DNA of 64,000 nt from assembly GCA_964187785.1 (NCBI GenBank), contig OZ076418.1, positions 34,162,001 through 34,226,000 of the forward strand, written 5' to 3'. This document shows, piece after piece, positions 1-64,000 of this stretch; the first letter of the stretch is position 1; the number at the start of each line of letters is the position of its first letter. Position numbers and translations under genes: made by a program. The notes under the pieces are model-generated. The model made no database searches, was not told the origin of the DNA, and saw nothing but the letters and a program-made list of their open reading frames with translations. This stretch comes from Amphiscolops sp. MND2022. Its lineage: Eukaryota.

Positions 1-56
1 ATTTTTGCAACGTGTCAGATTTTAATTGAGAATTGTTTTGCACAAGACTAACATTC

Positions 57-305
57 CTAATACCACCACAAGAACTTATCACAGCGTTTCCCTCCGTAAA
101 GTGGCGGACAAAGGCAACCTATAATGTTTTCTTCCACATGACTAAAACATTCTCCTTCAATCATACAATAGTCTTGGTACTCTTCAATGTAGGGATCGGG
201 ATTTCGTCCCACTTTTTCTGTAGTCCTTACTTGATATATAAACAAGCCAGTAGTTATGACAATAAAAAACGCTCCTACTAATACTTTTGCTAGAGTCTCA
301 CTCAT
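57..305 (-). CDS. Small EGF-like growth-factor protein with N-terminal hydrophobic anchor/signal; Cys1 replaced by Tyr
   Basis: Hydrophobic VLVGAFFIVITTGLFIY, then Y39-x7-C47-x5-C53-x10-C64-x-C66-x8-C75 with YGGKRC. This is the EGFR-ligand spacing CX7CX4-5CX10-13CXCX8C. Y39 is TAC, one transition from TGC (position 190). Confidence 0.8.
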   Translation of the reverse strand: MSETLAKVLVGAFFIVITTGLFIYQVRTTEKVGRNPDPYIEEYQDYCMIEGECFSHVEENIIGCLCPPLYGGKRCDKFLWWY

Positions 306-371
306 AACGACTGATTTGGAAAAGAAATTGTGAATATTAAAAATTCAATTTAAAACACACAATAATTACAA

Positions 372-623
372 TTATTCAAACAAACTACGATACACAGAGT
401 TTGGTATATTTTCCAGTCGTGTCCCAAATGGACGGCTCAGGCATCTATGCAGCGGTGGTGGTTGCAGGGGTCTCTGCGACTCGGGTGTTGTGGGGTACTC
501 GTTCGCTTTATCTTGTTCATCGTCAATCTCTATGGGGTAGTCTGCGCTTCCTGCAACGGGAATGTTTTCAAACAGTGACGGAGAGAAGGGAGTATCAATG
601 CCTGGTCGATACACAGCATCCAT
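372..623 (-). CDS. Hypothetical 83-aa acidic/proline-rich Polinton protein
   Basis: ATG-initiated and co-oriented in the tightly packed cassette; no recognisable domain. Confidence 0.55.
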   Translation of the reverse strand: MDAVYRPGIDTPFSPSLFENIPVAGSADYPIEIDDEQDKANEYPTTPESQRPLQPPPLHRCLSRPFGTRLENIPNSVYRSLFE

Positions 624-650
624 GTCTATGTTCGGATTCTCCCAATGGAA

Positions 651-950
651 CTAAATATCATCCAAGTCACTGGGAGCGAAATCGCTGCTTACATCGTGGT
701 CACCAACGCTGGCCCGGACCTCGTCTTGCATCTCCCACGTGCCTTGCTGATTGGGAGTTATAGGGACGCGAGCTAAATGGTTGTCCAGGAACTGTTGTCT
801 TTGATTTATCAAAGAGTTGAAGGCTGCGATTGGAAGTTCCAAGGAAGAAATTGTCAAGTCTTGGACCATATCTTTCACTATGATTGTGACAGAGTCCGGT
901 GAAAAGTCCAGAGTCCACTGGGTTCCGTTGTTGGAGACTGAGAAGAACAT
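651..950 (-). CDS. Hypothetical 99-aa Polinton protein
   Basis: ATG-initiated, ~30-bp spacers to both neighbours, protein-like composition; no recognisable domain. Confidence 0.6.
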   Translation of the reverse strand: MFFSVSNNGTQWTLDFSPDSVTIIVKDMVQDLTISSLELPIAAFNSLINQRQQFLDNHLARVPITPNQQGTWEMQDEVRASVGDHDVSSDFAPSDLDDI

Positions 951-980
951 TGTTGTTGTTGTAGAGCGTCTTGATTGTAG

Positions 981-1445
981 TTAAGGTTGAAATGAAATGA
1001 ATTGTAGTTGCTTGAAAAATGACTTTTTAAGGATATTGAACAGCCAATAGGAACTTGACACGTCCACTACCCTACATGGACTTGATCTTTTTTTGCTGGT
1101 GGTTCTTTTTGCTGGTGAGCGTTGATTGGTTGGTTTTTTTCTAAGGAATTGTCGTAGAGATTCCATTCCTTTGTCGTTTTCAACTCGTTCTTTTTGTTCT
1201 CGCTCGTAACCCCTTGTCGTCTTGGCTCTGAATGAATGTATACCAGCATCTTTTAAGATTGCCTGCTGCGTTTGATCCTTAAAAAGAATACCCTGCACAA
1301 GACAATCAGCGTCACACTTTGGACAACTGTAATGATAAAGTTCTCCAGAATCCTCCTTGCAGTAATGTTCGAATATGCATTTTTGTAGCTCACATTCAGG
1401 GCAGTAAACGTCCCCGATTGTATTTATAACTGCGTTGAGGTCCAT
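981..1445 (-). CDS. Zinc-ribbon (CPEC...CPKC) protein with basic C-terminal tail
   Basis: Two CxxC pairs and a K/R-rich tail. Its ATG overlaps the upstream stop (TAATG at 1447-1443). Confidence 0.65.
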   Translation of the reverse strand: MDLNAVINTIGDVYCPECELQKCIFEHYCKEDSGELYHYSCPKCDADCLVQGILFKDQTQQAILKDAGIHSFRAKTTRGYEREQKERVENDKGMESLRQFLRKKPTNQRSPAKRTTSKKRSSPCRVVDVSSSYWLFNILKKSFFKQLQFISFQP

Positions 1446-2075
1446 TAGACGTCGTAGTTGCTTTCAATGATTCCGATCTTGCTCGATATAAAGTAGCGGT
1501 CCTTATACAGTTCGTACAATTCGTTGTAACTCAGATTGACAATTTCTGTCAATACAAACTGATTTCCCCTATATAGAAACTTTTTCAATGAGAAACAACA
1601 ATTCTGGTCTTTTTCAAAGCGGAAAGACAAACGCAAATGACAATCAGTATGCTCTTTTATGTCTAGATAATAGTGTGAGAAGAGTTCGTCCTTCCACAGC
1701 GTAAAGCCAATCTCTTGTAACGGTTTTGGTGGGGGATATAGAGTTGCCTTTCGTGCGTGGTCGTACTGTTTTTAAAAAGTTGCGCAGTCTGTTGAGGGTC
1801 GCAGCGAACTCTTTTTTCGTGATGGAATTTTCCTCTTCAAGGAAAAAGCGTTGTTGAGCTTTCAAGTCGCAAAAAATAAAGACTTTGATTGCAAATAAAT
1901 TTTTATTGGACCCCTTGCTGACTCGCACGAGACGATTGTCCGTCTTGGTAACGTCCAATATGTTGCGGTAAAAGTACGAGTCAACGTCAGCTTCGTCCAA
2001 AGTTTGTTCTGGAACGTCTTCGTAAATTGAATACAGCAAAGATAGGGATGGAAGTTGTTGTTTAACAGACATGAA
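1445..2075 (-). pseudogene. Frameshifted ~210-aa protein with two tandem PC4-like (putative ssDNA-binding) domains
   Basis: ORFs 1644-2138 and 1445-1636 join through one frameshift near 1750; the alternative frame reads TLYPPPKPLQEIGFTLWKDELFSHYYLDIKEHTDCHLRLSFR. The halves align (LDVTKTDNRLVRVSK/FAIKVFIF/SITKKEF vs LDIKEHTDCHLRLSF/FSLKKFLY/NLSYNEL). The PC4 fold is inferred from the strand-strand-helix pattern. Confidence 0.55.
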
Positions 2076-2318
2076 CTGCTCTAAAAGAAAGTTTAAAATA
2101 AAATGAATAATGAAATTTAGTGTGGTGGATAAAAGCAAGGCCTACGTCGCCGCAATATTATGACAATGCGATAAACAGCACGTGACTTTGCTTTTAACCA
2201 CTACGCCAACAGTGTTGTTTATTTCCAATTATGGAAAGTAATTAATGGAATGCAAGATGAAAGGGTAACCAGCTGTCACCTACCCACGCTACTAATCTTT
2301 TATCGTTGGATAATTAAT

Positions 2319-2488
2319 CCAATTGAGAGGTTTTCCCAGACTTATCGGCGTTTTTGCGAGAGAATTTGTTCCACTTGAGTAATTTTCTCAGACACTGGGG
2401 CGTCCCTTGAGGGAAATATGATCCACTTGAGTGGTTTTCGCAGACAGTGTGGCGTCCCCTGTGGGAAACGTGTTCCATTTGAGCAATT
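2319..2488. repeat. 52-bp tandem repeat (~3.3 copies) in the divergent promoter region of the Polinton
   Basis: Units start CCA(A/C/T)TTGAG at 2319, 2371, 2423 and 2475, an exact 52-bp period. Confidence 0.8.
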
Positions 2489-2788
2489 AATTTTCAGGGC
2501 TAGTGGGTAAATACTTTTTTCTTTTATTGTAGGTTAACTATTCCTTTTATGGTTCAGTGACTCACACTTTCCATATATGGTTGACCAATTAAATGAAATC
2601 AATTTTCAGCCATTTTGATTTCATTTTTCATTTCACATTTCTCCGATCTAGTTGCTTGCTGTCAGATTAAAACTTGTTACATTTTTTTGTTACAAATCTA
2701 CTTGCTTGCTTCCAGATACTTACATTTTTTTCGGTACAATCCCATTTACTTGCTTTCAGATAAAGTCTTGTTACATTATCTGCTCGAG

Positions 2789-5700
2789 ATGCCTGCTCTT
2801 GATCGAAATGAAAAACTTGCCTGCGACAATTGTGGCACTCAAGTATCCAAGAATAACTTGACAAGACATAAAAAGAGGTGTTCCGCTGGGACATTATATT
2901 GCTCTCAATGCCCCAATTTCTCTGCAAAGTCCCAAAATGACTTTAATTACCACATTGCAAAGCAGCATGGAGCTCCCAAGCCTAAAATTGCACACACTTG
3001 TAAAGTGTGTAAAGAAGAATATACTGGTTTTTATGCACTACGACAACACAAAAGTAAAGTGCATGGGCAGAGTTTTAAAACAAGTGGCGATTCTACTCCC
3101 CTCTTTGATGCTATCGATGATGATAATCTCAAGGAAGAACTACTTGCCTGTCAACATTTCCTTGTTGATTCGCAATTGGAAAAAGGACGTCAGAGAGTTT
3201 TCAATTTTGCATTGGATTCTTTTAGTGCTGAAAAAATCAACTCAAAGCTGGATTATGTCTTTCAACAACTCAAATGTGCTGCAAAAATTAATCTGGCTTT
3301 TGGATTTGTTTTAAAAAATATCGAAGATGTTAGTTGTTGTTATTTTTTTGCACACGAGAATAACACTCTGTTGGAGAAGTCTAAATTGTTGAGTACTGGA
3401 GACGACTTGGAACACATTAAAACATCACTCGCTGGGACGGATGTCATTGAATCTTGTGCACGTGAACGAGTCAACACAAAGTGGAAATTCCTTAAACTAA
3501 CAAATGTGACAATCTTTGCTGCCCTACTCAAAGATATTCCAATGGGTTGTAAGGATGCAGTGCTGCCTGAACCTCTATTAAAAAATCGGACTGTCAACTG
3601 CCTCACTTTTGAGCAAAACACAAGGCAACCTTATAATGACAATTTATTTATGCTTGTTCAGAGCCTTGTGCTTACACTTGCACAGAAACGAACGGCTAGA
3701 AGAGGAGACAAACAAACTGTTTATCCTCTATCTCCAAAAGAAAGACGGAATTGAGGCAGCGTCATTTCAAGGTGTTGGCATGGATGATATACCAACAGTA
3801 GAGGAAATATCTGGACTCAAAATGTTCCTTTACGATGTTGACATTGTAGAAGGATCTATTGTCGGTGAGCTGGCGAGAAGGAGTGTACAGAAGCATCCCA
3901 AAACTGTTAGGTTGTTACGCTATAACAGTCACATTTGCTATGTAGCAAACATCCACGCGCTGTTTAACGCTTTCCGTTGCCCGACGTGTGATTGTTACTT
4001 TAATCGTCCAGGCAATCTTGAACGTTATTTACCCACTTGTCAAGAGAGAGTGAAACAAGTGTATCCAAAAACTGTGTATCAGTTGAAAGAAACACTTTTT
4101 CACAAGTTGGATTCCTTCAATATACCTTACACTGTCGAGCAGCAACTGTTTAAGAATGTTGCAATATTTGATTTCGAGTCAATTTGTGTACGGGAAGCTG
4201 GCTTCAAAGACACAGAGACACCAAGATGGATTGGAAAACATGTTCCGATATCTGTATCAATCTCCTCCAACTTATTACAAGAGCCCATTTTAATTTGCAA
4301 CTCCAACCCGCGTGATCTAGTGTCATCTTTTGTGAATGCATTGGAAAGTCTGGCAGCTCAGAGCAAAGCTCAGATGCGAATGAGTTTCCTCGAGATAGAA
4401 ACTGCAATAGAGAGTAGACTCTCACATGTAATGGGACTGTTGAACGAGCGTCGATCGAGGCGAGAAGCTACATTTACATTTGAAGATGAGTGTTGTGAAG
4501 CAGAGGAGTCATCAGAGGGGAAAGACGTATCTACACAGTTCCTACATATGCAAAAGAAGCAGTTGATTCAATTGCAGGAACACTTTGAAAGATACTGCAA
4601 TGTACTGCCAGTGTTTGTTTTCAACAGCGGGATGTATGTCATTAACCTGATCAAGAAGTATCTCTTGCCAATACTCGTGGAGGACAAAGATATTGAACCT
4701 ATTGTGATCAAGAAGGCAAACCAATACGTGTCATTCAAGTTTGGTGATGTTCAATTATTGGACATTCTGAACTTTCTTGGAGGTGCAACTAACCTTGACT
4801 CTTTCCTTAAGGCATACAAGACGGAGGAGACAAAAGGTTTTTTCCCCTATGAATGGTTCGATGACGCGGAGAAACTATCACTCGATCATATTCCCCCGTA
4901 TGAATGCTTTTACAGCAAACTGCGCAATTATAATCCATTAGAGAAGGAGTATCTGGATTACGAGAAGTTAGTGCAGACTGGTTTGTCACAAGAGTCTGCA
5001 ATGCAAAAACTGCGCAAACCTCGTCAGCCACTTACGGGAGAGCAAAATTATGCGTATCTCGTTGAAGTATGGGAAAGAGAAAAAATGACAACATTTAAGG
5101 ATTTCTTGCGCTGGTACAACAACAAAGATGTCTTTCCCACACTTGAAGCAATGCAGAAGATGATTGATTTTTATCACAATAAAGGAATTCATATATTACA
5201 GTTGGGTTGTACTCTACCAAATGTAGCAAACATTTGCCTACATAAGTCTACCCGTGCCAAATTCTACCCCTTCACTGAAACTGACAAGGACTTGCTGGAG
5301 AAAATTAGAGAGGATATGGTCGGTGGTCCCTCTATTGTTTTTACACGCAGAGCTGTAGTGGGCGAGAATTTATCCGCAAATCGCAAAATGTGTGCAAGTC
5401 CATTGTTGGCATTGACGCTAGTCAACTTTATCCGTTTTCAATGTGTCAACCCATGCCTACCGGTCTCTACACCCGATACGAATACGACTCTGATTCGCAA
5501 CGATTCAAGCCTCGTCAAAACAAAACACGCAGCTTTGAAAATATGGTCATGTCTTATTTTCAACGTCTTCGCCCCGAATATAAAATTGAGAGCAATATTA
5601 CTACCGGAACCCAAAAGAAAATTGATTGCTTCAGTGCTGACGGTTTTTGTAGTCACTGCAATACAGTCTTTGAAGCCATGGGTTGCTACTACCATTACTG

Positions 5701-7117
5701 TCCCTGTCAGGAGACGCGTCCATCTCTGAGCGACAAAGAAATGGAGCGCGGTAATAAACGACGAGAAATGGACGAAATGCGGAGAGATTACATTCGTGGA
5801 GAAGGATTTAAAATTGTGGAAATGTGGGAGTGTGAATGGTGGAAGCTCTTCAACACGGAACCCCTTGTCAAGCAGCATCTCAGAGATATGTTTCCATACA
5901 AGTTACCGCTAAGAGAGGAAGGTTTGCTGCAACGCATCAAAGATGGAAACTTGTTTGGTTATGTGCAATGCGATATCGAAGTGCCGGAACATCTGAGGGA
6001 GAAATTTGCAAACTTTCCACCCATTTTCAAAAATACAGACGTTAGCAGAGATGACATTGGACCTTTAATGAAAGAGTATGCTGAAAAAAACAACCATCTT
6101 TCTCAACCTCGCCGAATGTTGATATCAAGTTTCCATCTAAAGAATGGTACTTTGATCACTCCGCTATTTTTATTTTATTTGGGTTTGGGACTGGTCTGCA
6201 CAAAAAAAAACCGCTTTTAGGAATATACTCCAATGAAATGCTTCAACAAGTTTGTGCAGTCAGCAGTGAATGCTAGACGAGAGGGTGATGAAAACCCAAC
6301 TTCAACTGTTGTTGCAGAGACAATGAAGCTGCTTGCCAACAGCTCCTATGGTTATCAGATTATGGACAGGAGTCGCCACACAGTGACAAAGTATCTGAAC
6401 GATGAAAAAACCCATGCAGCAATAAACAACAAATTGTTTAAACGACTGAATTGCATAAATAACAATTTATACGAGGTTGAACTTGCTAAAGTTGAGGTAG
6501 AGCATAAAGAACGCATCATTGTTGGGTTTTTTATTTTGCAGTATGCAAAGCTGAGACAGCTTCGAACTGTACTACAATTTCTTTAAAGAGTTTTGCAATG
6601 AAGTTATGTATGAAGAAATGGAAATGGACACAGACTCACTCTATCTAGCGTTAGCGGAAAACAGTATGTATGATTGTATTCAAGAAGACAAGAAGGAAGT
6701 GTGGGAGTTTCTCCGCAGTGAAGACTGCAATGACAATTTTGTAGCGGATTCCAGTGGTAACTTTTTCCCACGCACGTGCTGTGAAAAGCACAAGAAATAC
6801 GACAAGAGAGAACCAAGTCTTTCTGAAGAGGAGCTCCGCTGCGCTGAAATGTTGTGTCTCTGTAGCAGTCGGACAAGTACAAATTCAGTAGCAAAGGACT
6901 GAACAAGCGTACCATTGAAGACTGTGGCGATGGACCAATGACCAAATATCGGAGAGTCCTAGCTGATCAAGATAACGTAACGAGCGCCGACAGAGGTTTC
7001 AGAACTAAAGACCACAGTATTGCAACATATGAACAGACAAAAAAGGGATTCCCTTACTTTTATCCAAAACGAATAGTTGAGGAGGATGGAATCCACACTG
7101 TTCCCTTAAACCTTTAA
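2789..7117 (+). pseudogene. polB: Protein-primed family-B DNA polymerase (Polinton type) with N-terminal zinc fingers and inserted Vsr/PD-(D/E)xK-like domain; about five frameshift/stop lesions
   Basis: ExoI IFDFES, ExoIII YNNKDV, IREDMVGGPSIVF, motif A GIDASQLYPFSM, motif B KLLANSSYG, motif C MDTDSLY, C-terminus YFYPKRIVEEDGIHTVPLNL* (TAA 7115-7117). Three CxxC...H...H/C fingers follow the ATG at 2789. ADGF..NTVFEAMGCYYHYCPC...IVEMWECEW is the endonuclease-like insert. Confidence 0.93.
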
Positions 7118-7250
7118 AAGACAATTTTGTAAATTGATAATTTCTCCTAAGTAGGTATAGTACATTTATACATTATAATTTAATTTTTTTTCTATTTAAA
7201 CATGACTTTTTTCCTCTACAGAGTAGTCAAGTAAATAGCTAAACCTTTAT

Positions 7251-7749
7251 GCCGGATAAATTATTCCCGTGGCGGATAAATTTTTGCGGTGACGGATAAA
7301 ATATTCCGCAGGCGGATAAAATATTGCGCGGGCGGATAAAATATTGCTCGGGGGCGGTCGTGGCCACCAAAAAATCAATTTTTACCCAAAGTCTCACAGT
7401 GCCGAAAATGTCGCACAGTCCCGAAAAACCCTATTCCCTACCTTAAAACATTACCGAAGCTATTCCCTATCTTTATAGATTGAACACATCTTTATACATT
7501 GACAATCACTCGGCTCCATACCAAGTCGTCAGCCAATCAGTATGGAGCACGAATACACGACTCGAGTCGTTAACCAATCAGAATCGAGCACGACTACACG
7601 ACTCGAGTCGTCAGAATCGAGCCTAAGCGAATCCAGGGGTGGAGGTCCCTTCTCGGCTCTCGGCTCCAGCCGAACGGCTATAGCCTATGTTAAAACATGG
7701 AGGGACCAACACCCCCCCCCCCACGTGATCTGCTCACCCTCTTACTACT
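7251..7749. repeat. Putative right terminal inverted repeat with internal arrays
   Basis: Five 20-bp units with core CGGATAAA (7251-7350). Two 41-bp units each carry CCAATCAG and the 14-bp palindrome ACGACTCGAGTCGT (7557-7570, 7598-7611). A poly-C run and the terminal TACTACT follow. The inner TIR boundary cannot be fixed without the left end. Confidence 0.65.
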
Positions 7750-9524
7750 GGCAGATAATGGAGAGTAACATTCGCAAGCCAACAATTTCTCAAGAAAGGA
7801 AATTTTCTTAAAGCTAACTCTTTGAATTCGCTTTTTTTAATACTAAAAGCGTCTTCGTAATTAAAGTGGAATTCGTCTATAAGTAAAACAGATTTTTGTA
7901 GATCTTGCACTGGTTTTGAGAAAACCTTTTTTTCTAAATCGTTGTCTGATATCAAATGAACCTTTGCTTCTATTTTGTTTCTCGTGACAAAATCTTTGAC
8001 AATTGTGTTTAACTGTTTTCGCTCCCAGGTTTCTTCGTTTCTTGGCACCGGAATACAGAAGTAGACCCCATCAATGCTTTCATCCAGGGCGCTTTGAAGG
8101 GCTTTCGCAAGCAACAATTGAGTTTTTCCTGATCCGGCTTCCGCTGGACAAAACAAGAGTCTAGGATCTTCGAGAATAATACCAAATTGCTGCGGGGAAA
8201 GTATGATGTCCAGTTTATGTAGAAATTCATTTGTTTTGTCATCGGAACTTTCAAGAAATTTGTTCAAAAATTTTTGCTGGCAATCGATGTACCTTGAAAA
8301 CGTACCTTGATTGCTCAATTTCTCCAACGTAGTCGTACATACTCGGACCTGGGCCCATTTTTTGTATGATTTCTCTTTCGTTTAGGCTTAAGGTGCGAAA
8401 TATGTAGCTTGGCTCAATGAAAAAATGTTTTTTTTTCAAATGTACTACGATGATGAAAATTCAGAAAGAGATTAACCTGTTCACAGTTACCGAAAAACAC
8501 TCTTTTGCAATTATGGAGTAAAAGTTGCGTTTTTGTTCGTCATTAATCTGACTTACTTTATGATCGCTAAGAAAACACTGCCCACTTTCTCTCAGAGCGT
8601 TAATCAAACAAATGGTCCATATTAATTTAGCAGCCTAATTCTAGGTATTTTTTTGTTTCTTGAATCTTTCCGTTGGGACTTTTCGCCAAGCATTGTCCTA
8701 AACTTTTTTTTTATTATCAACAATTCAAAAGCTCGTATAAGAGTAATTCAATCACAGAACTTGTCTACTTTTCTCTAATGACATCTATATTAATTGTAAA
8801 ACGACACTTATAAGATTACCGATGTTGTTTTTGTTCAAAATGCGTGACAAAAAAGAGCCCCACCAGGAAGTAGCCCAGGACATTCAAAATGTTCCAGTAG
8901 ATCTTGTCCCGGCTTCAAAGGATACAGTTTTGTGTTTTTTATTCTGTCGAAATCTGGCAATGTGATCAGAGTAGAACCCAATCTCGAGAAATATTGATCA
9001 CAGAAAAGTTTCAAATCAGCATCACTGTGCAATGAGACGGACAGAGAACGTTCTCTGCTGATACCAGCATCACTTTGGAAAACATTTTTCCGAAGGTACA
9101 ACTCCTTCTCACTGGGAACAACCGAATGAAGTTTGTCGATGTCTACTGTGTCCATGATGCCACTACCAATAAGAGTCTGAGGTATCAACGATTTGATAGC
9201 ATCAGGGTCCAAAAATTTGTGAACTTTGGAACCGTTGATATTCTTTCGCGTATATCTCACTTTGTGCATAGTTAGCAGAAAGCATTGCACTTTAATTTTT
9301 TCTAAACAGTCATTGCGTTGGTCGTCGGTGAAGTTTTCTTCCGTTTCGTCGAAACAAACAAAGCACAAAAAGGTCGGAGTAACTGTAGTTTGAAAAACAT
9401 CACTCAAAATATTTGTCTGGATGGCTATTTCATGGCAGGTTTTTTGGGCTCTTTCAATAATTGACTGTTTTCCACTAGTGGCAATGCAGTTCACAAAGAG
9501 AACCACCGTTTTTTGACTCGTCAT
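7750..9524 (-). pseudogene. P-loop NTPase gene (SF1-helicase/Schlafen-DUF2075-like), disrupted and truncated by the Polinton
   Basis: Q-motif-like LSPQQ, Walker A PAEAGSGKT and Walker B VLLIDEF in ORF 7734-8327. Upstream fragments are 8251-8439 and 8835-9524. The last residues of the ORF (VVRG*) come from Polinton terminal sequence. Confidence 0.7.
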
Positions 9525-9771
9525 CAGAAAGGCTGAGCAATCCAGAATGTCAGCTAAAACGAGACTTCAAGAGACTCACAAAACGGCAAGTGAGGCAAGA
9601 CAACCAGTTACATGGACATTGCTAGTGAACGTTTTGCAACATTGCCGCTTGCTACTAGGGTATATCTGCTACGAGGTACTTTGGTACTAAGTCTAACTTA
9701 TTATTTTCCGCCCTCACAATTTATAATGTAGACGCAGGAAAATCGTCATCTGTGTAGCCTTGGTTCGGGAG

Positions 9772-9890
9772 ACGGAAATTTCGTCGCCAGAAATTTTGTC
9801 GTCAAGAAATTTCGGCGAAGCAAATTTCGTCGTATTAGCAAATCCAGAAATTTCGTCGTCAGAAAATTCGTCGTCAGAAATTTTGTGGTA
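9772..9890 (+). repeat. ~15-bp minisatellite (GAAATTTCGTCGTCA), ~7 degenerate copies
   Basis: Directly visible; a related array lies in the opposite orientation at 29826-29918. Confidence 0.75.
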
Positions 9891-10049
9891 TTGATTAGAA
9901 TTAACAACGTTTACGAAAAGATATCATTTGAATTATTCATTATTCAAATATTTAATTATTAAAACGAAATCTTAGAAACAAGATTCATTTTGACACCAAA
10001 ATTGAGACAAAAAGTTAATTGCATTCAATCAACTCATCAAGACGCATAT

Positions 10050-10166
10050 TGAGCAATTGTATATTTTCAGTCCTACCGGTGAAAATACATAGCGGGGCAT
10101 GTATGAGCTCATGCATACAATGAGCAATTGTATATTTTCAGTCCTACCGGTGAAAATACATAGCGG
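10050..10166. repeat. 46-bp perfect direct repeat, two copies 71 bp apart
   Basis: TGAGCAATTGTATATTTTCAGTCCTACCGGTGAAAATACATAGCGG at 10050-10095 and 10121-10166. Confidence 0.85.
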
Positions 10167-10399
10167 AGAAAACATCTCAACATAAAGGATTATATTTGAC
10201 TATATCATTGAAAAAGTCTTCAAATATAGTACATTTCAAGAACTTGGATCAATTAGAGCGTGAAAAATCTGAAATGAACATTGGAAAATCGTGAAACATT
10301 CGAAAAGAAAGATTGCAAGCATGAAAAAAGGAAACGTTGTAGTGATGATTTTGCGGCTGCTTTTTAAATTCAAAGATAAAAATCCAAACTGTTCTTTGC

Positions 10400-10918
10400 G
10401 TGGAATATCTTATGCAACAATATTTGGAAATTTTTCAAGGCAAATTCAAGGAACCTGAACCCAAAAATGCAACAAGCGTGGTCCAAAAACAACTAAAAAT
10501 AGCAGGGAATTGCGCAAAATTATCCGACGTTTGCGATTTAGACCTCTCAGAACACTCTCAAATGTTTGAAATTGGAAAAAAACATCAAAAGGTTGAGTGT
10601 CCTTCCACAGAATTTTGAAAAATCAAGGTTTCTAGAGACTACTAGCCATTCAAGACGATCTTACAAATTTGCAAAAAAGAGTCGGCTGGGCAAAAAAGCA
10701 TATATTTCAAGACTGCATGCGGCCTATTTGTTCGGACGAGTGTGGCTTCCAGCTTCGAAAGACATCACAAAAGACGAAACTTTACCTTTGCAGACAAAAT
10801 GGGCAAGTTGAAAGCAGGAAAAATGCAATAAAAAATCCGAGAGTTCATATTCAAGGTTCAATGACAACCTGGGGTTGCCTTTCTCATTGGGGTTTCGGGT
10901 GTTTAAAACGTTTCGAAG
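10400..10918 (+). pseudogene. Tc1/mariner transposase, N-terminal half
   Basis: KRVGWAKKH, ICSDECGFQL (first catalytic D at 10735) and GSMTTWGCLSHWGFGCLKRFE match the Tc1 consensus RLxFAKxH / FSDESKF / GSVMVWGCFS..G.G.L. Confidence 0.8.
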
Positions 10919-13337
10919 TGTGGTAATCGGCTTCCTATCTGTTTTCGTTTATTAGAATTGTATCGTCTAAGGTCGCGTTTGCAACTCCAAAAGGAGTTGA
11001 TGGCTGTCTTAATTCATGCTTTTTTGAGGACTGAAAGCGATTATCTTGATTTCTTTTTTTATCGGTTTCATTGTTTGATGCGTGTTTTTTCCTGAGGTAT
11101 CTATTTTCTGAATTTGAAGTGCTAGGCCTATTGTCCTCGGCATCCTCTTCTTCATCAACTAAATTGATTTCTTTGTTTGTTCTGATTTCTTTGAGTATTT
11201 GTTCAAATTTGCTATTCAGTTGTTGCTCAATTTGTGTCATTTTGTGGTTATTTTGTTCGGACAATCTCTGGGTTATTGCGTCTATCTAATTACTGATTTT
11301 TGAAGGTTCTGTCAGTTTGCTACCTGGGTTCCTGTTAAAAATGGTATTATCATTTTCAGAAACATCAACTAAAGTCGCAATACCTTGAGTGAAGTTTGTT
11401 TCTGAGATATTTTCGTCTCTGTCTGATGACTGAGATTCTACTCTCCTTGAACGTCTATTTCTCTTGTTTCCCATGATGAAAACAATGTTAGGCGTGATAA
11501 TCTTTGAAATACAAAGATGTTTGGGTGAAATGGGGAACCATGGAAGTTATCTTTACAGAGAAAGGAAGGAAATTGAGTGACTGCGCTATATGTGTGAATT
11601 TTGTTGAATGATCGTTGTAAAAATGATTTCCTGAGGATCTCTCTTCAAATGATTCCATTGGGTGATGTTTTTAGTAGCATGACCGTCAATTTTATGCAAA
11701 TCATCATAACGTCATGTTTCGAGGGTCAGAAGTAAAAAAAACATTACATCACATCCCTAGAAGATCTAACTAAATATACCACTGTAGTAGCAGTAGATTA
11801 ACACGAAATTTTATACAGATTATGCTGATTGTTATCATATTCCGCATATACTGCCTTGTGAAAACCACATATTGCAGTACAAAGTACTAGCGCCACTACG
11901 CATATGTCCTTTATGCTGTTTCCACTTTTAATTGTCATGCTGTTTTTCTGAAGTTTCCGCATAAACCATATTATGTGAGCGCCAGAATGAATGATCATTA
12001 TGCAGATTTTGATTAAAATCATCATGCTGTCCTTAAAAAGAATCATCATGCTGTTTCTGAATAAAATCGTCATGCTGTTTCTAAATGAAATCATCTTGCT
12101 GTTTCTAAATAAAATCATCATGCTGTTTTAAATTAGGGTCATCATGCTGCATTTGAAGGATTCCCGCATACTATGACACGAAGTGTACGCATGAGCGTAT
12201 GTGTAGGCGTTATGCTGTTTTTAGTCGGCGCCTTTTCCCTTAAGGAAAAAAGCCCGACTCTTACAGTGAGTAGTTTTTTTTTTGTTTTTTTTCAGTTGAC
12301 AATCTCACTCTGAGTGGTCCACTTTTCTTACAATTTGTTCATCTTCCATATTTGTTCATCTTCCATCTTCGACCCAGCCGGAGAGCGTGGGTTCGATTCT
12401 CGCACTAAACCATAAATTTCTTAATGCTTCCAAAAGTACAGGTGAGACCAAAGGCCCCTTTGGGTTTTGTTTTCGGCACTATGCGACTTTTTTTCGAAAA
12501 TTTTCGAAATTTATCAAAGGGTACATCTTGCATTTTTTTGAAGTTTTCGGTTTGTAGAAAACGTTGAATAAGCCTGAATGGCCTCTTTTTGAGTTTTTCG
12601 GCATTGTGCGACTTGAAAAATACTTTTTTCGAAAAAAATTTCAAAAATAATTTTTTTGAAAAAAAAATATTTTTTTTTCCAAATTTTTCCAATAGTTGTT
12701 CCTTGAATATTTTTGAGCCTAAGATATGGCGCCGACTTGGGACGTTCCCGTCTTGTTCTATTAAACCGTATATGCTGTTTTATACAAACAGCATGATGCA
12801 GTATAAATTGTAAGCACAAGGTGTATGATTTTATTATGCTGCATCCTAAGTGTATCATCATACTGTTTCTAAGTGTTTTCCTCATAAATGCGGTGTATGT
12901 ACTCTGGTATTACAAGGGAATACAAATACATTAAATATGGCCTTATATCGCTAATTTGAGGAATAAAACAGGGATTGGGTTCATTTCAAACAACAGTCAA
13001 GTTGTTCTTTTACTGTTTTTATTTGATTCACGCACTTTTCTTCCCTTTTGTGGTTATTCATCAACAAGGTAAGCAACAAAGTGAACACAACAGGAACATC
13101 AACATTTACAGGTGTTATCCAAATCAACGGGCTACAATAAAAACAAGGAATACAATATCCAATTGAACACTTATTTAAACGAACATGAAAGTTTGTGAGA
13201 AGTTTGAGAATTCACCATCATTAGGACATGATTGTTAGCTTCTGTTTACTCCTGGGTCTTTTCACGACTAGGCGCAGGAAGTTGGTCTGCTCACCTGTGC
13301 TGCACTCCGGACATCTCGCAAGGGTAGCTTGCCGACA
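10919..13337 (-). repeat. 3' LTR of element A (with a ~530-bp nested insertion)
   Basis: Colinear with 26879-28750. I counted 19 mismatches in the first 240 bp (~92% identity). Confidence 0.92.
12223..12755 (+). mobile_element. Non-autonomous Helentron-associated (HINE/DINE-1-like) element inserted in the 3' LTR
   Basis: Absent from the 5' LTR. A 10-bp inverted repeat AGTCGGCGCC sits at the left end (12223-12232) and subterminally (12728-12737), followed by a GGGA-cgt-TCCC hairpin. It is inserted in a T-run with no TSD. Confidence 0.55.
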
Positions 13338-14312
13338 GTCCAGCATTTTTGAAGCAGATCAATGCTGCGCCAAATCCATCTATAAATGCACGAGATCTCA
13401 CACGGATTGTTTGGTCAGGGTACTCCGACCAGGCTACATAGTGGGTTAGGGTCTCTACAGCTATCTGGTCGTATGTCTTTTGCATCCAGAACAGTAGCCA
13501 GCCACCTAAGGCATTACTGAAGGGTTCATCTGAAGGATTGGTTGACCATTTGCGGGTCTATTCTGTTGAAAACTCTGTTGTCCTTGGGGCATTTGCATAC
13601 AAAAATCCATCTGGTTGAAACCACCGCTGTTCCAGCTGTATGGATAGAACAGCACCGGCAAATAGTTCGCTTGGTGAAACGGGCGATGGGCAGGTTCTTG
13701 TGGTCTTTGTGCTGTGGGCACAACCGCTGTGAAAGCACTCACGCTGCTTGGGATTTTTGGTGGGGGGTGGGTGATTGTCTCGTCCATTCTTTGTTGTCTA
13801 GGCATTGGTTGTACTCTCTGCACCAGACGTCCGTAACTATTGCTATCAGTTTGATCCATGTTTGCAAATTTTGCGCCGGAGAATGGGCCATCTTCCTCTG
13901 ATGATGATCCGATGAAAGTCAACGGTAAGATGTTGGAGATATTATCCATTAAATCCATCAACTCATTCTCAATATTTGAAGCTCTGGTGTCAATTTGTTG
14001 CCCCTCTTCAATCGGCGCCTCACCATTGTTCGGGAAGAGTACCGCTCCAATTGCCCCCAAGAAAGCTGTTGGCATATCTGACAGAGGGAATGGAGCCACT
14101 CTGAATCTTTCATCTAACTCAGCCAGTGAAAAGGGTTCTACTGCAAATTCTTCTCCTGAACTGCTTGAGATATTAATCAGGTCTGTCACGGGGCTTATTG
14201 CTATTAATTCATTTCTATTGTGGGGTTTATTTCGTGAGGTGTTTTCCATTATTGTTCGTGAAGTTCGCCGGAGTTTTATCCAAGTTGTTTTAGGAAAATC
14301 AGCAACAATCAA
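13291..14312 (-). pseudogene. Extra sense ORF of element A: low-complexity N-terminus, CxxC and helical C-terminus running into the 3' LTR
   Basis: ORF 13506-14312 continues after one TAG as GYCSGC and by frameshift into QKTYDQIAVETLTHYVAWSEYPDQTIRVRSRAFIDGFGAALICFKNAGLS. That segment crosses the LTR boundary at 13337/13338. Confidence 0.6.
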
Positions 14313-14989
14313 TTATCAAATTTACAAGATTGTAGGGAAGAATTTATCGACTGATTTTGAGAAAATTGTGATCAGAATGATGAAATTTTCAAGATTTTTA
14401 CAGGGTTATGAGTTTTATATAAATTACATCACAACATATTTCAAGTCTTCTTTTTTTCAAGTTTCACGAGTAATTTACCGGGGTATATTCAGGTAATAGC
14501 ATCATTGTAGGTCTTGATTCCAAATAAACAATCACTAATTTTGAAAATCTCCTTGCTGATTTCCTTCATGTTTCTGATATCATCTTTCCAGTTTAGGGTG
14601 ACTAATTTTAATTGCTCATAATCAAAATAAATCACGATTGTAGTTCATTCAGATTCATCATGAAAAAATTTTCGCACCTCATTGCATGAAACAGTTCTTT
14701 CGAAGTGCAATTTTCATGCGTTCATTGATTAATCCATAGTATTTGAAGAGACAGTCTTAGAGTAATTAACATCATATACTGCTCACTGAAAACATCATAA
14801 TGCATCATAGTTCTTTCTGTTATCATCATAGAATTATTATGCTGTCTTCCACTCAATTCCGCATAATCGCGTTATACAGCTTTATTAAGTTTTCAGCATA
14901 AGATATTGTATAGTTATGCTGTTCCAAGGCACTCTCAACGTCGTGTGATCAGGTATTGACGTTCTTAGTTGCGCTGAACGATTATGCTG

Positions 14990-15550
14990 TTTTCAAGATA
15001 AACCAGCATAAAATACTGCTTGTTAGTCTGCACAATTTGTTAATGTCCTAATATGGTATGTATTTGTTCAATTTGGCCAACCTGGCAGAGATGTCCAAAT
15101 TGAGTACATTCTTCTGAGCCCATCAAACTTGAGAGACGTTGAAAACGCCATTACTGACGTCATCCATTCGCTTTCTTGCCTCCATGCTAATAGCCACGCC
15201 TTCTATCGTTTTCCAATTTTCAACATTCTCTTTTTTTGAAATTTTGGATTGATTACAGTCTTCATAGTCTTTGTCGTTTCTGTAGTTTTTCAGTCAACAC
15301 TGTTTTATTCTCTCAACTTCTACTAATTTACCATACTGGTCATAAGTTTATCATTTTAAGTTTACCACTATCGACATTCTCGTTGCTTCTTTCTTCCAAA
15401 TCATCATTCCAGTTCACGTTTTCCCCCTTCTTGTTGTCTCATCCGGTTATATTTCTGTCGCTTTCTTTCGTTCATTTTATTGTGAACAAAGATGTCCAGT
15501 CACGAAGAACAACCGAAGACGTCAACACAAGGTTTTTATTTCATATTACC
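14990..15550 (-). pseudogene. Decayed charged (coiled-coil-like) reading frame in the 3' region of element A
   Basis: The minus frame reads ENVENWKTIEGVAISMEARKRMDDVSNGVFNVSQV*WAQKNVLNLDISARLAKLNKYIPY*; multiple stops and approximate bounds. Confidence 0.35.
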
Positions 15551-15899
15551 ACTCATTAAGTAATGGTAGAAAAATGTTTCAAGGTTCAGATTCATATCAA
15601 CTTTCTTTTTGAATTTTCCCGATTCAGTTGAAGAACAAATTTAGTTTTCTCAACAACTTTTCACAGGTCCATTTTCCGGTTTTCTGATCTAAGCGGTGAA
15701 CGAATTTTTTCTAGTTAACTGTAGTATTTGAAGTGGAAAGTGATCAAGTTCGCACAATTTGTCAGACAACTTCCGTTTCTGGCTAATTTTCATTCTGCAT
15801 TTCTGAATTTGTGTTCTAGTCCCATTTGATCTTCACATTTGTGACGTGGCTCAAACTCCTTCTACGGATTTGCCGCTCTTAACACCGCTCACAGCCCGT

Positions 15900-18800
15900 T
15901 ATGTCACTCTACACCAGGAAAAGATCATTCCATCGATAAAGAGACTGACACCGTTCTTGACCGTGATGGGATTAGACATTCTTTCGACACCAGCATGCCG
16001 GCATCATTGGACATGTTAACTGTGGACGAGCCTGCCAGTTTCTTTATTCCACCTGGTGATTCTACTATAGAGACCCCAGATACAACTTTCAATGTCGTGG
16101 ATAATAGCCCTTTGACTGGTGTTGTTGGCGAAGGAGAGAACGCAAGTAGTCATGAAAGTCGTGCATCCGAACCTACACCAGCTCCCGCTAGTGGAACATC
16201 GTGTAGGTCACCATTCTCTCATTATCTATTACGAAGTGGGCAAGATGAAGATCACACTGTGTAAGGCCATGATCCGCTCCCTAGGCCCCCCAGGCGCCCG
16301 CCTTGCAAGCTGATAATTTTGTTACTAGTGCCGAATTGAAAGCGTTAGAGCGACGGATGGAGGTACTAGTCAACTCCAAACTCCAACAGACCTCGACCAC
16401 TATTGTCCCTGCCACAGTCATAACTCCCTCCAATGACGGAGCGACTCTTGTTACTTCTCGACCCAGGACTGCAAGCGAGAAAAGGTCACCAATTTTGCCC
16501 ATCAAAAGACGGATATAAGCGTGTATCCCTACCACTGAAAACACCGATCTAACAGCTACCACTTCAGACGATCAAGTCATGGTTCCAAAGAGACCAAGGC
16601 CCAGAATGCAACTGTCAATCCAGATGTTCAAAAAACACCCGGGATTCAAGTTCTTCGTGACTGGGCCGGAGGACATTTACAAAAATCCCTATAAATGGCG
16701 CTGCCCAGTTTGTCAAGTAGAACTCTAACAGAAAACCAAGGGGTTACTCGAAATACTCTCACATTACCGTACTGATGCTCACCTGATCCGCGAACATCGA
16801 ATCAGACTGGAGACCCCAGGCCTCTGTTTGACCGAAATGGGCGAGAATTAACTGGATCCGCACTTGATGAGGCTAGTGAACGAGCAAAGTTAGAATTTCA
16901 AAACCAACGTTGGGTGAATGTTACTTGATTCCCGGACAAAAGGAATTACCAGTAGACACCGGGGTGTCAGATCCTTCTGCCATTACTTGCTCCCAGATGC
17001 GAATTTTATTGATGAGGCTCCAAAGTGGCGGCAGTTTGGACATTTTACTTCTTTTTGGACCAACTTGGGTATGGAAGCGCAACGGTATGCCAAAATTCCA
17101 CAGTATGATTGGAAGCAGGAACGGGTCTTCGTAAGTATTCTTTTCGTATTTTTATTTCCAGAACCTCCTATTATTACTGGACGTTGATTTGTTTTCTACA
17201 AGGAATTCTCACCTACAGGTTCCATGAGTTACTGCGATACTCGACTTCTTCCATCAGCCAAAGTGGGCATTGTTCTATGCAATTCCGTACTACCGATATT
17301 TCTTCTCAGATCAACTTAGCCTTCTGGTCAGGGAACGTGTATAACTGTCTCTGTCACGCTGAATTCCAGAACAGTCTTCTGACATCAAAAAAGGCACTCG
17401 AAATCCTTTGTTCTTTCCACGCTATACCAAGTTTCTCTCTAAAGGTCTATTCTTTACTCGGATTTGACGGACGAATTAACAAAATCTTGTTAATCGAACT
17501 AAATCAAGCGTCATCTACTTGTGTGCTTCCTACTTTTGGATACGATGAGTTATATAAAGTCCTTGCTGGGCCTTGCGTCAGAATTCTTGGTCGTTACGAT
17601 CACCAGAGCGTGTTGCAGTTTCTTCTCATGAAACTCCGTACTGCGACAGATTCAGCTTGGCTAGATAACCTTCCTGAGTTACGACAAGTAGGTTTTTTAC
17701 GCTGTAACTTTGTTCCCTTTTCAATTTGTTTCCAACTTCGGTTTTTATACTGTATTCGGAAAAGCGAATTATACAGCATAATTTTGGTCTTGAATTCTAA
17801 AATTTTGTTTGTTCTGATCATGCTGTCATCATTCCAAACTTCGCATAATTGTTTCCACATGTTGTTGTTTCTGAAACCGCATAAATCATACCTCTATGCT
17901 GTTTTCTCTTGTTAACCGCATGATTCCTTCTTTTATGCTGTTTTCTCGCGAAAACCGCATGATTCCATCTTCTATGCTGTTTTCTCTTGAAACCGCATGA
18001 TTCTTTCTTTTATGCTGTTTTCTCCTGAAAACTGCATGATTCTTTCTTTTTTACTGTTTTCTCCTGAAAACCGCATAATTCTTTCTTTTATGCCGTTTTC
18101 TCCTGAAAACCGCATGATTCTTTCTTTTATGCTGTTTTCTCTTGAAAACCGCATGATTCTTTCTTTTATGCTGTTTTCTCCTGAAAACCGCATGATTCTT
18201 TCTTTTATGCTGTTTTCTTCTGAAAACAGCATGATTCTTTCTTTCATGCTGTTTTCTTCTGAAAACCACATGATTCTTTCTCTCATGCTGTTTTCTTCTG
18301 AAAACCGCATAATTCTTTATTTTATGCTGTTTTGTTCTCAAAACCGCATGATTCTTTCTATTATGCTGCTTTTTTCTGGAAACGGATGATTCTTTCTCTT
18401 TCCTGTTTTCTTCTGAAAACCGCATGATTCTTTATTTTATGCTGTTTTCTTCTGAAAACCGCATGATTCTTTCTTTTATGCTGTTTTCTTCTGAAAACCG
18501 GATGATTCTTTCTCTTTTGCTGTTTTCTTCTGAAAACCGCATGATTCTTTCTTTTATGCTGTTTTCTCCTGAAAACCGCATAATTCTTGCTTTTATGCCG
18601 TTTTCTCCTGAAAACCGCATGATTCTTTCTTTTATGCTGTTTTCTCTTGAAAACCGCATGATTCTTTCTTTTGTGCTGTTTTCTCCTGAAAACCGCATGA
18701 TTCTTTCTTTTATGCTGTTTTCTTCTGAAAACAGCATATTTCTTTATTTTATGCTGTTTTGTTCTGAAAACCGCATGATTCTTTCTTTTATGCTGTTTTC

Positions 18801-20694
18801 TTCTGGAAACCGCATGATTCTTTCTCTTTTGCTGTTTTCTTCTGAAAACCGCATGATTCTTTATTTTATGCTGTTTTCTTCTGAAAACCGCATGATTCTT
18901 TCTTTTATGCAGTTTTCTTCTGAAAACCGGATGATTCTTTCTCTTTTGCTGTTTTCTTCTGAAAACCGAATGATTCTTTCTTTTATGCTGTTTTCTTCTG
19001 AAAACTGCAAGATTCTTTCTTTTATGCTGTTTTCTTCTGAAAACCGCATGATTCTGTTTACACCATGCTGATATCTTTGTGTTTCTGAATAGAAACTTTT
19101 CATTATCCCGTATTTGTCTAATTTCCGCATAAACTACATAATTTTTGATGTATGAGTTGAGCCGTCGTATGCTGTATCCGGAAAACCGCATATTGCATCA
19201 TGATTTTTCATTTCCATTGTGAATCGAAAGGCTATAAACCCTTCTTATTGTGTTTTCTTCGTGTTTCAGGCCATCATTCGTTTCGAGTATAGCCATCAGC
19301 AAACAATCGTCATACTGGAATAGCTCTACAAAAACTGGTTTCATGTTGTGGCACATCTCTGTTTAGCCGATCGAGTGAAAGCTTTCAAGTATCACATGAA
19401 AGAGGTTATTATCATTCTATTTCAACCTGACTTTCTACTTGTCCGTTTTTATCGAAGTTTTTTTGTGTTCCAGACTAAAAGCTTAGATGAGACGATCTTC
19501 AAAGATAAATCATATCCTGCCAAAATGTTCTTGTTCCGCAATGTGCTTCTTCATTGTTTGTTTTCTGCTATTCATCTCTTGATCTCAGTGTTTTTGGTTT
19601 TTAACTTCATTTTATTTAGACCGGTCAGCGTTTAAAGGAGTTGAAGTTAACTGTGACTGCTTCCGGCTATACAACTCGTATGCTATCTTTGTGTATAGAC
19701 AACTTCAGACTATTTTACCTGACTCATACCTGGGTGATATTTCCAATTGGGATATTTTCTTGTCGATTGATCTTTCCGCACCCGATTTGCCCTTCAAGAA
19801 TGTAACAGTCTTGGAGAATAAAGACATTGCAGATTTGATTGCTCAGAGTGACTTGCCGACCCCGACTCATTTCGTTGAGCAGGCTTTGTGTTTTTTCAAA
19901 ACTTTATGCATGTTACTTTTTAAGCATAGTATTCGAAAATCCAAATTAACCCGAGGAATGTCTATTTTTGACGAGGCGGTGATTCTTCACGAGGAGGAAG
20001 TCGATTATATACAAGAGTCAGAACAATTATGTGACTATCTTGTTCATCAAAAATGGATTTCTGATTCCACTAAATCCTTCGTCCTCAGTGAATATACCGT
20101 TTTTTTTGTTGAGAAATTTAGATCATGCGATATTAGTTGCGACACCGATTGGACATCGTTGATGTCGGGTTTTACAAACTACATTGCCGTACCAACTTGT
20201 TTATTGTCTTCAAACTGTGTTGTCTCAGCCTGTCCAATGCTCTCAATGTTCCCTCGCCTTTTGTTGTTACATTGCCCGACCTAGCTTCAGACAGGAGTGT
20301 TTTCGACTCTGCTGTTAAAAGTATACAGTCTTCTGTGCTTGGGATCCCAAATGTTTACGGACTAATTTCAAATTCTCGAACCGTGGCTCCTCATTTTGCT
20401 CTACTTGGGAAAGGCAGGAGTTTGTTGGAAGAGGAAGCTTATTCTGTCTGGGATTTCACTACAGGTTGTGTGTGCCGTCGCTGTCGGCTCAACAATCGAG
20501 TTGAATCTCGATATATTTGTACTGTGACCGGTGAGGAGAGGCTTTGGACTTCTATGGAAACTCATCCTAATCAAACTAGCTCCAGCACACTTTCGCCAAC
20601 TAGGAAGCCATCATCGGGGACTACTAAATCTCCCAAACTTCTTGCGCCTAATCCAAAGTTTGTGAAGCCTACTCTTATTCCTGTTGGTTCCTAA
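15900..20694 (+). pseudogene. Spliced antisense gene of element A: hAT-type C2H2 finger and helical C-terminus resembling a degenerate hAT transposase
   Basis: CPVC-x16-H-x5-H at 16702-16782. Exon frames are 16910/16918-17130, ~17200-17687, 19270-19404, 19474-~19542 and ~19620-20694. Introns 17688-19269 (GTAGGT...TTTCAG) and 19405-19473 (GT...TTCCAG) are both phase 0 and frame-preserving. The hAT call is a by-eye inference. Confidence 0.65.
17873..19060. repeat. 39-bp tandem array, ~30 units, each an imperfect inverted repeat
   Basis: Consensus GAAAACCGCATGATTCTTTCTTTTATGCTGTTTTCTYCT; period confirmed at 18144 and 18183; lies inside intron 17688-19269. Confidence 0.95.
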
Positions 20695-21123
20695 TCTTCT
20701 GGCAATTCATCGGGAGAAAGCACACGGTCCCTGCAGTTAGCTGTCGCAACATTGGCAGTGCCACGCTTCATTGGCGAGGTTCCAGTTTTGCCGACAAATC
20801 CTTCAAGTAAGTGCCACTAAGAAGCTTGTTGTCAAGAAGAAACAATCTCCGTAGGGCAAATAGGATTATTGTCTTTGCTTCTGACTTCTTTAGTTTGTTG
20901 TTTGTTTTCATACTCACTATGTTGATTTGTTGTTATTTATTTACTTTGATTCCAATCCAGGGCTAATCACGCCCGGTTCAGTATGTTATCTGTTTGTTCC
21001 AAAGTCATCGTTTTCGACTTTGGATGAAAGTTTGACTGTAGGAAAAGATAAAAAGAAGAAGAGAGAAAAAATACTCGAGACTGTTGTGCTCAGTGAAAGT
21101 CTTTAAGTCTCTTGAATTTGTCT

Positions 21124-24100
21124 TTAATGTCTGCATGAGCCCGAGTAGTAAGGATTAGGGTTTGGGCGTAAATGGTATTTTTCACGCCTTGTATTAACAA
21201 TTTCTTCTGCTTCTTGTGCATCAATTTCTGTGTTATTTTCGGGAGTTTCTAGGGAATGTTGGGAAGGATTTTCTTGGGAATTTTCTGGATTTCTTGAAAT
21301 TTCTGGTATGGGCTTATGATTTTCTTTTTCTGTAAAGTATTTTCTGATTATTTCGGGCTCTTCATCGTTCACAGCAGGTTGTTTTGCTGGGGTCCCCCAC
21401 ACTGTTTTGAGAACTTTTGGGGGAGGGGGGCGGTATATTTCAGGTTGAGAAGTAGGTTCATATTCAACTATGTTTTCTTGCTGATCATTAGTTTCGTGTT
21501 CTGTATCAAAAGGGCTCGATCCAAAATTAGTGTCCAAGTGTGTGCATATAGATCATCTTGGGCAATGAGTGTATCTTCTTTTTGCCAATCAGCTTCTCTT
21601 ACAAAATTATCTGACAGAGGCGCTTGCGGAATGTATATTGGTGATCGAATGGGATGAAGTAATTGGGTTTTATCTGTGCCCAATCTACGGACAATGTAGT
21701 CATTGTTTGGTAGGACTTTCTCGTCTTCATCAGGGCCAACCCAACGAAATGCGCGGAAGGGTAGTTTAGTCGCCTGTGTATCGGTTTTCGGGTTCAAAAT
21801 AAAGCAGTAATCCTGTGTTGTGTCGGAGAGGTGCTGCTTTTGCTTTTCGGTCGTATTATGCTTTGTATTTAAGGTAAGATTTGTTTTTTGGAAAATTTTG
21901 TTTTTCTTCGTTTGGTCATGAAGAAATGCATTACGCCGTTGGACTTCTTCTGCTACCTCAGTTTGAGGTTGATAGCGAGGATCTGGGTTATACCCAAGTT
22001 TAAAATCCAAAAAGTTGTGCGGGATTCCTCCATGGAAGACTCGTGTTTGTTCGCATCCGAGTGTTGCATGGTACGTCGTGTTATGGTTTACGACTGCCAA
22101 AGGGAGAAACTTATGTATGCCAGTTATTTCTGAATTCTCCTGTAGCTGCTTTAAAATGCGCTTTGACTGATGCGTGTGTACGTTCTAACAGTCCAATTGT
22201 TTGGGCATGTTTTGTTGTGGCATGTTTGAGTTCTATGTTTAGAACTGCGGCTACTTCTTTTGTAACCTGAGAATTGAATTGTTTCCCCATATCAGTAATG
22301 ATTGTTGTGGGCAGATATGTATGCTTACATAAAAAGTCCATGATAACTTTTGCTACTGCTGGGGCAGTGATTCTTGTAACTGGGTAGGCAAACAAGTAGC
22401 TTGAGAAAACGTCTATTGCTGTGATGATGTTATCATATCCTCCGCTTGGTGGAAGATTAGGAAGGATATCCATTTGCAATATATCCTCAGGTCATAGGTC
22501 CTATTCAGGACAATTGAGTAATTCAGTTTTGAGGAGGTCAATATTAATTTTCTTGTTTTGGATACACATTTGACACTTTGTCACCCATGTTCGGATGTAT
22601 TTTGCTATACAGGGGTAGTAGTATTTTTGTCGTGCTTCTTGAATCATTTTTGTTCTTCCCGGATGATTTGCATTATGTCCATGAAGGGCATGACGGAATT
22701 CGTCTAGAAGTTGTTTGGGTACGAGAACTTGGTAATGGGAAATCATACGCATGACGTTGTAAAATCTTCGGGTAAGAACATCTTGTCAGATTTCGATGCA
22801 GGGTATATTTTGTAGGTAGTGTTTATATCGGTAATCTTGTGTGAACTCAGTTTCATCAAATGATTCGCTTTCGATTCTAGCTCGAAGATTGCGTAAAACT
22901 GGGTCGTTGTTTTGTTCTAAGCGGATTTTTGAGTTGTCCTTGAAGTATCCTTCTCGGTAATCAACAGTTCCCGCTGTGGGCTTATGAAAGTTTTGGAGTT
23001 CTGACACTTCGTTTTCTGGTTCATTGTGAGTTTCCGCTTTCGCTGTTTTGCGGAGTGATTCTTTCTCCTCCCACAGTTGTTGTTCTGTGGGTGCTTCTTC
23101 GGGAAGAATGTAGAGAGGTTCTTCCTCGGCAACTCCTGTGGACTGTATATTGACTTCGACTGCTTTGGTTGTTACAAGTTTTCGGATGTTCATTTCAAGT
23201 TTTTCAGTTGGGGTTACTTCTGCTCTTGACAGGAAACCAGCAGCTGTGTTCATAGCTCCTGCAATGTGTGCTATGACGAAGTTGTACTGTAGTACATAGT
23301 CGCAGGCGTTCCAGAGGGGTGGTGGTATTATTTTAGTTTGGAAGAAGCGTGTTACTGAGCGGTTATCTGTGAAAACGATAACGGGAAAAACGCTTCCCCA
23401 CATTAGATGTCCAAATTCAGAAAACGCAAAATAAATTGCTAAGAACACTTTTGCGTATATTGACATTTTGATTTGTGTTGGATTGAACGTTTTTGACCCA
23501 AAGGCACATGGGGCATGTGTTTTCCTTCTGGATTGGAGTTTTTGGTTGGGATCATCTTCAATCATGATGGCGTAGCCAGTTGCTGTAAAACTGACATCAG
23601 TCATCAAGATGAGCTGTTTGTTTTTGATCGGTTGTTTGAGGGCAAGACTGCATGGTTTTTCCAGTTGTTGGTTTAGTTCGTTGAAGGTGTCTAGAACTGT
23701 ATTTGATATACAGAACTGTGAAGTTTCATTGGGCAGTTTAAAGAAAGGCGAAAACTTTTCTTATAAACGAGAAATTTAGTTTCTGTAGTAGTTAAGAAAC
23801 CCAATATACCATTGAAGGTTTTTTTTGGATTTTGGGAATTTGAGTTTCTGAAGAAACTGTTTGACTTTTTCGGCTTGTGGAGAAACTCCTTCTGGGGTGA
23901 TTGTTCGTCACAAGAAGTCGACTTGTTTGACTCCAAAATGGCATTTAGCCATTGTGAGCTTGAGTCCTGCTTTTCTAATGCATTCGAAGACTGTTCTGAT
24001 GTTGATGAACAATTGTGTTGAATCATTTGCTGCTATATCAATGTCATCAACGTATTGGGCACACTGATCAGCTTTTATATCATTGTCCAGGTATTCTCTC

Positions 24101-25700
24101 ATAAAGGATGAGAAAGCTGACAGTGAACGGCTCAGACCTTGGGAAAGTCGTCGGTATGCAAACGTTTGGTTGCGAAATTAAAGGCCAGCTCTGCATTGAC
24201 TGGTAGTCCGCCATCTGCAAACAGTGGTTTGCTTGGGAGCAGTCGAGTTTGCAAAAGAGCTTCTTCCCAGCCATGTGCTGTGCGGCATCCGACAACGTGC
24301 TAACTGGGTGGTTGTTGTTGACGTAATCTTGTGAAATGAGGTTAATTATTTTGCGCAGATCCACCAAGAGGCGTAGTCGTCCGTTTGGTTTTCTCGTGGC
24401 AAAAATGGGGCTTGCATATTTAGAGAAAGGTAAAGTTGTGATGATGCCATAACGATGGAGTAGAGCCAGTTCAACAGTTGTGTCATCCTTGAGGTCGATT
24501 GGCGTAGGGAGTCTTTGGCTGTAGGCTGGTCTATCATCATTAGGCGTCAGTTCACTCTTAAATTCTTCTTTGTTAGTGCCAATATCGAATCGATGTCTGG
24601 CGAAGATATCTTGGTAATGTACAAGGATGTCTTCAATGTGTTGTTTTTCGAATGGGCTGAGGGTGGTGTCGGTCCAGTCGAAATGATCAAAGAATTTCTT
24701 CTTTTGATTCTTCATTGTCATTCCGGTTCAGTTGTTCAAGTTGTTTGAGTTCTGTAAGTTCATCAAAAATTCGTTGCTGTATGGGCGTATACGTGGTTGG
24801 ATCGCCGGGTTCTTCAGGTGTCGGGAAACAGTACGTTTCTTGTTCGTCTGATGACTGGTTCGTTTTCATCAGTTGGTTGAGGTATAGATCCGTGTTTTCC
24901 ATGTGTTGGTGCATCATGAAGGTAAGAGTTGATGGATCGACTAGTTTGATGTGTTTGATTTGTTCTGAGGTCGGTACTCGGAAATCTGCCATGTGTGTGT
25001 CCACTGGAAGAGTGTAAGGCATATCCGAGAAGTTAATCACTCGATAACCCACTGCATTGTTGTTTACCGTACTGAGGGAAGAGGTGATGAAAATACTTTC
25101 ATGTTCCTCCATGTGTGAAGACGGTGTCATAATTCTTGTTGCATTGTGGTCTATCAAATGGGTCATTTTGCTTGAGATTGCAAGAGGTTCTCCAGGTTGG
25201 ATGGTGTAGGTACTTCTGGTCAGCAAAGGTGTGGCTACACAGGTATTTGTTGTGTGTTCAGGTCGTAATTGCATCGACAAGTATGGAAATGTTGTTATCC
25301 CTTGTCGAATGTCGAAAAGAGCATTGTTTCTTTGTAGGAAACACAGGCCAATGAGTGGATTCGGTAGTGTTTTTATGACAATAAAACTTTCTTGAAATTG
25401 GAAGTCTGCTACCTCGAATTCAAGGAGGACTGTTCCAATGGGACATTCAAGTTGGCCATTTGCCACTATGATTTGAAAATTTGGTTCTGGACCAGTCTCT
25501 TTGATTGCTTCATTTGATAGAAGTTTAATTTTGTTGAGGCGTGCTTCAGAAATGACGCTGGTGAGCGCGCATGCATCAATGAGTCCATCCAGAGTTAGTT
25601 TTCCGAAATCCATGGGGAAATAAAACTTTTGACGTTTCTTTTTGAGGGTGAGGTTTGTGGAAAGGTTCACATACATGTTTTTGCCTTCATCTGTTGTGAG
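21124..25700 (-). pseudogene. pol: Gypsy pol of element A: protease, RT, RNase H, integrase
   Basis: LIDACA (protease), SPIF..RKPNGRLRLLVDLR, FCKLD, YVDD (24043-24054), TD...AFGSKTF...FTDN (RNase H), H..H..CQMC and QMD..TD.G.QF..ER (integrase); many frameshifts. Confidence 0.93.
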
Positions 25701-26878
25701 ATGGTTGAAAACATCGTTGTCAAGAAGGGGTTGTTTCCCAGGTGATGCACAGAAGAGGGTTTTTGTTAATCCTGACGGAGATTCAATATTGTCGGTTTGA
25801 GTTGTTGAGGTTGCTTGTTGGTTCAGGAGTTCAGTTTGTGTATCTTGGGGTTGTGTGGGGGTAAGGGGTTGTTGCTGTGTTTCTTGTTCAACTTGGGGTT
25901 CAAAAACTTGTCATAATATGTAATTGTCTGGGGCGTCCTGGTATATTTCATTCAGGTCCTCAGAGGTGGTGTCAGGTGTTGGGGGTAGTCGTTTGGTAGT
26001 CGTTGAGTCGTTTTGCAGTGAAGTAGTTTTTATTGGTTTTGGGCTCAGAGGAAGCTGCCAGTCATCTACTGAGTTTTGTGGCGATGTTGTTGGAAGGCGT
26101 GGCTTTATTACTAGTTTAAATCCTTCAATGACGAAGGTTCTGGGGTTCGTGAATTGATGGGTTTGGTTGACTTCTCATACTCCTCAATGAGTTTTTGTTG
26201 AGTTTCAGTTAAGGTCCACTAGGGTGGACGATTTTCCATGTTTGCTTCAAAGTAACAATTAGGTTCCTCATGACCTGGGGTGTTACAGTGTGAACTTCTT
26301 GGTGCGTCTGGATCTTTGTCCATTTTTTGTCGTTTTGCAAGTTTAGGGCACTCTTTTGCTATGTGGCCTTCTTCTTTGCATTATCGACATTGGTTGTTTT
26401 GAAGTGAAATATTGAGGACTCTGTTTGGAGTTTTGGTTTTTGGTTTGGTGTTTTGTGAAGTTGTTTTAGTATTTTGTGAGCTAGACTGTTGTTTGACCAC
26501 GGTCATTTGTGTTTTCACAAGGGGCTCATCTGCTTCAAGTTCATTGAGCTCCATTTCTTGTTCTAAGTGGTGTACAATTTGTTCATATGTACCATTTTCA
26601 AGATTCGGGCTTAACATACTTTCTGCGAAAGACTATTAAGATGTCTTCATTTTTCTCGAATTTTCCATTGAAAGTAAGCGTGTTCTTCGGATGAAAGATT
26701 AAAGGTTCTGGGTTTTTTCTTGCTGGGTTTTTTCTCGATTGCTTGGGCAATTTGGTTTACAGGATCTGATGGTTCCGGATGCTCGAGAAAGAGATGTTTT
26801 GCGTTTGGTCCGACTGTATTTGTAGTGTTTGAATTTTCGAACTTTGCCTCAGGATGTTCATGGTAAGTCCTGTCACCA
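25700..26878 (-). pseudogene. gag: gag of element A with two zinc knuckles and an internal deletion
   Basis: CR*CKEEGHIAKEC and (S)SHCNTPGHEEPNC. TLTFNGKFEK and LENGTYEQIVHHLEQEMELNELE match the gag at 63 kb, whose intervening segment is missing here. Confidence 0.75.
26865..26878 (-). other. Primer-binding site TGGTGACAGGACTT
   Basis: Immediately follows the LTR terminal CA; TGG is complementary to tRNA 3'-CCA. The tRNA species is not assigned. Confidence 0.8.
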
Positions 26879-28750
26879 TGTGGTAATCAGCTTCCTGTCA
26901 GTTTTCGTTTATTATAATTGTATCGTCTAAGGTCACGCTTGCAACTCCAAAAGGACTTGATGACTGTCTTGATTCATGCATTTCTGAGGACTGAAAGTGA
27001 TTATCCTGATTTCTATTTTTATCGGTTTCATTGTTCGATGCGTGTTTTTTCCTGAGGTATCTATTTTCTGAATTTGAAGTGCTAGGCATGTTGTCCTCGG
27101 CATCCTCTTCATCATCTACTAAATTGATTTCTTTGTTTGTTCTGATTTCTTTGAGTACTTGTTCAAATTTGCTATTCAGTTATTGCTCAATTTGTGTCAT
27201 TTTGTGGTTATTTTGTTCGGACAATCTCTGGGTTATTGCTTCTATCTCATTACTGATTTGTGAAGGTTCTGTCAGTTTGCTACCTAGGTTCCTGTCAAAA
27301 ATAGTATTAACATTTTCAGAAACATCAACTAAAGTCGCATTACCTTGAGTGAAGTTTGTTTCTGAGATGTTTTTGTCTCTGTCTGATGACTGAGATTCTA
27401 CTCTCCTTGAACGTCTATTTCTCTTGTTTCCCATAATGAAGACAATGTTGGGCATGAAAATCTTTGAATTACAAAGATGTTTGGGTGAAAATGGAACCGT
27501 GGAAGTTATCTTTACAGAGAAAGGAAAACTGCAGAGTTTGGGGATTGTGATTGTTTGTGAAATTGAGTGACTGCGCTATATGTGTGATTTCTGTTGAATG
27601 ATCGTTATAAAAATGATTTCCCAAGGATCTCTCTTCAATTGATTCCATTGGGTGACATTTTTAGTAGCATGACCGTCAATTGTATGCAAATCATCATAAC
27701 GTCATGTTTCTAGGGTCAGAAGTTAAAAATAGATCATTACATCACATCCCTAGTAGGTTTAAATATAGCCCTGTAGTAGCGGTGGATTAACACGGAATTT
27801 TATACAGACTATGCTGATTGTTATCATTTTCCGCATTGACTGCCTTATGAAAACCACAAATTGCAGTATAAAGTACTAGCCGCACTACGCATATGTTCAT
27901 TATGCTGTTTCCACTTTTAATTGTCATGCTGTTTTTCTGAAGTTTCCGCATAAACCATATGATACATCATAATATGTGAGCGCCAGTGTGAATGATCATT
28001 ATGCAGATTTTGATTAAAATCGTTATGCTGTTTCCAATTGGAATCATCTTGCTGTTTCTAAATAAAATCATCATGCTGTTTTAAATTAGGGTTATCATGC
28101 TGCTTTTGAAGGATTCCCGCATACTATGACACGAAGTGTACGCATGAGCGTATGTGTAGGCATTATGCTGTTTTTCTATTAAAACCGCATTTGCTGTTTT
28201 ATACAAACTGCATATGGCAGTATAAATTGTAAGCACAAGGTGTATGATTTTAGTATGCTGCATCCTAAGTGTATCTTCATACTGTTTCTAAGTGTTTTCC
28301 GCATAAATGCGGTGTATGTACCCTGGTATTACAAGGGAAAACAAATACATTAAACATGGCCTTATATCGCTAAATTGAGGATTAAAACAGGGATTGGGGT
28401 CATTTCAAACAACAGTCAATTTGCTCTTTCATTGTTTTTCTTTGATTCACGCACTTTTCTTCCCTTTTGGGGTTATTCATCAACAAGGTAAGCAACAAAG
28501 TTAACACAACAGGAACATCAACATTTACAAATGTTATCCAAATCAACGGGTTTGAATAAAAGCAAGGAATACAATATTCAATTGAACACTTATTTCAACG
28601 AAGGTTTGTGAGAAGTTTGACAGTTCACCATCTTTAGGACATGAGTGTTAGCTTTTGTTTACTCCTGGGTCTTTTCACGATTAGGCGCAGGAAGTTGGTC
28701 TGCTCACCTGTGCTGCACTCCGGACATCTCGCAAGGGTAGCTGGCCGACA
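26879..28750 (-). repeat. 5' LTR of element A (1872 bp), containing a 185-codon ORF
   Basis: Starts TGTCGGCC and ends TACCACA; ATG of MGNKRNRR at 27434. Confidence 0.92.
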
Positions 28751-29200
28751 CGAAGGGAATATGGACAGCTCTCATTACGTGTAAGAAAATTTGCCCATTT
28801 TTAAATACCTAGTATCGAAATGATGTATCCATTCGGTGAAAGATTTGTTTTCCAGCGCGACAACGCTCCTCCGCACACAGCCCAAATATCAAAGATATGA
28901 CTTCATCGGAAAAATATTCAAACACTCGATTGGCCTCCATACAGCCTCGATTTGAATCCAATCGAAAATGTTCGGAGTTTTTTGAGGAAAAAATTGGCTC
29001 GTGGCTGTCACCAGACCCCAAACGAACTGACTGTTTATCTTCATAGGTCATGATGTGATTTAGAAAAAAAACTCATGCAGAAAAACTTGTTTACCCAATG
29101 TTCAAACGATGCGATAATGTGGTCTTCGTGATTAAATTGTTTGTTCAATGCTTGGCATTTGATCGAAGTTCTTGAAACGTACTATAAGTCTTTTCCTTTC
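28751..29200 (+). pseudogene. Tc1/mariner transposase, C-terminal half
   Basis: EGNMDSSHYV, FVFQRDNAPPH (second D) and LDWPPYSLDLNPIEN (catalytic E). It rejoins the N-half in frame once element A and one TSD are removed. End approximate. Confidence 0.85.
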
Positions 29201-29825
29201 ATAACGGGAAGGTAACGTCTATTAGAAATTTTTTGCTTGAACGAAACATTGTTCCCACATTTGACTATGTTTGTTAAAATTTGGACTATGAACTTATGAC
29301 TATGAAAGTATGTTCGTATTAAGTGTTTATTGATGGCCCAAAACAGGAAGCTGTTGATTTCTTTATCAAAAGTGCGTGACTACAAATTGAAAAAGTTTGG
29401 ATCAAAGTTTGGATCTGAATCCTAAATTATCCTACAAAATGTAAATTTGAAGCTTTCTGGTTTGTATTCAAATCGTTTTGTTATAAGATGTTCACTATAT
29501 TTTCACACCTTGAAAAGTGTGGGGAAAAGGAAAAAACGTCCCGATTTTTCGCTTTTTTGTCAGAAATTTTTCACACAATTCAGGTAATGTTTGCTTCAAG
29601 TTTCGAAACACATCGTGATGGGGAATGAGAAATCAGGTGTATCTGGGAGTTAAAGAACATGGTCCGGAACTTTTTTTCTCAAAACTAAAAGTCAATGATA
29701 GTTGTAATTGCAAAATTATTAAACCTCTTACGAGAATTATCAAGACTAGATAATTCTTAAGACTCAATATAGAGACGATTTCTAATAGATTAGAGAGAAG
29801 AGGACGTTTTATAGAACGTAATCAC

Positions 29826-29918
29826 CGACGACGAAACCTCTTGCGACGAAATTTCTGACGACGAAATTTCTTGCGACGAAATTACTGACGACGAATTTTT
29901 TGACAACGAAATTTCCGG
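29826..29918 (-). repeat. 15-bp minisatellite, ~6 copies, same family as 9772-9890
   Basis: The reverse complement reads GAAATTTCGTCGTCA/GCAA units. Confidence 0.75.
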
Positions 29919-30267
29919 TAATCGCTTTCTTCGAAAATTCTGCCAAATCTTTATCACTCTCTTTGGTATGGAATACTTTAGTCACCGTGGACCAGATGGC
30001 AGTGCGTACGCCTCGTAGACAGAAGGTTGTGAGCTGGAGCCTGAAATGGTTGTGATGGAAAACTGCCCCGTGCTCAGTGAGTGTCTTGTTTCGCACAAGA
30101 GGACTTTTTGGCAGCATTAGCCTTGTTGACGTTAAAAAAGGCACTATGTCACTGCGAGTCTGTTCCTTTACTAATAGAACGGCAACATTCCAGGGGAACC
30201 TCCCGTTGTAAAGAAAATACTTTTCACCACTTTTCTCGAAAAATTACTTAGATATAGAGTTACACAG

Positions 30268-32321
30268 TGTTGGAGCTTAGGTTACTTGGACAATTGTTTT
30301 CGAATATCTCTTCTTGGGCATTTTCATTTTGCTCGATCCTAACATTCGAACACCCCTGTTCAGATGAAGTGCTGGACAGGTTATCTACCTTGAAGGATAG
30401 ATCTTCAATCAGCCTCAAAATCTCTCTTTGGCCAAATTCTGCGTCTCGCAAACGTTTAGAGATTTTGTTTTCGATCTTGTTCGAGATATCTTCGAAGTCT
30501 CGTTCTGACAGCTGGGTTTTCTTGTCGTTAGATAATCTCGCTACCTCCACATCTGAGTGACTACTCGGATCATCACTTCTAAGTTTACGCTTGTGAGTCT
30601 TTTCGGGCATCTTTTGAGTGGAAAACAGGTCCAGGTAATAGTTCATTTATACGAAAGATTCTTTAAAACCTGGAAAAATTCAGTCTGACAACTGGTAGAG
30701 TACAAGTTTAAACGGCTATGCTACAAACAAGTGATAGGAATCAATCAAAGTAGGAACGTCAAAGCGAGGAAAACTGAAATTTATTAATGAAATGGTCTTA
30801 ACAAATTCAAGTTTACTTGGCAATCGAAAGTAAAATTTTGACCTTTCCTAAACCTGCTTCGGGTATATATACGTTACGTCAGACGCGCGGGGAAAACTTT
30901 GTTCAATTCTTGTTGGGCGTACTTTCCAAAGCGGGGAAATCCAGTTAAGGTAGGCTTACTCGAGACTCGCATTCGGTTTTATCTCACTTTTAAGGAAAAG
31001 TGGGAATCAACTTCCTGCCGCTCTTCACTTCCGGGTCCCTTTCTTCTTCATTCCCCGCCTTTTCAAGAAGCCGAGTCAAAGTTGGCACTGAAATTCATGA
31101 ACCTAGCTACTGAAGCGGGAAAAGGAAATGAAGTTTTCCTCGATTAAAACAAAAAGTTACAATGAAATGGATTACAGAACTGCACTCAATAAAAGGATTG
31201 ACAACTCAATAAATTTCCAACATCGACTTTCGTTCAACCAAATAATAATTTGGACGAGGTTAGCAAGATAAAACCTGGTCGTTAACCAGACGGTCATAAA
31301 TGAGTGACTGAGTTTGAATAATTGACCAGAGAGATGACCCAAATTATTTGTGGGGAGGGGGGGATTATTGAATGAATACAAAAGATAGTAAAAGGCAACG
31401 GGTATTAACCAAGGTACCTCTCAAGGTTCAGAATGTACCTGATTTCATGAACAATTCCTCTCAGACTCGAGCGAAAAGTAAATTATTTAGCAATTAAATG
31501 TTAGTCACCCTGGTGGTTGACTCGAAGAAAATTTCGATTACTCACAACTTACATGGCAAATTTACATTGGAATAATACGAATATGTTCGGTTTAACACAG
31601 CATTACACAATGGCCGGGTTAGTCAATGGTTAACAACACATGGTCGTCTAATCATTCCAACTGACGGGAAGCCCCGGCTCTCGACCTAGCTAGAATATTT
31701 TGGCCGGTTGCCCAGGCGGGTGACCCAATTTTAAAATTATTGAATATCTTATTATAGCATCGAATCACTACTAATAATGTTCCTTCAGTTTTTTTCGACA
31801 TTTTCTTTGGGAGTAAGCTTCTATTAAGATCTGTAGTACTACTAAACTAATAATTAGCATCGTTAAATTGCCTTCGCATGTTGGATATTTCAGTCGAGCG
31901 ACCGAGCGTGCGTCCCATCTTTGCTCAACTGGTATGCGGCCTGGGAGGTTGCTTCGTATTATTTAGTGTAATTGCGCTCAACGCTGATTGGTTAATACCT
32001 AAAATCAAATTTGACTAGATGCTGTTAGCCGCTGCTGTTGGGCTAATGCATTTTTTAATATATAATTATTTACCTAAGTATGTGTTTCAGGTACTGCCCT
32101 ATGGTGTTATTTTTTAAAATTAAATATTAATATAGTTGTTTATTCTAAGTAATTTTTTTTCAATATACGTTTTTCAATAAATTTTTAATATAGGTAATTG
32201 TTTGCTGATTGTTTTTTAGGTTTCATGGTGATTTGTTAGTTTCTTCTTGGTCATCTTCTCCAACTTCTTCGTAGGCGTTCCTCTTTTGTTTAGAGTCTCG
32301 CAGCACTGTGGGGCTGCGACA
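30268..32321 (-). mobile_element. Solo LTR (2054 bp) with an intact internal ORF
   Basis: TGTCGCAGCC...CTCCAACA; TSD CACAG at 30263-30267 and 32322-32326; ORF 30260-30646 reads out of the LTR end. Confidence 0.85.
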
Positions 32322-32931
32322 CACAGTACAGAAATATCCGAATAATTGAGCCTTTATGTTTAAAAACCCTTTTTGTAAACTGAAGATATAAAAAATCTTG
32401 AGAGAGTGAAATTCTGGAGAATAAAAAAACAGTGAAAAATTGCTCAGAGCTGAAAAAGAGCTCTTTCACAATTATCGAGAAAACTCCCATCAGTCCTATC
32501 GTTGTCATAAAATGTCAATCTTCAGTCTCGGAAATAATGTTTCATTAAAGGAAATTCTCAAAAACTAGTTAATTTTGGTCAAGTGGCACAGTCTGACAAA
32601 CTCTGAGGGGAACTTCGATGCTCGCTAAACATTTTGTTCCAGTTGAAAATTAATAGGCATGATCGCTTTATAAATTTAGAAAAAATTCACAATGATTCTA
32701 GAAAACCCCACGGCTGAATTCCTTGATATTCCGCCTTTGCAAGCATAAAAAAGTGAATTGAAGCAAGATTCGAAACGACGTATTTGCAGAGGAACTCATT
32801 CGTCACATAGAGAAATGTTGTACAGAGAAACGTCAAGTTATATAGTCAATTCTACTGCTGGTTGTTTTTGTAGCATCTTAAGGACCTGTGACACACTCCA
32901 GGAAACTTTAGAGGTTAATGATTCACAAGTT

Positions 32932-33200
32932 TGTTTTTACGACTTTTGCTTGGTAGGGTTTTAGAACTAGTCGTGTTTGTTTTAACAGGTGTTGACGTTC
33001 TGGCTACCGAGATGTTCTCAAGCTCAGAATCAGAACCCTGGTCATTTAGATAAACTGGATGTTTCTTGATTCAGAGAAGCTATGAGTTTCAACATTTCCT
33101 TTTGGTTTTCGGCTAACAGCTTTGCTGAATCCAACATAATTCCTTTCTCAAAGACGTTTTCATCTCGTTCAAGTTTTCAGGTTTAAGAGATTGGCTAGGC
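32932..33200 (-). mobile_element. LTR 3'-end fragment related to the 53884-58100 LTR
   Basis: The minus frame LLAENQKEMLKLIA matches ILAENQKEILKLTT at ~57920 and ends ...AGTCGTAAAAACA. The other boundary was not found. Confidence 0.55.
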
Positions 33201-35280
33201 TAACAAAGGTTATTACGAAAGTGGAATGAAACACTAGGTAAGCTACGGCATTACAAGAGTCATTATGAAAGTGTAATAAAACATAAAGATGATCACCTTT
33301 TTATACGTTATGCTCAAATATACCATAATCCTATCAATATAAACGCAAATTAATACATTTCAACACAAAATGGTTATCACATTAAGTTCAAGACTTTCTA
33401 GGATTAACGTTGATATAACGTCTCGTTTTTGTTTGGGTTGAAATTTAGTTAAACATAATCGAGTTGATCATAGTTTTAGTTTAGATCTTGCCCTACAGTG
33501 CAGCTTTTCCTACTTATATTCAGATTTCGGGAATATTTTCGCGTTTGACTTTACAGCATCCTTTCCCTAATTATAACTCTAAGATACATATATTCATTAT
33601 AACTGACACATTAAATTGTGACATAGTGTTGACGTACTTATCAAGATTGGGTATAACTTTACAATCTTACAATTTGTGACGTAGCGTCAACGTAGGTCCT
33701 AAGATTAGGTATAGCCGAGCAGCGGTGGCTGACAGAGAGTTAGCAGACAGTGTATGCATCCATTTTTTCCTCTTAGCTGTTCGGCGCTGCTACGGCAACC
33801 TTCTCATTGAACTAAACTCAATTCCTATTGGATTGAGCTCAAATACCTCGACTATGAAGCAACGCAATTGGTTCGTGAAAATAGAAACATCAAGTACACG
33901 CCTAGTCGAGTAACGCTGTCATAACGTTGTGAATATTCGCTTAAACTACTTGGCTGTAACTTAAGTGGGTATTGACTACTACTTCAGTTCTGGAAATTAA
34001 TTCCTTCATACTAATTTGTATGTTTTTTTCATTTTAGATTGTATAAGCTCCGTTGGGATCGCGGAGTTAAATATTACCTTTGTTGTTTCATTTTAGTGTG
34101 GAAAAGAAAGAAATGATCTCATTGTAGAAAATGTTCTCATTTTAATATTTAGATTAGTATGGAAGTTTTAGAAGATGAAAACCGGAAATAGGAAATCAAT
34201 CACACGTGACAATTTTAAACCGGAAGGTTTAGTTCAGATTTTCAAACCTAACTTTGCGTCACCGTTACCTCGACTTGTTCTATTGAAATTCGCAGTTTGT
34301 TTTTTGACTGCACTGTAAGTAAGATCTTTTATCTAACTCAATACATTCGAGAACATCCATGACCTCTTACGATAGATGGACGATGTACTCCGTGTTGGCA
34401 GTAGGTACACCACCCGGGAGCGGTCAGTGACATTTGTCTCATTGCTTTCGTCGCAGTGGCGCACAATATCAATTTGCTCAGTCCCTAGTCCAGATTGTTT
34501 GAACTTTTTACATGCTGCATGGACACATGAAGGGTATTTTTTTTTACAAAACATGGAAAATTCCGGGAGCCTGCAAGGAAACTTTTTGTAGGATTATAAT
34601 ACAGCCTCCTATAGCGGCAAGCGCTGAGCGATTGTACCGTAACAGCAGAATGGAGGAACTGGTACCATGGATATGATCCGGGACAAACCACCATGATATC
34701 AGCTCACTTCTGGATGCTCTCTGGTCTGATACCAGTCTGTAATTGCTAGGAATCACGAGCATTGTGCTTCTTCCCTTCACAACCACCGCGTAGATAGCTT
34801 GTAAAAACAGCAAGGTCATAAATAACTGAAGTTCTTCAGCGGGAATCGGAGTAAATGCAATCAAACAAGAAAATTGCCCTGGAGCATTTTATTAATTACA
34901 CAACAAAGTACACAAATTATGACAACAGAGTCCAGTCCGGCGAAAGCAGTGGATATTCGGGCAGCATAGCACCAGCGCACGAGCTGGGCACTACCGCGGG
35001 CACGGGTACAGTCCTCAGGCTGTCATGATGTTTCCGTGTTTGGCACTGCAAAAACCGAGATTTCCGCGGGCAAACACCGTGGTTTTGGCTCGTTTTTGCT
35101 GGTTTCGCTGCTTACACTTGAAATCGTCTCGTGTTCTTTCGCGGGGCGGCTTGTTCCACCGTCTTTCAGTACTTGCTGTTGACAGGTACTTCACCAAAAT
35201 TATGCTTGGGTGCCACGTCAGTTTTGAACAAATTTTTCAAAAATGGTGCCAATTTTTCGTTGACAATAGATTGCCGTTAC

Positions 35281-35525
35281 ATCCACTATTTGAGTTAAAA
35301 CTGAAAACATTTCCACTCCTTCATCGCAACCATCACTTTGTTTTTACGCGTAAGTTTCTCAAGTACGTACCTCCTGTAATCACCGTTAGTCAAGTAGCGC
35401 GCTTAATATGACGCTATTTTAAACTTATAATGTGAACGAAGTTTATTTGCATCGAAATCGCTGTAAAATTTTTGATGTCACAGCTGCTTTCAAAATTAGA
35501 ATGGAAGTTTAATGAAACCTGCAAA
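35281..35525. repeat. Left copy of an old ~250-bp inverted repeat pair (partner 38378-38627)
   Basis: The reverse complement aligns with the partner through GAAAGCAGCTG, GCAAATAAACTTC, GAGAAACTTACGCGT and AAATAGTGGA; roughly 70-75% identity by eye. Confidence 0.7.
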
Positions 35526-35838
35526 ACTTCGATTACGTTCCAAATAACATAAAAACAAAATTAGTTTCAAATAACAAAAAAAAATGAAATTAGTTTCAAA
35601 TAACATAAAAATAAAACCGAAGACCCGGTTAAACAATCGAACTCACGAATCTTTTTCTGTAATTTTCATACTTTTGTCAGTGAATCTTTTGAATTGTGAA
35701 AGCTTTTGACTACTAAAACTTTCTCTTGAACAATTTTATTATGTTTAGTGAAACTCATTTCATTTTTTTGTTATTTGAAACTAATTTCAGTTTTATGTTA
35801 TTTGCTCTTATGTTATTCGGGAATTCACCGAAACTTTG
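35521..35838. mobile_element. MITE-like ~300-bp fold-back element
   Basis: AAATAACATAAAA..AAATTAGTTTCAAATAACAAAAAAAATGAAAT near 35542 is inverted near 35757-35803; no TSD established. Confidence 0.45.
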
Positions 35839-37391
35839 TATCTCGGAATTGCCGCCAACCAGGGGTAGCATGTTGCATGTCGTTTAAAATATCCTTGTAG
35901 CATACTGCCTAGTTGCACACGTCCTAGAAGCAAGTGTCCCGACATCGTACACATAGTAGTTTCAAGAGTTTACTGCCGCAAATTTTCGTTGAATCACAAT
36001 GTTGACAATGGTCTCAGACTTCGCTCTTTTTAACATTCAACTTCTAAAACGTTTGATGCTTCACGTAATTTGTGATCAAGCGAAGTAATTACAAATTCCT
36101 TCAAATGGCATGCCGTTTTATGGACTTTTTGGTTGGGCAAACAACAAATATTTGCCAGTGTATTGAGTTTCTGCATCGTGAGATTTTGTTAAAAATTCCG
36201 GGTTGCAATAGTTTGTGACGATTAGCTTCATAGTTGAAAAGATAACATTTTTTTGACATCGTGAACAATTCAAAGAAGGAATATCTATGTTTACGCAAAG
36301 TCGACTTCCAGTTCATATTTTCACCTGAAAGGAAAGCATTAATAAAACCGAGAGTAGTACCTGTATCATGTAAGTTCAGAGGAAGAATTTTAACCTTTCT
36401 TATACTCTCAAAAATAAAGGCATTAGAAAACCAAACGGGTTAAAGTGTCATCTTGATCAAGGATCATGTTCCGTGAAAATTGCAGCAAGGAGCAACGTTA
36501 GCGGAATAAAAGTTGTTCCACGAAAATGTCACGGGAGTGCACCATGGAAATGTATAAACATGCTTGTAGCTTCCGAAGATAACAGTTGCCAACTGATTAG
36601 AAGCTGGTGAACAGAAGCGACCTTTCAAGTTTTCAAAAGTCTAAAGTCTATGTCGACAATTTTTTTACTGGAAGGGTCGTGCCAAATTGTTTTTGAAAAA
36701 AAAAACGGAATACGTACCTATCATAGTAGACAAGAAGTGAGGGTAAGGAGCCAAAGTTTAAAAAAACTTCAAGGTCATAACTTTTGACAGAGAAAAAGGT
36801 GAAACTTGCGTCTGAAAATTGAGAAGTAATAGGTTGAACTCGCCTAAACATCTATCAGTTTGCTCTTCATCCATTTATATTTCAATTAAAAACATTGAAA
36901 AAAACATTGCTATTTAGTGTTTTGCGATGTTTATTGTTACTGATAAACATGTATTAATGTTTTGTATGCTTGCTAATGATTCCAAACAGCTTGTATGATT
37001 CACTTCATGCAGTGAATGTCCAGAAAATTGAATTACTGGACTACTCTGGATCGTAAAACAACCCCACAGGTGTCGTTTTTGTTTCTTTGAACTGAAACGA
37101 CCGGGAAAAGTGCAATACTCACAACGTAATACGTTTAGTCACTTTTTACAATAATACTAAAAGGGAAATTCTCCTTCTTCATTGAAATTGTGTTTACTTT
37201 TGGAGATTGATTGGTACAACTGCAGAAATCAGTTTTGCGATTCATGACATTTTCGCTCCTCTCCTATTTTTTTTTACAATAATTTTTGTAATATTTGCAA
37301 GATTTTGATAAAATCACGACTTCCGGAGTTCAATTTTCCAAGCAGCCAAATTAGGATGTTAAATGCCTTGTTCAATGCTCAAATACCTTAC

Positions 37392-37595
37392 CTCCATAGT
37401 CTTTAGCGGTGTCGTTTCGAGGGATCTTCAGTCGTTGAACTAAGTAATTCGGACCATTCGGTTTGTTTTGTTCCACAAAATCATTTAAAAGATTTTCAAC
37501 CTTAACATCTCCTGTAAACTTTATGATATCATCCACGTTTGCATTTCCTTGTAGAATTTCAGGTAGTCTGTCTGGCAGAATTATTAACCGATTTG
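37392..37595 (-). CDS. Probable internal exon of a host gene (204 bp, symmetric phase 1); product unknown
   Basis: Acceptor TTTTTTTTCAG, donor G|GTAAGG, open frame NRLIILPDRLPEILQGNANVDDIIKFTGDVKVENLLNDFVEQNKPNGPNYLVQRLKIPRNDTAKDYG. Confidence 0.6.
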
Positions 37596-38377
37596 CTGAA
37601 AAAAAAACATAATGAAGAGAACTAAGTCAAAAAGCAGCGCTAGAATAAGTGTCGTTAACGAAATGAAAAGAAAATGAGAGATAAAAGCCAAAAACTGGGT
37701 TACCTGCAACAAACATTAATAAAGTCACTGTTGCATTGACATCTTGCACGAGCAGTGAATATACACAACCAGGGCTTAACACTAAATTATTACCTTTCTA
37801 ACTCTATAGCGGACTGTTAATTTTTAGTGATTTGGTCCTGCAATGATCAATCATAGTAATACTTGCCGTTCATTGAAAGTGATATTTTTCTAATCAAGTG
37901 TACACAACCGTCAAAAGATCTATTGAATAATTTGAATTCAATTTGAATAACCACTGGGTAAAGGTTTTTGATTATATTAAACGGCTTAACCCTAAGTGGA
38001 CTATGGTACCATTCCGTACCAGTTAGTTTCTAAAAGCACTAGCCGAAAATATGAAAAAACATCTTGAATAGAATTTTCAAACGATATTACATAGCATTGC
38101 ACGCATTTCACGAAAGTTTCACTTGATGTGTCTAAGATCAAGTAACTAGGACCAAAAAATTTTTTTAAAGATCAGATTTTCACTGTATCCCAGCGATTGT
38201 ATGTGTCGCAGCGGCCCCCTGGTTGAAATTGCTTGAACTTTTTACAACCATTTTGTAGGTTACAAAGATAATTCTTCATGATTTCGAAAAACTTCCAAGA
38301 AAACTTCCATGCAAATAAACTTCACAGATTAAATTTATTTGATCAAGCTGCCTATAAGATGGCAGCATCCTAAATTT

Positions 38378-38627
38378 GGCAGCAGGTTTATTGAACAAGC
38401 AGTTCTAGTTTTGAAAGCAGCTGAGACCTCATCAATTTCACCGTGACTTTATTGCGAATAAACTTCATTCGTATCATAAGTGTCCAATTAGCGCCATATT
38501 CAGCGTGCTATTAGACTAATGGTGATCACAAAAGGTAGGTACTCGAGAAACTTACGCGTTAAAACAAAGTGGTAATTGTTACGTTGAAAAAGAGGTAATT
38601 TTTTTAGTTTTAATTGAAATAGTGGAA
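38378..38627. repeat. Right copy of the ~250-bp inverted repeat pair
   Basis: Aligns with the reverse complement of 35281-35525. Confidence 0.7.
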
Positions 38628-38662
38628 GCTGCTTCGTAATCCTACTCAACTTTCCCTGGATG

Positions 38663-40510
38663 TGTCAAAACCACACAACGTGGCACGATTAACATCATCA
38701 TGTGAATTTTATCCCTATTCATTGGTGTATTTCGTTCAGTACTCGAACTAGTGGAGGTAATTTGATCAGCAAGAGCTTTAATGATTGAGGTCAATTCTCT
38801 GATTCGGTCATTCATTTCCATGAATCTTTGTTCATATCTATATACTTAATGATCTCTTTGAAGATCTAGCAAATTCGCTCTCTCAATGTTGTTAGTTGCA
38901 CCACGTGTGTTACATTCCGGAGTAATGTCACATTCATTATCACTGGAAACTTCCATATTTTCTGGTTCGGTCTGGTTACTCTCAGAGGTTTCTGATCTAG
39001 TAAATACCATTATGACAGAGTTATGCGTTTAAGTTGAATTGAAGATTGAAGAGAATTCAGTAGGAGAATAATGGTTGTTTGAGTAGAGTTGGGCTAAGTT
39101 TTTTTAATGTTGGTTGCAGCTGCACACTGTTCTACAGTAAAGGTTTATGATTACGCGTTTTCACCTGCTATTGAGTTTACCAATGTTGGTCACGTGACCA
39201 AAAACATTGCAGCGTTGAAATGGTGATAATTGGCACCTTGGTTGGTACTTGCACAATTTGCGTCAATATGATGTTGGTGCGTTGCCATCGTTACGTGAAT
39301 CACTAACTAAAACATATGGTTATTTTGAATGAAATAGTTGTTCTAAAGTTGCAAAGAAATTTGTTGATAATAAGTTTTCATTGTTACATGAATGACCGGC
39401 AATAACGAATTGTCTACCATGAATTGAATAATTGCATTACGGATACTACAATGTTGTATGTTGTGGTTGAAACTACCATTGGTTTTACTTCACGCGAACA
39501 TATGGAGAATGTAAGAAATGTGACTACATTGAAATGAGTATGAAAAGTGTCAGCTAATGAGAATTAATGTAAATAAAAATGATTAAGTTTATGTTTTCTT
39601 GAGCAATGTGGTTCACTACAACTCTTTTCCACTTCTTGTACTGTATTACGGTTGTTTGTGTTTCAGTTTCTTCCATTCGTCCTGTGATGTTGTATAGTTA
39701 ACAACATCCTCGTTTGATTTCATCTTGCATGCAGCATGACACTCAGGGTCTTTGAAGAGAAAAGTGGCCTTTGGGGATGGTGAATGGCCATTCGGCTAAA
39801 AGTTTGGTGAAAGAGTGGAGTGACGAGAGTAGTAGTTGGAAGGATTAAATTGACAGCATGCGTTGAGAGAAATCGGAGTGAGGTAGTTATGGTAACCACG
39901 TTAAGAAGGGTTTGCTGAATTCGGTGTTGGAAGAGATTATTTGGCAATCGGTTTCGTGCCAGCAAGTCAGAGAAAGAAAACTTTTACTCGCCACTTCTGC
40001 TACAGTTAATAGTAAGAATATGTGACGAAAGTCGCCATGTCATCCGTCTGTGCACATTGTAAAATTAGAAGAGCAGCTAGTCGGAATTGAGATAACCAAA
40101 ATTAGATTAACGTGGAAGCGTATTTAAATGTTCTGCTGATATTATTTTGCGATAATTTCTAGTAGTCCAGTTCGGGCGCAGCTTACTGTGTTACGGTACT
40201 AATGACCAAGTGGGCTTCCGATTAGGTATTAGTAGCGAATCATTTGCAATTTTTTTTACTTTCCAGGAATTGTTTGTACTTTTGAGGTAGAGAACTTCAG
40301 GTTTTGAATTTGTTTCTTTGTATTTGTTAGGTAGCGTCGTTGCAAGTATAATGCGGGTGATCAGTCCACATGATCGTTAGAAGAAGCTCTGATTCTCAGT
40401 AAACTGCAAACGCCTTTGTTTTCGCAGTTTATATCCTCGATTTGGTTATTTGAGGTTTGATTATTGTTATTTATATGGCGTTGCCATCACGAGAAGGGGT
40501 GTCCCAGACA
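38663..40510 (-). repeat. 3' LTR of element C; right boundary inferred
   Basis: The left end is fixed by alignment to 51003. The right end is inferred from ...GATAC|TGTCTGGG, the same AC|TGTC junction as element A, giving 1848 bp. Confidence 0.6.
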
Positions 40511-41559
40511 GTATCAGATGTTGTCGCTTTAGTTTTCTCAGCAGAAAGTGCGCTGACTGTTTAGCTTTTTGTCGGCGGAGCTAGCTATCCACTCTTTTGG
40601 AAGAATTGCTAGGAGCCGAGAGTACGGTGTCTTGCTGTCGTATTTCTAACAAGTTGAATTCATTGAAAAATGAGGCAGCAAATACTCTGTTGGAAATAGC
40701 CCTATTGAACGAACTCCGTGAGTACTCACTTTTGTTTGTTTCTTTGTTTTTGTCTCCCACTGCCATAAGTGACTGGTTGTTATGTGGTTGAGGGTTCACT
40801 ACAACTATCTTCCTGCTCTGGCTGGTAGTTTACTTCGCTAGTTTTCCTCAGTTCAGTTTGTATCTCAGTGATTTGAAAGATGTAATGGGCATGCTAGCAT
40901 TGAGAACAAGTGTACTCTCCGAGAACTTGTGCACTGGATAACTAATTACTATTTTCTTCGGGTTCGTCAAATAGGATGCCAGCGGAATTACATTCGCTGA
41001 TAGAAGGTATGTAGCGAGAGCTGTCCGAGATTGTGAAGGCAGTTCTGAAGGCAAGTCTCGGGAATCCCGGAACAATGGGCGCAATGTCTGTGGATCCCTT
41101 CATCCAAAACTCATAGACTGCTTTGACCAAAGTAGCAGCCCCCGTTTTTTAATCGATGCTGTGGCAGATAGTGCATCAAAAGTTTTGCGACCAGTTTCTT
41201 TAGGAGTGCCATGCAGTTCTGTGGTTTCTCGTGGGGTGACGTTCACTAGTGTTGGCCATTCATCTCAAGTGGCGTCTGCTTTTGGAGGATTTGGGTATAT
41301 CGTGTCAATTGATGAAGGCGTCACTACATCAACTAAACCTGGTAAAGAAAACTCAGAAGGTCGTGGGAGGGGTTTAGCTTAAGACCTAGCTCAGAGGAAA
41401 GCTACAATTTCAAGGTCGTTTTTTGGGTCCTTTCAGAGTGGACTTTCACTTATTGAGCGTATGATTACTGTTTAGGTTAGATTTTTGTGTGAATTTTTGA
41501 ATCTCAGGTTAGCGGAGAAGGTTGTCATGTTGCAGCTTGTGCGAGAAATGTGAAAACGC

Positions 41560-43700
41560 TGAAGCCGTCGTATTTCGTGTCCGGTGTGGTAGGGACATTT
41601 GTTTGATTCCCACGGCACAAGCGTGTGGTAGACGGGTAAGCCTGTTGCTTGCTATGCAAAGTGGACCTCGGTAGTGTCGGGCGAGGTCTGTCCTCTTTGT
41701 GGAAAAAATGGCGGAGCTTGGAGCAGAAATACCGCATCATGATGCATAAACCCTTGCTCGATAAGGCGTGTAATCCTGTTTTTGCTAACGAGCGGAATCG
41801 ACGGGAGCGGATGACAAAACCTCCAGTGTTTTTGAAACCGCCGCTTGGATTGAGTGTTGAAAAGCGCATAGCAATCGAGGAAGCGAAGGCAACTGCTGGC
41901 GAGCGTCCGAAAATAAATGATGAGAGCGTCTCGTTTCTGTGACTCTGCCAGTTTGCGAGTAGTTTCTGCTAAATATTCCTAATGAATCATGCGGCTGGTG
42001 AAGTCATGGAGTGACAATACGGCTGCAGAGTTGCAATTAGAAGGCCGGGTGTGCGAGTACTACAATCGGACTGTCGTAATTAGAGTAGTGAGCGATAGGA
42101 CTTGGTGGGGAAAAGAATGGTGGACAAAGGTGTGCCAGTGTTGCTGAGTCTGCAGCATGCTTCAGCTATCATACTCTATCAAACCGAGTCGGAGACTTCG
42201 ATCGGGCATGCTCTAGAGCGGCGGTAGGAGTTGTGTGTTTTGGACTGTCTGAGAGTTCGTTTGCCTCAATTACGCCGTGTAAGTAATTTTATATGTGATG
42301 CTTGTGTTTGTTTTACTAAGGCATGATTGGTTGAGAGACTAGCCAATCTGTCGTTTTTGATTCTTTGTCTTTGTCGTTTACTCGAGTCAGTGGAAGCGTT
42401 GCTTGCCTCACTGTGTGCAGAGATCGTTGAATACTGGAATGACCTGGCTGTGTATTTTGGTACTTATAGAACCAAACTTATGTCAGAACTGCGTTTAGTA
42501 TCCACATTAGAAGTACATGTGTTCGATGATGCCATGATGCGTCCTTGCTTTGTTGTGCTGTGGCTCGTTTTGCGTTAGTGTGAATCAGTCGTTTTCGTAC
42601 GGTGTGTATAACTGCAGTTCACTCTCGAGGTGATTTGGTACTTAGTTAGACATTAAAGCCCTACTCAAGTGTTTTGAAGGTTTTCAGTTGTTTAGGCGTG
42701 ATAGTGTATTGACTCGTTTCATGTTATACTTACAGTTGTCGAGACATGGCCGCGGTTGTGCAGTAGCAGTAGGGATAGCAACAAAGTCGCAGAGCGTGCG
42801 CCGTTGCATTTTTTATGCAAGTTGATGGAATTTTGTACACACTGTCAGGTATTCTAGCTGAATCAGAAGTCAATGCTCTCTTGAGACCGTTGGAGCAGGA
42901 TTTTGCGACAGTGGACGACAATCTGTATAAGTTGTATATCGGTCAATACTTTAGATTTGACGTCAGGACTCTGACCCTAATTTTACCGATCGGTACAGAA
43001 ACTGCTAGGTGTAAGAAGTGTGCAGAACAGCAGGATCTTGTCAACGTGGCGCTATTCACCACTTCATCCCTACTCCTTCCGACCGGACTTCGATTCACAA
43101 TGGCTCTGACGATCGAAGTATTGAGGCGCTTGTCGGAACGTGTGCCATCCTTCCAATCCATAGTTCGACTAGTACACAATGACGCTGCTATTACGATCCT
43201 GAGGAAGTACAGAGAGGTGACTCAGTTCTTCAAAAAGAGTGGCTGAGAGTATACCTGCAGTTAATGATGTGATCTCGTTGTGGATCTCCTTCGCGTACTG
43301 GTTGCAATGCCAGGCGTTACAGACAGTCGTCCATGTCTCGTTCGGATTTTCAGTAGTAAAAAATTACACACCGGATTTGGCGCATGAAGTAGATATCGCG
43401 ATTCCAGTGGATACATTAAGGTCAAGTCTTCATAGTATATTGTCCGGAATTAGAATGCTCTTTCACAGGACACACACGCCACAATTTAACCGGTCTGCTA
43501 CGATTGTGATGAATGAGCGATATGCAGGTGACTCGACTGTCCAATGAGTCACGGTCCCTGCCCTGTGATCAACTACTCAAATCGGGACTTGGGAAGCTCT
43601 GGTACGCTGCGACGCTGTGGTGTCTAACGAACGGTCTGGAACACCCGCGAGTTTTGTCAATTATAATTGATCGAGCGTTTGGGCGCAGCTGGCTCTAGTG
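41560..43700 (+). pseudogene. Antisense gene remnant of element C, probably homologous to 15900-20694
   Basis: CLLCKVDLGSVGRGLSSLWKKWRS..EQKYRI (41646 onward) aligns with CPVCQVEL.QKTKGLLEILSHYRT..EHRIR. ORFs 42815-43547 resemble the helical C-terminus. A GTAAGT donor lies at 42279. Confidence 0.5.
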
Positions 43701-45067
43701 GATACCGATTCAACAACTGAAGACAATATAACGTCTAGAGGGAAAAGGCGATTTAGTCAGAAGAAAAGTGTTGAACTGAGGCTTGTTAAAGTTGATTCGA
43801 AGTAACATTACAGCTGTTTTATTCACATGTTTGGATTGACTTATTTACCACTATCATTCATTATTGTAGTTGGATGACGTTGCATAAATTGTAGTATTGC
43901 GTTTTATTTTTTTTTGTAGTATTTACGTTGTTATTCGGCTGAATTTGTGATAATGACGGCGAGATAGTATTCGAATGCAAATCAACCGTTTCGGAACTGA
44001 ATTAAGTTATTTGCCGTGTTAGAAACTCATATCTGTAGTCGAGTGATGTCGTAAAGATACTTTTCGGTTGTGCTTTGGGGTTTGAAACTTGGCTAAATGA
44101 CAATAGCACGAAAGTAACGGTAGTTGCAGTTTGTAGTACTCCCACGTCTATTTTGAATGAATTTGTGTTGCTTACAATACGAAGTATGTGTTTTTATTGA
44201 ATTACATTTACTTGTTGGAAAGACGTGCTATGTATGACTTCATCATCTTTGAAGTGTGTCCTGAGACGTTATCACTCGTGATGTGTGTCATTGACGTCAT
44301 TTGCATGTAATCTTTTTGAGCTGGAGTTTCGTTTATGTCGTCCACTACATTTACATGTGTTTATCTTGTACACGTTTTCTGCGTTTTTTAAAGAGTTTCT
44401 TTGTCTGCTTTGGTAGGTGACGACTGCGTGTTACTGCCTTATCTTTTGATGTTAGTTAGGTTTTTTGGGAAAGATTTTTTGTCGTCACAAAAAACCGTGC
44501 AAAGGTAACTACAAATCTACTATCTAAAGAGTGAGTGTCAATTGATTGACGACGCTCAGCCACACAGTGACGCTTTCGACGACGAGTCCACTCAACTACA
44601 CGATGACTTCGGGCTGGTCGAGTGTAGGTCCAAGTTTTCCGGTGTAACTTCGTGAGAGCGGCTCGTCTATTTGCATGTTTTAATCGAGAACATTTGTCGA
44701 ATAAATGCATTTCGTAGTTACGTGTTATTAACCGATCCATATGGAATTGCAGAGCAGTTTCCTTGAAAGTGCGTGGCTGGTAACTCTTGTGAATTGAATA
44801 ATTTACCAATTCGTTTTCTTGTTAATTACATATACTTCATAATATCAGTTGGTAGTGATATGGTGTATGAATCTGCATTGAATATTGTTTTCTCTCAAAT
44901 CAGTTGCCTGTTGGTAGTTAAAATTGCTCTTCCGGTGATTGTGATTTGTGATGGCATTGAAAGTGAGTCGTCACAGTGAAAATCACACGCGTGCGTTTTG
45001 GTTTCAATGATGACTGCCACTTTGCTTTAGCAAGAGAGTTACTAGCAATAAAAATGTGTGCAAGTAA

Positions 45068-48000
45068 TCAAACTTGACTTGCGGATTTCTGTTTCATAAA
45101 ATTCAAGAGAGCGGGTTTTGCTTCTTTCAGACTGTACCTGGTTATGGTACTGCGTTTGATAGATGCATGTAGTTCTGTTGACGACGTAGTGGACAGTACA
45201 TCATCGGTTATTTGATTGTATTGTTCAGACTCGTGAGTTGGCGGTAAGTGAAATGCTTGATGGTGTTGGTTCTCAGGTACGCTTTGTTGCGCAGTTTCGT
45301 TATGAATGACTACTGGAATAAGGTTTTTGTGTGGGAAGTTCTTCACGGATTTGCTCGCGGTCGTAAGAAAATAATTTCGTGTTCAGTATCGACTATCTCA
45401 GGCTCGTTGAAATCAGTTTCGCCTTTTCATGCAGTTGTTGTTGTCTGATCGGCTTAGGGTAAGTTACCGTTAGAAACCTTTTGATCTTCTATTGCCATAG
45501 GGTCGCTATAGTGGCGGTTTGTATCGTTTATCACCTCCTCAATTGGGTCGTGCGGTACAAATGGGCGGAGCCGTTTCATTAACGCAGTGCTTTTTAAAAG
45601 ACCCTTTTTATGTAACAATGTAATTAGAGTGTGATAGTACCTTCACTACATTGTAAGGTCTTTCCCACTTGAAAGAGTTGAAAGGCATTCTTTCCGAGTG
45701 TGAACGGATTTTGGGATTCAACAAAAAGGCAAAGTCATTCACCTTCAGTGGCGATGCTTGCGCTTTCTGTACGCCTCGTTCTTGTGAAAAGCTTCAATTA
45801 TGTTCTCGTGCGTTTCTTCGAAGTTGGAGCTTAGGTTGACGACGAGTAATTGCACGTCAGTAGCATTCCGCGGCGAACTCAGAGGGTTGCTAAAGCTGGA
45901 ATCTAAGGCGTTATACGGTACACGGCCTTGAAACATTTCAGTCGGTGTGCATTCCAGAGTTTGGTGGTAAGTCATATTTTGAGCTATTACAGCGAGGTTG
46001 ACGTAGCGATCCCATTGCGTTCGGTCCGCAGAGACACTTATCTTTGAGATTTGTTTCAGTCTTTGACGCGACCGCTCGATCATCCCAATAATTTAGGCGT
46101 GCTTGAATCTAGCATGGGATACTTTGTTACCAGCTTTCTTCATTAGTTCTTCGATGAATTGCGAAGTGAAGGCTGAGCTTTTTCATTGACGATGTGTTTG
46201 TGCACAAAGGCGTGTTTATTGAATATGTGCATTGAAACGTCAACTACAGATTTGGTGTCAGGTTTTCGGATAGGCATGGCAAACAGATATGGCGAGAAGT
46301 AGTCGCGAGCAGTTGAAGTGTTTGAGTACCCATTAGATCACGGTAACTCACCAACTAAATTTACCTCCAAGATATCTTCTCGCCCATGCAACGGTCGTAG
46401 GTAGATGTACCCGAGTGGTGTGGTAACGGTGTTGTTTTTACTGGTTCTGTTTTTCTACAAGTTTGACAGATGTTCACAAACGTTTGCACCTTTTTCTGCT
46501 GAGTTCGGTATGTAGTACCTTTTTCGGAGTTCAGCTCACATTTCGGAAAGGCCACTGTGTCCCCGCGAGGGGTCGTCATGCATTGTCCTGAATATGGTTT
46601 CAATAGTTTCTTTAGAAACTACAATTTGACGGCAAATAAGGTTTTCTACATTGTCAGAAAAAAGGTTTGTGCCAGACACCGTTGAGTACTCAAGTCTTTT
46701 TTGGTTTTTGAAGAGCTTTCAAAAAAAAGACACTTGTAAAGTTCATTTAGCATGGGGAGGTTCCAGGAGCAACTAAGATCATCATGATCCGTTGGACCAT
46801 TACTATTAAATTCTTGAGCCCTAACAGTTTACGAAGCCCCCGATGGGCATATCTGACATTCCATGTGAAACTGGTTTAGTAGGTAGAGTCGTGTGTGGAG
46901 GAGAGTAGCACCGAGGGATTCACGAAGGGTTGCAGTTGAGATCTGATGTTAACGATGCTTTTTTGGTACTGAACTTCTTCTTCGTGATGTTGTTGTGGGA
47001 ACATCGTCAGGAAAGTCTGCACCATGGGGTTTGTTGTTGAAGCAACATCTGTTGCATTTGGTTCACATTGGATGTATTTTTCTTCGTCATCTCGTTTGTG
47101 TGTTTTCGAAGCTGAGTAGATTTCGATTCTGAACACAAGTATCGCGTCTTTGATTTTGAGGTGGATCCTGTCTTCCGGGTTGGAGACGCCATTGGACAAG
47201 TAATCGGATTCTGGGTTTTCGACACCAGGAACGTGAGCCAAGACGAAGTCGAATTGGAGAGCCTGGTCGCAGTAATTCCACAAGTTTTGCGGTCTCCTTT
47301 TGGACTGGAAGAACCTTTTGATGGTTTTTTGTCAGTCATGACAATCGTCGGTTTCCTCATGCCCCACAAGATGTGCTCGTTTTCATCAAAGGCAAAGTGC
47401 ATGGCCAGGAACGCTTTTGAACTCCTGCGATCCGACGGCTACTAGTGCATATGATTTTTTCGGCCATTCATCAGTTTCGGTGTAATCCTCGATCAAGGAA
47501 CGTACCCAGCTGCATGCTCAATAGCAATGCATATGATCACTAGTTGTTTGTCAGGAAGTAATAGTCGCAAGGAAACACTGGCAGCACTGGCTAAATTCTT
47601 GTTGATATCGAATATGGCGTCTTTGTGAACTTCGATAATTTCAATTTTGTCATATTTCTGTAACAATTTACAATTTTTATAAATTACGAGTTTGCCAGTT
47701 AATCGAGGTATGTATTGTCGATAGTATAGGACAAATCCGATGTATCGTTGCAATGACGTTACTGGTGTTGGAAGTTTGTTGTTCTTCAGGAACTGGTCAG
47801 CGCTGTTTTCAATTGGAGCGACCCCTTTCGAAGTTATAATTCTATCCAGGACTTCTATTTCAGGGTGACCAAAGGCGCACTCGGCCATGGTCAGTTTCAG
47901 TCCTCCTTGCCTGAACTTAATGAACACAGATTCAATGTTGTCGACTAGTTCAACGACAGTACTGGCTGCAATGCCAATTTCGTCGACGTTTTGAGCCCAA

Positions 48001-51000
48001 TTATCAGTGTTGTAAAAGGAGTCCAAGTACCCGTTGACAGTACTGTTGAAGGCTGACAGTGAACGATTCAAGCAGAGCCATTCAGAGGTAGGCGAGGGCT
48101 AAATTTTTAAAAGTGAATGCAAGCAATTGGACTGATTGCTCACCTGCCATTGTTAGGCAATGATATGCATGCGAACAGTCCAGTTTGCAGAAGTAGCGTT
48201 TTGCAGTCATATGTTGTGCTGCATCTGCCATTGTTGTCACTGGGTGGTTGTGTTGATTGCGATATTTATTTAACAAGTGATTTCTTCTTCGTAGGTTGCC
48301 AAGGATCCTCAGGTTCCCATTTGGCTTCCATTTGGCGAAGATTGGTGACGGGTACCTGCTTTAGAGTATCATTGTGATTTTACCGTACTCCTGCATCAAC
48401 GTCAGCTCAGCAAACAATTCACTTTTCAAATTCGTTGGTTTTGGTAATATTTGTGCATGGACTGCTTCGTCGTGTTTAGGAGTCAATTTTTTTGAATTCT
48501 GTGTTGATTCCGATGTTCAGTCTATGTCTAGCAAAGATGTCCTGGTGTTTGACCAATAGTTCCTCTTTTGTCTGTTTCTCATTAGGAGTCAAAATTCATT
48601 GTTCCCACTGAATTGATTTGTTCACTAGCAGTCGGATCCAGTTTCTCCTCTGCGATTAGTTTGTTGATCTCTTTGTAGATGCGCCGATCAATCTTGTTGA
48701 GTTTCGACGGATCATCACATGTCTCAGGGGTAAGTTACCATCGTTTTTTTGATTTGATTGCTGGATCTGGGAAAAATTGGTTCAGCACTGCTTTTGAGTC
48801 GTCTGGGTAATGGGAGATTAGTGTCATTTGTTGATTGCTCATTGGTTGTCACATCAAGGGATTGTTAGCCTGGTTTGGTGTAGAGATCTTGAAGGATGCT
48901 ACCTTGTAGCCATTTTGATTGTTCTTTGATAGTTTATTGGGTTGGTCATTTGGACCTGTGTTTGTACCTTCTGGGTCTCACTGAGAACTAGAGAAACCAG
49001 TAGATGTGATCTTTGCTCGAAAGCAAGCAGACCTTCAACTGTGCTAGTGATTTCGCCAATGTTTTGTTCGATGATCACTGGTACAAACACTTGTTGGTGT
49101 GGCTGGATGACCGTCTTCTGTATCAGTGTCACTTCGATGAGTTTTGTAAACTTTCCGTTCGTGAAGCGGACTTGGAGTATTATGTCCGGGAAATTGACGA
49201 TGTTGTTGACCAGATCCAAAGTGACATGCATCTGAGCACAATGCCGCTTGTAGGCAAGACCATAAATTTTCCTCGAACACCTTGCCTCGGATGAAGAAAC
49301 GGAGAAAAACTTGTTTCCGTGCAGGTACTATGTTGCCTCTGGGGATTTCTACTTTGAAGTCCGGCGCAGGTAATTCTTCAAGGAGGGCTGCAGGGTGAGC
49401 TGTTAGGTTGAGCGTCGTATTTGCATTGTTTTGCGCCTGTGTCGAGGAGTCCAATTTTTTTTGTAGCTGCGGAACTGAAGATGGACGTAGAAGATGTGGT
49501 TCTTCTTCTTGAGTTGCAGAACTCTTTGAGACACTTCTTGGTTTTGGCTGTTGGTGTGTCTGAAGTGGTTTCTGTTGTGGAGCTATCTACAAGGGTTGTT
49601 TGGCTTTTCAGATATTTTGTTTGTCTGGATGATTCTTGGGTCTGATTGTGTAGTTGTCGCCTGAGTGTCGAGTAATGATGTAATTCGTCATCTCTTTGGT
49701 GTAAGTGGATGAACGGGTCTGCTGTATAACGGGTCATCAGTATAGTATGTTATTTTAGAAGTAGTCAGTAATTTGTTGTTTTGGTGCGCACCTTTTTTTG
49801 GCGTTTGAGGAGGATGACGTGACTTTAGACTTTTTTAGATCTTCCATGTCATCATGGTCCCTTCAGTCTCTTCTGTCTTGTTATGTTTCGGATATGGGGG
49901 TACATCCAGTTCATTTGTCGTGTACAATCTGTTGTTCGCTCGACAAAAATACTTTCGTAACTGCTTGTTTTCGGTCGTTGATTGTTTGGTGTACGGAACG
50001 TTTCGGTGAACCGATGTAGTTGAGTTTCTGTAGTAGCAATCACGTGCTGAATGTACCACCTTTCCACATATGTGGCAGACGAGTTTGCTGTTGTACTTTG
50101 GCTTAGTGTCTTGGTTTTTTAGGCTGGCGCGAATGTTTGTTGTTGTTTCTGGTCCGCAGGTTTTGTTGTGTTCTGCTCTTGGAGACCATTCCTGCATTCG
50201 GTCCATTAATGTCCGCGGTTGCCACTGTGGCGACAATTTTCATCAAACTCGCGTTTAACTTCTGGATTCTGTCGAGGTTGGACGTTTGTGCTCGATGATT
50301 TGTGGTTTGTTGGTTAAGGAACTCCGATTTGATTGAATGGTTGTGCAGAAGATGATGCTGGCATCAGTTGTGCATACTGACTACACATATTGTATTTTCC
50401 GACTAAGGCATCATGCTTTCCGGGGACAACTAGTTTGTTTTCCACTTGCACCGGGAGATTTGCGAAGACGAATGTCTTGGTGATGTCCGCTGACCAGTCA
50501 CCAAATGCTTTTGTCGGCTGCTTGTTTGAATTTGTTCAGACAATTGTTGAACGTTTCTGTTGTGTTGTCGTAGCGCATTTGGTCAAATTTATACTTGGCG
50601 TCCTCTTTTAGTACCTCTTTTGCATAATCTCTTTTTTGAAACAATTGAGCATTTTGCGAGGGTTGTCTGAGAAATGACTTTCAATGTCTGCAAAATTCAT
50701 TTGCTTGGCGAGGCACGCTTTGGAAGTACGTTAATGTCTGTTCCTCCGTCAGTCGACGTTGGTGTGGCCTGAGGTGGTTCAGTAATAAGTGCTTAAATTC
50801 ATTGTACTTCTGTCTGTTACCCCGAAAAAGTGGTACTTGTGTCTGGAGTTTTTTGTTTAGGAAACGTTGTCGATCATTGTCTCCCTCAGGTGGTAAATTT
50901 TTGATCCATTATCGTCTATGTTGTGAATAAACAATTTTGGGTATCGAATTGGAGGTAGCCGACTTGGGTTCGTCTGGTGGCTTGATGAAGCTCCTGTTGC

Positions 51001-51002
51001 CA
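45068..51002 (-). pseudogene. gag-pol of element C, heavily degraded
   Basis: Knuckle CHICGKVVHSARDC; protease LLDTGA; RT HPVTTMADAAQH..YFCKLDCSHAY and NVDE (degenerate YxDD); RNase H FAFDENEHILWG..IVMTD; integrase H..H..CQTC and WDRYV..YH..TP..MF.GR. Confidence 0.85.
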
Positions 51003-51790
51003 TGTCAGAACCACACAATGTGTCACAATTAACAACATAATGTGGAATTTCTTCCCTATTGTTAGGGTTAATTCGTTGAGTACTCGAACTAGTGAAGTTA
51101 ATTTGGTCTGCAATAGCTCTAACGATTGAGGTTAATTCTCTGACATGGTTATCCATTTCCATGAATCGTTGTTCATTTCTAACTCGTTTAGATCTCTTTC
51201 AAGGTTTAGCAAATTCCCTCTCTCAATGTTGTTAGTTGCACCGGGTGTGCTTCATTCCGGGATGCTAGTGTCACATTCATTATCACCTGATTCTTCTATT
51301 TTTGGAGAATGTTGGTAGCAACTGCATACTTTTCTAAAGTAAAGGTTTGTGATTTCGCGTTTTCACCAGCTTGTGAGTTTACCAAGGTTGGTCACGTTAC
51401 CACGTCAAGCAACAGCATTGCAGCGTTGATTTAGTGATATGTAGCACCTTGGTTGGTACTTGCACAATTTACGTCAATATGATGTTGGTGCATTGCCATC
51501 ATTACGTGATCCACCAACTAAAACATATGGTTATCATGAATGAAATAATTGTGTTAAAGTTGCAAAGAAATATAATGATAATATGTTATCATCGTTACAT
51601 GAATGACTAGCTCAAACAAAATGTCTATCTTCAATTGAATATTTGCATTAAGGATACTACAATATTGTTTGTTGTCGTTGAGGCTTCCAATGGTTTTACT
51701 TCACGCAAAGATATGGAGAAATTTCTGAAAGGTGACTACATTGAAATGAGTAGGATACGTGTAAGCTAATGAGAAAAGATGTATATAACA

Positions 51791-51870
51791 ATGTTTAGGT
51801 TCATGTTTTGTGGAGCAATGTGGTTGACAATTGCCAACCACATTGCTCCACAAAACATAAACCTAAACAT
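51791..51870. repeat. Fold-back hairpin: 36-bp arms (1 mismatch), 8-nt loop
   Basis: 51791-51826 is the reverse complement of 51835-51870. Confidence 0.92.
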
Positions 51871-52621
51871 TTTTATATGTTTAGGAAAAAACTAAAGATA
51901 CGGAAAAAACTAAAGCACAAAACAACTGTGATACAATACAAGAAGATGAAAAAAGGTATTAATAAACAACATCATTGTTTACTTTTATCAAGCATGCGGC
52001 ATGACATTATGCTTCCTGAAGTTTCCTTGTTCTGTAAAAAATCAGCATGCTTGTGTCTATGCAGCATGTAAAAAGTTCAAGCAATCTCGACTAGGGGCCT
52101 AGCATGTTTTGAAACATTCTGACTTTCTGAACTTCAACAAGAGACACCAGGCGTGCAAAGTTTTCGCGCAAAGTCCGGAGCCAGGGTGTCAGAAATCAAA
52201 TCATTCACTGTACTCGAATAGTTTAGAAAAGATTGCTGATCAAAGTTCAAGACCTGATTTGTGGATGACTTCGGAAAATTTCCAGCTGTCCACTTAAGGT
52301 TGTAGAAATCAGTAAAAAATTGTAGTTCAATACTTTTCCTCTGTCAAAACTTTTGGAAATAGTCTGAAATGATCGTTTTCTCCAGTTTCAAACACGTTTT
52401 TTCTCGCGAAATAAATTTAACCATTATTCTTGTTCTTTAATCAACTAGGCAATCAATTACTTGTGCTTCATAAAGCAATACACTAGAATCGGTCCCCATC
52501 GAAGAGTGTCCTAAACTGAGTGCCTAGTCCTCAAGCTAAATCGATTTAATTTTAGGATCCAGGTCATTTGGAAAAATTACTGATTCAAAACTTCACTGTA
52601 GTTTTGACCTTGGCTCATGGA

Positions 52622-52693
52622 TCCATGTTCAACATTCCCAACCAAGAATAACATGCATGCATGATATTCTTGGTTGGGAATGTTGAACATGGA
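52622..52693. repeat. 72-bp near-perfect palindrome
   Basis: 29-bp perfect arms around A-CATGCATGCATG-A. Confidence 0.92.
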
Positions 52694-53883
52694 ACTATGA
52701 ACCAAATTCAAAACTCACAAACGTGTAAATGAATTGTGTCATGAAACTTACTGTTTGTCTGTTCATCCATCTGTTGTTGAACCAAAGTACACATTGTAGC
52801 GCTGCAAGGAGTTGAACACGCAAATTTCAACGATTTTCAGTAAATATTGATTTTTCACTTGCTTCAACAAGCAGCTCACCAACCAATATTCAGAAGTAAA
52901 GATAGTTTTAAAATTATATAACATTATATACGTCGGTCAATCATGAATGTAGAAACTGTATTGCAGTTTCACGATTGCAGTAGTTATGACTATAGTCATC
53001 AATGTACATTTCGGTTTTGCTGTGTAGTGATGACAATGTTCCTAAATGCACAGTTCGCTTTTCCTGTGTTCAATATAGGGATGATAGAAATTCACCTCGT
53101 GCACATCGTAACGATTGCGGTAATAACAGGTTTCACATAAATCAGGGCGTTCAATTGTGTTCAATCGTTCTTCCTCGTTAAATGCGTTGTGAAAATGATA
53201 ACAATTCTCTTTGAGTTTCTCTCATCAGTGAATGAATACCGCTGCTGTGGTTGACTGAACGCTTAAAATGCAATAATACAATAATGCAAAGTCATATGTT
53301 TACTGCGTTACCGAAGGCTCGCGTGGTTATTTTGTGCTTCGCTTTTACAAAAAGCGTGTTTGGTAGGTACAGTATTTGTGGAGCGGAGGCAGTCTAATAA
53401 ACAGACATCAATCCTTGAACAGTGTTTTGTTAGGCGAGCGTAGCGTCAGAAGAACGAAGCTTTTTGCGAAGATTCGCACTGAAAGTTGAACAAACTGACT
53501 GCTTTTCAAGGTTCCCGCCTGAAAGAGTGACATCTATCTCTGTTATTTTTCTACGAAGCGTCATATCTCGAGGCTCCGTAATCGACGATTTTTTAAAACA
53601 AAAACTCCAGAAGGACGCAATTGACCCTGGTGTAAGTTGGTTGTCGTCAAAAAATCTTTCGATAGCTTTTTCTGCAATGGAAACTGCAAAAAAAAGAATT
53701 TTGAGAGAGCAAATTTTGCTTTTGGACGAATTAAAGTCTTTAACTTTAGCCTTAAGTGTGGAGGTTATATGAATCGGATGAACAAGAAGCCCTGCAAATT
53801 TTTATGTAAGTTGCGTATTGAAAATCTTGATGTTTTAATCTTTTATTGTTGCTGATAAATCGACCTGTAAACTAACCAATAGC

Positions 53884-56800
53884 TGTCACAGCCCGCTCAC
53901 GGCCGATGTACCACTTGCCATGAAGGGATCCATCAGTTTGCAAGAGGCCTCGGACACACATACGGGAAAAACTACGGAATATATCACTTCCACAATGAAA
54001 GAGTTCGTCAATTAAACCTATATACGTGAGAGCTAAAAAAGTTGAATATTTAAACAGGAAAGCTGAGGCAAACGCAACGCAAAATTTGAGCTAAATGAAA
54101 TTTCACAACTAAAACTTCGCTTCTACTTTTCACTGGTGATTATTTATCATTTCCGGTTTCTTTCTCCAGATGTGTTGACCCTTGTCGGGGCAACTCGTAC
54201 ATTTCAGGTAGTTGAGTAGTAGATCCTGGATTCATCGAATCAATCTCATCCATTTCTGCATTCCCTGGTACGGGTGTTCTGTTAGACAAAGAGTCTATTT
54301 TTGAAGACATGTTTTCAATCATTTTAAGAATTTCCCTCTGTCCAGTCTCAGTATCTTTTATTCTTCTGCAGACAGATTTTCCAATTTCTCAGATATCCCC
54401 GGAAAAGTCCCTATAGGAGATACTCGGGATATTCTCCGTCCTCAGGCTCGAGGCCTCTGGCTCACCCAGTGAACTGGTCAAGGAATCTCTCCTGGTTTTT
54501 CTCTTAGAAGATCTTTCAAGCATTTTAGTCGTCAGAGTGTTACGGAGTTTAAAGGATTTTTCTCAAGATTTCCGCTAGGTAAGGAAAAAAGAAGATTTCA
54601 AACTTTATTAATTTCCAAAGGCAAAGTGACAAAAGTTTCGCAAAATAAAATTTTCAACAACTGAACTTAGTTTAAATTTTCCAACTATAAAAACTTTCCG
54701 CCCTCAAAAGCGGGGGGAAAATGAGCACACCTTTCACACCTCATTCATCCTGGCGTCCTTCCAAGGCAGGGAAACCGGAAGTTCAGTTCAGCTCTGTCGA
54801 ACTCAGACCTTCAGTTTGTTCATGCTTCCGGGGAAAGCACGCGTCCACTTCCTGTCTGAGTTGCGACTCCGCCTCTCTTCGCCTCCAATTCTTGCCTTTT
54901 CGTGACGCCGAAGCTGAACTTGGCTGTGAAAATCTGAGTGAGTCACCAAATTGCAGCTGAGGAGAAAACACAAAATCGAAAAATGACGCTAAAGAATTTA
55001 CAGAAGAATTTCGTTAAATTTAGCAACTTCGAATATACTGCGCAAGAATAATGTTAATAATAACAAAACTAGCAAACAAACTCATAACTTCATTTATGAA
55101 ACGTTAACTGCATAATTAAAATGAAAATAGTAAAATCCCTGTTCCAGGCTGTGGTTCAGGACGTTTGAGAAATTATGCAGATTAGCATGGAAGAATAATA
55201 TCAAAGCAACTGCAATTGGGATTTGCTTGAGTTAAAATCACACTAGAAACACTGTTTAAGTTAACTTGGTTGGGTTAAATGGTAACTGGTTCGAAATGGG
55301 CTTCGTATGATACTAATATATTACTAAATTACTCTGAAAACAACAAAGCCTAGGCCCAGGCCGTGGTCTGGGCTGTCCAACACTCAAACTTGATTTACAT
55401 GGAAAAATAGCATCATTTATTACTTTCAACTGTCAATCAACGATTTCAATCATGGATATTAGTTTGCTGGTTCTTTAGGATGAGAAAACTATCATCAAGA
55501 TAAATTTTCCATTTCTACAATTGCTTTTACAAATTTCCATTTCAGGCCGTGTCCTGGGTCACATCATATGGTATTTCAAATTCAGCACAGATATATATTT
55601 ATATTAACGACTATTGGTACAGCGCCTTGCTAATTGTCTTTTGAAGCATTAATACGTTTACAAGTGTTCAATAGTAACGCGTTTACTTATTGGATTAAAG
55701 CGCGCAGCGCTTTCAATTCTTAGGCTGCTTGCAAGGCCGGCAGTTTGGCTTGCAATTTTGAGGCCACACGCCAGGCCGCGAGACTGTATTTCTAATTCTC
55801 AGGCCGTTTGCCAATCAATTTACTGCGCTCAACAATAATTATTTAGCTCCGTTTTAAATACTATTCAGTATAAATTAGCTCCGTTCATGTTCTTCTTATT
55901 ATTAAATATTATTATAAAATTGTTAGCTCCGTTATTATATTTTAAAGTAAAATTTTGAATGTTTGTAGTTTGCTTACTGTCTCCTTTCCTTTGTTCTGTT
56001 CCCATTACCCTTCTCCATAGACTGCGCTTAGTTCGTTGCAGTGTTCACAGTTTAGCTGGGTCTGTGACACCAGACAATTTCCATACCGATCTAAATATCA
56101 AAACACAAACATAAAATCTGAGAACGAAATCAACCTTTTCCACCCTGAAAAGAAAATACTCAAAACGACATTTGACTCCGTAATTTCTTCGGAATTCCTC
56201 AATCTAACAATGGAACTAACCCATAAATAGTACAACGGCTTCTTTTCGGTTTGAAGTAATTGTCACTATTTACCTAAATTATAGCGAAGTAATCTAAGCA
56301 AATAAACTCAACGTAATGGTCGCGTCCCCTGGCTAAGCTAGTTTCCTAAGTTACCTGTTCAGCGGAACAATAATATTACTGCTTGGCCGGTATATTTGCG
56401 CTTAGGCCATTGAGACCGATTTTGTGACGTCACCGCTAAACGATTAGGAATGATGTCTATTAACGCATGACGTCGTTGCTACTTCACGCTGTTGGTTGGC
56501 TACAGCTAATCCTAATACACACGGAGACAATACGGAGCGATTGTAAAGTTGTAGTCTCAAGAATAAGGACTTGAACGCAACTTAGAAGGAAACTTCTCCA
56601 AGTAATATTAATTTGCAAAGGATTCGCAACTGCGACCTTCTGTGATATAAAGCGGTGTTGTAAGATGGTTTGAAAGACTAATCGCCACATCGGTGATATG
56701 AAAGTGCCTACAAAATACAATGACCTATGGTAAATGAATAATTTTCCGATCCCTAACTATGAGAGTATGTTTCAAGACATTTCAGCCTAGGAAATAAATT

Positions 56801-58100
56801 GAAGAAGATAACGCAAGGTCACCGTTATCAAGATCAAGCTGGCAAATAATGAATTCCCCATCAGAATGAAATGTGCATAGGGTCAAAAGGTGTATCTTCA
56901 GTTTTCCATTTGTAATATGGTTTACACAGATAACCTTTCAAAAATGTTAATTCCATAATGTTGCCAAAACTATTTGAAACAATTATTATGTTAAGATTTG
57001 AAGCTATTTTGTTGAACCATTTTATTCAATAATTTTGGTTGTGAGTTTCACCTCCTCATTATGTTTTGTTCATGGTAATAAACTGTACCCATCAAAATTA
57101 CGGTGTGCTCAAATTTGCGTTGGAAATATAGGATGTTACATTAATAGTGTAATTAGCCAGTAATAGGCAATTATTTTTGTACTTTACATTTAAGTGTTTT
57201 TCGAGCATCGTATGTTCCTTTTAATCAACAATTAGAGATTTTTCCACTTTCGTGATTATCAGCTCCGTTTTAGTCGCGTCACTATTCTTGCCAGTCGTAA
57301 TTTTGTTGCGATCTTCCTGAAATTTTTAACTTGGAAATTGACTAAATGTTCATGCCAGTTTCGTCGATGAAATTTTTAAGCGGATTCTTATTTTGCTGTC
57401 AAATTGAAGTCCAAACAGGAAATGTATCACCTTGAGCAAAACTGACTCAACAAAGGTCACGAACAAGCGACGCGACAAGGATTTTCGATACCTGATTTTG
57501 GGACGCGGGACTGATATGAGATGCAATATTTAAGTTTTTAGTGAACAAAACCGTATTTTACCATACCTAAGAATTTTTAGGTGGGGAACTAATGATCCTG
57601 TGAAGGTACATATATGCAGTTTTTCTTTTGTAGCGTCAGTCATTTTGTTAATGTTAAACCATTCGTTGCTTAAGCTAAAAACAATCTCTTTGAAGAATTC
57701 ACTCTTCGGAAAGACTTCTTTCATCATCTCCTGAAACTGACAACTAGACGCCAAGTTGAAGAACTAGCTTCTTAGAATCCAGGAACTCCTGTAAATGAAA
57801 ATCTAGCTTCTGAAAACCTCAATACCGGTCCTAGCAAATCCCCGAAATAACAAGCTGGGAATGTTGAGGAAATCAAAACGAAACTCCGTAAGGAGATAAT
57901 GACGGATCTCAATAAGATCTTAGCAGAAAATCAAAAAGAAATACTAAAATTGACAACTCCACCCGTCAAAAAGACATCTAATCAACATGACCTTTGCGAC
58001 TCTGATTCTGGAAGCAAAACAACTTTCATAACACCCACTCGAACTCAAATATGATCTAAAGCGACTGACTCTAACAACACTCAGTTAGTCAGTCGTTACA
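53884..58100 (+). mobile_element. Solo LTR (~2.3 kb without the nested copy)
   Basis: TGTCACAGCC...AGTCGTTACA; TSD ATAGC at 53879-53883 and 58101-58105; decayed ORF EIKTKLRKEIMTDLNKILAENQKEILKL running to the LTR end. Confidence 0.8.
54171..56069 (-). mobile_element. Nested solo LTR (1899 bp), relative of 30268-32321
   Basis: TGTCACAGAC...TCAACACA; TSD CCAGA at 54166-54170 and 56070-56074. RRIKDTETGQREILKMIENMSSKIDSLS matches KRLRDAEFGQREILRLIEDLSFKVDNLS. Confidence 0.85.
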
Positions 58101-59289
58101 ATAGCTGCATCGATTGGATATGCTAATGCTGATAATGAATTGAGTTTTTTCGTGATTGGATAGATTATCCGTGAAGTCAGCTAGGTCAACTGGCATTTAT
58201 TCTGTCAATGCTGATAAGTTTCCGACTCTTGTTAAATTCACAAAAAAGTGTATTTTCGTCATCTTGTTTTAACCTCACATGGAAAATTTAACGTCAGTGA
58301 TTGATATTCCTTTTGATATAGTACTTAGTTCGGTGGAAGTGGGAAGTAGGCACAAAAGGTGTTTTTGGGGAAAAACGGGAAAGTTGACCAAATTTTGTAT
58401 TTTGCCAAATTCAAAGTAGCCACAAGGTATTTTGAATTCTACTAATGCATATCTCGCTGTTTCTAAGGGTCTTCATGTGTTTTGCGTGCACGTCAATATG
58501 GGCCAATTTCGAAAGTGAGCCTTGCGCAGAGCTCCTTTGCGCCTATGTTTATAACATTGCTTTTTGTTCCTCATCCCCGGTTATGATTGCCGGAATTTTT
58601 TACATGCTGCCTGCATGCAAGATATTTCTGTTTATAAAACCTAGAAAAGACAGTGATTCTGCGGTTGTAAATAGTCTAAAACTACACTGCTTTTTCCACT
58701 AAGGCAAATAATTTCAAAAACTCGTTGTGAAACGTCCACTTTATATGCTTGGAACGGGTTTCATTTAAGATACCAGCCCAGTGTTTTTTCGGGATTTCCC
58801 ACTTTGATTACCACGGATTTTCAGGCGCTGATGAAAATGCCAGAGAAGAAGGAGTTCATGAGCTTTCGAAAAAGAAGGAGTCATTGTCAAGGTGGGTAAA
58901 CCAACTTTTTAAATGCTGACCTACAAAGGTAGAGGAACGAGACGGGAATGTCTAAAATTGGCACTATATTTAGGACTCAAAAGTCACAAAGTTTTTGAAA
59001 GTGTAAAAGGGGGACAGTTTGGGTTTTATGATAGTACAGTTTATTGCAAAAAATTGATAAACTTGAAGGGGAAAGGAGACAAACTCCCTTCGGAGACAAA
59101 AAAATTCGAGAAAAAAGTCGCACGGTGCCGAAACAACTTCAAAGGGTGTCGTACGTTAATTCTCTAAACTGTGTCCACTATGCATACATCCTGTTATCTC
59201 ACAAAAGGATAAAAAACGGTATTAGTCGGGGAATGCTCCTCCTGTAACGGTGAATATACACAAAACTGTTGTTTATTCGTTCAGCTTGA

Positions 59290-60700
59290 TTTGGTCGTAA
59301 ACATAGTCGGAGTCTAATTTTGTTATCAGCAGTTCGCTATCTTTTTCTCCAGATATTTCGCGCGATCTTCTTTATATTAACTCCTCCGCTTTTGGCATAT
59401 GTGTTTTTCCTTCTATTGTTGCTTCCTTTTTTTTCTTGAGCCCAGAGAAACTTTATTGGTTTATCTTTCTCTAGCGGTAATATTTACAAAACAGTCTTCA
59501 GTTTTTTCGGTTGCTTTTTTCCAAGTATACCTTCTTTACTAGCCTTTTCAATTCGTCTGCTACCTGTTTTTGTAGATGGATGGGTATTGGTCGTCCTTTC
59601 TGTTGTATGATGTTCGCATCGTCTTTCATATTGAACTCTACCGCCAGACCCTTTAATTCAGTGTCATTATAAAACAAATCTTTTATTCGTTTTTACTTTG
59701 AGGATTTTTGTTTCAGTTTCGTCCATCTGTATGTTATGTATTTTGACGGCCTCGGTGTTTGAGTTTATCGTTATTTCCTACCGTTTCATCCTCTTTAGTC
59801 TCATTAATGGCCTTATAATTGTAATTAATGACTTTTGTAATTAGTAGCGGCAGTTGCAGTGTGGGTTTGTTTGTTCTGACAGTTGCATTCGTTTGTCCGA
59901 CCAATTCAATTTTGTTTTCATTGATGTTTTTGTATTTGGTGATCATCTCCATTTTTGAGATCCCGTTAAGTAAGCGTTAAGGTATCAATATTACTGGTGA
60001 TCCACTGTCAATTATGAGTATTGTTGGTGCGGTTTTGACCAATAGTTTTATGTAGATGTAGTCACCCTTGTTGTTGTTGTTAATGAATTGGATTTTGTTG
60101 TTGTCCCAGTTGTCTTCTTCCGCTGATGATGACACGTTTTCTACCTTTTGTACCTTTTTTGGTAGTCAGCACATTTTCTCGTAGTGTCATCTCTTCTTGC
60201 AGTTTCTACCGTCAACGGTTCTTCCTGGGCATTCGTGTTGTCTGGTCCACATTGTCCGCAACCGTTTTTAGTTATATTTTTCTCTATTATACTCCAATTT
60301 TCTTTTGTTATTGTCATGACGGTGCTTTTCTGACCATTGTTTCTGCCAGTGTGGTCTCTCTTGTACACGCTTTATACCTATTCCGTCACTCGAGTTGTTG
60401 GAGTCACTTAACCGGGCGTTTTCGTGAATTGGATCCGTTATTGTTTAAATTGTCATGTTACTTGTTCGAATCTTTTTCTTTAACACGTAAACTCCAGCCG
60501 ATCTTCCGGTTTTTGACTGAAATTTTTAAGCAATTAACGTTGCCAAGCTCACAGTTTTCTCTGCCTGCAGTTTTCTGGTCCATACGTCTTCTGCTGTATC
60601 GTTTGTTTCCCGTGCAATCCCGAAGAAATGAGCTCTACTGTAAAACTTATATCTTTCGGGTATGACTTCAGTCTTGCAGCACTCCCTATTGTTTGTAAAA
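59290..60700 (-). pseudogene. Fragment of a different LTR-retrotransposon gag-protease-RT
   Basis: Protease IIDSGSP near 59990-60010; pre-RT segment NIIQQKGRPIPIHLQKQVADELKRL at ~59540-59615; bounds approximate. Confidence 0.7.
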
Positions 60701-61534
60701 ATATATTCAATCGAAACTGTTTCGAAGAAATGTTTACTATGTGCTATCTTAAAACTGGAACAACAAGGAAGCTCCAGATTTATTAATTTCTACTCAAGAA
60801 CATAACTTTGGATGATATAACTCGTTATAAATTCAGAACTACAATCTGAGGAGGTGATGTCTCGACATGTTATCAACAAATGTTTTCTCAATGGTTTTGC
60901 AACGTCCGTGAAAACTGTTCCTCCACAAAGTTCCTTTAGGACTATGTCAAATTCCTTCGACTTGAATTCATCTCCACCTGGGAGTTTACATGTTTTGGTA
61001 CTTCCCAGTAAAATGTCATGAAAAAACAAATGCATGAATGTACATGAAGTGTTAATCCAGTTAATGAAGAAATACAGTTGGAACAGTGAGATTTTAAAAA
61101 CCAAATGCAATGTCTTTTTCTGTCATTGTCTTACTGTATTCGGAGAATATGAGAGCTCTCTGTGTCATCTAGTCAATCAATTTCAAAAGTTTCCCCAAAT
61201 GTAATTCACGTACTTGGCAGTCCTCTATGTGAAGAACGTTTTGCTTGTAATTTTTTGTTTTTGCGCGTTTTTTTGGCGTTTCAAGTTGGTAGTTCCCAGT
61301 TTTCAATCAGCTTTATGTCATTGAACATTCGCAGGTCCTCTTGCAAATGATGATAGCAGCCAGGCAGAGCATTGGATTTGGCAGTAGTTCATTGGACGAG
61401 AGTTGGTTAAGTAGCACTAACTAGTTGGTTAAGACTTTTTTCAACTCATGTTCTTCATTTCGTGAAAACTGGCACCATTTTGGAAGTTCATTAGGTCCCA
61501 CACTTTTGTGAGAAAACTTTTGTATTAGGCTGTA

Positions 61535-61773
61535 GTAGAATGTTGTCGACAAAGAGTTTGATTTGGGAACTTGCCTTTCTGAGAACTATACTGACGACCA
61601 TTCAATTTGTGTTCAATCTTCAAAACAATGAAGTTGTCAAGATCTCCAAATTATAATTTGGGGATCTTGACAATTTCATTTTTTTTGGATATTGAAAACA
61701 AATTGAATGGCCGTCAGTATAGTTCTCAGAAAGGCAAGTTCCCAAATCATACTCTTTGTCGACAACATTCTAC
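61535..61773. repeat. ~240-bp loopless imperfect palindrome
   Basis: ~119-bp arms with about 8 differences, centred on CCAAATTA|TAATTTGG (61653/61654). Confidence 0.9.
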
Positions 61774-62180
61774 TTGTTGATCACTACAAGGAAACTATAG
61801 CTATAGCGACAGTCAATTTGTGATTGGATTAGAAATTGTTGGTATGTTTGCATATTGCCAGAATTGTGGTAATTTTGTGCTGTTAGGACGTGGCCGGGCC
61901 AAATAGCAAATCAAAAAAAGTAACGAGCGGTATGTGTTTAAAGGCGGGGAACTAAGTTAAAGTTTTGTTAGAACTACTTTTCAATCAATTGAAGTAAATG
62001 GTAAAAGTCAGCGAGGTTCTCATCAGGGACACTTGTAACATTTGGGGAGAACTGTACCTTGAATGAAGCGTTTTTGTAGAAAAAACGGAATTTTGAAATT
62101 GAAGAGTTCAGCTTTTTCAAAGTCAGTTGTGACGCAAGTTGGGTCGAGATGAACTGTTGAAAGAAACACGTTGACGATAT

Positions 62181-62380
62181 NNNNNNNNNNNNNNNNNNNN
62201 NNNNNNNNNNNNNNNNNNNNNNNNNNNNNNNNNNNNNNNNNNNNNNNNNNNNNNNNNNNNNNNNNNNNNNNNNNNNNNNNNNNNNNNNNNNNNNNNNNNN
62301 NNNNNNNNNNNNNNNNNNNNNNNNNNNNNNNNNNNNNNNNNNNNNNNNNNNNNNNNNNNNNNNNNNNNNNNNNNNNNNNN
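62181..62380. other. Assembly gap
   Basis: 200 N. Confidence 0.99.
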
Positions 62381-64000
62381 GATAGTGCGTGTTATGATAC
62401 TTCAGTAAATAAGAACACTAATTCTCACTCCAACTCCTGTGAAACTGAGATTAAGACTGGTGCCCAAAATGGCCAAATTTGGAAGGAAATTGATTCTAAC
62501 AGCGAAGTCAATAGACTGTCTGGAAAGTTGAGTCAAAGAAACACACAGGAGATCGGTGATTTTTTGAGTTCTGTAAGTTCCCAAATCCAAAGGGTCATAA
62601 AAGAAGCAATAAGTAATCAACTTTTACCTCAGATCCGAGCTTCATCAAGATCCGGACAGGGACAAGTGCCAGAAAGAAAATGGGACGTTCCGGTTAGAGG
62701 ACAGGGGTTCAGATCTGAAGAAGCCTAAATTGTAGATTCAGAAGCAATTCAATAGGAATGAAGACCAAGAGAGCACACACTACATGGTGACAGGAGACAA
62801 CGAATCTCCAAACCTATCCCCGAGTATCTTACGGGACGATTCCCGTCTCGGACCGCACTCAACCAACCCGCTCGTGATAACAATGATCTCCTCAACACGA
62901 CATTAGCTGCAACAGAACAAACCCCTCCAGTGGCCGTACAAGACCCAATCAATAGACTAGCTGACTTCTTGACCAATCTCCAGAATCGTCCAACAGCCCA
63001 ACAGCAACTCACTATCCGCCCAGTGAATTCCAATACGATGCCTTTCGATGGCTAAAGTGAGAAATTCAAGCTGTTCGAGGATTTATTTCACACGATGATC
63101 ACGATCCAACCAGAAATGCCTAAACAAACATAGATCAACCACTTCCACTCACTTCTCAGGAAGGGAGCACTTCAGACCTTTAGAATTATCAAACGGTCAA
63201 TAGACGGACTCTTGAGGACGTATTAGTCATTTTCAGGCGCAAATATCTCAAACCCGAATCTCAAGCGACTCCCAAACATAAATGGCACCGTTTGGTCTTT
63301 GACCGTAACTCAAGGAAGCTACCGGACTTCCTCGAAGAATTGAACCAAGGGGCGGAGAAAGCATTTGGAGACAGCGCTCAAGAGTTGATTGACAGCCTCC
63401 TCTATGCAAAAATGCCGCAAAAACTCAAAAGATCAGTCAACATGGCCAGACTGGAAAACGGCTCTTACAAACGAAATCGTTGCCCGTTTTGAGAGGGAAT
63501 TGGAGCTTAACGCCCTTGAGAAATCAGATGACCTGCCAATGGCAACAATGACTTCCCCACATCTAAGCCTAAAAATCTTTTCTGCAATGGACTATTATCC
63601 GATATCGTTTGCAATTATTGCAAGGAAAAAGATCATATGGTCAAAGTCTGCGAGAACCTTGAAAAGGGAAATGCAGCAAACTGAGAAGAAAACTTATCCT
63701 AAATGTGGAACTTGTGGCAAAACAAATCACCCAGAGGAACGATTTTGGCAAGGTTCAGGCGCGCATCTCAAGTCTAAACGCAAAAGGCCTGAAGACTCAT
63801 CGGACAACAATCCGTATTCGAAAGCGCAAAAATCAGAGTATAACATAGTTCAGCTCCCAGTCCTCATCAAAAAAGGACGATAAAAATCAACTTCTCCACG
63901 ACTCCAACACCACCATCTAATATCAGTCCGACAATTTGTCAGGTCTGATCATCCAACTAAAATCTTCCATGAATATCAGCAACAGTTGATGGGGTATCCC
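62381..64000 (+). mobile_element. gag: 5' LTR end, PBS and gag of another A-related Gypsy element, continuing past the window
   Basis: ...CACTACA|TGGTGACAGGAG (PBS from 62785); NTMPFDG..KF.LFEDLFHTM; LEELNQGAEKAFG; knuckles CNYCKEKDHMVKVC and CGTCGKTNHPEE. Confidence 0.85.

Follow-up and report, generated by a model that had tools for sequence, protein, structure and literature searches.

An EGFR-ligand-like gene carried by Polintons of two distant clades in an acoel genome

The growth factors of poxviruses, known from vaccinia virus and from the leporipoxviruses (Shope or rabbit fibroma virus, and myxoma virus), are encoded by small genes of DNA viruses and consist of one EGF module of the ErbB-ligand type. 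They act as agonists, and those of the leporipoxviruses are not known to have a C-terminal anchor. Animal EGFR ligands such as TGF-alpha, HB-EGF, betacellulin, spitz and Hofstenia NRG-1 have a common cysteine spacing and an arginine before Cys6, the latter being a criterion for ErbB ligands in the available text of PMC1618406. Hofstenia NRG-1 has one EGF module next to its transmembrane segment (PMC13046036, available part). Soluble EGF-type ligands without a transmembrane segment have been described, and for one acoel species two ligands were listed, both NRG-type (PMC4914847, available part).

Host-manipulating cargo is also found in the accessory region of adintoviruses, namely Oncoid, PLA2X, GasderminX and homologs of Bcl2 and IAP. 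The Oncoid genes were described upstream of the protein-primed DNA polymerase B gene (pPolB), and the same section on accessory genes names no ligand (PMC8502044, section 3.2). The listed products are intracellular or membrane-active, none being an extracellular signalling ligand, and the term "EGF" is absent from the main text, in its available parts, of the other Polinton papers compared. EGF modules have been reused independently against invertebrate or other hosts in nudivirus proteins (Esparto, Kallithea and Mauternbach viruses) and in the EGF-mimic venom peptides of ants.

Here we describe a gene encoding one such module in Polintons of the acoel Amphiscolops sp. The analysis started from a stretch of 64,000 nucleotides of this genome, called the window below. 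The gene resembles the poxvirus genes in coding for a single module of ErbB-ligand type and in its size, the growth factor of rabbit fibroma virus having 80 aa. Unlike poxviruses, Polintons are integrating, germline-resident elements of 17-24 kb, here in an invertebrate host whose genome also holds a candidate donor; the identity to a poxvirus growth factor is 26%, which points to an independent capture. With the animal ligands the gene product shares the cysteine spacing, the arginine before Cys6 and matches at the profile and fold level, but the gene has no introns, encodes neither a transmembrane segment nor a cytoplasmic tail, and its frame ends seven residues after Cys6. The gene's position in the window's family, upstream of pPolB, is the one described for Oncoid genes. 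A sequence-only reading of the window had placed EGF outside the standard Polinton gene set, and the literature compared agrees with it, listing no ligand among Polinton or adintovirus genes in the available texts. A Polinton-borne EGF ligand was not found described in the literature searched, a body of texts that lacks most subscription journals, Repbase and the adintovirus supplementary maps.

The gene occupies positions 57..305 of the window on the minus strand, as an intronless open frame of 82 aa that comprises a hydrophobic N-terminus, one EGF module and a seven-residue tail. The hydrophobic helix (residues 5-23; 237..293, minus strand) was located by a hydropathy scan and may be a signal peptide or a type II signal anchor; in a natural six-cysteine copy, the peak is a 19-residue window starting at residue 5, with a mean of 2.28. 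In the window's family this short helix is followed by a conserved V-x-T, which we take to resemble a signal-peptidase site. The EGF module (residues 39-75; 81..191, minus strand) has a tyrosine before Cys2, a YGG motif and an arginine before Cys6. Its cysteine pattern is x-7-C-5-C-10-C-1-C-8-C, plus YGGKRC: five of the six cysteines are present, and Tyr39 occupies the Cys1 position. The sequence-only reading had described such a frame, with a hydrophobic N-terminal helix and the spacing of EGFR ligands, and both translation and hydropathy scan agree with it. It had also noted the loss of Cys1 and proposed to look at this codon in other copies; among the 31 ORF copies of the 30 best loci position 39 is a cysteine in 29 and a tyrosine only in the window's and one other. 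The window's own copy is likely a decayed, inactive insertion.

Several searches bear on the type of the module. A Pfam EGF model, proposed earlier as a check, gave a mixed result: the window's ORF matched no family at E≤1, and three six-cysteine copies matched PF00008 at E 0.017-0.059, below the cut-off. With phmmer against the PDB, the window's ORF matched HB-EGF at E 2.2e-5, and 12 of the 14 matches beyond it were ErbB ligands or an EGF-mimic peptide. A family profile of 21 sequences gave 37 PDB matches, the top 28 of which (E 7.7e-11 to 9.5e-6) were 27 chains of ErbB ligands plus an EGF-mimic peptide from an ant. Urokinase and Notch came below the ErbB ligands, at E≥1.2e-4, and one spitz/lin-3 chimera came last, below Notch. 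This ranking of ErbB ligands above other EGF domains of the PDB bears out the earlier assignment of the module to the EGFR-ligand type. A Pfam EGF match at E≤0.1 was obtained for 15 of the 21 profile members, and the arginine before Cys6 is invariant in one alignment (A2) and near-invariant in another (A3). The nearest Atlas clusters, EGF (0.85) and epigen (0.83), are taken as leads only.

A structure was modelled from an unaltered six-cysteine database protein with a 56-row alignment, an earlier model from 14 sequences (pLDDT 54) being set aside. Mean pLDDT was 75, with 77-86 over residues 41-80, and a helix was predicted at residues 2-31. The best PDB match of the model was betacellulin on HER4 (TM 0.88 on the target, E 1.8e-3), and its best viral match was the 80-aa growth factor of rabbit fibroma virus (E 6.2e-4). 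In the fold search no PDB entry matched at E≤0.001 and a Notch EGF ranked eighth, so that the fold alone does not single out ligands. Fold matches to the nudivirus and ant EGF-like proteins had E-values of 0.009-0.6 and were accompanied by sequence matches; the nudivirus proteins are larger, the ant ones are venom peptides, and no sign of common origin was seen beyond the fold.

The element that contains the ORF spans G000:C10:34152315-34169749 (17,435 bp, in the window and the neighbouring stretch). Its termini are AGTAGT and ACTACT and its terminal inverted repeats (TIRs) form a 615-bp pair at 87.8% identity, so that it is a Maverick by the TIRs and AGTAGT...ACTACT ends given in the available text of PMC8097293. 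The right TIR, ending in ACTACT, occupies 7158..7749 of the window and pairs with the left TIR at G000:C10:34152315-34152922. It is followed by a 6-bp target-site duplication (7750..7755, plus strand), the same as the 6 bp before the left end; identical 6-bp sequences likewise flank five elements of the second clade described below.

Between the EGF ORF and the right TIR, the window holds an acidic ORF (372..950, minus strand; 192 aa in young copies, split here by a stop), an ORF with two CxxC pairs and a VxCxE motif (981..1445, minus strand; 121 aa in young copies), an ORF of 208 aa in young copies that is broken here (1448..2072, minus strand), and pPolB with N-terminal C2H2 fingers (2789..7117, plus strand; PF03175, E 1.1e-6). 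The acidic ORF has a purifying pattern, with a shared pN/pS of 0.19. The ORF at 981..1445, upstream of pPolB and adjoining the EGF gene, is "Oncoid"-like by position and motifs only and is without a strict LxCxE. In young copies pPolB is a single frame, some 1,445 aa long, and in the window's copy it is in five pieces with three internal stops; in Pfam, the complete frame from a young copy had zinc-finger matches only, the PF03175 match coming from the window's fragment.

The left part of the element (1..56 and G000:C10:34152315-34162000) extends beyond the window and carries a protease, a major capsid gene, a 119-aa ORF, a probable minor capsid gene, an integrase, a packaging ATPase and six other ORFs. 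The integrase is of the retroviral type (rve, E 1.7e-10), the ATPase is A32-like (Pox_A32, E 9e-7) and the protease is adenain-like (Peptidase_C5, E 0.0067, below the cut-off). The major capsid, a 447-aa ORF, is assigned to the double jelly-roll type: its score against one Atlas cluster is 0.98, and 30% of the members of that cluster bear the DJR-like PF21738. A 267-aa ORF, named probable minor capsid (penton) by size and position only, had no family match in Pfam, NCBIfam or PHROGs searches. In the window's family the EGF ORF sits mid-element, between the virion module and pPolB. Stops or frameshifts are present in the protease, capsid, integrase and pPolB genes of the window's element, which is 92% identical to a young copy. 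Two young copies have TIRs that are 98.7-98.8% identical, and their frames are intact.

Elsewhere in the window, a tandem array of a short unit has long open frames on both strands (17972-19191), and decayed gypsy-like LTR retrotransposon fragments, judged from motifs, lie at 22111-25676 on the minus strand. In the same assembly, sequence around nad4 and sequence downstream of cox1 is duplicated on a mitochondrial contig (L149, G000:C1929:10304-14638), either a real repeat or an assembly artefact. The COX1 protein of the assembly is in line with an acoel host, its best named matches being Symsagittifera roscoffensis (75%) and Baltalimania ylvae (73%), against 61-67% for non-acoels.

A search of the genome with the window's ORF found 613 candidates, and all of those scored were matches (150/150). 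Related ORFs number at least 350 in this genome, in 12 mapped types distributed over two distant Polinton clades. This number is a hand tally (150, plus 148 non-host rows, plus more than 60 close rows) over searches in which 150 candidates each were scored, and further high-copy types surfaced when the genome was searched with profile-matched proteins. When 40 lower-ranked, diverged copies were inspected with 10 kb, a core Polinton gene was found near 39 of them, and the 40th had element ORFs on both sides. The sequence-only reading had assigned the ORF to a Polinton and had named what would speak against this, namely absence from other family members, a position outside the left TIR, or an exon of a host gene. 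The ORF recurs in other family members, as the core genes near 39 of 40 diverged copies indicate, and it lies inside a TIR-bounded element, 9.7 kb in from the left TIR, with another 7.4 kb to the right end. The host ligand gene is on another chromosome and bears introns. A host exon, or an ORF outside the TIRs, is excluded by TIR positions, copy context and host gene location, and a chance ORF by conservation and saturated synonymous sites (see below).

The window's clade comprises types 1A and 1B. The second clade (clade B) comprises types 2-4, 6-9 and 11 and has all its genes on one strand, with EGF coming first behind the terminus wherever one was located. Its identity to the window's family is 47-50% for the integrase, 27-32% for the capsid and 23-26% for pPolB. 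Genes for ATPase, integrase or capsid adjoin the EGF gene in 10 of the 12 types, TIRs and 6-bp duplications were found in types 1, 3, 4, 6 and 7, and the EGF gene points the same way as the virion genes in every type mapped. No core genes are adjacent in type 10. Type 5 begins about 270 bp inside the shared AGTAGT end and had no core genes in the one long stretch examined; a tiny EGF-only element was considered for this type and rejected, the long copy being interrupted by an insertion and the others sharing sequence to the locus ends. The EGF ORF is a fixed, intronless component of Polintons in two distant clades.

Some copies are rearranged. Local tandem duplications of the EGF-bearing segment, with 2-4 copies within 10 kb, were seen at five loci (L012, L066, L083, L084 and L095) and at G000:C6:23.82 Mb. 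A young copy at L037-L039 (G000:C3:15126064-15138664) has a 4.2-kb inverted repeat at 99.5% identity, with pPolB sequence flanking the EGF region on both sides; this rearranged element seems to have no virion module.

Not all Polintons of this genome carry the gene. No EGF ORF was found within 10 kb of any of 20 A32-ATPase loci (0/20), which were hand-picked from 137 matches to span lineages, 8 of the 20 being unalignable to the reference ATPases. Four EGF-negative elements, two of them fully TIR-bounded, were extended to 30 kb and again had no EGF ORF, with positive controls at 4/4. These two results rule out the EGF ORF as a universal acoel Polinton gene. EGF-less elements include the lineage nearest to the window's (pPolB 49-57%). 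The ATPase tree requires two changes of the trait, which could be two gains, by transfer or repeated capture, or a gain and losses. As a first look, 1,409 candidates of the A32 ATPase family were counted genome-wide, and at least five Polinton lineages can be distinguished by gene order (head-to-head in the window's family, one-strand in clade B, divergent in others); the Polinton load of this genome is very large and diverse.

A profile search over 1.84 billion representatives gave 104 matches, most of them proteins of 60-130 aa that combine a hydrophobic segment and a single EGF module with an aromatic tail. Among the proteins recovered, P0035, P0036, P0037, P0062 and about 40 related ones are EGF ORFs with an N-terminus like that of the window's family. 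The best match of P0035 in this genome was 52%, and P0062 had none at E≤1e-12; that such relatives are not found in this genome indicates that other assemblies carry relatives of the EGF ORF. Scans of IMG/VR and of JGI metagenomes gave 24 and 8 pattern matches, respectively, none confirmed as a relative. Word-index homolog searches returned only the window's own family and, for P0083, a transcript-encoded protein considered below, only P0083 itself.

Selection on the gene was measured from variants counted on non-overlapping loci, a set in which 14 partial or <60% matches were left out and high scorers are over-represented. The six cysteines are kept in 44 of 51 copies of type 1A, 14 of 28 of 1B, all 29 of type 2, 13 of 15 of type 5 and all 15 of type 6; six cysteines together with an absence of stops were found in 42/51 (subfamily 1A), 29/29 (type 2) and 12/28 (subfamily 1B). 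In the EGF part, changes private to a single copy were 127 nonsynonymous versus 41 synonymous (pN/pS 0.7-1.0), whereas changes common to at least three copies were 22 versus 19 (pN/pS 0.2-0.4; Fisher p 0.007 for the contrast). A like contrast was seen in seven neighbouring genes, with pN/pS of 0.8-1.4 for private and 0-0.37 for shared changes. The N-terminal part had no pooled synonymous excess among shared changes (p 0.47), and its shared pN/pS in subfamily 1A was 1.19, possibly from misalignment.

Across the 12 types, mean pN was 0.27 and mean pS 0.83, and pS exceeded pN in 66 of 66 pairs, only marginally so for types 6 and 10 (dN = dS = 0.09). Synonymous sites are thus saturated between types while the EGF module is conserved, and the stop falls exactly seven residues after Cys6 in 12/12 types. 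Older copies lose cysteines and gain stops. The EGF module is selected while the elements replicate and decays neutrally after insertion. That the ORF is a stable Polinton gene, as had been supposed, is in keeping with the purifying pattern of the replicating lineage, visible both in shared versus private changes and in the saturated pS.

The host EGF ligand gene (G000:C5:29806634-29819484) has six exons and five introns and encodes a signal peptide-EGF-transmembrane-tail protein. Its EGF module lies near the transmembrane segment, and a phase-2 intron interrupts the module between Cys4 and Cys5. The gene is the ortholog of P0083, a 237-aa protein of the same layout encoded by a transcript from another species. 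The 30 kb fetched around it had no Polinton module except one weak integrase-like match. Stein and Staros gave a Cys4/Cys5 intron and an adjacent transmembrane segment as criteria for ErbB ligands, and intronless exceptions and viral factors also appear in their list (PMC1618406, available text). The host gene has both features and the Polinton genes, intronless and with no adjacent transmembrane segment, have neither, so that we file the latter as viral derivatives and not as cellular members.

Over 43 residues, the host module is 47-70% identical to the 12 Polinton types, with 70% for type 2, 65% for type 11 and 47-49% for the window's family, which is among the least host-like. Host and Polinton modules share the arginine before Cys6, an aromatic residue before Cys2 and an aromatic tail, and the central loops vary widely between Polinton types. 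The Polinton genes run uninterrupted across the position of the host's Cys4/Cys5 intron and are without the C-terminal transmembrane and cytoplasmic parts. We infer that this read-through and the stop before the transmembrane segment are as expected of a captured spliced mRNA.

The phylogeny, which the sequence-only reading had suggested as a check, gave a partial answer. Host and Polinton modules were grouped together against six outgroups in one build (93/95); in a second build the outgroups were not kept together, and internal forks were mostly open. The host module stood with type 2 at 89/91 and 81/77. A single viral clade was neither supported nor rejected (p-AU 0.32) in these unrooted trees, and neither donor nor number of captures was fixed by them. 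Donor and capture number are therefore judged from gene structure and identity, which suggest the EGF-type EGFR-ligand gene of the acoel host as the likely source of the Polinton EGF gene. The host also has an EGFR gene, called from extracellular-domain exons: L, furin-like, second L and domain IV exons lie on one strand at C3:7.617-7.673 Mb. Two more GF_recep_IV matches (L232, G000:C3:12.75 Mb, and L233, C12:26.50 Mb) could be EGFR paralogs or furin-repeat genes.

Our main reading, to which we give a probability of roughly 60%, is that this Polinton accessory gene, likely host-captured, acts as an exported agonist of the host EGFR during an active, probably viral, phase of the element. Its capture would have been from spliced host mRNA. 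The N-terminal helix would route the product into the secretory pathway; the N-terminus is hydrophobic in 12/12 types. Nine of the 12 types have NxS/T sites ahead of the module, and a tenth has less well placed ones; these sites are consistent with a luminal location and with secretory entry. The product may be released as a peptide of about 54 aa or, in families with longer stalks and NxS/T sites, displayed with a type II anchor, and having no C-terminal anchor it would require no regulated ectodomain shedding. It would then bind the EGFR on neighbouring cells, most usefully on neoblasts, stem cells from which the germline also derives. If neoblasts are drawn in or kept cycling, the virus would meet dividing, heritable cells. 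Driving proliferation would be only one option for the product. When nrg-1 or egfr-1 was silenced by RNAi in Hofstenia, neoblasts still proliferated normally but no longer accumulated at wounds (PMC13046036, available part), which makes recruitment of stem cells as plausible a benefit as mitogenesis.

Binding to the EGFR need not mean activation. The product might be an antagonist, a weak partial agonist or a decoy that damps a wound or defence response, and the same conservation data fit such a role, as do the drift of the window's family to 47-49% identity with the host ligand and the wide differences in central loops between types. However, the host ligand likewise has the arginine before Cys6, an aromatic residue preceding Cys2 and an aromatic tail, and the available text of PMC1618406 counts the growth factors of poxviruses among the ErbB ligands; we consider a damping role unlikely. 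A quite improbable alternative is a membrane-tethered attachment or entry factor, an EGF with a type II anchor that sits on infected cells or enveloped particles and docks on EGFR-bearing cells. Such a factor would suit the clade B types with long hydrophobic stretches, N-termini of 40-60 residues and NxS/T sites before the module, and the co-orientation of the gene with the virion module in all mapped types. It would not suit the short helix and presumed signal-peptidase-like V-x-T of the window's family, no envelope or fusogen gene was identified among the element's ORFs, and some Polinton lineages have the same capsid module without the EGF gene.

It could also be that selection operates through the host, some copies being domesticated as an extra source of growth factor and the elements being mere carriers. 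Hundreds of copies exist and many frames are intact (42/51 in subfamily 1A, 29/29 in type 2, with best-scoring loci over-represented), but private changes have a nearly neutral pN/pS of 0.7-1.0, cysteines are lost and stops acquired as copies age, with only 12/28 still intact in subfamily 1B, and the gene remains inside TIR-bounded elements, which makes this the least probable reading of those considered. Very improbable, too, are a neutral passenger and a reversed direction, with the host gene derived from the element. The patchy distribution among Polinton lineages and an EGF tree that is not rootable are compatible with both. Against the passenger, which we regard as largely refuted, stand the synonymous sites, saturated while domain and end point are conserved; against the reversed direction stand the five introns of the host gene (one of them ligand-diagnostic), its transmembrane segment and tail, and the orthologous transcript P0083.

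The data point to viral growth-factor mimicry in Polintons, a virus class for which we found no such description, and the gene itself appears real and well supported. The exported agonist would extend this mimicry, known from large DNA viruses such as poxviruses, to elements of 17-24 kb, with hundreds of datable copies and a donor candidate within one genome. Polinton particles have not been seen in vertebrates, according to the available text of PMC8097293. Since an exported ligand would act beyond the cell that makes it, it is of more use to an element with an infectious phase than to one copying itself inside a single nucleus, and the gene may thus offer a new line of evidence on Polintons as real viruses. 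It would also link a mobile element with EGFR signalling, the pathway by which acoels control the mobilisation of stem cells when they regenerate, and the RNAi and EGFR inhibitors that can be used in acoels make the question of an EGF virokine testable. A bolder version, which we hold tentatively and think rather doubtful as a whole, is that acoel Polintons are active viruses that took the host's wound or regeneration EGFR ligand, removed its anchor and passed the ligand between distant lineages. If this were true, infected cells would mimic a wound signal and attract neoblasts, a signalling route to heritable integration. Maverick elements make up 4.5% of the genome of P. naikaiensis (PMC6451197), and wound-signal mimicry would then go some way towards explaining why acoel genomes are so heavily loaded with Polintons.
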